From Eremomyces bilateralis CBS 781.70 (lineage: Eukaryota): a stretch of DNA of 64,000 nucleotides. Position 1 is the first letter of the stretch. Every line of letters begins with the position of its first letter. Shown here piece by piece: positions 1 to 64,000 of the stretch. Below the pieces are notes generated by a model, which worked only from the letters and a program-made list of their open reading frames with translations, ran no database searches and was not told the origin of the DNA. A program made the position numbers and the translations under genes. The stretch lies in assembly GCA_010015585.1 (NCBI GenBank), contig ML975149.1; one strand, given 5' to 3'.

Positions 1-37
1 GCTTCAAAGCCAGCAAAGGAATGATAAGGTATCGTAC

Positions 38-1937
38 CTGGGCAGAAAGTCCAGCAGCTCCGGGTGATGCAACTCCACGGTCTCGTAAAACTCATTTTCA
101 CGGTTATTGAGCTGTTTACAAACGGCGGCGCGAGAGAAGCGGTAGACGGTCGAATGTCCGCCGACTTGATGATCGAACGGCTCGAGCTCGACGGCACCGA
201 GGGGGGCTGGTGGCTTCGAACGGCTACGATATTGCGACTTGGTTCGTCTTAGCGGTGCCGGTGTCATGTCGAATTCCTCTACTGCACTCAACTCATCCAC
301 CAGGGCTCTGTTGGAGTCTTCAAATGGCTCACGGGAAGGACCCTCGTCAATCGGATGGAGACTCGGTTCTTCCGTAGCTCGACGACCGACTTCGTGGAAC
401 AGCTGCTTTTTGTCCTGGGACTTGATGGAAATCTCAACCTCTCCGGGGCTTTGGCATAGTTCGTCGGCCTTCCACGCCGTAACCGCATCCTGAACCGGGC
501 GAGGTCGAGTTTCGATCGGTATACCCTTTTTGGGCGACGGTGTCCGGGTCTCTTCTGAGCCTTCTTCATTGAGAGTAACCTGACGATGAGGGAAATACAG
601 TGCTTTTGATATCTCGCGATCGGAGTCGTTTTCATCCTCTGCTGCTTTCTTGAGGGTTATCAAGGTGCTAGGTGAGTCTCTACCCAATGATGATCTTGGT
701 GTATAGGGACGTCTTGGTTTGGTGGAAGGTGAGATGATAGGCTCAGGAGACTGAAGTACGCTGTCTTCCGGGACTGAAGCCTGTTGCTTGTTTTCTGCTC
801 AACCGTGTATTAGCATCTATCGTCCTCATGGATGAATGCAAGGTGAGTTTCATTGGGGGTCCTCTACTTACTTGGTGTATCACGTTGATGGGCTTGGGCT
901 AGTTCAACTACTTTCTGTAGCTTCGGTATCCCGGGAGACTCTTCCTCGTCGTCTCGTTCATCGACCTTTCGATGCTCCCTCTGCGATTGTCTCAGAGACG
1001 CTGCAGCCATCAACTCGCGTAGGTGCTCAGTGCGTCTCTTATCCTCCGCAGCCTCGTTCTCCTTGAAGATCCCTAGGGTATGACTTGCTTTGCGACTGCG
1101 CGCAACCGCACTCATATCCGCCTTGGGCAAGGTCGCTTCGATCTTCTTGTCGACGTGCGACGACTGAGCCGTTTTGCCCCGGGCCAACGTTGGCTTTCCC
1201 TGTCGCCATGACCTGTATATTTTTCGTTCTTCTTCATATTGCGGTTCTAGTGGCGGTGACTGGCCGCGACTGCTGCTTGCAGCCGAATGGGTAGTCAGGG
1301 TCTTGATGGAACTCGGGCTGCTCTTATCTATGGTGTGCGGGTCGTGAGGTTCTATGGTATGGGACTCCCCGCTTGTGCCAATATACTGCCTCGGACTGGG
1401 TTGATCGTCCGAACCGTCCATCGCTCCAGGAGGCCTTGCAATGTGCCGATGTACGCCAATTGGATACGGCATCGGCATTGGCATGGTGGAGGACGACTGT
1501 TTCCCTACACGATGCTTTTGCAGAAATATCGGAGGCTCCTTCAGCCTCTGGGCTGGGATCGCCATCTGCTTGCTCTTCTCAGTCGGAGATCCAACATCAG
1601 CTAGGCTTTCGACCACCGGAGACAGCCGAGGAGAGGATTCTGGCGATTCACGCGTGCTGTACGTAGTGGCGAATATACTATCGCGCTCGTCCAATTGCGG
1701 ACCCTGGGTGAACTTGGATCGAAGGGCTTCGGCGTTGATCGGGGTGGTTTTCGACCTCGCCTCGGATGCGAGTTTGACGGGTGTCACGTCCTCACCGTTC
1801 GAGCTGGCGGGGTGATGCATCGGGCGGTGGCCGTCAGCAGATGAGGAATTGAGGGTGGAGATGTCGCGAGGTCCGCCATGGCGACTCGCGAAGGCGGGTC
1901 TTGCATACTTATCGGGAGGGCGGGGTGGGTTCGCCAT
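38..1937 (-). CDS. KCS1: Inositol polyphosphate (IP6/IP7) kinase, Kcs1-type; 5' part only, gene continues off the left edge
   Basis: Exon 1937-872, intron 871-795 (GTAAGT..GCTAAT..CAG), exon 794-38 (phase consistent, no stops), next donor GTACGA at 37. Motif VELEPFDHQVGGHSTVYRFSRAAVCKQLNNRENEFYETVELHHPELLDFLPRY is the start of the fungal Kcs1 kinase domain; RSRKASHTLGIFKE lies upstream. Confidence 0.88.
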
Positions 1938-3620
1938 GTTCGGGACATTGGAGAGACCACACTCTCACGACAACGAACCGCCTAGGGAGGGGTGGGTGGA
2001 TGAGAGAGGACGCAGCCACGGTGTCGGTGCGTGCTTGTCACTGATCTACTCTGTCAGTCCGCACAGTGGATGTCCGTTCCGTACTCTTCATTCTTGCGAT
2101 TATCAAGGGATGTGGGGCGAGGATGAAGTGGTGGCGGCGGGCAAGGACCGATCGGTGTGAATCAATACGTACCGGTGGAGAACCCCACGGACAATAACAC
2201 GAGTTGTCAATCCAAGCTCGGCGATTGCGATCCAATGGCGGTATAAGATGGGGTGGTTGCAAGCGGATGCGTGAGTCGGATGGTGGAGGTTAAAGCGTCG
2301 AATTTGTTGCGATGGATGAAGGAGGAAAAGAAATGGCGTTGGAAGTCAATTGGCGATCGCACAACGCGGAACGACAACGAGCATGACGTTTTGGGCTTGG
2401 CAGATTTCGTATTGTTCTCAACACCAACTGGGGGGATTCGGATGTAACAACCGGAACTTTCTATTCCTATACGCTCGACCGCTGGATTCTGTGCCTCTCT
2501 GTTCAAGTCCGGAACCTAGATGAACCCGATATTATAGGTCTGATGGCTGTTCATCTATCGTCCATTAATGTTCTTCCTTTCTACCCACGTTTTCTCCCCC
2601 GTTCATTCCGCTGGTACTCCGCACAGCCCAGGTAGTGGATCACCCTTCCAGCTTGTCCAGGTCCCAGCAAATCTTTCCACCATGCTGCAGTGGGACATAT
2701 AAAATAGTCTTCCACATACATATGTACTTGGTACTATGGATGATCCAATCCGCATGTATCCTGGTCTTCATGTTCCAATGTCTCGTCCTCATCCATCATC
2801 AATACGATCCCAAAGCCCTATTCATTCCATTGTGTATCTCCCTGGACGATCCGCCCATCCATCATTCACCGCTGCTTTCCAATCCCGAATCCCATTGATT
2901 GAATCCATCGACCATTTCCTTCCAATCATCCAAGAACGTGGTCCAGATCGTGCATATGCCAGGGGGACGCGGGTCCTGCCCTGCTGGGAACCTACGTCTG
3001 GCAGCGCGTTGGAGACGATTGCCGCCCCCTCGACCGCGATAGACGCGGGTGCTTCCGGACCTCCGTTCGTGATCAACGACCGATCTGTTTTTATATTCAG
3101 ATGGGTGGATCCTCGGCCTTGCTGGTTCATGCGTTGCCTATAGTCCCTAGGCTATCAACGGACCTTCGGCCCCTTCGATCGCCACCAGCTCCGTCGTTAA
3201 TGAAAAGGTAGTGTATCCGGTACTCGTTGGATTATTACTTCGGCGTGTAACGATCAAAGCTCATCGGTTGAGCCCCCGCATTCAATGGACGAATTCCTTT
3301 CTCTGAGTCGTAGGTGCGCTATTTTCTTGTCCTCCAGTACTCTATGCCGGCCGATCCCTGCCTGAATATAAATACTTCGTAGCGTCATCCCGTTGTTTAG
3401 GCTCCATGAGTGATTTCTGGGCGCCTTTAACCGCTTCGATCGTTCGACAGGTCCTTAAATTCCGGTTTAAACACTCAACGCGACGGTCCGCCCGATTTCC
3501 GTTCAAAGAGACGTCCAGAAGCCCAACACAGATATTGCGAGCCTCTTACCCATCATACAAAGCTCTTGCCAAATCTAGACGCCCCTAGTACACTGACAAG
3601 CCAAAGAATTATCTCTCCGC

Positions 3621-3790
3621 AAAAAAACAAGAACAAAATATACGCCCCTGCCCGGACTCGAACTTCCGATGTGCATAATTCGAGAGATGAACAACTGGTC
3701 CGATCCTTGGATGGCCAGCTGCCTCTCTCCCCTATAGACTTCCACAGCAGTTTTATCGGCTGTACTAACGACCCGGCCGTTTTCCGCTGG
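3621..3790 (-). ncRNA. Candidate RNA polymerase III-transcribed structured RNA (not a canonical tRNA)
   Basis: On the minus strand: TATA-like tract about 3817-3810, A-box TAGTACAGCCG 3767-3757, G:U-containing hairpin 3729-3682, B-box AGTTCGAGTCC 3664-3654, T4 at 3638-3635 and T7 at 3627-3621. Acceptor and T stems do not close into a cloverleaf. Confidence 0.5.
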
Positions 3791-4177
3791 GAAGATTGGG
3801 TTGGAAGAGTATATATATTCGATTCTTATTCATCGTAGAAGGGGGTGAATGGATCCATTTGGAATTGGCTGGGTTGCGTCGATTAGGGAGGGGAATTGCA
3901 CAGTCACGTGGAGCAATAGGTCATGGCGATTGACTGGATTGTGTTGGTTTTTTTATGGTTACTCTCCGGATACCATGTCGTCCTTCTATTTAGCTATTCC
4001 CACTGCCCGACGCGAGGCCCTTGCTCGCCTCCATGGCTCACTCACCTCACAATGGATGGACCCATGCGCGAGGGAGCAAGCCTTCCATTTACGGTTCTCA
4101 ATTTCCCGCGGATCAACACCCTTCCCCCCCCCTACCTCCCCTCAAAGAAACGCGTACCACCCCATCCCTCACCGCAC

Positions 4178-6308
4178 TCAAGCCCACCACCCCGACCCCT
4201 GATTCCCCTCATACGGATTCAGGTATTGTATCGCCTCACCCACCACCTGCTCCACCTCCACCTCCTGGGTCCCCTGCCCCGCATACTCGAACGGCGCGTG
4301 CGCCTTCCCCACCATTACGCCATTCATCGGTGATTTGCGATGGGTGGTAGATGATGGCGGGGCCCATGAGGTGGCCACCAAGTTCGAAGGCGCAGGTGGG
4401 TATGCGTTGATGGCGTTCCATCCGGCTGTGGCGGGTGGAGGTGCGGTGGTGGGTGGGGAGGGAGAGAAGAGCGGGTGGGAGGTGGATTGGGTGGGCGTGA
4501 TGGTGGGGTCGTTGCGGGGGGGAGGGTCTGTGGATTGGAAGACGTAGGGAGGGTCGCCGTTGAGGATGGTGGTGAAGGAGTCGGTTAGGGAGAGGCTTCC
4601 GCGTTGGTGCTTGTGCGGAGGAGAAGGGGAATGAGTCGAGTCGAGGCCCTGGGAGGTGGGGACGCGCTTTTTGGACTGAGGGTTGTTGCGCGGTTGGGTT
4701 GGGAGCTCGGTGGCGGAGTGGTGGATTGCGCCGTTGCGGGGATGGTCAAGATGATGAGGCTCTGGGGCACGGAGATATTCGCCGGGAGACCAGGAGATCC
4801 TGCCGTCGTCGGATAATTCCATAGCTTGGCCAGCGTCGCCATCATGCGCGTGAATCTCCTCCTGTAGAGCTTGCTCTATGCTTCGCTCCAACAATTGTGT
4901 CTGTTCCGTTTCGCTTCCAGGTTCCCCCGCCACGACCATTCCGGCTCGCTTTCGTTCCCCTTCCAGCCCCTTCTGCCGCCTTCTCCTCTCCATCTGCTTC
5001 CGCTCATATTCCTCAATCGTCAGCACCGCCCCATGGTTTCGCTGGTGGATCTCGAGAATATGCTCCTTGACCGTCTTCCCTTCGGTATCCCGATCATCGG
5101 TGATGGCGGAGTTCGTCACTTGGTCCAAGTACTCGATGTCCTCGCGATTCGGCTCGAAGAACCAACGGGTGTTCGCGATGCTGGGACTGAACGAATCACT
5201 CGGGGCGCTCGATTGCGCAGAGAGTGGCGGGGACACCTCCATCGTGGACCGACCCGGAGCGTACGCGAAGTTCGGCGAAGTATGAAACCCACCGCTTCCC
5301 ATCCCCGCGGAATTCTTCCCTCCCCGACGCGGCGGAAGGCCCGCGTCATTGATATGTTGAGCCATCCCGTCCATCCCCCGCGCTAGATGCACGTCGCCGG
5401 AATCGCTCAGCAGAAAGTTATTCCGCACGGCCTTCATGATCGCCGCCTCGGATAGGTGGCGGGCCTCGGCGAGCCCGTCCTCGAGCATGTCGGCCGCTTT
5501 GCGCTTGCGACGGACGTCGTGGGCGCCTTGATACGCAACGCGGAGGCCTTCTTGGGAGAGAATCGTCGCGGCACGGATGCCTTGATCGACATGGTTGAGG
5601 ACGCTCCGAAGGTCAATAGGGGGACGGGTGACATTTCCTTTCCCAGAGGAAATTTCCTGCTGGGAAGATGCAGCGAGGAAATCCAAGTCTTCAGTGTTAA
5701 TATCCACAGCATAAGCCCGTCCGTCATGTGAGGCTAGCAAGCTCTGATCATATGCCCTCGCCATATTCACCGCTTCACTCGGGATGAATCTCCTCCCCAC
5801 GACACTGTTTGCCGCGTTCTCCGAGTTGACCTGTAAGACCTCTATATCGGGGACAGAATCTTGAGGTTCCTCCAACACCGGCCGCTGAGGGGGACTTTCC
5901 CACGGATTGGCCCAGCCTTTGTCGAAGGGTCCCCGGAGTTCTGTGCACAGTAACGGAGGGAGATCGCCGGTTTTGAGATATTGGTTTTTGATGTCCTGGA
6001 TCCTTCGGAGTCGAGCTTCGCGGTCGTCGAGGTCGGTCGAGAGGGTTGGTCCGGGGTTGGAGGTCTTGGATTGAGCGGAAGGAAGATGTCTGGATGGGGA
6101 GGGGTGATTTAAGGCAGCTGGACAGAGTGTATTAGAATCACGGCAGTACTGGTAGACATATGATATTTAGAAAAGGCATATGAAGGGACTCACTTTTGTT
6201 TTTCGAGTGACGATGCTGGGCCCCGATACGTTCTATCGATCTCGGGTTAGCGCTGGACCAGATAAATGGGAAGTCAACAATACCATGGAGCGTCTCGTCC
6301 CTCGCCAT
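4178..6308 (-). CDS. Conserved fungal hypothetical protein (LRGPFDxGWxNPW motif), Pro/Ser-rich C-terminus
   Basis: The 566-aa ORF stays open upstream to an acceptor at 6118 (CTAAT..CAG), adding RLRRIQDIKNQYLKTGDLPPLLCTELRGPFDKGWANPW, a motif I recognise from uncharacterised Pezizomycotina proteins. Putative exon 1 6308-6194 with GTGAGT donor is phase-compatible; the start codon is uncertain. Confidence 0.7.
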
Positions 6309-7175
6309 ATGTTCCCGTGAATCGCTAGATAAGTAGGTAAGGAGACCTGTGGACTGTGATGAGGACCAATCCCATTGCCTATCGCAAATTAAAGCGAGGG
6401 AGAGCCAACCTGTGTGCTACGGAGCCTTGTCTCTGCTATTCATGAACAACCGCACAGGTCCACAATGAGTCGACAATGAAAGCGGTATATTATATCCGAT
6501 GATGACCAAAGTGGACGCGACGAAGTAGCCGCAGCTCAACCAGAAGCAGATGCGTGGTCGTCAACCAACCTCCCCGTCGATGCATCGACGCAGGCAACCA
6601 TGGCGATTGCCGGGCGGAGATGGGATGGGGGTCCTTCACTCTTCACCTAAGCCCAGCCGGACATGGGGGTGGGAATGGACTGGCTTGCGGACACATGGGG
6701 GGTGGAGAGGAGACGGGACTGGGCCGGGGGAGTTGGGACCCCCACCACGTCCACCACCGTCGCTTTGGGGGCTGGTGGAAGGGGGGCCGGCTTGTAGCGA
6801 TGTGACAGGTCGGTCTCGCAACATCATCTTTTTACGCTCATTCGGTGATCGAAAGGTGAGGATGGAAAAAGTCAAGATGAGATCGTCGAGGATCGGGGAT
6901 TTCTAGGAAGATTTACTTGGCGGGATCGTCATTGGTCCGGAGGTGTTCTTTGTTTAGTGATATTTTGAGCATCTCTCCTGTTCAGACTACATATATGGTC
7001 TATGTAATGTCGTGAAATTTCCATTATGATGCTTCATGAGTGAATCGTATCGCTAAATTGTCCGTTGCTGAATTTATATGACGAGGGTTCGCAATGTCTT
7101 GTAAAAACCGTCAGTACCGCACCATCCCCTTATCCGTACCCATCCTGAGCATGAAGGACATGTCCGATGCCAACA

Positions 7176-8405
7176 CTAACACCACGCCGCCTTCTCATTC
7201 GCAACCCACTGGACGTCGTCCCTCACGCTCTCCCCCTTCCTCTCCCCATACCACCTTAAACATGGAATACTCTCCGTCTCCCTCTCCTCTACCCTACACC
7301 CCCCCTCCAATAACCTCCCCGCCTCCACCACCACCTCACTCGGATTCCACACCTCCACCCCCTCCATCTGCCACCCACTCGCCTCTCTCCTCGCCGCGTC
7401 CAACACCGCCGCGATCCCCCCTACCCACTCCCTCCCCTCCCCCACCGCCCCTCCATCCGCCCCGTCCCACCCCTCTACCACAATCCGCAACACATGCAAA
7501 TGATTCCTCTCAGTGTTCGTCCCATCCGCATTATACCAGCTGCGCAACCAGTAGCACCACACCCGCTCCCCCTCCTCCCCGCAGACCGCGCCCCGCACCT
7601 CCGCCGGCCGCCCGAATGTCGCGGTGGCAATGACGTCTTCGCGCACGTGGTGCCAGCCGAGGAGCTCGGCGGTGGTGAGGAAGGTGACGAGGGAGGTGGA
7701 GGGGGAGGCGGCAGAGGTGGGGGGGAGGCGGTGGCGGAGGAGGGATTCGTCGAGAGTGCAGAGGGGGGGGAGGGAGGAGGTGGTGAGGGGGCGGGTAGGG
7801 GGGAGGGAGGGAAGGGAGGGGGTGGTGAGAGGGATGGTGGCGAGGTGGAGGTGGGTGGAGGGGAAGGGTTGCCAGCCGAATTGGGCGTAGTATTTCTAGG
7901 TTGGGGTTTAGATGGGAGGTTAAGGAAGAAGGACGGGAGGGAGGGAGGGTACCTTGCCAATGTCGGAGAATAGCACGCTGAATAGACACTCATGCTCCTC
8001 AGTCTGCCAGTGCTGAAGCTTCTTACCCAGTTCCTCCATCATGCGCCCCGCGTAGCCTCGTCCCCGTAACTCCGGCCTACAGAACACGCTCCCAATCCCA
8101 TGCCCAACCACATCCTTTACCTTCCCCTCCCTCGCGACAATCCCCCGTCTCTTGTACGTCTCGCAGCTCGACAGCACCATGCGCTCCTCCCCATCGCCGT
8201 CCACCAGCACCCAGTACGTCATGTTCGCCGGCGTCAGGTAGTCGTACACCGCGTCCTCGCGCACCAGGTACTGCTCGATGGTGAGGTTGCCCCGCCATGA
8301 TTGTCCATTGTTCGTGAGGAAGGCGCGGCGCTCGGAGGGGGTCGGATGGGCGAGGTGCACGGAGGGGGATTTCGCGTCGGGGAATTTCGAGGGGACGGTC
8401 GCCAT
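7176..8405 (-). CDS. GNAT lysine acetyltransferase, LYC1-like
   Basis: Exons 8405-7953 and 7895-7176 (intron GTACCC..TAG, phase 0). Acetyl-CoA motif IGSVFCRPELRGRGYAGRMM, then SVLFSDIGK/KYYAQFGW, and C-terminal SIPCLRWYG..WVANEKAAWC. Confidence 0.85.
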
Positions 8406-10287
8406 TTGGATGGGTTGTGCCGCTGTTCGGTCCCGGAAGTCGAAATGAAGGATCTATGAGTCGAGAGTCTTGGGGTCCCGGTCACTGATTCTATATGCTG
8501 AATGAAATATCCCGATGGAAAATCCTTCTCTTGATGTATGCACGGTAGGGAGGCAACGAGCTGGAAATGCGTCACACGGTCTATTGCGTCTACCGACTGC
8601 AAAGCAAAGCAACGAATAAGAATCCCTCGCGTCGTGTGCGTGACCCGTACCTCTAATGGTCTAGTTTCCGAGGGATAGCACGATTACTCGAGAAGATGGC
8701 AAACATCAATGAGCATGAAGTTGGACGATACTGCGACCCAGTGGAGACTATGCGGAATTCTGGTTGCCCGATGCCATCCGTCGTGAAGCGATGGGGACAA
8801 ATTAGCGATTGTGGGCAATGTCAAGCACCCGGTGATGGCTGATGGGGAGGTTGGTTGCTACAGCGAGCTGATTGCGGTCGCGAGCGATCGGGCGCTGCTG
8901 GACTCCTGCTGATGCATCATGCCCAACATGGTTCTGGGCTTGGTTCTAGACTTCTAGCCATGGGAGCTGCCAATCCGTGTCGTGCAATCCTGCGATTGAG
9001 ATGCTCTGGAGCTGCAGGAATTCCTTCTGTCGCATCGTTATTGGTGTGGGGTTGCAGAATCCAGACCCAATGGGCAGTGGTGTATCACGCATGAGGCCAT
9101 GACAGATTCTTTGAAGACGATCTGATGTTGTCTATTGGGCAGTGAGATCGATCACCGATTAAACCTAAGCGTTCATTACATCTGACTAAGTTCTGACAAC
9201 GTTCGAGAAAACAGGAGGCATTCTGCGCAGGAGGTATCATGCGTAGGACAGGCTATGCATCCACGATACGTTGATGAACAGGTATAGCACCATAATCTCC
9301 GTGAGATGCGAGAGAAATTTGGATATACCTGTCAAGCCCGTAATCTATATTCCGTAATTATATGCTGCCAGTTTCAGTTCCGGATGCTCGTTCCCGTCCG
9401 ATGCTCGCTCCGCGCTTTTGTCTCACAGTGCCATGAATGATTGATTCACCCCCCATTGGGCTCTGTGGCGTGCTAACGCCATATGGGCTAGTGTTAACAG
9501 AACAGGGACTAGCGTCTCCTTCAGGGTAGGTCCCTAAAGAGTAAGGCCTATCATAATGGCTCCAGGCGGCCGACTGTTAATTAGTACAGGCTGTTACTCC
9601 GTACAGAATGCGGTTTGCAGAGTGCAGACGCGTGCAGTCGAGCACGAACCCGCCCGAACCTTTTGTTTTTTCCTGTCTCTCCACAGCGCAGAACGCGTCC
9701 AAGTGTGCTACAAGTACCGCTACTGGACCAGGACCACCCTCCCCTTTCGTTCCTCTGCAGTGCTGCACCCAATCCAGCTCCCGTCAAAGCCCTTGTGAGT
9801 TGTGAGGCATCACTCCTGTCCCGGCAGTTGTCCACTGCAAGCGAAGCGTGGTGGCTGTCAACTGTCAAGCCTTGGAGAGTCGGACATATTCCTAGCCTTG
9901 CTTCCTCCCGTGTAAGGTGTAACACAACCCGGTGACTGTCACTGGTCGTCAGTAAGCTGCTAGAGCGGCAAAGAGGCGAGAGACCTACCAAACCGCATGA
10001 CCTGAATACGGGATTCTGCTCGACCGTGGTTGAGGCCGCTTCATTCCTTTTGCTCTCTGCTCTTTGGACTTTTGTTTCTCTGCACATTCTTTCACTGTCG
10101 ACCTTCATATACAGGCTGTCCGTTCGTCGGTCGATGAGGATTGTATTCACATGTGGCCAATTCTTTCTATGTGCATCGAGCCATTCTTCAGAACGGCCTG
10201 AACAAGGCTGCTGTTGAGCACTTCTGGCCCAGATCTTCTGTGGATGCTTCTGGCGTGTGGATATCGACCGTTGGATCGGGCCGAGCG

Positions 10288-10317
10288 CTGCTGAGTTCTG
10301 CTGAGTTCTGCTGAGTT
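10288..10317. repeat. Tandem repeat (CTGCTGAGTT)x3
   Basis: Three exact 10-bp units about 400 bp upstream of the RBR ligase start. Confidence 0.9.
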
Positions 10318-10719
10318 CATTATCATGTCGCCTCTGTGTGCCCCGTGTGAATCATATTAACATGATTCCATGTGGAAATCCGGCCGTGTTGAGCTGCCCG
10401 TGCCGCTCCATCGCCATATCTAACATTTAATCCGCTTAGTCGTCGCAGCGTGTCATTCGGTGAATTTCCTGAGGAAGCTGCCGAGCACGAGGCTGCCGCG
10501 CGAACTGGACTCTCTCTCACCTTTCGCTTCCATTTGACAGATTCGAATTCATCTTTTTTCTGCGAGGCTTTTTCTAGAGGTTCAACTTCTGTGCATGTCT
10601 TTGCTGGTCATATCCCCAACATCAGTACTCCCTTCTCCACCCGGAATATACTCCAGCTTCCCGACCGTATGTCCTGGGATCGGCAGCCCTCATTGAGATC
10701 TCCCCACACAACAGCCAAT

Positions 10720-13700
10720 ATGGCTGGTATCCCTCCGGAAGACCAGCCGTGGGATAATCGCATTATCATATCGAGCGATGATGAGGACAACGATGATGAT
10801 CCCAACTCGTGGAAGAACACCGACTACTTCAACGACGTTTTTTCAGAGATGGTAGAGGAAGCGACAGCCCCCCAGAACCTGATCCTGACCGAAGAACCAT
10901 CCCCAAATGATGCAGTGCTGGTCAATAAAAATGAGTTCGGCACTAGGATACTCGAGATCTACGGCGACATGGCTCCCAACCACGTCGAGCATTTGTGGAA
11001 TAGCCGCATCATCTCCGCAGCCCCGGACCTCGCGTGGTTTACCAATACGATCACCAGCATTGCGGAAGCGGGAAGTTATCCGCGGAAGGACAAGAAGCGG
11101 AAGCGAGATCCCGAGGACCAGAATGATGGCCTCAACCAGGAGTGGGCATTGAAAACAAGGGATCGAGGCGACAATTATCAAGCCGTAGGGTAAGTCAGCA
11201 GCTTTAGTTTACCTTTCCGTTACCATCGGTTACTTGTGGTGATGGTCGCCCTGTCGATGACGATTGACCGGCGGACCTGACAACTCCAATCTTTTGTACC
11301 ATAGTATCGAGACATTCGTGTCGCCGCAGCGATTTATCAAGGAGCATCATCGCGACCCGGCCTTACTTATTTGGGGGCACAAGTCACGTAGCAACTTTCA
11401 GCGCTTTTGGCCCAGCACAGTGATTATATCCATCTTTTGAACGCGCAGGTTTCAATTACCCTGCATCGCTGTTTTCTCTCTTCACCGCACCCATCTGGTT
11501 GCTAACTATACGCTTCAGCCGAGGGATATTGGCCAACGAGTTCCGAACTGTGCCATTAAACTACATCAAGGACTTGATCTCAGGGGAAGGCTTTCTGTAT
11601 CATGCCTATCTCGAGTTAGAAGCGTGGGAACGTAAAACCACGACGAAGGAAGGCGAAAAACCTTATCACCAGCTCCATCATCCTCGAAAGACTCACGCCT
11701 CCGCTGCTAGCCTAGGTACCCAACGTTTACGTCATGCCATGGCGAAAGAACTCGCTGCCGCCAAAGCGGAGGTTGCAGAACGTATCAATGAAGAGCAGGC
11801 AATCGTACAAGGCCAGACGGTTGAATGCGGCTGCTGCTTTGGCGATACCCCCGTCAATCGGACAGTGTGCTGCCAGTTCCTTCACAAGTTCTGCAGAGAT
11901 TGTGTCCGGCAACTCGCGGCGACGGAGATTGGTAAAGGTCTTCACCAGCTCAATTGCATGCATGAATCCGGTTGCACAACACCGTTTGAGATGTCTACGC
12001 TTCGCGAAGTTCTATCTGAGAAGACCATTCTTGTCATTGAGCGTCGTCGACAGCAAGAGGAGATCGCGGCCGCGGGAATCGAAGGGCTTTGGGATTGCCC
12101 TTTCTGCGACTACAAAGAGATTGTTGGTCCTATTGAAGAGGACCATGAGTTCCGATGCCGCAATCCAGAGTGCTCCATTGTCAGTTGCCGTCGGTGCAAC
12201 GAGAAAAGTCACATCCCCCTTTCTTGTGAGGAGTACCGCAAAGAAAAGAAGTCTACTGCTCGACACGAGGTGGAAGAAGCAATGACCGAAGCTCTTGTGC
12301 GCACGTGCAACAAATGCAGTTTCAAGTTCTACAAAGATGAAGGCTGCAACAAGATTATTTGCAGCAAGTGCCGCAACATGCAATGCTATGTTTGCGGCAA
12401 GAATGTCACCGACTACAATCACTTCCGGTCTGACCGCCCAGGAGCCGGGAATAGCTCAAAATGCCCACTGACTGACGATACGTTCGATCGGCATAAACGA
12501 GAAGTGGAAGATGCTGGTCGAACTGCCCGTGAGAAGCTCAAAAGGGAATACGGGGACCTCACCGATGCAGAACTCACCGTCGAGATGTCCGAGGCCGTGA
12601 AAAAGGCCGAACAAGAACAGGCACGTCGACAAGGAGGACATCATCCACGGCCAGGAGAGGGGTTCGCAGTTCCCATAGCAGAAATCCCCCCCGGCTTCCC
12701 TCGACCCCCAGCTTATGGTGCCTATATGGAGCGGCGCCGACAAATGGACGCCCAAATGGACGCCCAACTTCGACTTTTAGAGGCACACAATCGGCAACGA
12801 CTCCTCCTCGCTCGGGGTGCTCAGGATAATGCGCCTGTAGGCGGCCCAGAAGGCGGGATGGGTAATTTCCAACAAATCCGGGATGGTCTGAGGGATGTCC
12901 AACGCGAACTTCACTATCGTGTACCGGCTGAACCTCCACATCCTCAAGCAACCGGCGCATTAGGCGAAGCAGGCTTGCCGCGGAATAGGGACCACCTAAA
13001 CGACGAGTACCAAGCACAACTAGACAGAATGAACCAAGCGCGAGGCCGACTCGAGGATGCTCGCAATAGGCTCGATGCTCAGATGGAGCGAGCCCGCGAC
13101 AGACCGGGGAGAGATGCTGTAGATGACAACACTCTGGTAGACCTCGGTTCTGACGATGATGATGCGTCGGCTGATTATGAAGAGCAGAACGATCAGAATC
13201 CACCCCCCCTACCTATAATTGACTTGCGTCCACCAAATCACCAGAGAGAGCGCCGCAACCCTCCGCAACCTGCCCACCCTGCGAACAACGCTGCAGTCGG
13301 TCTTCCACCCCGCCAACTTCCTCAGGTACCAGCAGGCTTGCGCTATGAGACTCCATACCACAATCCAGAACAATACGTAATGGATACGTGGGATATACAA
13401 GGAAGAGCAGTCGCGCCTCCCCCACCGGCGAATCCAGCAAATGCCCCCTTTCCCGCCCAACAAAACCCCTACCTTCAAGGCTACGGCAACGTGGGCAATC
13501 CAGGCGACGCACCGGTGCAAGTCGAGCGCCAAGCATTCTGGGGCGACGACTGGGACCGGGCCGGGGCTGCAGGGTTCGAACACCCCGACCCCGAGGCCGC
13601 GGACCACGCCAGGTACGAGGAAGGGCTCATCAACACCCAAATCGCGCTACGTCGCGAGGGAAGGTATGATCGCGCAGACGAGCAGCTCAGGCGGACGGAG

Positions 13701-14066
13701 GTAGCACGGGAACAGGCGAGACGGGAGCAGGCGGAGCGGGTGGCGAAGCGAGAGGCACGGAGAGTGGCGGAGCGGGAGGTAGTGCGGGCGGCAGCGCCAC
13801 GGGTGGAGCAGGCGGCGGAGCGAGAGGCGGCGCGAGAGGCGGCGTTTCTAAGACGGGCTGCGGAACCGCGGCTGCAAGACGAGCGGGTGACGGATTATGA
13901 GAATGAGCATCCGTTGAAGGTGAGGCCGGTGGCCGGGATGGGGAGGTGGGTGATGGAGGGGGACGACGATGAGGATGAGAGCGATGAGGGCGATGAGAGC
14001 GAGGAGGAGGATGAGAGTGAGGAAGACGAGGAAGGCGAAGAAAACGAGGAAGACGAGGAAGACTGA
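10720..14066 (+). CDS. RING-between-RING (RBR) E3 ubiquitin ligase, RNF216/TRIAD3-like
   Basis: Exon 10720 (or 10669)-11189, 329-nt intron (GTAAGT..GCTAAC..CAG), exon 11519-14066, phases compatible. RING1 ECGCCF..HKFCRDC..CMHESGC, IBR CPFC..CRNPECSIVSCRRCNEKSHIPLSC, RING2 CNKC..KDEGCNKIICSKC..CYVC; acidic tail. Confidence 0.9.
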
Positions 14067-15261
14067 GCTCTAAGCGGCCTAGTTCTTCGTGATTGTTCCA
14101 TCAGGGCCTTTCCTCGGGGATTCAGACTTCTGGGTGGATTTCGGCATTATGGGCATTCCACGGTTTCCATCACTTGTTTCTCATTCAACAGGGCGTTCAT
14201 GTATGAGTACCATCGCGGATTCGATGGGGTATATTGGGTGTAGGATCGTGTTGTCTTGATCGACGTCGGAATTCTCCTCTGCTGACGTGTGATCTGCCAC
14301 CAGCAAAGCAGATCGGCATGCACAGCGAAGGGGCGGGATCAAACTGTACAGGTACTTAATGAGATACTAAATATTTTTGGTTGCTTCTAGGAGTTGGCTT
14401 CTACTGTATAGCGCCTGGTTCTCAAAACGTCCCGTTTTTGGGACTCTCTTTCCTTAGCCATGCTTCAATATTTACAAGTGCAAGACCCAAAGGAGATCCG
14501 TTTCTAACTAAATATATTTCCATCATCAATGTCTCATTACATTGCTGATGCTTCCGTATACCTTGCCTCCCAGTTCATAAACCCAGCGGCGGTCGCATCC
14601 ATCTTTACCCATCAAGATTCGCTCGACTGTCCGCTATCCCAACTCCCAACTCCAACCTAACGGGAAAGCCTCAAAGTGTTAGCAATTGGTGCCACGCCAT
14701 GCGTTTTCGGACACCGAAAAGTCCGAAAACCCATGGCGAGACTCCACCTTTGCGAGACATCGACATCATCCAGGACACGGAATACATGGTTGAAAATTCA
14801 AAAGTCATGCCTCTTCGTTTTTGTCCGCCGGTTGGAAAGTGGCTGTAGTGACGTAGCAAATAGGTATGCGCTCAATAGGACCGAAAAAGAAAATTAAATC
14901 GCAGGCTGATTATCATTAATACAGTGTAGACCTGAAGGAGTGTCTTCAGCGCGCTTCCGTGGTTCCCAGAGAATAGTCCTCCCAAATCACATTATTACCC
15001 GAAACGCTTGAAACACCGTGAAAAGGGACGTCCCGTGCCGCTGAGTCCTCCGATATCGTAGCTTTTGCAAAATGCAATGCAATGCAGGGTGTATTCCTAG
15101 GGGTAAAATCCCATCGCTTCATTCTCCAACCCAAATGTTCGCCGTTCATCGTCCATTACGCATATCCGTTTGTATCCCACCCAAAACTCATCGCTCAAAA
15201 CGCCGGAGGTTCAACCGTGACTCCATAGCGCACCACCCATGCACCTCGCTACAAATGCCAA

Positions 15262-17995
15262 TCATTTCCCGGAATAGTTCGCCGGTTCCTCCTTGATGAA
15301 CTGATACACCTTCTGTGGCGGCGGTTGCTGCTGCTGCTCGCTCATTCCCGACCCGTAGCTCTCCTCTTTGCGTGGCGGCTGGTATTGATGCACCTCGAGC
15401 CCCGTGGCGATCATCCCGGGCTGCTGAGGCGGCGCCGTGGCGGAGCCCATGGCGCTGGAGTTGCTGCTGCTGGCGGAGTAGAGGGACTGCATAGAGAGGG
15501 TCGGCTGCAGGTGGTGCGGCTGCGGCGTCAGCTGTTGCGAGTGCGGCGAGTGGCCAGACGAACTGGGGGATGGGCAGTGGAGCGGGTGGAGGTGCGGTGG
15601 TTGCTGCAGTTGCGGGGCGAAGGGTTGGCATTGCGTGTCCATTTGCGCGAACTGAGAGGAGGGCACGCCGACGAACTGCAGCTTGCCGTCGGGTGTAGGG
15701 TAGGCGGATTGCAGGGCACCGGACTCGTTGAACATGGGTACCGGACCCCAGAACGGCGGATTCATGGACATGTCGTCCGTGGTGAGGGACATCTCGTGCG
15801 CGTGGATGTCGGTGGATATCGAGGACATCATGGAGACGTCGGGGAGAGAGGGGCGACGGATGCTCCCGTTCCGGCTTAGCCCTGCAGTGGCGTGATGGTC
15901 CTGGGGATCCTCGAACTGCATCGGCTGCGAGCTGGGCGGGATAACCATCGCTGCGGGTCCGAACGTCTGTTGCGTGGCAGGGGCGCTCTGGGGCGGAGTG
16001 TAATGCATCTGCTGGGCACGGACGTTCATGAATGACTGGTGCTTCAGAACTTGGTCGGCATCCATCGGGGTGGTCGGCGGTGATGTACCAGTGCCCATGC
16101 CCGGAGGGAAGACAGACGAGGTAGCAGATGACAGAGCGAAGGACATGCCGGCAGGATTGTAGGAGTCAGGGGAGGAATGGATGCCGTCGATTTCGCTACA
16201 CGGACCAATGCCATGCATCCACGGCTGAGACAAGTCGGCAGGAGTCAACGGGGTGAGCGGGCCTAGTGCAACTTCAGTTCCTGGGCCGGATGACGTCTGC
16301 GTATTCGCATACGCGAAGTTAGCCGCGTCGGCGAAGTTGAGGTGGTGGGGAGATCGTTGGGTGGGGGTAGGGTTGGTGCTCTTTTGAATGCGACCAGTTG
16401 CCGAAGCGCCGAGTCCGGATGATCGAATGCGGCGCAGGGACAGGTCGGCAGCATGCGTGGCAGAGAGGTTGCCGGGAGATGCAGGGCCAGACATGCCGTG
16501 CGAATAGGACGCGCTCCGAGGGACGGTGAGATTCGCAGGACGGCGGGCTCGACGGTCGCCCAAGCCTGTACGAGTCGGTTGTTTGAAAGGCGACTCGGTT
16601 AGGTCGGGGTCTTGCATATTGCTGTCGAGAAGAGTGTCCGTAATGCCAGCGGCTGAAGACCTGCGTCTCGCCGCGTTTAAAGAACCATTCATATCCGGCT
16701 GGGCATGATTGCCCAACATCTCGTTCTGTTGGCCGGTCAGAGAAGCCGAGTGATCGACCTGCTGGTAGGAGTGCCCTGGAAGGAGAGAATCGGTCTGGAC
16801 TTGACTGGGCCAACACTCGGAAGAAACAATAGGAGTCGAATGAACGCTCTCAAGGCCGGGATTGCTATTCGAGATCTCATCGAAGGCGTCGGCTGTTTGT
16901 ATTGAGATCGAAGGTTCTCCGTCCAATGGCCAAGACCTGAAACCAGTCGCTTCCGGAAAGGGAGGATTCATGGTCGACGAGCATTGCATTGAATCGTCAG
17001 TCATGCTGCCATCGACCTGTGTATTAGCCTGATCGTGAGGTATCGTAATGTGCGGTTCGTCGGAATCCGATTGCGATTGATAGGCGCCCATCTCCGTGGG
17101 TGGAGATGGGTAATACACGTCTCCCCTAGATCCTGAAACCATATGTGGCCGCGACAACTGGAAGCGCATGGATTGTCCCTCCGCTTGGAGATGCCGCGGA
17201 ACGGTGAATCCATTGAGGTCAGGGACCGACTCGGGCACTTCGTATCCAGAAAAAGTTGGATTACCCACATTCTGTTGACCGGAGCTCGGTTGACCTGTTC
17301 CGGGGATGAAGGCAGCATTGCCAAAGTCTCGTCTCGTCGAGGGCCGCGAACCGGATCCTGAGTCGTCGTCGGTGGTTCCGGGCTGGCCAAACGGGGGTAC
17401 CTGAGAGGTCCGCGAACGAGGCGGTACCGCGACCACGCTGATTTGCGCGTTGGGAAGGACATTGATAAGATTTCGTTGGTTCATTTCCTGTTTCTTTGCG
17501 TCTTGCTTCACCTTAGCTCGACGGTTTTGGAACCAATTCTGGTAACGTTAGCTTCTTGCGATCGCACCGAGGGTTCAGTAAACGAAATTGTCATACATTT
17601 ATCTTATCTAACGTAGTTTGCAGGGTTTCAGCAATATCCTTCTTTGTCTGCGTGGTCGGCTTGGGCTCGCCTCGGAAATGGGTTTCGAGAAGCTCGTGTT
17701 GGTCTTTGGTGAGACGAGGTTTGACGTCTCCGCATGGGGGAAGCAAATTGGGGTGCTGCTTCATTTGCAATTCCGTCGCAACCGGTTGCAGCGCGACGGC
17801 GACGTACTGGTCATGCTCGTGATGGTACGTATTCTCCATCGGGTGCGGCCAGTAGGCGGCCAGCTGCGTTTGGGGATGCTGGACGTACATCGTGCCGGGA
17901 GCCGACATGGCCATCATAGCATGCGATATGCGGGCCTCTTCCTCGACCTCGGACTGCGATCGTGGGGTTCGTGGGGTTCGTGAGTTTCGTGACAT
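15262..17995 (-). CDS. Homeobox transcription factor (HbxA/Pah1/Kal-1-like)
   Basis: Exons 17995-17597 and 17538-15262 (intron GTATGA..GCTAAC..CAG). The splice rebuilds the homeodomain KPRLTKDQHELLETHFRGEPKPTTQTKKDIAETLQTTLDKIN/NWFQNRRAKVKQ. Downstream motifs RRARRPANL, LRRIRS, SPPTTP, YTPPQSAPATQQTF. Confidence 0.88.
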
Positions 17996-20900
17996 CTGGG
18001 GAAAGCGAGTGAGAACCGGGTATCGATATGTTGTAATAGTTGATGATGTATCTGGTCGACCGGATGAGAGGAATGGATTAAAGCAAGTATGGTCGTGGTG
18101 GAGATTCCAAATCAACAACGAGAGTGATGTAAATCCGAACAGCGAATGACTCGGAGAATTATGACATTAGTGTCGGAGAGTGGAAGGCACCAAAAAGCGA
18201 ATGTCTGGCACGATGCGAAGATCGTACCGCGGAAGATAGATGAAGGGAAAGACGACGAGGGGAGGACGATGGCGTGGAGGCGAGTAAGGTGACGAGAGAG
18301 GAGACGAGAGAGCGAAGACTGGAGGAAGAAGAAGGTGATCCAACAATGCAGGACGCACAGCCAAGCAGCAAGGGAAAAGGTCTGGCTCTGTCATCGCTCG
18401 CCGAGCTGCTGCGGGCTGCTGATGCGGGTCGCTGGCAGAGCCAGTAGCGGATCTCTTAGTGGCCAGCCCTGTCTGGGGGATACACACTCCTGGGACGCTC
18501 AGACGCCTGACGCCGAGACTGAAGCGCTGGGGGCGATAGTGGAGGGCAGCTGGGCGGGTGTGGGTGACAGGAGAGAGGCGGAGACTTACGGTGCTTGTTC
18601 AACAGGCCAACGGGATCAGGAGTTACAGGGTGACAGGGTCTGAATGCGAATGGATGCAATCATGCAGGAAGGAATCCGGCGAGGCTAAAGCTCGTGAATC
18701 GGTTGGCTCTCTTGCATGGCAGATTCTCGGTCTTCGGAATCTTTATACGAATTTCCTATGATTGTCGACATTCGTGGGAGTATTCCGTAGTTGCGGGATT
18801 CAAGTTCGTAAGGGTTTGGAGAGTGCCCACTCAGGAGCTCCAGTCCCCATCTTACTTTTCCTCTACCGTGGTGGTGTGGTCTGTGTAGACCCAGGAGCGG
18901 AGCTAGATCGTACCTACTATGGATGTTCGTGGTACTCGGGAAGTGGTCGACCAGATGTCCGTTATACGAAGGAGATCGCCGACCTGTCGCTTTTCATGAT
19001 TACCTTCGTTTCCATGTTTGAAGTCTGAGCAATGCTATCAGGTAGAAGTCCAGGAGAGGCCTTCTTTCCTCCTCCATCATGTGATGCGACAAAGGCGACC
19101 TTGAAGCGGATCACGATCACTGGTACCAAAGCCAGCCAGACCTAGTTCGAGGCCTGGGGGTCACTTGATGGAAACCCTGAGTAGGAAGTCCGTTGCACAC
19201 TTCAAACGCTCGCTCGTGGGGCTGTACGTAACTCGAGAGCAATCTGGTTGGAGAGCGGTTTTGCGACCTGGTTTCGTGTGGAGGGTGAGCCTTGTCTCCT
19301 TCGTCCACTCGTCCACGCATGCCGTAGATGCATCCCTCCCTTGAGACTCTAAATTTGGGGTTCGGCGATGCACGCCGCCTTCGCAGTTTCCACCTGCAGC
19401 TGGTCGAACGACTAATTATACTGCTGTACAAAGATGAGACAGGAGCTGGCTGTTTCTTCATGCCTTGATGTATATTCAACAAAGATAGGTGGTTGATATA
19501 CAGTTACTAGTATGTATAGGACTTAATATTTGGCTCGAGAGAAATGAGATATACAGCTTCGCAATGATACTGGTAGGATTGCAGTATTGTGCAGTTTGCA
19601 CGAGGCGCCTGGTTAAACAATGACGAAGGAATCAGGAACCCAGCCTTGACCCTGGTGTCCGGGCATCAGTCATCAGCAAGTTGACAGTCATCTGTCATAG
19701 CCGTCCCGTGGTCCACTCGTTCCGAATGTTCGCACTGAGACATCACTAAGAAACGGTACGGTACTTGCCTTTTGGAAAAATCCTGACAGAGCTAATTACC
19801 GCACTGGGTAATGCTTACAACTGGGTCGTGGCTATGCTGGCTTCCTTCTCGTCAAAAGATGCCAGTTTCTTCGGCCTGTCTGGCAAGTGGCAACATCCGA
19901 GTCGATGGTCAGCTCATGTCCGTTTCACGAATCGGCGAAGAAAGGGGGATGCATGAATCGCTCACCCCGTCCCCGACGCCAATCTGCAGTGCATCGAAGC
20001 GCGGACTGCAGACCTCGTGGCAGGAGGATTCCTCAATCCCGCCATCCACTTCGGAATAATAGCCTAATTAATTATGTCCGATTGACCTCCATTTCGACGC
20101 GAGATCCGGTGTAGCATTGGCCATTGACTTTTCGCAGTTCGTGCCCCCGTACGGAGTAGTGTCGATGGAAATCGGGCGTTATTCTGTTTAGGATGCGATC
20201 TAGTACGATTAGTGTCGACTAGCAAGCGTTCCCCCGCGCGTGCATCACGCCGGGAGCACACCCGAGGATGGCTAGGCCAGGCGAGAGGCAGAGCCGGTCA
20301 AAGTCGAGACCACAATTTGATGGTTGACAGTTCAGGGAAGATCCCAAGCGGTTTGTTGTTGCCTTGTTGGTCTGAAGCTCTCGAGAGACGAAGAGAATCG
20401 TGTGTACCTGAGAACTGAGAAGCAGATGGTTTATCGTCACTTGGTCATCATAACCATGATAATGCTCTCCCTCCAAGCTCGGGATTCCTCTTATCAGAAC
20501 CGATTTCATCAGCGCTTAGATCCGGTAAACGACTTTTGTCGGCGACTTGTCCAACCAGCAAGTAGCAATATCGCAGATTCACACAATGGCAGCGAGCCAG
20601 CGAGCCTTCCACTCATTTCATTGGCCAACTACAATGGTACGGAAGGTTTTCCTTTTGGTTTCACAAGGCACCAGCAACTCGGAGACCTGCAAAGTCCCTG
20701 AATATGATGCTGTTCACCACGAGTGTTCAGCGATTCCGTCGCCTGACTCCCAGCCTCCCAAGTCTGTGGCGTAAAGGCGGCAATTGAGGCGTCCATTGTT
20801 CCCATCAGTTCCCGGCGCTCTCCCAGGGCATTCACCGGCAGCCGAAGCCGGTGGAAGGGAGCGTCCAAGTATTTGAATTTTGAAATGATCGACGTCCTGG

Positions 20901-22651
20901 AAAGGCCCGCTAGACTGCTAAGCAAAGAGGATAAACGTACCATAAGGCATAAAGTCTCCGAATAAGCACCCCCAACTTTCATCGACAAGGTAGTGCTCCT
21001 CGCCCACCCCACCCGTTGGCCGTCTGCTTCCGTGCCTTGCAGCCCTGGAGCGCACCGCGTCCGGCCGGACGACCGACTTTCGCGTGCGTGGACGCCGCTG
21101 CCGGCGAACTGCAGCTGAATGTTGTACTTTTCGGTTCTTTGGAACGTCGGGAGACACGGTGACCGTCGGGGAGAGAAATGAACATGGGAAATTTGGCAAC
21201 GCACCCGTCGGCGGAATGGTGGAGTCACATCGCCAGGTTACGCGGTGCCTTGATTTGTCCACGACAGCTGGTCGCACGCCGGCTGTTGTACGAGCTGGAT
21301 TCCTGCCATTCGCTCGATCAGGACGATGGGCAGATTTCTCCTGAGCGATCATATTCGTGGTGGTCCCGAAAGCTCCAGCAGGACCGTTCGAGAGGTGTTG
21401 GTGACGTACTCCGTACTTTTTTGTAACTCCAGAAACTCTCACAGCACAGCCTCCTTGCAGGCCTTGGCGTAAACTATACGCGTCGATTCTTAGTGATCGA
21501 TACGCCGTGGTATCGTTTCAGCTACTAAATCTTTGTAAAATTGATGCCTTATCGATCATGCTGATGCTGATGCAATGCAGAAGCTGGTGCCATGAACATT
21601 ATATGACAATCTTAGCCAGAGAGAAAAAAAGTATAGCTATGCGTTAATTGCTAAATGGGTATCTCTTATCGAATCACTATCAACTGTCTTTATCTTACGA
21701 GTTTGCGCATAAATCTTCTCATAACTGACTGACGTCCCCACCCTGCATCCCTCTCATCCACTATCTTGGCCGCCTCTACTTCCGCAGTTCCACTCATGTC
21801 GTCTGCGAGCTCTTTGCCAAAGAGTTAGTCGATATCATTCCAGCAGGATCGCGGACGTATAGAACAAATCCATCGGGTGTGGTCCCCAGCCAGGGAGCTC
21901 ATAATCAAGGAGCTCGGGACGGACTTCCTATTCTATCGTGTCGGGAAGAGCCATTTTAGTGTGAAAATAAAAAAATACGAAAGCGATAAAAGTTGAAGAT
22001 TACATTGATTGTTTGCCGGACTGCAGCACAAGAGGATGGTTAGGGGTAGTCACCATGCGTACGCGCGCTAGAGATAGAGCAGCGTAGAAAGACCATGCTG
22101 TATATTCTCAGTACCGTATGGTTGACATCCGCTACAGTTTACTTTCAGCCGTCCTGGCTCGATGAGCAGAATTTTGGACGATGAAGGTACGGAAAAGTAT
22201 TTCTTAGTCCTTGAGACTTCGAATCGGCTACAATATTCGTCAGTCTTACTCCAGCAGACACCTCACTTTACAAGATCTGCAGCTGGATCATGGACCCTTG
22301 AGGCTTGAAGAGCATCCTACTATAGATAGGTATTGTACAAACGGGACGGAGTACCGAACCACCTACTACGGTATCCAAGGCCCACAATGCTTCCGTTCTG
22401 CCCTAATTATCCAGTATCAATCCGTCATACTGGTACATTGTGGAGCATAAGGCCACACATGTAGCAGTGTATCCTTCGATTGCGATGCATGTCTAAGTAT
22501 CTAGAACTCCTGATGAGCCCCTGATTTGAATGAAGGATTCACCGTCGATCCAGGGAATTCTCCCAGGATCACTCCCAACGCCCAACTCTTCACTGACGCT
22601 CCACATTCTCCGATGACATGATGCTTCAACTGTAGCTCTCCTCTCCAGCCA

Positions 22652-23668
22652 CTACCGCAGCGCATCCCGAATCTCAACCGTCACAACTCCCTTCTCCGGA
22701 CCGTAACCCAGAAACCTCACGCTTCTCATGTCTTGAACCACCCAATCTGCTCCGGCCTGCACCAGCTGTTCCACCGTATGCGTCGTCGCCAATGCAACCA
22801 CCTTGAACCCCGCCGCTTTCCCAGCTCTCACCCCCGCTGCTGCATCTTCCAGCACCAGCACCTCCCCGCCACCACCCACCCTCACCACTCCATCTCCATT
22901 CTCCACCCCCTCCCCACCATCCCGTCGTAGCCCCAAACTCCTCGCCGCCATCGCATACCCCTCCGGGCTCGGCTTCCCCTCCGCCACATCCTCCGCCGTG
23001 ACCAAGCACCGCGGGTGCGCGAGCCGCAGCACGTCGAGCCAGCCGGTGACCAGCGGCTTCGTACCGGACGTGATGATCGCCCAGGGCGCGGCGACGGATT
23101 CGAGGGTCTCGAGCAGCGCGCGGGAGCCGGGGATCTCGACGGCCGAGGAGCCATAGAGGAGGGGGATCTGGGCTTCGGCGTGGGTGATGTCTAGGTCATT
23201 AGAACTTTAGGGTTAAGGAGGGGGGGAGGGGGGGTCGGTGTGAGAGGACGGTGAAAGAGTGGTGTTGATGGGGGTTAGGGGGAATGGATCCCAGGGGCCT
23301 TACGTACACTCCCAATTCGCTTTTGACTCGTCGTAGATTCGCAGCACATCGATTGACCGTCGTCCATGGGAGGTCTCCAAAATAACGTTCGGGTCGATTC
23401 CTAGCTCTTTGCCGATTCTGACCCCATCAGTCAGCGCCTACAGGCTATTTCGTGGTGTTCCGCAGATGAGCGATTGTGCTGCTCCGCTTACTTATGCCAA
23501 TGCTGTACGATCGCGGGCGTCGAATCTATGATCGTGCCGTCCATGTCGAATAGCTGCAAAAGGTCAGGAAGGAGGAGTACATGGTAGCCTTGAGGGCTTT
23601 CTAGCTTTCAGACGTACTAGTCCCGTGAAGGCATGCTCCTCAGGAGGGGCTGAGAACGATCCGGCCAT
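22652..23668 (-). CDS. GPP1: HAD-family glycerol-3-phosphate phosphatase (Gpp1/Rhr2/Dog-like)
   Basis: Exons 23668-23618, 23553-23492, 23417-23308, 23190-22652 with canonical introns. Motifs LFDMDGTIIDSTPAI, TSHGRRSID, AIITSGT, GKPSPEGY, VLEDAAAGVRAGKAAG. Confidence 0.88.
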
Positions 23669-24285
23669 CTTGAATCGGAGGGACACGAAAGTGCTGATAA
23701 TGAAGGGTGTACGGAATAGAAATTAAGTCTGGAAGATCATGTAGAGCTGAGACCGTCCCAATGAGCTCTTTATGAAGATTTCCCTCGTCTATCAAGTCTA
23801 ATGGTGACTAAGGGGCAAAAGGCTCTGCCGTCGCATTTAATGTTGGTCGCCTGGATGTCGGAAGGGTTTCCCTTTCGGGCATTGCATCCAGACTATGACA
23901 GCACCACAACAATCCTCTAGCGTAGAAGGCAAGGGAGCACTAATATGAATTAATAGTCTTCGCTCTGGATGTCCTCTTCCAGCCAAAGTTAACAGAGAGT
24001 CGTATAACTATGTAATTATCGACTTCAATTATTAAGAGTGAGAGTCATACTTCAGGAAGGGTAATGATTGAGTTTCGGTGCTCAGAAGATACTGCCATGC
24101 AATTAGGTCCCCCAATTTATGAGGTTGTCTAGGACTATATACGATATTTGAACTGGAACAATCGAAGCTGATCGATATGCTTAGAAAGCGTTGCTTAGAT
24201 CGGGTTCTGAAGCGTCTCAAAAAGATTTCCTAAGCCAAACTGGTCAATTTTCCGTACCCACTCACCACCAAGCATGCTCCGATGT

Positions 24286-25086
24286 TCAACCCAAACAATG
24301 AGTATACCAGAAAGCCCTCTTCGGCCTGATCAGGTGCCAGACGCTCATCGGAAACAGCCCTCCGCTCACCGCGGTGAAGATTGCGAGGCACACAGAGCTG
24401 AAGCGGAAATACATGCCGGCATTGGAGTTTAGTAACGCAAACTGGAAGTTGAGTGTGCTGAAGATGATCACGTTGGGCATGATGCGGTCGGCTATTGCGG
24501 TGCTGGGGGAACTCGAGTTCAACAAGGACCAGTTGAAACCGGTGAGGACGGTGGTGCAGAGAATGAGGGCGTGGAAGAGGGCCAACCTGAGGTATTCTTC
24601 GACCGCTGCGGAGTTCATGATCAGCTTTAATACTCTATGAGTACGGTACTACCGCGTGCATACAATATCGAAAACCGGACTTCTTGAGTGATCAAAGTTA
24701 TAATTGTCTCCAGCGGAGTCACTATACGAGCAACACCGAAGATGCACGATCAACTTCAAGTTCTATGTAGGGACGACGGTAGGGTCGGTGGATGCGTGCC
24801 CGTCGGTTCCCGGACCTCGTGGGTGATCAACGTTATCAGCGCCGTTCTTGACCAAAACACGAGAACCAAGCCTTGGGTGAATGTCCAGGCGGCGGAAAGG
24901 AGGAAGAAATTTCGTAGATGTCCTGTCGGCTGGATTAGCATTCATAAACATATAGGCATCAGCACAAATGCTTACATCCATAACGACCCAAACCAATCCA
25001 TTGATATCCCGGCCCGTCTGTCCGACAAACCTTAGATTGATGTGTGTGGACGTGAAATGATCAATAACGCTTAAAGGATTTATCAA
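24286..25086 (-). CDS. Probable small multi-exon membrane protein or its pseudogene; family unknown
   Basis: Intron 24975-24930 (GTAAGC..GCTAAT-CCAG) joins ..GLVWVVMD in phase to PTGHLRNFFLLSAAWTFTQGLVLVFW. Another intron-like segment (GTATGC..GCTGAT..CAG, about 24663-24605) precedes a hydrophobic last exon. A duplicated 9-codon block differs only at third positions. The 5' end is unresolved. Confidence 0.4.
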
Positions 25087-25810
25087 ATGGAATATAGAGA
25101 TGACAGGTAGGAAGTGACCTCCCAGGCCTCAACCGAGAGGTCCACTGGAGTACGACGGGGACATGTTGTCTTCGTCGGCGGCCATGTAGCAACATCAAAG
25201 GATGCCATATCTCCCCTCAACGCATAACAAAATAGCATGGAGAAAACGAGAGTAAGACGAAGAGGTGGCGGAATGGCGCTTCCCATTGGGGGATCTTCCA
25301 TATCGATACGATATGCCATGCGGATATGCGCTGTTGAGCTACCAGGATTAGAGTTGCATATCATAATGTCATTGTGCTTGTGATGGTGAAATCTTATGTG
25401 ATCGGCAAATGTTTTCTGCCATGGGGATTCTGATAGGTATTCCATGTATTCCAAATCGGCGATTTTGGGATGAGTAGCGTATTCTTGAATGAATCAGACA
25501 CTGTTCGGGAGTCAATTGGAAGACGGGCGACATGCGATGCTCGCAATATCACCACTAAATTCTCAATTCTCATATCTGACATCTGCATCGTCATGCGGGG
25601 CGCTGTTCCTGACGTTGGAACTCGTTGGGATTTTATCAGTCCAGGCCTTCAGGGTCAGGTAGGTTGAGGAAGATGAGTGTTGATGTGCGAAAGACAATAT
25701 TGATGACAATATTCATGACGGGAGGAAATCTTCATTCTAAGAATCCAGGGTTTAACTAGACAGCGGCATTGCCGGTCAATTGTCCGCTTCCAACCTTATT
25801 AACTGAGTTG

Positions 25811-25830
25811 CGTAACCTTTCGTAACCTTT
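25811..25830. repeat. Tandem duplication (CGTAACCTTT)x2
   Basis: Exact 10-bp duplication about 300 bp upstream of the VSB1-like start. Confidence 0.8.
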
Positions 25831-26134
25831 CTCGTCTGGGTCTGGGCCGTCGGTTTTCTATTGAGTCCTTTTGGTTTGCCTTTCTCAATTGATCTATCTT
25901 CCATTTGTATTCTAAGCTACCTGGACCGGATTGAATTGAGACGTCAGAATTTCATCCGCTCGCGATATCGTCATTTACATGTCGCGCCACCAACATCCGC
26001 GTCTATTGTTAATTCTCAGAGGCACATTGCTACTCAACCCCCAAGTCCCATCCTATTGTCTCAATTATACCTCGTAATTGTAGCGATTGCTACCGCGTCG
26101 TCGCCGAAGCGTCGATTCCTATCAATTCCGCCAG

Positions 26135-29100
26135 ATGCCCTCCAAACCACCGCCGACGAACTCCCACCGATTCGATCACTCCTCCGCCTCTCCCGCATCG
26201 TCTCATCGATACGCACAAACGCTCGACTCGTCGACCCTAGACGACCGGTCTATTGCTGGAGAAGATGACGACCTCGACGGTGGATCTGTGTCCGGATATT
26301 CTCGGGGAAGGACTGTGAACCGCAGGAAAAGAAGCCATAGCACGGCGAGTCTCGGCGCACAGTTCTTGAGCACAAGCTACGGGGGAACTGAGAAGAGGCC
26401 GACGAGGAGCTATCTGCATAGTGCAAGCCATGGACCTGATGGTAGGTATACCATATTTTGATTTTGGCGGCCTGAGCGTGGGTGCGATTTAGATCGGGAC
26501 GATACACCTACTGCGTATATTCGTGTTCTGTGCTGACCACCGCCTGCTAGAACCGCTACAATTCTCCTCAGAAGGCGTTCGCAAACAGACGCAAGAACTC
26601 GCATCATGGGCCCTCGGCGACTCACCCTCCCAACCCCCGCAACTAGAAGCTCTATTCGATAACGATCCCGAACGGTCACACCTCGACGTGGGGACTAGCG
26701 GCGATTCCTTACATCCCGAGGTCATCGAAGAAGAATCGAGCCAGGACGAGACGTCGACGGAGGGGTCGTCGATACCAAAAAGCCGATTAACGGAATTGAT
26801 AAGGGGGGAAGAGTCGGCCGCACAACAGGAACCCCTTGAACAGAACGATCGAGCCAGCACCCGCAGCGAAGTAGTTTCCCGCTCAGGTCGTCGGAAAGAC
26901 TCAGGGGAGACAGCTCCGCTACTCCCGAAACGTCGAGTCTCCGAAGACGCGTCGACAGACTACGGCACGAATGGGCACGGGCAGTACGTGGAAGGAGGAG
27001 AGCAGCTTAAACGCAGGGAGAAAAAATATCCAACTTGGGGAAAAGTGAAGGGGGACGTAGTAGACGTCCTTCGAACGCTGACGGAGCCGAAGAGGTGGAA
27101 TGGGAGGGCGATGCTGCAGAAAGGGGTGATGGCGCCCATAAAGACGTTACCCGCAGTCTTTCTGGGCTGGCTACTGAATGTGTTGGACGCATTGAGTTAT
27201 GGTGAGTTTGATTCGTCCAGCACGGTGGACGTATAACTTCAGACTATGAATCCGCCTCGACGGCCACTTTCCCTCCGCTAGGGCCTGTCGAAGTCGACAC
27301 CTTCAGCTAATGTTTCATAGGCATGATTCTATTTCCCCTCGGCCATCCGTTCTTCGAAGACACTGGCCCGGATGGTATCTCCATGTTCTTCGTAAGCTGT
27401 ATCGTATCACAGTTAATTTATTCCTGCGGCGCCTCATCGTTCCGAGGAGGCGTCGGTTCCGAAATGGTTCGTCCTCCATGCGACCGGACTCATACAATCA
27501 ACACACTAATAGGATCTAGATCGAAGTGGTCCCCTTCTTCCACAAAATGACATACTTAATCCTCGCCCACATGGGCCCGGATGCTGAGCGTTCAGCCGTT
27601 GTCGCGACCGTCATCACATCCTATGCTCTCTCCTCCATCGTCACTGGCCTCATATTCTTCTCCCTCGGCGCCCTCCGGCTAGGATCGCTGGTTTCCTTCT
27701 TCCCCCGAAGCATCCTCACCGGCTGTATCGGCGGTGTGGGCATCTTCCTCTTCATAACTGGCATCGAGGTGTCTGCTCGATTGGACGGGAACCTGAGCTA
27801 CAACCTCGAGACGGCCCAGGAACTGTTCAGTGCCAAAACCGCGCCGCTGTGGATCGTGCCTTTGGCCCTGGCTGTCCTCCTGCGTGTCCTGAAGAAAGTA
27901 CGGGATCACGAGGCATTATTACCGGGATTCTTTATCGCTATTGTCGTCATCTTCTACATTGTCGTCGTGGCCACGCCCAGCTTGAACCTGGATAAAGTGC
28001 GGAATGCTGGCTGGGTGTTCGAGCAGCCCGGGAGCAATGTCCCCTTTTGGAGATTTTATACCTACTACAGTAAGAACCCAAGATCCTTCAGGTCTTTTTG
28101 TTTGCTCGACAGTCTACTCACTAAACACCCGCATTTGCAGAATTCAACCAAGTCGACGTAGCCGCTCTCACTCGGACCATCCCCTCGATGTTCGCCCTCT
28201 CCTTTTTCGGCATCCTCCACGTGCCGATCAACGTCCCCGCTCTCGCCATCGCCGTCGGCGAAGACGATGTTAACGTGAACCGCGAATTGATCGCGCACGG
28301 CCTGAGCAACACGATCAGTGGGGTCGTCGGGAGCATCCAAAACTACCTCGTGTACGCCAACAGTGCCATATTCATCCGAAACGGCGGGGATAGTCGCCTG
28401 GCGGGACTCCTCCTTGCTGCTGCGACCGGGGCGACGTGGATTGCGGGACCGGGGCTCGTGGGATACATTCCGGTGATGATCGTTGGCGCTCTAATTTACT
28501 TTTTGGGCATCGAACTAATGGAAGAGGCGTTGTGGGATAGCTTTGGAAAGACGCATATGCTGGAATACATAATGGTGAGTCGCGTTATACTTTGAAGAGG
28601 CGCAAGGCCATGATACTAATAAATATGCAGATTGTTGCTATTTCTCTAATAATGGGCTTCTACGACTTTGTTGTCGGCGTTGTTACTGGCATTGTCCTTG
28701 CCTGTCTCATCTTCGTCGTTCAGACCTCTCAAGTCTCCGCCGTCCGCGCTACTTACTCCGGCGTTGTCGCAGAATCGACGGTACGACGCCATCCCCTCCA
28801 AAGACGGTTCCTCCGAGAAGTGGGCTCCCAGGTCTACCTTGCCAAACTGGCCGGCTACCTTTTCTTCGGCACCATCGTCGCGGTCGAGAACCGAGTCCGC
28901 GAGCTCGTCGACGAGGAGCGCTTCCTCCAGAAGCCTATCAAATACTTCATCTTCGACCTCCAGCACGTCACCGGCATCGACTTCAGTGCTGCCGACGCCT
29001 TCAGCCGCATGCACCGCATCCTCCGCCGCCGCAATGTTGAGATGCTCCTCTCCGGCCTCAGTCCCTCCGGCACCGTCGGCCGCTCCCTCACCATGGTGAA

Positions 29101-29257
29101 GCTCCTCGATGAAGAGCACGCCGACCCGGAGTACCCGCCCCCCCGCGTCTTCGAGGACCTCAACAAAGCCCTCGAGGCCTGCGAGAACGAGCTCCTCCTC
29201 GCCTTCCGCGCCCGCCACGAGGCCCTCTCCGCCGCCCAACAGCCCACATCGCCCCAC
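26135..29257 (+). CDS. VSB1: SLC26/SulP transporter with STAS domain, Vsb1/YGR125W-like; 3' end lost in the gap
   Basis: Exons 26135-26441, 26551-27201, 27321-27466, 27520-28069, 28141-28574, 28631-gap. Motifs PAVFLGWLLNVLDALSYGMILFP, GGVGSEMIEVVPFFH, FFPRSILTGCIGGVG, ILHVPINVPAL, GSIQNYLVYANS, STAS LAGYLFFGT..GIDFSAA..VFEDLNKALEACENELL. Confidence 0.88.
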
Positions 29258-29917
29258 NNNNNNNNNNNNNNNNNNNNNNNNNNNNNNNNNNNNNNNNNNN
29301 NNNNNNNNNNNNNNNNNNNNNNNNNNNNNNNNNNNNNNNNNNNNNNNNNNNNNNNNNNNNNNNNNNNNNNNNNNNNNNNNNNNNNNNNNNNNNNNNNNNN
29401 NNNNNNNNNNNNNNNNNNNNNNNNNNNNNNNNNNNNNNNNNNNNNNNNNNNNNNNNNNNNNNNNNNNNNNNNNNNNNNNNNNNNNNNNNNNNNNNNNNNN
29501 NNNNNNNNNNNNNNNNNNNNNNNNNNNNNNNNNNNNNNNNNNNNNNNNNNNNNNNNNNNNNNNNNNNNNNNNNNNNNNNNNNNNNNNNNNNNNNNNNNNN
29601 NNNNNNNNNNNNNNNNNNNNNNNNNNNNNNNNNNNNNNNNNNNNNNNNNNNNNNNNNNNNNNNNNNNNNNNNNNNNNNNNNNNNNNNNNNNNNNNNNNNN
29701 NNNNNNNNNNNNNNNNNNNNNNNNNNNNNNNNNNNNNNNNNNNNNNNNNNNNNNNNNNNNNNNNNNNNNNNNNNNNNNNNNNNNNNNNNNNNNNNNNNNN
29801 NNNNNNNNNNNNNNNNNNNNNNNNNNNNNNNNNNNNNNNNNNNNNNNNNNNNNNNNNNNNNNNNNNNNNNNNNNNNNNNNNNNNNNNNNNNNNNNNNNNN
29901 NNNNNNNNNNNNNNNNN
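29258..29917. other. Assembly gap (660 N)
   Basis: Run of N. Confidence 1.
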
Positions 29918-31172
29918 TTGACGGCAAGAGTTGGTTGTGTGGAATATGTACAATTTGTTGGAAGATGCCGGTTTCTAGCAGGGATTGGATTGAGATTTGA
30001 GAGGGTTTATTTTCACGATATACGGTCTCTGGGTTTCATAGTTCAAAATACCCCTTTAGATACAGGTTAAATAGCGTCACCGCATGTAGAACAATTGTCC
30101 AACAATCAGGAGGCCGCGGCTCTAGTATACCTTCTCCTCTAAGCAACATGTCGGGGGCGCCTTTTGTCCGGGAAACGCGATGTTAATAAGGAAAAGAAAT
30201 ATCACACATCATTGCACCCGACGTTTCAAGTATTCACCACTTCCATTAAGGTATCGTATTATTACAGGTTTTCCTCCACTGATCTCTGTTCATTCCACTT
30301 CCACCACTCAATTCCCGCCGCCGCAAAAGAGCCACTCACCCTGCTTGGATAGAAGTACACAATATGAACCACCGAACGAGCGAATTTCGGCCACGCAGCC
30401 GCGCCAGACCATCTTTAACGCCATGAAGCACACGAAACGCCCATCTTCCCAGTGCGCAGGAGGCGAATAACGTACAGTACATATGAAGACCGCTCTCCGT
30501 TCCGGTTCAGCGAGTGATGAGGAAGGAAAGGAAAAAAAATGGAGTGAGTGAACGACGGAGGCGAGGACGTCGCAACGCCAACCGATCCGTCAAAATATGT
30601 CGGTCGAAGTAAAAAAGAAATCCGCTCTATCAACAACTCGGGCGCCTTGAGAATAAGACGACCCGGAAACGAAACCGATGTGCTCCATGCAGATGCAAAG
30701 TAAGGTAAGTAGGTAACGCTCGCTGCGTCAACCAAATATCGATATTTCGGAATCCGTGAACGGTCCGTGAAAGGAAAGAAAAACGCGATTGCGCGCCCAT
30801 CGCCCGCTTGAAAACGACGCGGAGAAAACGAATCGAACCCCTCTAAATGCGGGATGAGGATCGCAGGGAAAAAGGAGTATGAAGAGTAGAATGCTGCAGT
30901 CTAATGCGATCCGCTCGATGCACGAAAGGTATCTGATCTAGAAGAACGGGAAAATATGGGTAAGTATATGGTGACAAACAAAGGAAAAGTTGCGAAAATT
31001 GAGACGCGGTGAATGGCCGTTCCGGCCACTTTGGTGGGTTACCCCCCGAAAATGTAGCCCGTAAATCTGTCCCCCAAGGAATTTTGATGCCCAACGCCTC
31101 GGATATCGGAAGGAATGGAGTCCGCCCGCCCAGATGCATCGAGAACCTCGTGCTGCTCGAACCTTCGATCCG

Positions 31173-33845
31173 CTACCGCCACATCGGCCCATTGAACAGA
31201 CTCGCCGCCGCCGTGGCCGCAAAGCCGTCATCATCATCGTATGGCGGCGTCGGCCATTTCGGATTCAAGTCGACCTTGCGCTGCGGTTGGACGATGTCGA
31301 CGGGTTTGCTTGACGCGTTTCGGCCCTGGGGGAGGTTCAGGCCCATGTTTCGCGGACCGGAGGGACCGTTTGCGGAGGGCGAGGGGGTGAGGTACGAGTA
31401 GTTGTTGCTCGGTGGGTGGTAGGTCGGTGTCTGGTGGGAGGGGGCGTTGGAGGGGACTACGCGGACGGAGGATTGATGCTGGAGGGGGGCAGGGACGCGA
31501 TGGACGGGGTTGTGAGGGTTGGGCGTGAGGTTGGGGGAGTTGAGCATTGAGTGTGGGTTGAAGGAGGTGTAGGCAGCTGGTGGTGGGGTCGGCGCCACGG
31601 GCGCGGGTGAGGAGATTTGCATTCGAGAGGCAGCGGTGTGTGCTGATAGTAGCGCCTCGTCTAACAGTTCTTCTTCTTCGTTGGGGGTCTCATACCGGCC
31701 ATTGCCTGGGACGTGTTTAGAAACCTGACGTTGTGGTGGCCGGCGAGCTCTTGCATTAGGAGGGGTCCCATCCGCGCCGTCCGGGGTATGGAGTGAGCCA
31801 GTGTGATTAGAGTTGTGTCGCTTTAGAAGTGAGGCGGCGGAAAGTCGATGCTTTTGAGCGGTCGGTGTCGATTGGTCCATGCTCGACCGAACATTCTGCA
31901 GGGCTTTATCAAGCTCGGTGAAATTGGCTTGCGGCTGAACGGCGGCGTTGCTCGAGTCCACGATCATCGAGCCTCGATTGCTAGCCATGTTGGACCAAGG
32001 AGCGCAGCCGGCATTGGCTTCGATGTCATCCGAGTTCGGAGACGGGGGCGCCTGGTGCTTCCCAGAGAGCCGTCGAGCTCGTTTTCGCAGATGTGAGAAG
32101 AATCCTTCTCTATGGGTCGAGGCTGGCGATGCGACTCCGCCGCGTTGGCCATTGAGCGCGCGTTCCGCCTCTTGCCGGTGAATGTCGGCATAGTGGTTCG
32201 TTTGCGAAGCAACCGACAATTGTCTTCCGATCTTCTGTTTGGATTGCTGGGCTTGATGTGTACGGGCATTTTTTGCCTGAGCAGTGACGGCGTTTGACAG
32301 AGGCGATATTGGTCGAATGGACGGGAGGATCGGGATTGGGGCGGCGTGAGACGGCAGTCCGTTTGCCCATGTTGCTCGTTTGGAGTTAACTCCTGCTGCT
32401 TTCACTTGAGGGGCTGCTGGCGGCTGCGTCGTTACAAATTCCACATCCGGAGTGGTTTGAGCGGGAACGGGCGTCGGCCTCGGCGATGCCGTTTGTGACA
32501 TGACGGATGGTTGTGGTACCGTCGGTGCACTTTCTCGTGCAACATAGGATTTCCGGAACCAAGATGTCTTCGCCGACAACCCTGGTACGGTGTCCTTTAG
32601 GTTTGTCGAGGACGTGTCGGCGTGCTTACGGCCAAGCAATTTCGATGATGACGATGTTTTTGGTCGCAACGGATCGATCGCATCTTGGAAATATTCGTGT
32701 TCCAGAGCTTGACGTGACGTGGGACGAGCTTTCGGATCCCACATCAAGCACCAGGTCACAAACTCGGCAAGACTTGAGGGCCACTGCGGAGGTTGCAGAA
32801 TCGATTCTAATGAATGGGGGGCCATCTACAAAGGCGTCAGTGTGAATTGTGACACCCACATGGACGAAAACGAACCTTTGGGAACTGGAAGCCCAATTTC
32901 TGTGCGAGCTTGACTCCTTCCTTCCACTCACCACCACCAACGCGCACTCCTTGCTTGTTGACCCAGGCTCCAGGGCTACCCATAATCTCGCACACCCGCC
33001 AGACTTGGTCGACCTCATTGCTTCCTGGAAACAAGGGCTTCAGCGTCGCAATTTCCACCGCCATCGCACCGATTGCCCAGATGTCTACGGGTGCAGAATA
33101 TTGTCCGGCTCGTAGTAACACTTCAGGTGCTCGGTACCATCTTGTTGAGACGTATGTAGTGTAGGCAAGTTTTGAATGAGTTTCGCGGGCCAGTCCAAAG
33201 TCGGCGATTTTGATGGTGTACGCAGGAGGAGTTGAAGGAGGAGTGACGAGGGCAGAATACCGCTTGAACGCGCTGCCAGAATCTTGAGGGGATGATGTCG
33301 ACACGAGAATATTCTCGGGTTTGATGTCACGGTGGAAGAAATGGTGATCGTGGATGTGCTCCAAACCGGAGATGATTTGGAACAGGACGCTCTTGACGCT
33401 TGCAGGATCTAACTGCTTATGATCCCGGGATTTCATCAGCTGGTAGAGATTCCCATCCATGTACTCCATCGCGATATGAAGCTTCTTCGTCAACGGATCG
33501 AGAAAGATGTCGAGGGCAGGGACCAAGTGAGGGTGGTTCGGGAGAGTTTTGAGGAAAATGACCTCTCGAAGATCCAAACACTGATTGAAACTATCGAATG
33601 TCTTCTTCATCGTCTTGATGGCCACCTGTATTGTATTAGAACACGATCTTGTAACGATCGAATACCATATATACCATAGTGTTCCGTCGAGCGATGTGGG
33701 CGCCAGCGCTCCGCACTCGAGCAACTGCAACGCTTCCGAAACTGCCATCTCCGATATCTTTGATGACTTCGAACTTGTCGTCCAGGCACACAGCGCCGCT
33801 GGGTTGCGCGTAGCTCCGATATGACGCGTCGTATGCGACCGTCAT
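31173..33845 (-). CDS. IME2: Ime2/MAK/ICK-family protein kinase
   Basis: Exons 33845-33675, 33625-32876, 32825-31173. Motifs IGDGSFGSV, VAIKTMKK, HRDIKPENIL, IADFGLARE, TxY activation loop YTTYVSTRWYRAPE; long fungal C-tail ending in WPTPPY. Confidence 0.93.
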
Positions 33846-36800
33846 CTTGGATGATGTTAGGGATATGTCGAGTATAGTTAGGGCGACTGGAGGTCCGAAA
33901 GACGATAGCTCTCAGCTTGTGGGAGCGTGACGAGTTCCAGAGACCTTCGCGAAGCTGCTTGCTTATCGAGTATATCCCATGGCCAGCAACTAAGAAGTGT
34001 GACAAAGGAGAAGTTTCGGAAGGAGGGAGGTCCTTGAGGAGTTGATCGTCTTCCTTCGAAGCTCAAAGTGTCAACGGTCCACAAGGTGTCAATGCCGATT
34101 AGAGAACCAGAACGACGGAGCGAACAGGGTCCAAGCTGGCTAACCGGACGCTTAAAGCAAATAGTAAAAGGAGTGACGGCCTGACGGTGATGGCTGATGA
34201 GCAAGAGCAAAGGTATTGGTGAAGTGGTGAACCGATGATCCAGGCGAGGAGTGACCTGGCGACTGGCGTGGAGATTCTGGTCCAGGACCACGGAACGGGT
34301 CAGGAAGCACAGAGACAGAGGCGTTCAGCGATGGGGCATGCGGATTTAGAGCGACAAGGACCGTCCAAGGATATCGAATAAAGTCATCAAACGAACGTCG
34401 CGGATGGCTTCCGGTCCATGGTAAGGAGGGAGTGGCTTGGAACGGTTGTGATAGCTCCTAGGAACGTGCGTTGGATCGCAAGCGTGATCTCAACAGATTT
34501 AAGCCTTTTCGTTTCTGAATAGGGTGTTAAAACTGAAAAGATGCAAGTCGATCGTCGGTCTTGGGAATCTTAAACGGAAAGAAGAGCAGCGTGATTGACG
34601 GGAGTCGAGCGACGGTCAGGTCACTATTGACGATTGACGATGGACAATAGGACCGGTGTGAAAGGGTCGCATAAGGTACGTACCCAGTAGTGAGACAGCA
34701 GCCAGCTCATCGAACTTCCCTTTGGCCGTCCGAGTCGGGTTTCTTTGAGAATGGACCAAGGAGAGATTGGATGAAAAACCGGAGGTGCATTTGCCAAACC
34801 CAAAGAGGCTCACGTCTCCAGTTCACTTCGCAGGTGGGCGGTGGGCATGAATCATTCCCGCACAATTTCGGGTAGGTTTGAGGGTTTGAGATAGGCTGGG
34901 TGCACTGACCGCGTCTTCCCTGGATTGCCGTTGCATGAGGGACGAGCCAGAGAGTGTGGAGGAACTTTTGGCGGGACTTGGAATCGTCCCTTAATTTTTG
35001 GGAAAAGGAGAACGCTTGAAAAGAAAAGAGATTGCGGCGTTTTAGAAAGTAATATTGCGGTTTTGCGGAGCTTCTGGAAAGACAGGGGCGGCGTGGGACC
35101 TGAAGGGGATGGGATGACCGGGGTCACAGTGAACTAACTGAGTGGAGAGGCTGAGGAACTGGAGGTGTTCCCCCAACACTCTAACTCCAAGGTGCTGACT
35201 ACTGCGAGCGCTACTCGCTGGCGGCGGGGATATTGTTGTTTAGCATCAGATAGGACTTAATTAGGAGGGCGATATTGGGTAGGATTTGCGGGAGGAGTGG
35301 AGAGAATGAAGTGGAGGAGGAATCTCTTCGAAGGTGGAAGTTGAAGTTGGTGTGATGCCTAAGCTGCCTAACATGCCTTATATCAGCCTGATATGAGGGT
35401 CCAAATCAGGAAGTGAGGGACCGACAGGCGGATTTTGAAGGAAGGAACGACCAACCGACGTATGCGTATATCCAACTCATAAATCATAATTCCAGTGACT
35501 CTGACGATTTCATTCGCCAATATTATTAAGATATTTATTGTCGCTTGTAGTACATGTACACCGTAAAGGATTGCTGCGGGTGCCGAAGATTATTCGGTAA
35601 CTTCGCCAGGAGAATGTCGATCTGGTCGGTGGTCCAGCCCATGTCGGGGATGGGCATTGGGAAAATAGGGGGTGATGAACTAACTGGAGAGACGGCCCTA
35701 TCCGCTCTTCCGGCCGCAAGCCATCCTCTCGACCTCTCTCCTCCCTCCTTGCAGCATCAGGCCGGGAGACACGGACCATCACTTCGGCCACTCAAAGTTT
35801 GGTGCTCCGTAATACTAACACTGCCGCCTGCCCCGAATCTGCTCGTGCTGGGCTTTGTTTACTTTTTTGGCATCTTTAGTACGCGATTATTGGTTCTTAT
35901 TTCGAGACATGCTGCTTGTCCCCGTCACTGTCATCTATGATTCTCCAGAGCCTGCGGCAGATAGCCCCTTTTGGCACATAAACCGAGTTATGTCCACCAG
36001 TATCGTAATCTTACTGGGCCCCATAACGTGACCCGCTTGCTTTTGCCGGTCGAAACTAACATTGGGTGCAGATTTGAGTGCAGGACTGCAGATGTACCAG
36101 GCATTTATCCGCATCAACGAGCCTATCGCGAACGATTCTGATGGGAAGTCGCCAACTATTGGGCACGATTTTTGGGAAATTCTCTAATTACTGCAGCTTC
36201 GGGAGACAACACAGCAAAGCATTATTCTGGATTCACCGCTTTCAATAGCCCATCGGTCGAACAAGCATAATGTGTTTCTAGTAGGGATCATCAAGAGGGC
36301 AGTATCATGGTGCAACCTCCAAAACCCGTTGGGCGCGGTCCGTACCTGCAATTCGTCATTTCCCGTCGGTGCCAGAAAATGAGAAAATTAGGCGCATCCT
36401 GGTTCGTGCTCATCGCGGTCGTTTCCCGCGTGTTTAGTGTTCACATCATCACCAATTCACAAGTGATAAATAAACTCGAGGCGCAATTTCAGGGACGATC
36501 CAACATCGAACAGGGCCTAACAGATTCCCTGGAGACCGGAGATCACCAAGATGGCGAGGTCGTGTCATACAGTGCATTCTTACCAGCCTTTACCACCTTC
36601 CAATTTCCAGCATTTAAAACGAATCAATTTTTTTTTCTTCTCCCGTGTGTCAATGCGGCAGGAAAATTGATCACCGAGACGCGGTTATTCTAATGCATTG
36701 CCCTTGATGTTGCGAGTTGCCTCGGACCAAGCTTCAATGGACAACGCACAACAGTGACATGCGACAGCCGACAGCTATCATCAGATCACTGATCGTGTAA

Positions 36801-39722
36801 GACGCGAGTGGTAGGGTCATAATTCGTAGGGTGATATCGGAGACTCAAGGAGGCCACGACAAAAGTGAGCGCCGAACGGTCACCGTCAAGGACACTGCCA
36901 ACTCGGAGGCTGCCACGTTTCCCCCTATTTGCGGCTCTATCATTGGTTCATCCTACGTGCCTTCCTCACTACCCACAACACGCCCAACCATACGAACGCG
37001 AAATTCTCCCCTTACCTCACCATCTTCGTTGGTTCCGCTATTGTGTATCTATCCAACGACCTCCCTCCGAGTAAAAATACCAAACCCAGAGAATCCCGCC
37101 GTGTTACTTCACTGTTCATCGCCGATATCACCCAGTACCGAGCAGCCCTGAACACTTTTTTTCCGCTGGAACCCATCCCTGATCAGGATCTCACAAATCC
37201 CTTGTTTTCGTACCTGAAGCTAACCCAAGCTTAACCATTGGCTCAGGACCCCCCCCTACGCCCGACCTTGCGGCTCTGCCGCCCATTGGCTAGGTTCCCC
37301 TAGGCCCTCGAGTCGCCCTGACGCGGTCGCGTCACCCCTGGCTGCCACCAACGTGCTAGATGCGACGCTGGGTGCTCTGGGCTTGGCGTTCAGGTCTTCA
37401 GGATCACTGCGATCCTTCGCAGTGGCCTGGCTGGGGCTGGAGTTGGTTTCTCTGTTGGGGGTTGGCAGCACGCCAGCACCAGACGATGATGCTGCAGTCC
37501 GGCAGCCGCAAGAGAGCGGGAGAGCATCACGCATGTCGCACGCGGACTGGTGGCGGGGGACGCGTTTGGAGCGGCGGGTCAGAGGAGGAGGGAATCGTCG
37601 CCAGGCCTATCCTCCCGCCCGACAGATTGGTTCCCTAATCCCCAGCCACTATTGAGGGACCGAAGGAAGCAGAGCTGGGGTGTTTCTGACTCGGGCATCT
37701 CTGATCCCACTGCTCACATCACCAATCAGTATCCACTGCGGCTGTTAAAAGCGGTTGAAAGTACAGGTAAGACAGAGAAGCGTGATCTGTAAATTTCCAA
37801 AGTATGCTTGCTGAGCTGCTGTTGAGATGGGTCAAAAAGCTCACTTGTGTGTCCCGATTTTTTGGGGAAGTATTCCGTATCCCTTCGACCGCTGAAGCAT
37901 GCTGCAGTTCTGCGACTCCATCAGCCGCAAGGGCATGTTGGACCAATTCATATTCGGAGTCCGACAACGACACCTTGCGCTTATATTTAGAGTTCGACTA
38001 CCTTCACGCGAAATCCCGAATATCAAACACGTCCGATCCTGTAGTACAATGTTTATCCAACATCCCCAATACTGTCAGCTCGCTTTCCTCCATCCCTCCG
38101 GCACCTGAAACGCGAGCGTCACAGTTCCGTTTCGAGCGTCCGCCCCTTTTCACCACTCGTCCATCAACTTATGGAAATCATGAACCGAATACTTCGGGGT
38201 TATATCTTTATTGCTATAGGAACGCATAATCCAGGCAGTATTGACACAGTTGAGGATGTCTCAGCCCCCAGCTCCGAAGAAAATGCAGCAAATCTGCTCA
38301 CCTTGACACCATGATGAGGACCGGATGAACCCACCCATTGGGGTTGAAGGACTGTTGTTCACCGGTACGGAACATATTGCGCCATGTGTGATGTCTACTG
38401 CGGCGCTGGAGGCATCGGCCTTGCGGAATTCCTCATGAATTGAGTCTCTGCCGGAGCGAAACAGGGAACGCTTGCGGTCGATGGCTGATCTATCTTTCTA
38501 GTCGCTCTAACATCAGCTGATATATCCGGTACAAGTGAAGGTTCGCAGATCCGTCCTGGCTTATCATTTGAAATCCTCTTAGCATGCTACGACGGTCTCG
38601 AACTTTGCTATTCTACGGAAGCAACCGAGACCGAGGAGAATGCTACGGGTATATTTTAGAGACATCATCGCAAAAAGAATAGGGGCAAAGTCTCTGGCTA
38701 ACGCAAGGTTTAACACAGAAGAATCGATGACGAAGCAAAGATCAGTCTAATGTCCTATCCTCGATCCGTTGAAGCCTTCTAACGGCTGTTTCAACCTTCA
38801 AGTCTCAACGATAGGCGTCTAAAACATCGGTACGTGAAGACTTAAGTACTAAGTATATAGTACTACCTACCTGCAACAAATGCATTGTAATCATGAATCC
38901 AGATTGTCAAATCACAAATAGCACAATTGGAAGGGAAATGCTCGTCCCAACTCCCGACCCTCAAGGACTTCAAAACTAAAAAAAAAAAAGCGAAGGAGTT
39001 GCTGGTCGGAATATACCAAAGGAATTTAAGCCACAGGATCATCATCTATGCGTGGTTGATGAGTTGGGGAGTAGGCGATCCTCATCATCCCCAACTTTTT
39101 CGCAAGGCTATGCCACACCAGCCCAGATATCCTATTCATTCATGATCCTTCAATTGCATCAATGCATTGCAAAGTGTCGAGGCGATTCCATGTTTCAGCC
39201 CCATCCCTAATGTTTCGCATCCAATTTATGGCATTGGAAATGATGAACTCTGCTCGTTTTAAAAAAAAATAGCAGACCGCCGTATCGTTGCGATGCCACT
39301 GTTTCCATTCGACAACTAGGTCTGTTGCTACAGTATCTTTCATCAATAAGAGTACTCGTGCTTGAGCGCAAACACGTTCCTCCAAGTTAAGGAATGCTAT
39401 TCAGGAGACGGTTGCCTTCGATACCTCAGGTTCGTTGAATTCGTCAGCTCTCGCCGGCCTTTTTGAGCCTCGCGGATTCGTGTATCAGGACGCTCCCTCA
39501 ACTTGAAAGAAAGAGCTAGGAAGAGGTTTAGAAGGACCGCCATTCACAGGCTACATCTGTCCAGCCTATTTTATTGGAGTTAGAGGAGTTAAGAAGGAGT
39601 CATGTTTTTGGTCCCACGAGCGGCGTCCACGACTTCATACGACAGAGCTTTCTCTCCTCTCTCATGATAATGCTTCAACTGCATATGCTCCTTCTCTTGC
39701 ACCCGACAATCCTATCCGGCCG

Positions 39723-41915
39723 CTGTCTCGTCGTTCACGATGGCGTCCTGCTCGTCTCACCGGTTGGCGCTTTACTGTCCTGACCGGGTTTTTCGCAACC
39801 TCTGCGGTTTTCCTCAGCAATCTCATCCTGACCGTTTGGGCCATCTACTCTCGCTCGAAGTTCTCTGACGTCAATGCCGGCAGGTATATCCTCTATGAGG
39901 GGTCCTGCACGGATATCCGGCCGATAAATACCGTCACTCATTTAATCATCAACTTCCTGTCGACTGTGCTGCTGAGCACAAGTAATTTTGCGATGCAGTG
40001 TCTGTCCGCGCCGACGAGACGGGAGGTGGATAGAGAGCATCAACGAGAGAAGTGGCTGGATATCGGGGTGCCAAATGTGCGGAATCTGATAAAAATAAGG
40101 TGGACGAGGAGGTGGATGTGGATACTACTAGGATTCTCCAGCCTACCACTACATTTGTTCTACAATTCCACCGTATTCCCTTCCATCTCTGCCAACAAGT
40201 ATGTAGTCTTCTTTGCCAATGAAGCCTTTGCAGACCCCGAATCCGGTGCAGTCAACAATCGTCTCCCGAACCGAGACCGCCGTTTGGTACCCCTAGTTGA
40301 CACCCTCCGTCAAAAGGTGATTGACGGCAGCCTTGAACGACTGGATCCTCTGGCCTGCATAAATGCATATGCCCAGCAATTCCAGACCGCGCACCAAAAC
40401 GTCGTCCTTATCGAATCCCACCCCGAAGGCGCATTGAACTCCACCGAGTCAACAGTCACCCATGGGCGGGAAGTCGAGCCCGTCTCTATGCGCGTCAGTT
40501 TCGCGAAGAACTGCGTCCCGGATGAATATTCGTGGATCTGCTCTGGATCCGTTCGCGATTCTAATTCGGATCCTTGCGAGAATCCATGCCAGGACTTGAT
40601 AGGAAAGGTCAAGGACAGCCCGGACACGTGGGACCCGCTCATAAAGGGTCCAACGTGCTGTATTGCCTTGCGGAACCGGTGGAAGAGCGGTGCAAGTTGC
40701 AGTTCAGCTTGCAGATCGCGATCCTAGTGATTGTGCTGAACTTTGTGAAATCGGTGCTGTTGCTAGCGTTGGCGTACGGGGTTAGAGAGTCGCCGCTGAT
40801 GACTATTGGAGATGCGGTTGCGTCGTTTTTGCAGAAGCCGGATATCACTACGGAGGGCATGTGTTTGTTGAGCAAACACGAGATTATCAAGCCTGGTCGC
40901 GTAGGACTTTCTACCGAGCCGAGGATGGCGAGGCTGAAGTGGGAGCCATATGTCAAAGGTGCAAGTATAAGCCGGTGGGCGTTTACTATTGGAATGTGAG
41001 TGGAAGACACTGATGACCTCGTTTCTAGACATTACATGCTAATGCTGATTTAGATGCACCTTTGCCCTTATCGTCTGCGCCAGTCTTCTTGGACTGGGCA
41101 TCAAGCAGCTCCACGGCCCTCATACTCCCTCCTTCATCTTCTCGCTCGGGCTCGGTGCTATATCCCCCTCAACCTTAATCACAGGCTGGGACATCCCTTC
41201 TGCAGCGGTCGCTGGCCTTATCGGAAATATCATGGTCGCCAACTCCCCTCAACCCATATTTTCTTTTATCTACTTTACTTGTAACGGATTGATGACGTCC
41301 GTCGCGATGGCAGCGGAATGGGTTAGTTACTCTACAGACAGGAAAGGCCTGCGAGTGAGTAGCAAGGGCCAAGGGGCACAAAGAAGCAGGTACTTCTTGC
41401 AGTTGCCATATCGCTATTCTCTACCCTTGATGGTGGCCAGCGGTCTACTACATTGGCTTATCTCGCAGAGTCTATTCCTCGTCTCCGTCGAGCACTACGG
41501 TATCGAGCTCGGTACCATGTCGGGGTCATCTAGCAGGGTCAATGAAGGCCGAATTCATCTTGAACGTTCAGATCTCGTGACGTGCGGATACTCACCGCTG
41601 GCGATTTCATTGTCTATCATTGCTGGGGGTCTCTTGATTTTTGTTGCCCTGTATGTTGGGAGCAGGAGGATGCCTGCCACTGGGATGCCGGTCGCGGGAA
41701 GTTGTAGTCTTGCAATTGCGGCAGCCTGCCATATGGCGAGGAGGGATGCTACTGGCGATGTGAAAGGCGATGATGACTTGGGGAGCAGCACGGCAATAGA
41801 ACCAGTGCAGTGGGAAGTGGTCTCCGATAATATAGAGAGGGTGGGACACTGTGCGTTCTTGGCTGAGCCGGTATCAACTCCTCTCCAAGGCGGTTTGTAT
41901 GCCGGTAGTAGTTAG
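39723..41915 (+). pseudogene. DUF6536-like multi-pass membrane protein, frameshifted (pseudogene or assembly error)
   Basis: Frame 1 carries GWR..LYEGSC..HLIINFLSTVLLSTSNFAMQCLSAPTRREVDREHQREKWLDIGVPNVRNL and LLGFSSLPLHLFYNS. The conserved YCLAEPVEERCKLQFS continues in the -1 frame at about 40645 with no intron. Intron 40996-41053; last exon has RSRYFLQLPYRYSLPL and MPVAGSCSLAIAAACH. No in-frame ATG near the 5' end. Confidence 0.75.
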
Positions 41916-42558
41916 ATAGCATAATTATTCTACATCTTATCGCCATAAGCTGTAGATAAACTAGTGGACAGCCAGATGTGGTCCTGTCAGGGGTATCCAT
42001 AATGCATCCGGACCCTAGTATATTTAGACCATCTCCAATGGACGAGATTAATGGCCCTGAAGCATACTTCCAGGCTCCAAAAGTTCAAATCTTATCGGAT
42101 CTGATTATCATAGAAATGGTTTATATTTTGTGAATCGACGGTTGATGATTGATGTGCTTTTGGAGGATGAATGACTCATGGAATCTCGATGCTTGCACCG
42201 CTCCACCAATTTTCCTCGAGTCAGCCACGATAACTGGATCCCTCAGCTCCTTAACGACGTCAATACCTAACATCTACAGCTGAAGAAGCTAGTTTCGGGG
42301 TTCACGAGTAAGCGCACGCGATGATGAGGTTTAACACTTATCATCAGTCTTGGCAAGGCAGTGTCAACTATGGTATCACACGTCATTCGGTCTAGGCCAG
42401 GGCGGGCAGCAGTGAACTGGTCTGCGAACTCAAGAATCACATATCACTATCTTCCCCGGCTTCGAGCAGGTAGTGCCGGCCTCGCCTCGATTAAGAAATC
42501 TAGAAGTAAGAGAATTTGTACTGCTCCCTAGTCATCGTTTCAGCGCCAGCACGTCCAG

Positions 42559-44132
42559 ATGCCTTTCAGACCGTTCAGGCAGTCCCGACTCAAATTTCCT
42601 ATTCGGGTCACTCGTCCTCAATCTTCTGTCGCAAAATCCCTTTCCTTAGAGGTTCCTATAGAAGAGGAGCGTCTGCCCTTCTATAAATGGAAGGATTACT
42701 ATCATCCAAACCCGGGTGACGTATTGAACAAACGGTATAAGCTCAAGGTTAAGCTTGGATGGGGAACTTCATCCACTGTTTGGTTGGCACAAGACATCGG
42801 CTTGTCAGGGACCTTTCGACCCATTGGCCTACGATATGATGACTGACTGGTCGGCAGTTGTAATCGGACAACAGGGCCCGAATCTGTTGCCATCAAAATC
42901 AGTACGAACAACGTTGAAGACGAAGATGCACACCACGAGCTTGATATCTCTACTCGTATCGCTCGTACTAATCCACATCACGAGGGACGCTCCGCTTTAC
43001 TGGTCGCAGACGACCATTTTACCATTGATACCGCAAACGGATCGCACGTTTGTCTTGTTTTTGAACCGATGAGGGAGTCGATTTGGCTTTTCAAAAGAGG
43101 GTTCAGCAAAGGCAACGAGCTCACACCAAGCATTGTACCGCTTTTCAAAACATATCTTCGCATAGTCTTAAGTGGTCTTGACTATCTGCACTCGGAATGC
43201 AAACTCATCCATACGGGTAACCTCCTCGTTCCTCTTCCATGAGTCCAGCTAACTAAGTCCAAAAGATCTGAAACTGGACAATATCTTAATGACCTTTGAG
43301 GACAGGCCAGCCATTGACCGTTTCATCCAGGCTCAAACCGAGAATCCGATGGCCCGAAAGGTCTTTACTGATCATACCGTGTATCGCTCCCAGAGAAATT
43401 TTGGAGACATCAAGTGGCCATCAGGTGTCAGAAATATGATGCCAAAACTGGCAGATTTTGGCGTTGCACAACGAGGAGACCAGCCGGGACGATTGATTTT
43501 CCCTATACAGCCAAACCATTGCCGTGCCCCTGAGGTTCTTCTTGGTGCTGGGTGGTCATACAGCGCGGATATATGGAATTTCGGGATCATAGTAAGCCTG
43601 AACCGATGACCGTCCGCTATGCTTCGCTAATAGACATAGGTATGGGACCTTCTTGCGGGCACAGAACTGTTCCTGGATCCCAAGAGGACTGGGATATCTT
43701 ATAGCGCTGCTCATCACTTGGCCGAGATGATCGCTCTCCTCGGGCCCGCACCCGAGTCACTGATTCAACGGGCGAGGTCCCTACGGCGTTGGAGATGGCA
43801 TGAGGAAATCCAAAATCCCGAGGGTAAGCTTTGCAAGAATGTAGCAGAATTTTTCGGCGGACCCTTTTACTCTAGCGATGGTATGTTGAGCCATAGCACT
43901 GCCCCTCCCAAACCATTTACTCACTTTAGCAGGCGAGTTCCTCCACGATAGTCTAATCCCTTCTCAGCGCGTATGGGTAGATGAGGTCCCGAAATGCATT
44001 CTAGATGAAGATAAAACCCGCTTCTTACGCTTCATAAGGAGGATGCTCTGCTGGGACCCGGATGCTAGACCGACCGCGAAAGAGTTGGTCCACGACCCCT
44101 GGTTGGATGTTAAAGTCCGCCCTGATGATTAG
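42559..44132 (+). CDS. SRPK-like (CMGC) protein kinase of the fungal expanded subfamily
   Basis: Exons 42559-42803, 42858-43216, 43266-43591, 43640-43880, 43933-44132. Motifs KLGWGTSSTVWLAQD, VAIKI, HVCLVFEPMRES, IHTDLKLDNIL, LADFG, IQPNHCRAPEVLLG, RPTAKELVHDPWL. Confidence 0.88.
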
Positions 44133-44536
44133 GCGGCGAACAGGCTAATCTAGTTTCCGCTGTGATTCTGGGAGGGCGTACATTGCCCTCTGGAGCATGA
44201 TAACAATAAAAGTCCTCAGATGTTTCCGTTTGGCATGGGGATAGTTCAAATATCAGGGGGCCGAACCTCTGGCCTAGGAAATCAGCTATATGTTATCTGA
44301 AGAGACTTTTCATTCAGAAAATCAATCAAGCACTCCTCTCCTTCCCTTGTACACCTAAAGGTAATAGAAGTACGGAGAACTCCGCATCACACTTTGCACT
44401 TCAGCCCACGTCCATTTTGATGTCGAGGATCGATTGGCCTTACGTAATCAAGGCGATAACGTGTTACGTGATAGGGTGACAGCTTGCCAAGCTGCCATCT
44501 ACTTGGAGGATTCTGCATCAGCATCAGCTTCATGTT

Positions 44537-44567
44537 TGCTTCTGCTTCAGCTTCTGCTTCTGCTTCA
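44537..44567. repeat. Hexamer microsatellite (WGCTTC)x5
   Basis: tgcttc tgcttc agcttc tgcttc tgcttc upstream of DBR1. Confidence 0.75.
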
Positions 44568-44810
44568 TTTGCCAGGCATTAAGGCCGCAAGGCCGTAATA
44601 TGCTCCCTCATTTGGCACCACTGAAGACGTCACACAAAAGTTCCGGTCAAGAGAAGAGTTCCGAATATACGTACGGAATTCCTAAAGTTTCCTAGCGTGT
44701 GTGATTGCTCAAGTGCTCTGATTTTCCTCTTTTTCAGTTGTGTGCCGGATCCGCTCCGAGAATGCCTGGATCAGAACTAAAATTGATCTAAGAGATCGAC
44801 CGTTACAAGC

Positions 44811-46608
44811 ATGGACGAACCGCGAAAGGCGCTCCGAGTAGCATACGAAGGCTGCGTACGACTCCCGTTTTCTGGCCACAGGGACATGTACTGACTGTTC
44901 TCAGGGCCATGGAACACTCGATGCCATCTACGCTTCTACGGAGAAAGCCTGCGAGGCGAAAGGGTGGGATGGGATAGATCTGTTGATTATTGGAGGGGAT
45001 TTCCAAGTATGGCATTGAACACCCCCACTCGAAGCAAGATACCAATTCTGACGCATGCAGGCCGCTCGCAACGCCGCCGACATGAATACCATGGCAATGC
45101 CCCCGAAATACCGCACCATGGCCGACTTCCACCGCTACTACTGTGGCGAGCGAACCGCACCCTACCTCACCATCTTCATCGGCGGCAACCATGAAGTGAG
45201 CAACTACCTTCAGGAGCTCTTCTACGGCGGCTGGGTGGCACCAAATATCTACTTCATGGGGAACGTGAACGTGGTCAAGCTCGCCGGCGTCCGCATCGCG
45301 GGGTTGTCGGGGATCTGGAAAGGGTATAGCTACAACAAGCCGCATATCGAACGGCTGCCGTATAACGACGGCGAAATGCGGAGTATTTACCATGTGCGGG
45401 AAGTGGATGTCCGGAAGCTGCTGAGGATACGGGAGCCTGTGGATGTTGGCATTAGTCATGATTGGCCCCGCGGGGTGGAATGGCACGGCGACTGGGCGCA
45501 ATTGTTTAGGAAGAAGAGCCAGTTTGAACAGGAGGCGAGGGATGGCACGCTGGGGAGCGTGGCGGCGGAGAAGGTGCTCGATCGAATCCGGCCGAAATAC
45601 TGGTTCAGTGCGCATATGCATATCAAGTTCGCCGCGATCGTCAAGCATCAACCTGGCGTGGCGTCGCTGGGAAGCCGGTGGAGCAGCAAGGGACAGAGCC
45701 ATGAGGCGAAGGCGGGTCCTGCGACTGCGCCGGTAAAAAACGCGGATGAGATCAACCTAGATCTTGGAGACGAGGACAATAAAGCCACTAGCGGTAACCC
45801 CGATGAGATCGACCTGGACATGGACGATGAGGACGCGGCGCCGAAGCCTGATGTCCCCAAAGATCCAACTACCACCAACGATCCCGATCTTGTTCCAGAT
45901 TCCGTTCGGGCCGAGCTTCCTGAGGCCTTCCAGAAGAAACCGCAAGAGGAACAACAAGAGAAATCGAGGGCATGGTCGCCTCCTCCACCGGAGATCTCGA
46001 ATCGCGCCACGCATTTCCTTGCTCTCGACAAGTGTTTGCCTGGTCGACATTTTCTGCAGCTCCTGGAGATTCCAACGAGCGAGGACATTGCCGATGAAAA
46101 GCCTCGACTCGAGTACGATCCAGAATGGCTTTCCATTGTCAAGGCCATGGCCTCCGAGACTACGATCGGCGAAGGTGCCGAAGTCCCACCTTTCTTGGGC
46201 AGCACGACATACTACGAACGCATCGACGAAAATCGACGATGGGTGAGCGAGCACGTCGGTGACACAAAGATATATATTCCGGAGGACTTCAGCATCACTG
46301 CACCGGTTTATGATCCAGAGATGGGCGAGCGGACCGGTGAGATGCCGCGGGAGTACACGAACCCTCATACCGCAGCGTTTTGCAAAATGCTGGAGATTGA
46401 GAATGTCCTCGATGCGACTGAAGAGGAGAGAGAGGAACGGTATCAACGAGGCCCGAAGCCTGATGATGGCAGAGGTGGACGTGGAGGAAGAGGGGGTAGA
46501 GGAGGGTTTGGTAGGGGGAGAGGGAGAGGTGGAAGGGGACGGGGCGGGGGTGGATTTGGCGGGGGAAAAGGTGGTGGATGGCGAGGGAGAGGACGAGGAG
46601 GATACTGA
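44811..46608 (+). CDS. DBR1: RNA lariat debranching enzyme with RGG-rich tail
   Basis: Exons 44811-44855, 44905-45006, 45061-46608. Motifs EGC/GHG, GGDFQ/AARN, PPKYR, FIGGNHE, SIYHVRE, SHDWP, WFSAHMH, FLALDKCLP, LEYDPEWL. Confidence 0.95.
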
Positions 46609-47362
46609 ACGTGCGATGTGATACGGATATGATCGGTGAAACCGGACTACTTATGACATTATGGCGTTATATACCCCATCGCATCTGGGCAATGCATCGG
46701 CTCGGCACCAAAAAGTGCTTTCGGGACATCATGGAATGCGCGGCTACGTTTTAAACAAGCGAATTTCTTCATGGATTCTAGACAGTCCATCTACAGTGGC
46801 ATCCACCGACCTCCACTACCAAAGGAAGCGTTGTTCTCCATGACGACACGACGATGCCATGACAAGTCAAACTGACGTCCTGCTCTCTCGTGATAATCGC
46901 CTCGCTGGAATGCGAAATCCGGAAGGATCCGAAACACAATCGATGTATTTCATTCAAAAAATAGCATTAACTTCTCACATAAAAAACATCTTAACATTGA
47001 ACTTGATACCAATTTGATGTTAAGGGCTCTATCACCAGTTTTACTCATTTGAATCCATATTCTTCACTAGGATCATCCAAACGGAGGTGTCGATCTGCAG
47101 AGAGTGAACGACGTCATTGGCTGAGTCGATTGTTGTAACAGTAGCTCAACAGCCAGCTTGGGAATCTCCCTTCCTGGGCTATCGTCATCCTCACCACTAC
47201 ACTCAGCGCACACTTCTTCTGCAGTGTCGGAGTCGGAAGTATTTTCCACATCTTCTTTTGCTCCTCAAGGGGTATCTGCTCGTCATCTTCGGTCCATAGG
47301 CATCCGAATCCCACGAGTCCTCCCCAGACCGTCCACAGTCATCATATATTCAAACCGCAACG

Positions 47363-48725
47363 ATGCATCGGACCTATTCTATGCGCCAGTCGCGCGCCCC
47401 GACGGCGCAGCAGCTGCAGAACCCCCCGCCGCCGCCCTCGACGACGAAGGGTAGCCGGCTGTTTGGGAAGAGTAACATCGGTGCGTGCTCCATCCCCCAC
47501 ACCACGCGGATGCGCCGCATCCGCCTGAGACGGTGGCTCCGGCCTTCCCGTGTCGGTTCAGAATGCTAATGGATCATGTCTCCGCAGGCCACCAGTTCAG
47601 GCGAAACACCGCCGGAGCGTTCGGGCCCGAGCTGGCGAAGAAGCTGTCGACGTTGGTGAAGATGGAGAAGAATGCGATGCGCAGCATGGAGTTGGTCGGG
47701 AGGGAAAGAATGGAGGTCGCGGTAAGTCGACGATGGTATCAAGCCCGGTCAAGAACATGCGAGGCTGATATGCACACTAGCAACAACTGTCCATCTGGGG
47801 CGAAGCGTGCGATGACGATGTCTCCGACGTAACCGACAAGCTTGGGGTCCTGATATACGAGATTGGCGAATTAGAGGACCAGTTTGTCGATCGATACGAC
47901 CAATATCGTGTGACGCTCAAGAGCATTCGCAACATCGAAGCATCCGTTCAACCCAGCCGAGACCGTATGTACCTTTTCTCCCCACCAGCCCGCAGCAAGT
48001 CCCCAAGAAACGCCCACTGACACCACCCGCAGGCAAGCAGAAAATCACGGACCAAATCGCCCAGCTCAAATACAAAGAGCCCAACTCCCCACGCATCGTC
48101 GTCCTCGAGCAGGAGCTCGTCCGCGCGGAGGCCGAGTCCCTCGTCGCCGAAGCCCAGCTGTCCAACATCACCCGCGAGAAGCTCAAGGCCGCGTTCACCT
48201 ACCAATTCGACGCGCTCCGGGAACATTGCGAGAAATTGGCGATCATCGCCGGGTACGGGACGCATTTGCTGGAGTTGGTCGACGACACCCCGGTGACGCC
48301 CGGGGAGACGAGGAATGCATATGACGGATACGAAGCGAGCAAGGCGTGAGTCGTTCCTAGCCCACCATCCATCAGGAAGAGAGAAATGCAGAAAAGCTGA
48401 CGTGACGATTTGATACAGGATCATCCAAGACTGCGAGGACGCCCTCACCAACTGGGTCCATCAGCACGCCGCCGTCAAATCCAGCCTCTCCCAGCGCTCC
48501 CGCACCCTTTCCCAGCGCCGGAAGCACCGCAACCGCCAACATGAGGCGGTCGACCTCTCCGGCCAGGACAATCCGCACGCCGACCGCGAGTCGGGCATCT
48601 GGGTGCCGGCATCCGACCACCCGGGTTCGGACTACGCGGACGAGGATGAACTGGGAGTCGGGTATGGGAAGGGTGTGAACGGGGAGACGAGGGGCCGGGA
48701 GGAGGAGAGGGCGATTGTGGCGTAA
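47363..48725 (+). CDS. PIL1: Eisosome BAR-domain protein Pil1/Lsp1
   Basis: Exons 47363-47480, 47588-47721, 47781-47964, 48033-48345, 48419-48725. Sequence MHRTYSMRQSRAPTA..FGPELAKKLSTLVKMEKN..QLSIWGE..DKLGVLIYEIGELED..LEQELVRAEAESLVAEAQLSNITR. Confidence 0.93.
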
Positions 48726-49081
48726 GGGGCATTGGATGGGAGCGGAGGTGTGCGAGGTGAGATAGAAAGTAATTTGCAGATGGGCGGCAGCTGAGAGTTG
48801 AAGGGGGCTTCATCAGGCGACCCTCTGGGATAGGTCAACTTACGGAGCACAGGAATTTGGCAATTTGGGCGGGGGTTGGGGCGGTGGTGTTCATTGTGCA
48901 CATGCCTGAAAACAAATCTACCCTCTATCAGGGAGGGCTGGTTGGGAGTTCGTTGGCTTTGTGTGTGTATTTGTACATCGGATATTAGTAATTCTGTAAT
49001 TGCATTGAGTTGTGCGACCCATACATCGCCGTGTCATGAACCTTGATCTCACTATCCATCTGTATTAGCAAATCCGTGTGT

Positions 49082-52000
49082 TCAAAGGTATTGTCTATTC
49101 GCATTTCTATCAATTAAAGGACTTTTATATATCCCTCTGAAATCCCATATTCCCTCCCCAAAAATCATCCTCTTCAACGCCTCCCGATCCCCACTCTCCT
49201 CCACCAACCCCCTAAACACCCCTCCTTCCTCCCTCCTCAACAAATCCCCCGACAACCCAAACTCTACGCTCCGCCCCTCACTCATCACCAAGGTGCGATC
49301 GAAGTCCGCCACCGTGCTCAACCGATGCGCGATCACCAGCAGCGTGCACCCCTGGAAGTTCTCCCGGATGCTCTGCTGGATCTTCGTGTCCGTCGCCGTG
49401 TCCACCGCGCTCGTCGCCTCGTCCAGCACCAGGATCGACGGCCGCGACACGAGCGCCCGCGCGAGGCAGAGGAGTTGGCGTTGCCCTTGGGACAGGTTGT
49501 GCCCCGATTCGGAGATTGGGGAGGTGAGGGAGTGGAAAATATTGGTGGTGGGGGTGCGTGGTGTGCTAGTGCCGGAGAAGGTAGCGGATGAGGATGATGA
49601 TGGGTCATCGGCGACGGGCGTGTCGATACCGCTGCTGCTGATCAGATGCACCCGCTCCAGTGCGTCTTGCAGCTCCCAGTCCTCGTGCTCCTCTAACGGA
49701 TCGAGGTTCGACCGGACCGTCCCGCTGAACAGAACCGGGTCCTGCGGGATGATCGCGAGCCGGCTGCGAAGGTCGTGCAGCTTCACCTTGCTGATGTCGA
49801 TGCCGTCGATCGTGATCGTCCCGGCTTTCGCCTTGAGGAAGCGGAACAGCGCAAGGGTCAGCGAGCTTTTCCCGGCCCCAGTGCGCCCCACGACTCCGAC
49901 ACGCTCCCTCGCCTCGATGCGGAATGACACGTCCTTTAGCGAGTCGGGGAGATCGTCCGCGTATGCGACGCTGAGGTTGTCGACTTCGAGCGCGCCGTCG
50001 GACGGCCACGATGCCGGCACATCGACGCCCGTTTCGGGCTCTGTGTCGAGTTCGCAGTATTCGACAATGCGTTCGGTGGCGTTCATGCCGAGCTCGATAA
50101 CGGCGGCCTGCCGGAGCATCGTGGTGACAGCCCTGCTGTACTGGACCGTGAACGCGAGAGCAAACCCTGCGAGCGCGGCGTCGATGTTGTGGATGGTGAC
50201 TATCAGTACAGAGACGAGTAGGGAAAATGCGGCGCCGATGAGGGAGAGTCTGAACGTAAGCCAAAAGTTAAGCAGCTGCAGGTACCAGTGTGTCTTTACG
50301 TAGTTGTCGATGTGGGCGTTCATAGTGGTCATGAAGCTGGGGGTCATGTCGTACGTACGAATCGTAGCGATGCCGGCAAGGGCCGAGCCGAAGAGCTCGA
50401 AGATGGGAGACTTAGCGACGCTTTCGAGGCGTCTTAATTCGCGAGCGTCAGCGATGTAGTACAGTGAGTAACGGAAGCAAAGGATAAGCAGCGCGACGGC
50501 GAATAGAAGGAAGATCGGCGATATGAAGGCACCCGCCGTGATGATGCCGACAACAAGCATAAAGTTGTGGATCCCGAATGAGGCCGACAGGGCGAGCTTA
50601 GAGTCAACAACTGTGAAGTCGGAAGAGAAGCGGTTGAGGATGCGGCCGATAGGGACAGTATCCAGCCAGCGCAGTTTTGCATGCAAGATATTGGACAGCA
50701 TGCTTTCGAACATGGTGCGACTGACTCGGATAGGGCCAACGTAGAATATCAGGAACCGTAGCACACCTTCGAAGCTAATAGCGAAGGAAACACCGACGTA
50801 TAGGTAGAGGTAGAAAAGGGTATTGGGATCGGTACCCTTGGTTTGCGTTTGGCGTTTGTGCCCTTGGAGCAGCAGATCAGGTACAGTATGTGATCCTTAG
50901 CGTGTGCTGCGTTTTTGGTCCAGAGACGGAGGATCCAGGACCAGTGATATGGTAGTTAGTGATGGATCTGAATAGTATCGGGTCAAAAAGACTTACTCGT
51001 GTAAGCAGCATGACTTCAAAGAAAATATATGTACTGAGGAGTACTGTCCAAAACCAGAACCCTCCATTTGCGCGGAAGTATGTGAGATACACCCGCCATT
51101 TGACCTATCCAACTTCACGTGTCTCTTCTTCAACGAACTTCCGCGGCGTGGCATCCAACTTCCTTAGATGATGAGAGCCATCTGGAGGTTCGGACTGGTG
51201 GCTCTTAACTAGTATCAAATTATGGTCCCCGACGTACTCCTTCCGTTGGCCTCCAAGCTCCCTAGCGCCATTGTGATAAGGTTCGTCAATAAACTCATTG
51301 CCAGGAGAATCGTCTAGAGTCTCAGTATCGGCCACCACAGGAGTCGCACCACATCGCTTAATCATTCCGTCCCCAAGAATAACTTCATACGCCATCGTGC
51401 CATAAAGCATTGACACATGATGAGTCGCAAGGATCCTAGTTCTTCCTTGCGCGAGCTCCCCGGTAAGTGCTTCATTAAGCAAGTGTCTTCCGGTGGTAGC
51501 GTCAACTGCTGTGAAGATATCGTCTAGGAGAAGGATGTCAGCACGGGAATACAGTGCTCTAGCTAAGCTGAGACGCCACTTTTGACCTCCCGAAATATTG
51601 ATTCTAGATGTTCCAATCTCAGTCTGGTCGCCGTCAATTAAGAAGGAAATATCCTTCTCGAGAGCACAATATTTCACGACTTTGTTGTACCTCTGTTCGT
51701 CGAAGGGGAGTCCAAACAACACGTTGTCTCGGAAAGACATATTCTCCAGCCATGCTTCTTGACTAACAAATGCCATTGAATTCGGCAGTATCCAGTTACT
51801 CTTATTTGCTCTCTGGTCGAATCTTTCGTGATAAGGGAGACGGGGTGGAAGAACTAGATTGCCCTCAAGCACCTCGGCCTCTCCTTGGATGGCTGCGAGT
51901 ATCAGGCTCTTTCCAGAACCGGTCGACCCGGCTATAACAGAGAGCTGATTATTTGGAAACTTCAGTGTCACATCCTTTAGCCTGAACGTATTTGGGTCGA

Positions 52001-53956
52001 CTTCATCCGCAGGCCAGGTAATTGTCGCACCCGTCATCGCGATTGAGTCGCCTGGGATTGCAACGTTTCTCTTTTCATCGGATTCCAGGTATTCACTGAC
52101 TCGTTTCAGACTGACAGCGCAGTTCAGAAGGTTCGTGATCACCTCTAGAATCATCACAAGCGTCATTTCGATGCTAGACATAATAGAAATGGATGTAAAA
52201 ACAACAGAGGGAAGGAGACTGTCATGTAGCAGTGCGTACACTGAGATCGACGATGCTGAGAGTAGTACTGGGCCCACGATCCAACAGAAAACAATGAAAC
52301 AATGAAACACAAACACGTTCCATTGTGCGCGCAGTTCGCCTTCTCTTGATTCTCGGATTCTGCGGTACCACTGCCCTTTGGTGGCCGAGAACTTGATTTG
52401 CCTGATCCCGTTCAAGGCTTCGCTGACGACCGCAACCTTTCGGTCTCGGTGGGCCATCAGCTGGCCCTGAGCATTGGTGTATTTCTTCGCGGTGTGTGCA
52501 TTCAATGGCGCGAGCAGGACCAGGGTTACCAAGCCCGCAAGGAGCGCCTGCCACCCGATTAACGATAGGAGGAAATAGAATGATGTGGCCAAACGAAAGG
52601 TGATGCCCGGGAGAAACATGTTGAACTTTGCGAAGTCGGCGATACGGGAAACATCGACACCAACCAAATTGATGGCGGATTGTCTGCTGGCATTGACATT
52701 CTCTTCTTCCGACTCTTCTTTCGCGCCCGTTCCTTTTGTATCGTCGTCGCTCTCTATATCTGTGCGTTTTGTACTAGCAGATTTGACGTCCTTTTTCCTT
52801 AGCGACTTGCCGAATACCAGGGCGGAGATTTGGGCCCGGATTGGCGTGGTTAGTCGATTAAAAGGAGGTGAACCACAGTTGGATATTCGCAACGTTGGCT
52901 AAAATCGTAAACAGGCCAAGCATGGCGGCCCAGAAAGTTGCTTCTTTGGTCGAGTTGATCCCAGCCTCTCTCCTCTCCAGTGTTTTTATCAATCTATACA
53001 AAGCGTACTGTGGTAAAAACATGAGCAGAGCATCAAGCAAGGCATAGGCATACTGCAGAGAGAACGCGACGGAATGCGATCTGATTAGATGCGTGGCAAG
53101 AGACTTGCTGCCCTTGATTTGGTAAAATGCGTCATAGAGATCTCGTGCCCGCGTGTGATGATCCATCACTGGCAATATGTCGAAGGAGAGTCGTTTCCCC
53201 TTCACCGGTAGCCGAAGGACTGACTCGGACCACGAGTGGGTAATTTGATAGAGAATCGAAACAGTCCATTGCTCATCGACCGTGTGTCCATTTCGATAGA
53301 CATGTGGGCGCCTTGGGTAAGTAATGCAAGCGGACATACCGAGGAGATGCGCCGCAGTGTATGTCCCCACCACCGCAGTCGAGAGCTTGTTGGGGCCTTC
53401 TTGATGTTTCGAGGCATCTATAACTAAGGTCCTAACTATAGATATTGAATATATCGGTTGCGAAGAGTACGACGAACGCAATTGCCTCGACTGCTGCATA
53501 GTTGAAGCGTGCCACGGGATGTCTCTCGAAGACGATATTGCAGAATCCGATAAGAAGTAAGATCGAGATGCCAAATGTGAGCTATTCTGCCACTAGGAAA
53601 GAATTTGTACTAGCACTTAAAGTGGTGATTATGGCCGTCGCAAGAGAAACTGCGACCAATAGAGTGACAGTAATCCCCAATATAATGTTTTGTAAAACAG
53701 TCGAATACCGTTTGATGGATTCGGCGGTAGCTTTGCCATCGGCGTCTTGGTAGTCTAAAGTAATGCTAGCTTTGGAACGTTGTGATTTGACAACTGATCG
53801 GACGAATCTGCCGACAAAAGGTATCGCTATAAAAGTGCCACAAGTGAAAAGGAAATGCTTGCAATACTCTAACGAGCTGGTTCGGCATCTTTGTCGATGC
53901 TGCCAGGAAACTTCGCAGCATTTGGAAGGTAAAATGCTCTCACTAGTGGAAGTCAC
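49082..53956 (-). pseudogene. ABCC/MRP (Ybt1-like) ABC transporter, disrupted in its 5' two-thirds
   Basis: Two NBDs (GSTGSGKS/ISGGQK/LLLDD and GRTGAGKSS/LSQGQRQ/VLDEATS). In-frame TAG at 53584-53582 and 51107-51105, frameshifts near 53435, 52860 and 50880, and an expected splice acceptor at about 50943 reading GG instead of AG. Confidence 0.85.
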
Positions 53957-55837
53957 CCTACTACCTCCTTATTAATATTTTATTTAGACTACGGCCTAGT
54001 TACCTTGATGATATCAATTCTACAAGAATTGAACCATTTATCTCCACAACTTTCCACCATTGCGACTGGCTATAGATTTTAGCGTCTGACTCGATGAGAA
54101 GCGGTAGCCGAAGTAGGAGATGTTAGGGGCTTTATCCTTGTATAGGAGGTAGAGTTGCAGTAGAGATTAGATCAGTCAGGCGGATGGTATATTGATGATT
54201 ATGTTCCGATTTTGTAAAGGCTCAAACCTCGAAGGGTTTGGTATGGCTGGAACGCTGTTGATTTGCTAAAGAGAAAAAGGAAAAGATCTCTTTCACTGGC
54301 GATCTGCTATTTTACATCTGTGGGGAAACGGTCTTCCTTCTGCCTTAGGCCGCAAGGCCACAACGCACAGACTGGGCAAAGCCCAAGACTGTCACAGATT
54401 TACTGCATATAATTAGAGGAGATGGAGCAAGTGTGTTTCACGAGAGGAGCTGAGCTAAGCATCATTATAAGATGGTTATTCTCAACACCTCCATCTCCGT
54501 CCGACCGCCGGACGGATTAGTATCTAAGAGATGGAGTATACTCATGCTAAGTGTACCCTTTATATCTCGACCCAGCGGAAAGAAGTCCATATCCATGATT
54601 ACAAGCCCATTCACTACCATCACACCGCATATCAATCTGGTCGTTGCTCGTGGTGCTCTTAGCATGCTCTGAGCATGTTCTATCCACCAGACCGCTTGAC
54701 CCAAAAATACTATGCAGCTCAAGTTGGGTTTGACATTAGCCGTTGAGGGGGAGTACCTGATAAGGGCATTGGGCTGGAATCGTGATCGTGCTCGCGTTGG
54801 TTTTGACTTCATTGCTGACGTGGAATATTCATAGAGGGGACGATATCGCGTCAATTATGCGCGTAATAGCCTTCACAGTCCACGGCTGATAATGAATCCA
54901 AGTAAAAGGTGAACAGTTTCTGACATGAGCTTAGCTTCTGCTCCCGTCGAAGTTGCAGCGTCACTGAACAACCCACTAGGAATGGTAGCAAGATACGCGT
55001 AGGAGTTGCGAATATAGCAATGAGCACACGGGGTTACGATGTGTCGCTTTGCCACAGTGGGATATAGTGAGTTGGGTCCAAATATAATATCGCACATTTG
55101 CTTCACTCCAATGGGGTGTTGTGCAAACACACAAAGGCAGTCACAGATGTGATCACCTTGGAGAAAAGAGTATTCAACCTGGAAATCCTCATTTGGGATC
55201 CTTAAATAGGAATAAACATCGTCTTCGTCAATCAGACTCGGACAGGGATCCTCTTTTGGCATCAGGGAATAGAGGCGGGAAGGAGAAAGGACGGGAAGAA
55301 AAGAAAGAACACGGGTTGTATAATATTGTGGTTGACAGGAAAGCAGGGTTGAGGTAGGTTCATATTCGACAGGATGGCTGAAAGGCTTAAGGAGATATAT
55401 CATCTCGAGCGACGCGCCTTTGCAGACCCGACGGAGGATATATCCGAGTTACTGCGGACCAACTCGGACTCTCACATTTCCCATCCCCAAGTCTAGGTGC
55501 ATTGATCGGAGCCAATATCTGTCTCTTTGCCATTTGGAATGACGGCGACCTAGGATATATATACCCAACTTGCTCGTAATAATCGATACACATCTCCTCG
55601 ACACATGAGATATCCCTTGGAGCACAGGATCCACATGATCAGCTTCTGATTCTCTTTGCACAGGATTGTCAGCAGGAACAGCGTAATATAACCTTTTAAA
55701 CACATACATCTGCATCTTCAACGTAACTGAGCCCGACGTTTCCACCTTGCTCACCTCGGCCAGCTCAATCATCGTCGTGCACCGCGCAAGCTCCTTGCTC
55801 CTGCGTTTTCAAGAACGATCCAAATCCCCCTCGGCCC

Positions 55838-56195
55838 TCAACTATGCTTCGTCGTCCCAATGACATCGCCCCGCACCGCCGTCCAATCGATCTTCGAATC
55901 GATCTCATCGTCCACGAGCCCGCATATCACGACATTGTCGCCTCTGATGAGATATAGCCCATGCTCGACTTCTGAGCTGGGCTCCGGGTCGTCGGCGGGT
56001 CGGATGACGCGCTCAACGGTCTCTTGTAGGACGAGGTTCGTCTGTTGGTCGCAGGAGAAGAGGACGCCGATTAGGGTGCGGCCGTCGACGGTGATGACGC
56101 AGACTTTCTCTACAGGGCGGTGTTAGCTGTTGCTTGGAGACAAGAAGTAGGGCGGTGGATGTGGACTTACTGTTGATGTAGGGAGAGAGCGACAT
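55838..56195 (-). CDS. LSM8: U6 snRNA-associated Sm-like protein Lsm8
   Basis: Exons 56195-56171 and 56109-55838. Protein MSLSPYINKKVCVITVDGRTLIGVLFSCDQQTNLVLQETVERVI..HGLYLIRGDNVVICGLVDDEIDSKIDWTAVRGDVIGTTKHS. Confidence 0.93.
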
Positions 56196-56769
56196 TATTG
56201 TCGTGAGTGCGGCGACGTTGTACCAAAATATACAAAGACGTCAAAGGAGACCGGTCGCTATCGATTCATTTCGAGTATGACAAGCTGTGAGGGTTGAATG
56301 CAGCTTGCAGTTTGGAGAACTGGTTGGAACCTTAAATTGTTGAAGCATAATTACAAGTTCAGGGAGCATTCGACGTCAAAACTTCTTGTGGCCCGAGCTC
56401 CTTGTCGATCGATTAATTATTTAATTGGGTATAATTCATTGATCGTTGATGAGTTCTTGACATCTTGTCATCTTGAGCTTTTGATCTTCACCTCACAACC
56501 AAACTTCACAACATCATCAATTGGTGTCGTGATACTACACTGTCGCTCCTCCTCTTCTTTACTGGAGTTTCCTCGCGAACAATCTAGATGGAGGACTAAC
56601 TGTACAAATATCTCAATCATCAGGATGTTCCATCCCAACCACGTTACAAATGGCTTCGTTATTCGTAAACATTAATTACGCGATATACCGACCAACGCCT
56701 CTCAATGCTCCATCGCTAATGCAATACTCTACCACTCCCGCAAGCCCTTGATGCTCAGACAAACAGACT

Positions 56770-57800
56770 TAGAGCTCGGCACGGATCGAGTTCGCGGATA
56801 CACCAGCCATATCCGGATAATATCCGATCCGCGAAACTTTTGTATCCGTATCCGATCCGTGAAATACACGGATAGAGAATTCCTATCCGGATAAATATCT
56901 GTATCCGCGCATATATCCGTGAAACCCATGAGGCTATCTGTAAAAAATCTCTTAAATTACCCTGCAGCCTCTCAGAGCATCAACATACAGGGATATATCA
57001 CCAATGTCTTCACCAGGTTCCTTTCTAAGCTTCTCCTAGCGAGAGCCTCGGGCCCTACGACTTAACTATCATGACCTAAACGATGGAATAGACAAGGAGA
57101 ACTCGGAGTACAACGGCGGTGCTCTAGAACCGGTGGATCTTAGTATCACGGCGTCATCGGTATCACAGGATAGTTTAATGTATTCTACAGATTCTATTTC
57201 TTACAATTCTCTAGAGCAACCACTAGGGAGCGTGTTGCGTATCAATCGTGATGGCAGGAACAGGAAGAAGTATAAGAGCTGGGTTTGGGCCTTCTTTTCA
57301 ACCGATAACAGATCAAAACTGGTTGGTTATATAAGGTCAGGATGTCGCTGGTTATCGAACGAAGGCCTCTTACAGGGCTCTACGAGTAATCTTATCCGCC
57401 ATTTATCGACAACTCACGGAATCACCCGCGCTTAACAAAACAACGTGCTCGTTCTGCCAAATTCCCTCGCTAGCTAGGTCTCTTCGACTTCGGCTTCGGA
57501 TTCGGTAGCGGATTGCTTCGAAGAAGCTCTCCTTAAGTGGGTCGTTGTTAATAAGATTACATTCTCTTCCGTAGAGAGTCAGGCCTTCCGAAATGTGCTA
57601 AGAGTGGCAGTAACATCAAGTGATCCCACGAGCTCCGCGAGAAGCGTAAAACGAAGCCTTAAGAGGCAGTTCCTAGCATCCCGGCAAGCCCTTATTACAG
57701 AGTTGGCCAGCACATGCAACACCATCTCGCTATCCACGGATGCTTGGACGAGCACGAATAACATCTCAATAGTAGCGATCATCAGTTCATGGTTACAGTC
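56770..57800 (+). mobile_element. hAT-superfamily DNA transposon remnant (left end plus truncated transposase)
   Basis: Probable terminus TAGAGCTCGGCACGGATC at 56770, followed by dense ATCCG/CGGAT subterminal repeats to about 56920. BED-finger remnant KSWVWAFFS..GSTSNLIRHLSTTHGI, then FEEALLKWVV..FSSVESQAFR and ISLSTDAWTS. Reading frame broken; no right end seen. Confidence 0.85.
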
Positions 57801-58090
57801 GCGAGCAAATTCGGTTTCCGGTTTTGCATTTTGGATTATTCTCAGCGCACGGATGCCTTCCATACGCATTAGTAGAGTACCTACGTTGTCTTAAAGCTAA
57901 ACAGGGGTTGAGCTGAAGCTGACCTTAAAAGAACGCTGTTAAAATGCAGAGAGTATGGTGAAAACGAAAGGCATTTGACCGTCAAAGAGGATATATCACG
58001 TGGCACATAAAACCGACGATTATTACCAATCCGAGACCGTATGGAATATACAGCAGATTGATTTCAAAGCAATAGAAGTTCTTGTCTATA

Positions 58091-59853
58091 TTATACAGAA
58101 TATATAAGAGCGTGGATGACTTTAGACAGTGGGCGGCGGGAAGGCTGAAAATGATATAGCGCGGAAGGATAGGACATCAGCAGCTTGACGACACCCTCGC
58201 GCCCGTTCTCGGCCGCCCACCACAGCGGCGTCTGACCGTACTTATCCTTCGAGTCGACGTTGGCCTTGGCCTCGAGCAACAGCTTGACGATGCCCTCCTG
58301 CCCAAAATATGACTCTACCATCAGAATTCTTGTGAACTGTGGATTGGAGTGCCACTGGTGAGCCATCGACCAGTATACATCGAACCGACTCTTGAACCGC
58401 TGGGATCGGGTATCGCAGACTCTAGAAACCAAGTGCAACATTTGCTCGGTTGCGCTATGCTGTGCTTTTCGGTAGTGGGCAGCCCAGGAACCTACGGCAT
58501 AATCTAAGTAGCCGTGTTTGACTGCGGCAGAGATCTGATCTGTCGCTCTATCAAATTCAGTTAACGAAAGATATATAAGGCATACTCTGGCCATAAGGAG
58601 CTCAGAATCCGTTGGAACAAGAGAATGTTTCCATCCAATAGCAGCGGCCTCACTCTTCGTGAGAAGGAATTCTTTTGCGGTTTGATGGATCAGATAGACG
58701 TTTCGATCTACTACGGTCACAAAGAGCCCGCAGAGTTGTCTTACCGACGCTTCAAACCTCGCTTATCGTCAAGGTCAGGTTCAAGGTCGTTGTAGGAGCG
58801 ATGATGGTCTTCTATATCTAGAGCGATGTTCATTTCCTTTAGTGTAAGAGGCCTGGTTGCTCCAACAACGATATAGAGCAATTTCCGTGCTTGTGGTCGA
58901 TCATCCTCCTCCATTTTTGTAAGAATCGCTTCGTATGCTTCATCAACCGTGGACGGAAGGCCACTGATAACAGCCTTCAATTTCCGACTTGTCGGTCGAA
59001 TCATTTTGCGAATGATATCGAAAATGAGTGTTACCCTGAGGTATGTTCGGTGACATATTGTTAATAGCTCTGTTTCGAGATTTGACTGTTCTGAATTATT
59101 AAGCTTAAGCTCAGACCCGAATTGAGATACTCTCCATTTAATAACTTGGTTGATCTCATGACTGATTTTATCTGATTCTTGCTTGCCGCGCAGCCGAATC
59201 GTTGGAAAGTTAGAAGTAAGATCGGTGAATCGCCGTTTGATGTCTGGGTAAGGATGACTAGTGACACATATTTTGAGTTGAGACGTATTGTTTCCGGAGA
59301 TTGCTTGCTGGTAGAATGAACTGAGAGCGGTAATAATCTGATACTGCCCTGCTTCTGCGCATTCGTCGAGGGCATCTAAGACGCAAAAGACTTCTCCGGT
59401 ATTCCGATCAGCCACGGTTTTTATTAGAATACTCCAGAGTGTATGAGATGGTTGAGAAAGTTTATCTCCATTAGCAGCGAAATCCAACATAGTATATTTG
59501 ATAAGTGTTGGTTTCCGCCGAAAGAGCTGGTGGAGTAGTGCCGCAAGCGCTGTAACTGCACTTTTCTGTACGTCGTCATCTTTGAAGAAGAAGTAGCAAG
59601 TTGTGTGACCGTCCGTGTTTTTAAGGTCGCCGGCAAGAGATTTAGTGAAAACCGATTTTCCGCATCCAGGATCCGCAGATATCCAAAGAAGACTTGAGGA
59701 GCTGCTGTCTTTCCAGTTTCGGAAATTGTCATGATGGAGAACCCACTGGCAGGTATCTCTAAGTCGGCTAGAATTCCTGTCCTTGAACTGCTTGTAGTCG
59801 AAAGTCGAAGTACGCAGGGCTTGCATACAGTTCCGTTCCTTGTCGTTCCTGCT
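58091..59853 (-). pseudogene. NACHT-ankyrin NLR-like gene, N-terminally truncated and frameshifted
   Basis: Walker A LLWISADPGCGKS, Walker B CVLDALDEC, RPLTLKEM, LCGLFV..IHQTAKEFL, ankyrin DKYGQTPLWWAAENGREGVVKLL. Frameshift at about 58760; the 5' end abuts transposase sequence. Confidence 0.88.
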
Positions 59854-60617
59854 CGGCCGTCTGCTGATACAGCTTCGATTACTGAGACCTATTCTCGATT
59901 TTCTTTGGACTTGACGTATGTATGGCTCTTCTTTCGCCTTTTAGGAGAAGTATGAACAGGGACAATTACTCTCCCGTTGGTTCCACAGCCAAGGGAGAGG
60001 CCATGCTCGTCGAAATTCCACTGGTTTGAGATCTTGATGTTGTACTCCGCGCAGACACGCAGATATGTATCAAAGAACGCTTGGATCCTCTCTTTCGAAG
60101 CTTCATTGACGCGGGCAGCCTCGATTGATCGTCCCACTACTGTATTTACCTCCGGATTGCGTCGTAGAAATCCCTGAGTCCAATTGATACCGCAAGGGGT
60201 AGTATCCCCATTTTCTCGTGCAATTGCCTCAGCCATTTGGCGTACTCTTGCATGGGAGGGGGCTCTGGCAGCGAGATCTTCTTCCTGGATCATTCGACCA
60301 GCCATTTTTCCTGCTCGGGAGATAACTTCTGAAGTTTCTTCGAACTATTTTGATGGGAATCGTTGCCGTTGAGTCTGTCCCGGAGTGTAGATCTCTGGAT
60401 ACCGTACGCATCCGCACATTTATTCAGCGAGTCAAATTCTTGGTCATGGAAAGCATTGATAGCTTGTTGGTCAGCCTCTTCATTAATACGAGTCATCCTG
60501 ATAATATTAGATGGTGTTGTTGAATTTATTTCATTGATCAAAAGCGCTCTACGTATCTACGTATTATCTTAAGGGGTGCACGGAAAGTGGGTTGCACGGA
60601 AAGTGGGTCCGTTGACT
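59854..60617 (-). mobile_element. Fot1/pogo-type Tc1-mariner transposon remnant (5' TIR plus N-terminal transposase)
   Basis: TA then AGTCAAC.. terminus at 60617 with two tandem 16-bp repeats (60577-60608). HTH CADAYGIQRSTLRDRLNG, CENP-B HTH PSHARVRQMA..GINWTQGFLRRNP, first catalytic Asp in WNFDEHG, and ENRE*VSVIEAVSADG. Frameshift at about 60292 and TAG at 59891-59889. Confidence 0.9.
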
Positions 60618-61002
60618 TATGCGAAGAGCGCATAGGGCATTGATAACGGGATCATGTCATTTTTGCTTGCGTATGTCTCAAATGGCTCTGAACAGTGGCT
60701 GCTTCTGTGTAGAATACCCCAATCGAGCAAAGATCACGGATGAGAGAGAAGAGCGATGTATTGGATGTATCTAAAATACAGTGTGAAGTATAGGGACGTG
60801 GTGGTCAAACCACTCGAGATCCAGCCTCAAATATGATGTGTTTATCGCCTCTGCCCCCCAACAGAGCATAAGAAGTAATCTCGAGCTATCTAGGTCCATC
60901 TCTGATGGAAACAAGATGGATTACATAAGGAAAGGGGTAAGGAATGTGAGTAGGAGATGAGCGAGGCAACAGTCCTGTGGCGTAAGCCCCGTAAATTCGA
61001 CA

Positions 61003-62870
61003 CTATTTGCCTCCACAGCCAATATCCGGTGGGCCGCCCGAATCCACCACTGCCTGTCTCACACAATTCCATTGTTGTGCGCCAACCGGGAGGTGACCGT
61101 AGGCATACCACTCCAAGTTATCCTTATCCGACTCCTCCCTGTATTCAAACTTCCATGCAGTAACGACGCCACATCTCCGCAGATTGGGCAGCAATTTGTC
61201 CTGGCCATAATCGCCTTCCGCCCAAAGTCCTCCATGGATAAAAAACTCGGCGTGCCAGAATTTATACCATACATCGCACGTGCCGGGTAATTTTGCGGGG
61301 ATTGGGTCTGGGCGTGAGCGCGCAGGCTCAACGAGGTACGTATAGATTTCTTTTTTATCTTTGGTAAAAGCGTACGCGCCGCCATGCTTCCAGTTTGTTG
61401 ATGTGTCACAACCGTGGAAGATCTTAGACATGGCGCTGTTACATTGCCTTTCGACCTCGTCCGAGGGTAGGGTGCCATCACTTGTTCGATGGAGTTTGAA
61501 CCGGACCTGCCCTGGTAACCCTTCGTCGTACTCGTGTTCAATCCTGCCACTAGAAAATGGCTTGTACTCGGCAGCTACCTTGTGGCAGAAGTCTTTAATA
61601 AATTTGTCCTGGCTCTTGTCGACGTATTCATTGTCGTAGCCGAAACATTGTAATTCCTCATCTAATGGTTCTTTCTTCGCTGGAGGGGGGAGGAATCCGA
61701 ACTTTGACGTGAAAAAGACAGCTGGCAGTGTGTCAGTGCTACTAAAGCCCCAGCTTATATAAAGATACGTACCGTTAACGAACTGCGTATAGCTGTCTGC
61801 ATTTTGAACTACATCCTCTGTCCTCGCCTTGGCCTTCAAAACCCAGTCAGCAATTAGGGGAGCCGTGTAGGCCCGCTCGCCCTGGTAATATTTATCAGGA
61901 ACTATGTCCCCAGTCAGCTTTAATCAAATCAGGATCATTAGCCGCCTTACCATGCGGTCGGTCCGCAGTGATGAGGTTGATATGCATCATCTCATGGAGC
62001 ATCTTGCCAGCATCGTTCTGACAGCCAAATTAACGCTTGTAAGCACGAGCATGTCGATATGGTTTACCTCGAGATAGTCCATAGAAACCGCCTTAAAGTC
62101 GCTGCTTGTGGGCCAATACCTCGCCACCTCGCCAGGCGTAAGCGTCAGAAAAAATGGCTCACATAGAACAACGTCGTAATGCCATCCTCCTAGAAAATGA
62201 TAGGTATTCTCGGCATACCCGGCGACCACCCTAAGAAATATAAGTGCTTGAATCTGTAAAAGTTATCGCCAGGAACACTCACTGGTTCGCCCCTCCGGGC
62301 TTTTTCTTACATGTACCGCTGATATCCGTGCAGTGGACATCCTATAGAGCTAGATCAGTTGGATGATACCATCCCAATGTGAGCTATAAAATAACAAGAA
62401 TTTCCCTTTAGGAAAGCTAATACGTGAAAATGTAATGAGTAACGTGAGAGTGGAAGGGAGGACACCAAATCATCTTACTAACTCACAATAACCCTACTAA
62501 GAAACGGTACTCTCCCATCTAACAATGTAATACTTTGCAAATTTGCATGTACCCTCTGTGCAAACACGTTCTCTTTGTACTTTCCATCATTTGGAATAGC
62601 CAGATATGTTGCTGCAGCCTCACCATGCTTGCCCTCATCCCACCATTCCTTTAACGCCAGCTTTGCCATCGTACGAGCATTTTTCACGGCGCTAGCAACC
62701 TTCTGATACCGGTTAACATCTTTGAGCTGGCTATCCGGTTTACGGCAGGCATCCTCGATCCGGTAAGGAATGAAGTCTTCGCGTTTTTCGAGAGCGCTTC
62801 TGATAGGGGTAATAGGAGGAGGGATAGCCAGGGCTACCAAAGGTAGAATAAGAAACAAGAAGGTACGCAT
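61003..62870 (-). CDS. Secreted M35/aspzincin-like zinc metalloprotease with Cys-rich C-terminal modules (about 523 aa)
   Basis: Exons 62870-62487, 62341-62283, 62230-62068, 62017-61951, 61901-61003, all phase-compatible. Signal peptide MRTFLFLILPLVALA, Kex2-like LEKR site, VVLCEPFF, MLHEMMH (HExxH), NADSY. Confidence 0.8.
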
Positions 62871-64000
62871 CTTGAAGGCGCGTACGGGGAGCACAGCGAT
62901 AAATAAAGATAAGTAAACGAGTGAGTAGAGACCGGAGGGTTAAATTGATACAACGAGCTGCTATGGTTCTTATATATTTCAGTAGACACCATCCTCCTTC
63001 GGGTCCCGCAATTTTTTGGGGTAGTGTTGTTAGTGAGAAAGTAGTATGCCTGTCGCAGTGTCGCTCGTCCTCGAGCAAGCGCCTAGGAAACTTGTCTCAC
63101 ACTGCTGTGAGCCCCGAATGCGGGTACCGTCTCGTTTGGGGCTCTCTTACGTTCTAGTGGCTAGTGCTGTAGTGGCAGTAGTGCATATAAATAGTGTCAC
63201 AGACCATCTGTGTTTCTTGGCATTTCTGTAGTCTTACTCCGTATACCCCTTTTTCTTGAGACATTTATACACTTCTCATATTTCCCTTTCCTCCTGGTTG
63301 TTAGGTCCTGATCATGTGTTAAGGGAGAGTTGAGTCTTGTATAATTCACAAAACAGGAGCATGGTGAAAGAGAAGCAATGTGTTACTGGCGATGGGCAAC
63401 ATATAAACAATCTTCTTGCAATTCTTCCTTCTTTCTTCTCTTTTTCTATAGTTTTGGTTTGCCGAATAGCTAGGAAGTTGAACGTGATTCTTTCCAGATC
63501 GTGTCAGGTCCCGTTTAAAATTTCCAAGTCCCCATATTTGCTGACAGAAACCCTCGTAGATCGTTAGCGTCACACAAACCACTCAGTCAAAAGGAATACC
63601 CCCTTGATGGGGGCCAGTTTAGCTCTTTTGACACTAGTTATCATTCATGATCGAAAGGAACTCCTGCGTCATAGAAACTAGTTCTTCTTAGGTTTATTTG
63701 GGAGATTAAATGAAATATAATACGCTGAGTAGTCACAGTAGAAGTGAACGACCCATATGTCAAGATTGAATGCTTCCTCTATTTGAATATGGTCTAAATA
63801 GACCTTTTCGAATGGATAGCTTCTTCTCCATGTCAGAACTCGTGAAATTTACTGCTGGGCCTGTTCAGGTTAGCATTTAGCTTTAAGAACAGATTGTTTG
63901 ATGTGTGGTTCAACGACCCAGAAGGCGCCACGTTTGATTACTTTGTGTTATGGTCCCGGGCCCTGTGGCCTGGGCCCTTGAGTATGGCTGATGCCACAGG

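Follow-up and report, generated by a model that had tools for sequence, protein, structure and literature searches.

What is encoded by a locus that carries the signals of a Pol III gene without the cloverleaf of a tRNA? The question arises from the minus strand of a 64-kb window (the whole stretch of DNA analysed), which is part of the 26.9-Mb assembly of a fungus, a Dothideomycete. The initial annotation had recognised a TATA element, an A box, a hairpin, a B box and two T runs there, and had proposed four identities for them. By direct reading, all of these motifs were found in place on the minus strand (Table 1).

Pol III-type signals and their comparison with tRNA genes

The co-occurrence of the promoter and terminator signals exceeds chance. 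As a control, 100 dinucleotide shuffles of the 64-kb window were scanned on both strands, with patterns that had been fixed after the site was seen. Per shuffled window (n = 100, with these post hoc patterns), pairs of A and B boxes occurred 2.05 times on average, A and B boxes with T5 occurred 0.03 times, and the count for all four signals was 0. The real window contains three pairs of A and B boxes, and a T run and a TATA element accompany this one only.

The signals were compared with those of 42 tRNA genes of this genome, a set that is incomplete because the tool scores its best candidates only. The B box is of tRNA quality, with a score of 15.0 against a tRNA median of 16.9 and a range from 8.0 (n = 42). 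The distance from the B box to T4, 25 nt, is the commonest value among the tRNA genes (10/42), and the spacing from A box to B box is 104 nt, as compared with 43-125 nt in the tRNA genes (n = 42). The A box score of 5.9 is below those of all 42 tRNA genes (minimum 6.1, median 11.4), and the GG of the D-loop, which is found in 42/42 tRNA genes, is not in the A box of the element. The type-2 Pol III architecture proposed at the outset is supported with regard to the spacing, the B box and the T-run terminator after it, but the A box is poor. In the U6 and SRP genes of this genome, some 30 nt separate the beginning of the TATA element from that of the RNA, and the predicted start was accordingly put near 3788.

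Table 1. Features of the element and of its neighbourhood (positions in the window)
Feature	Position	Strand	Remarks
Last exon of P0011 (uncharacterised), gene upstream of the element	4178..6117	-	stop about 360 nt before the TATA element
TATA element TATATATA	3810..3817	-	putative TFIIIB site; 48-50 nt ahead of the A box, like tRNA gene L012
Hairpin H1	3739..3794	-	11-bp base with one bulge, A-rich internal loop, 4-bp stem, A box in the loop
Predicted Pol III start	3787..3788	-	TATA + 30, A box at about +21; placed from the U6, SRP and tRNA geometry of this genome
Weak A box	3757..3767	-	A-box-like 11-mer; score 5.9
25-nt block, 21/25 identical to SRP RNA positions 135-159	3724..3748	-	3' base of helix 6, helix 7, 5' base of helix 8
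Hairpin H2	3682..3729	-	20 bp, three G:U pairs, three bulges, 4-nt loop
Strong B box	3654..3664	-	putative TFIIIC site; within a 4-bp T-arm-like stem (3668-3653)
T4	3635..3638	-	earliest possible terminator; 25 nt past the B-box G
T7	3621..3627	-	strong terminator, read from the sequence; 36 nt past the B box
Conserved cis motif upstream of KCS1	2922..2941	-	CACGTT and inverted CCAAT; some 700 nt 3' of the element
KCS1-type inositol polyphosphate kinase gene, 5' part	4..1937	-	PF03770 homologues

A genome scan for the B box with T4 at the fixed distance gave 10 matches, namely three tRNA genes, three copies of one repeat and four unrelated sites. By eye, none of the 10 resembles the element. 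This repeat, whose three copies (L065, L066 and L070) are near-identical, has a B-box-like motif and a T run at its end and is possibly a transposon end. The U6 gene (L002:1501-1900) is intronless, and inspection by eye showed no internal B box; upstream of it lie two B-box-like sites of opposite orientation.

Folding of the predicted RNA and comparison with known RNAs

The minus strand from 3800 to 3621 folds at z -3.40, and 0/200 shuffles folded as well. The fold of the plus strand is poor (z -0.84, 36/200 shuffles). A 48-nt hairpin had been drawn at 3729-3682 with three G:U pairs working on the minus strand only. The three G:U pairs, the absence of A:C mismatches and the preference for this strand were confirmed, and the stem is present. 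However, the 2-nt loop of the drawing is impossible, and the cap consists of a 3-bp stem with a 4-nt loop (H2 in Table 1). The core of H2 (3721-3710 paired with 3705-3692) showed a probability of 0.97-1.0 for all starts tested. A 5-bp stem (ACAGC/GCTGT), also part of the initial drawing, competes with the longer hairpin H1, which had been overlooked. H1 possesses 15 well-supported bp and a 15-nt loop. Its pair probabilities were 0.96-1.0 with an RNA start at 3797, and the full hairpin requires a start at or above 3794. With a start at 3788, H1 is lost and a small hairpin at 3747-3732 replaces it.

The stems have remained intact: they contain four G:U pairs but not a single A:C mismatch, which looks more like RNA-level selection than like a decaying relic (p about 0.06 by our own estimate). 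This integrity is the main hint of selection on the RNA itself. Another strong hairpin (z -3.6) lies on the minus strand at about 4120-4001, just 3' of the P0011 stop, and probably belongs to the 3' UTR of P0011. Thus, hairpins by themselves are not special in this region.

For 3300-4100, an Rfam search up to E 10 gave no match, nor did a search of the entire window at the gathering score. In line with the initial statement, there was thus no local match to 5S, U6, SRP or RNase P/MRP RNA. The U6, U2, U4, SRP and MRP RNA genes were located elsewhere in the genome. For nuclear RNase P RNA, the genome-wide family search gave no match, and such a miss does not show absence. The MRP RNA of this genome is long (467 nt).

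The lack of an acceptor stem and of a tRNA cloverleaf was also upheld, since no tRNA was called at normal or 90% thresholds with introns of up to 300 nt. ARAGORN with introns gave only low-threshold noise. As for descent from a specific tRNA, none of the 42 tRNA genes survived the family-wise test; because this set is incomplete, the ancestor may be absent from it. The best candidate was tRNA-His, whose intron contains a shared 10-mer. This likeness was reached by 6/1500 shuffles singly but by 109/300 family-wise and was rejected; the 10-mer pattern occurs seven times in the genome. A U6-core likeness was rejected as well, since the alignment to the U6 of this genome scored 36, whereas shuffles scored 37 on average.

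The element is single copy in the genome by a DNA search that carries a caveat on repeats. A SINE was rejected on the grounds of the one copy, the absence of a tail and the absence of a clear target-site duplication at the flanks. Transposon-like inverted A/T-rich arms of 16 nt are present at the element and are of low complexity. Inspection by eye led us to discard a spliceosomal intron within the element; the contig of run X2, described below, is unspliced there.

A resemblance was detected to the SRP RNA of this genome (L010:1501-1771; helices assigned from the Rfam alignment, RF01502), which was compared after several other candidate relatives. The 25-nt block (3748-3724) is exactly the junction of H1 and H2, and the bases of the two hairpins pair in the register of helices 6 and 8. 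This match was attained by 4/20000 shuffles and by 6/1500 when the boxes were held fixed. With structure-preserving shuffles, the values were 0/3000 for SRP RNA alone and 39/3000 family-wise over 47 RNAs. The in-register identity was attained by 0/200000 and 0/300000 shuffles, where the latter null keeps the strand composition and the position was chosen post hoc. Among 2786 tiles of the same genome, one reached the SRP score, and this was the element itself. The B boxes of the SRP gene and of the element are alike at 11/12 nt. Upstream of the junction anchor the similarity to SRP RNA is weak (124/5000, 56/3000 and 185/3000 shuffles), and the gapped whole-length alignment was matched by 213/5000 shuffles.

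The RF01502 covariance model gave no match to the element, and its genome-wide search returned only L010. A helix 8 pattern used to search for further fungal SRP RNAs gave one match, a bacterial record without an Rfam match, and none in viral contigs. Since no fungal SRP RNAs were gathered by this pattern, the SRP S-domain model rests on one sequence. The element was absent from the 10 matches of this model in the window and scored 5.7 bits when the model was applied locally. In the reverse test with a model of the element, SRP RNA ranked 9th of 16 and was not significant. Inner helix 8 and the downstream part showed no similarity to SRP RNA. Moreover, a non-collinear 27-nt match (85%) between the SRP flank and window positions 4178-4204 was as good as the junction match. 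Thus, matches of such size arise by chance. The junction 12-mer occurs nine times in the genome versus eight in the control, no similar structure was seen by eye at the seven other sites, and a stringent pattern of junction plus B box gave 0 matches in metagenomes.

The motifs of SRP RNA include the GNAR tetraloop of helix 6, the tetraloop of helix 8 (SRP19 site) and the SRP54 loop, as described in the available text of PMC2905702. In the element, both tetraloops are missing, the loop of H1 being 15 nt long and that of H2 non-GNRA. The symmetric loop of helix 8 (SRP54 site) is missing as well, and H2 has bulges only. All of these motifs are present in L010. Thus, the element is not an SRP RNA. 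An Alu domain and a clear helix 5 were not found in it either. Judging from these comparisons, we place the chance that the element descends from SRP RNA close to even or a little below.

Neighbouring genes, transcripts and conservation

On the minus strand, the P0011 gene ends at 4178 and is followed by the element (3817-3621), the cis motif (2941-2922) and the KCS1-type gene from 1937. Proteins identical to those of two window genes carry the label Eremomyces bilateralis. In a protein search, P0011 matched only itself, and a search in a protein atlas gave no usable match. The gene for the lariat debranching enzyme DBR1 is situated at 45052-46608 of the same window.

Two GT-AG introns, one in KCS1 (795-871) and one in its 5' UTR (2041-2172), are spliced out in a contig of run X2, which we guess to be of RNA type. 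Between 2173 and 4435, the element included, this contig is continuous and shows zero differences, which suggests that Pol II transcripts cover the interval. Since contigs carry no strand, ends or level, X2 neither shows nor excludes a Pol III RNA.

A scan of metagenomes for KCS1 gave at least 74 loci, and among those listed, 40 have at least 4.5 kb upstream. The upstream gene, recognised by a 45-residue N-terminal block of P0011, is kept beside KCS1 in 11 of the 74 loci listed. Nine of these are independent, as two pairs are identical or nearly so. Judged from these protein matches, P0011 and KCS1 form a conserved microsynteny involving a fast-evolving gene. The 20-nt cis motif is present here and in 11/11 syntenic loci among the matches listed (own E 6.7e-4, weakest locus E 0.013). 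Its sequence looks like that of a Pho4/NUC-1-type site next to a CCAAT box, and phosphate control of KCS1 would fit this.

As a check, the initial annotation had named the conservation of the boxes and the hairpin in relatives, with a search of the syntenic interval next to KCS1. No homologue of the element was found in the 11 syntenic loci among the matches listed. A same-strand B box with a T run was detected in the interval of 0/11 listed syntenic loci, except for one poor match inside the upstream gene. BLAST, nhmmer and the model of the element gave nothing significant in the 74 loci listed. With filters off, the model gave nothing in 5 of the 11 listed syntenic loci, and Rfam gave nothing in 7 of the 11. 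A site upstream of KCS1 in a distant fungus (L107:2130-2275) has a TATA element, a B-box-like loop closed by a perfect 6-bp stem, and a T-rich run. It was rejected as a homologue, having no A box, no similarity to the element and no family match.

We also analysed run X4, which derives from a different, closer organism. One contig joins both flanking genes across the site, with coding pieces of about 82% identity (KCS1 pieces, 35 differences/198 nt; upstream gene, 32/181) and 4544 letters between them versus 3716 here. No piece of this contig lay on the element at 80% identity or more; a homologue below 80% would be invisible, and the comparison included no ncRNA positive control. A further run, X5, contributed no matching piece.

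So far, the element is known from one genome. Because the gene order and the 20-nt cis motif are kept in the 11 listed loci and the element is not, it is best read as lineage-restricted. A conserved fungal ncRNA is not supported by these sequence searches, and a fast-evolving orthologue within the order would be compatible with them.

Interpretation of the locus

Among the four identities proposed initially, an orphan unit or a TFIIIC site fits best. With about even confidence, we regard the element as a lineage-restricted orphan Pol III transcription unit that would act like ZOD1, RNA170 and the ETC sites of yeast. The orphan-unit reading is based on the chance control, the tRNA-like spacing, the B box, the strand-specific fold, the absence of an Rfam family, the location of U6, SRP and MRP RNA elsewhere, the lineage restriction and the yeast precedent. 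Counting against it are the A box, weaker than in any of the 42 tRNA genes, the X2 contig across the element, the intact stems, which look more like selection on the RNA than like decay, and the fact that no tRNA ancestor was found, unlike for ZOD1.

In such a unit, TFIIIC would bind to the strong B box, aided by the weak A box, and would then place TFIIIB on the TATA element. Pol III would transcribe from about 3788 to T4 or T7 and yield an RNA of 150-170 nt consisting mostly of H2. By analogy with ZOD1, RNA170 and the ETC sites, transcription would be at a low level and the locus would be occupied by the factors. ZOD1 and RNA170 are described as factor-bound, weakly transcribed orphan Pol III loci in the available text of PMC5356446, and that of PMC4228148 describes yeast TFIIIC sites that block readthrough. 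The likeliest effect of the element would be exerted via chromatin and not via the RNA: situated between the KCS1 promoter and the 3' end of the upstream gene, it would form an incomplete barrier. Like TFIIIC sites in yeast, the bound complex may give this promoter some protection from readthrough. As the X2 coverage is consistent with Pol II reading across the site, a barrier here would have to be leaky. As for its origin, the frame has the geometry of a tRNA gene, and a remodelled fragment of the SRP S domain, minus the SRP19 and SRP54 loops, may make up the body with its two hairpins.

The alternatives that assign a function to the RNA have to be weighed against this. SRP68/72 bind at the junction of SRP RNA. 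An RNA derived from the S domain, in which the junction and the coaxial hairpins were kept and the apical loops replaced, could serve as a decoy or scaffold for these proteins. The 21/25-nt junction match, the pairing of both hairpin bases in the register of helices 6 and 8 and the shuffle tests argue for such an RNA. However, covariance models fail in both directions, inner helix 8 and the downstream part are dissimilar, an equally good 27-nt match arose by chance, the junction pattern has no metagenome match, a clear helix 5 is missing, and the base of H1 lies outside the RNA if the start is 3788. We consider this function unlikely. In the corresponding gene history, a Pol III gene would have arisen from the S domain of SRP RNA, with the helix 6-7-8 junction kept, both apical loops exchanged for new, selected stems and the B box moved behind the hairpins. 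Its RNA of 150-170 nt would bind junction-recognising SRP proteins without SRP19 or SRP54, as a decoy or new scaffold; this, too, appears improbable. A Pol III pri-milRNA, from which Dicer or Argonaute would cut H2 into a guide of 20-25 nt, is in our judgement quite improbable. In its favour, the unit is short and of Pol III type and contains a stable hairpin of 20 bp, and the lineage restriction would fit, but the stem of H2 is short. According to the available text of PMC3547838, the major milRNAs of Neurospora are Pol III products, yet milR-1 carries neither an A box nor a B box, and milR-4 is derived from a transcript that contains a tRNA.

The element might also be no Pol III gene at all but a structured 3' UTR of P0011 or a long KCS1 leader with box-like motifs by chance. 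The RNA-type contig that spans the interval, the second strong hairpin at about 4120-4001, the poor A box and the choice of the scan patterns after the site was seen are consistent with this view. Against it stand the counts per shuffled window (0.03 for A and B boxes with T5, 0 for all four signals) and a spacing that equals that of tRNA genes, and we give it a small probability. It is very unlikely that the locus is inert, as a decayed tRNA gene with a fold-back insertion and a chance SRP match. A D-arm remnant, the small hairpin at 3747-3732, the large hairpin, a T-arm remnant and a trailer can be laid out at tRNA spacing. However, there is no acceptor stem, no tRNA of the incomplete set of 42 passes the family-wise test, and the intact B box, TATA element and terminator speak against inertness. 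Least credible, with hardly any probability, is the view that the element is a fragment of RNase P RNA or has diverged from U6/U6atac as a paralogue. The order of motifs resembles, as we see it, the catalytic core of U6, and a hairpin followed by a P4-like strand presumably recalls RNase P/MRP RNA; RNase P RNA was not located by the genome search, where a miss shows no absence. The U6 alignment is no better than the shuffle mean, no U6atac match was found at the element, and U4/U2 pairing was no better than in shuffles, although the same duplex test also missed the true U6. For RNase P/MRP RNA, there was no local Rfam match and, by eye, no P4 partner strand, and the MRP RNA gene lies elsewhere. 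In addition, minor introns are reportedly absent from Ascomycota (available text of PMC10639083), which argues against U6atac. PMC1636426 is a further source for the U6/RNase P alternative.

The putative orphan Pol III unit shares several properties with ZOD1, iYGR033c, RNA170/ETC5 and the ETC sites of S. cerevisiae, as presented in the available text of PMC5356446 and PMC4228148: these loci are intergenic, single copy and box-driven, lie between two Pol II genes and have neither a cloverleaf nor a known RNA function. In these sources, tRNA ancestors are identified for ZOD1 and iYGR033c, whereas none was found for the element among 42 tRNA genes. ETC sites are described there as conserved, and the element is not. 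It further differs from the yeast loci in its two strong hairpins and possible SRP-derived core, and its occupancy by the factors is a prediction. Orphan Pol III loci have been described mainly in yeast, and the element would be a clean single-copy case in a Dothideomycete, absent from the corresponding interval of the relatives compared. It would provide a tractable example of how orphan units arise and of whether neighbours, here the phosphate-signalling kinase KCS1, become insulated.

Besides a Pol III-type promoter and a near-identical B box, the element has the 25-nt junction block in common with fungal SRP RNA (RF01502), together with two neighbouring hairpins of comparable size whose pairing follows the register of helices 6 and 8. 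In contrast, the B box precedes the hairpins in SRP RNA and follows them in the element, which is without the Alu domain, a clear helix 5, the GNAR loop of helix 6, the tetraloop or symmetric loop of helix 8 and a model match. The precursors of Neurospora milR-1 to milR-4 are likewise short intergenic Pol III-type units with a hairpin and a T-run end (available text of PMC3547838). According to the same text, milR-1 is without A and B boxes and milR-4 lies on tRNA genes, and a small RNA from the element is hypothetical. A literature search, mainly outside subscription papers, gave no fungal SRP paralogue or S-domain-derived element, nor did such a case turn up in a search directed at new Pol III RNAs of filamentous fungi.

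The 7SL-derived RNAs and SINEs of animals (Alu, B1 and BC200) keep the Alu domain and drop the S domain, and fungal SINEs are tRNA-headed. Like them, the element may have originated when a gene for a Pol III RNA was duplicated. As compared with Alu, B1 and BC200, the reverse choice of domain is suggested, and the element is single copy, with the B box at its 3' end and without a tail or a clear target-site duplication. If the SRP link is true, it would be a small RNA gene derived from the S domain, the mirror image of the animal RNAs derived from the Alu domain.
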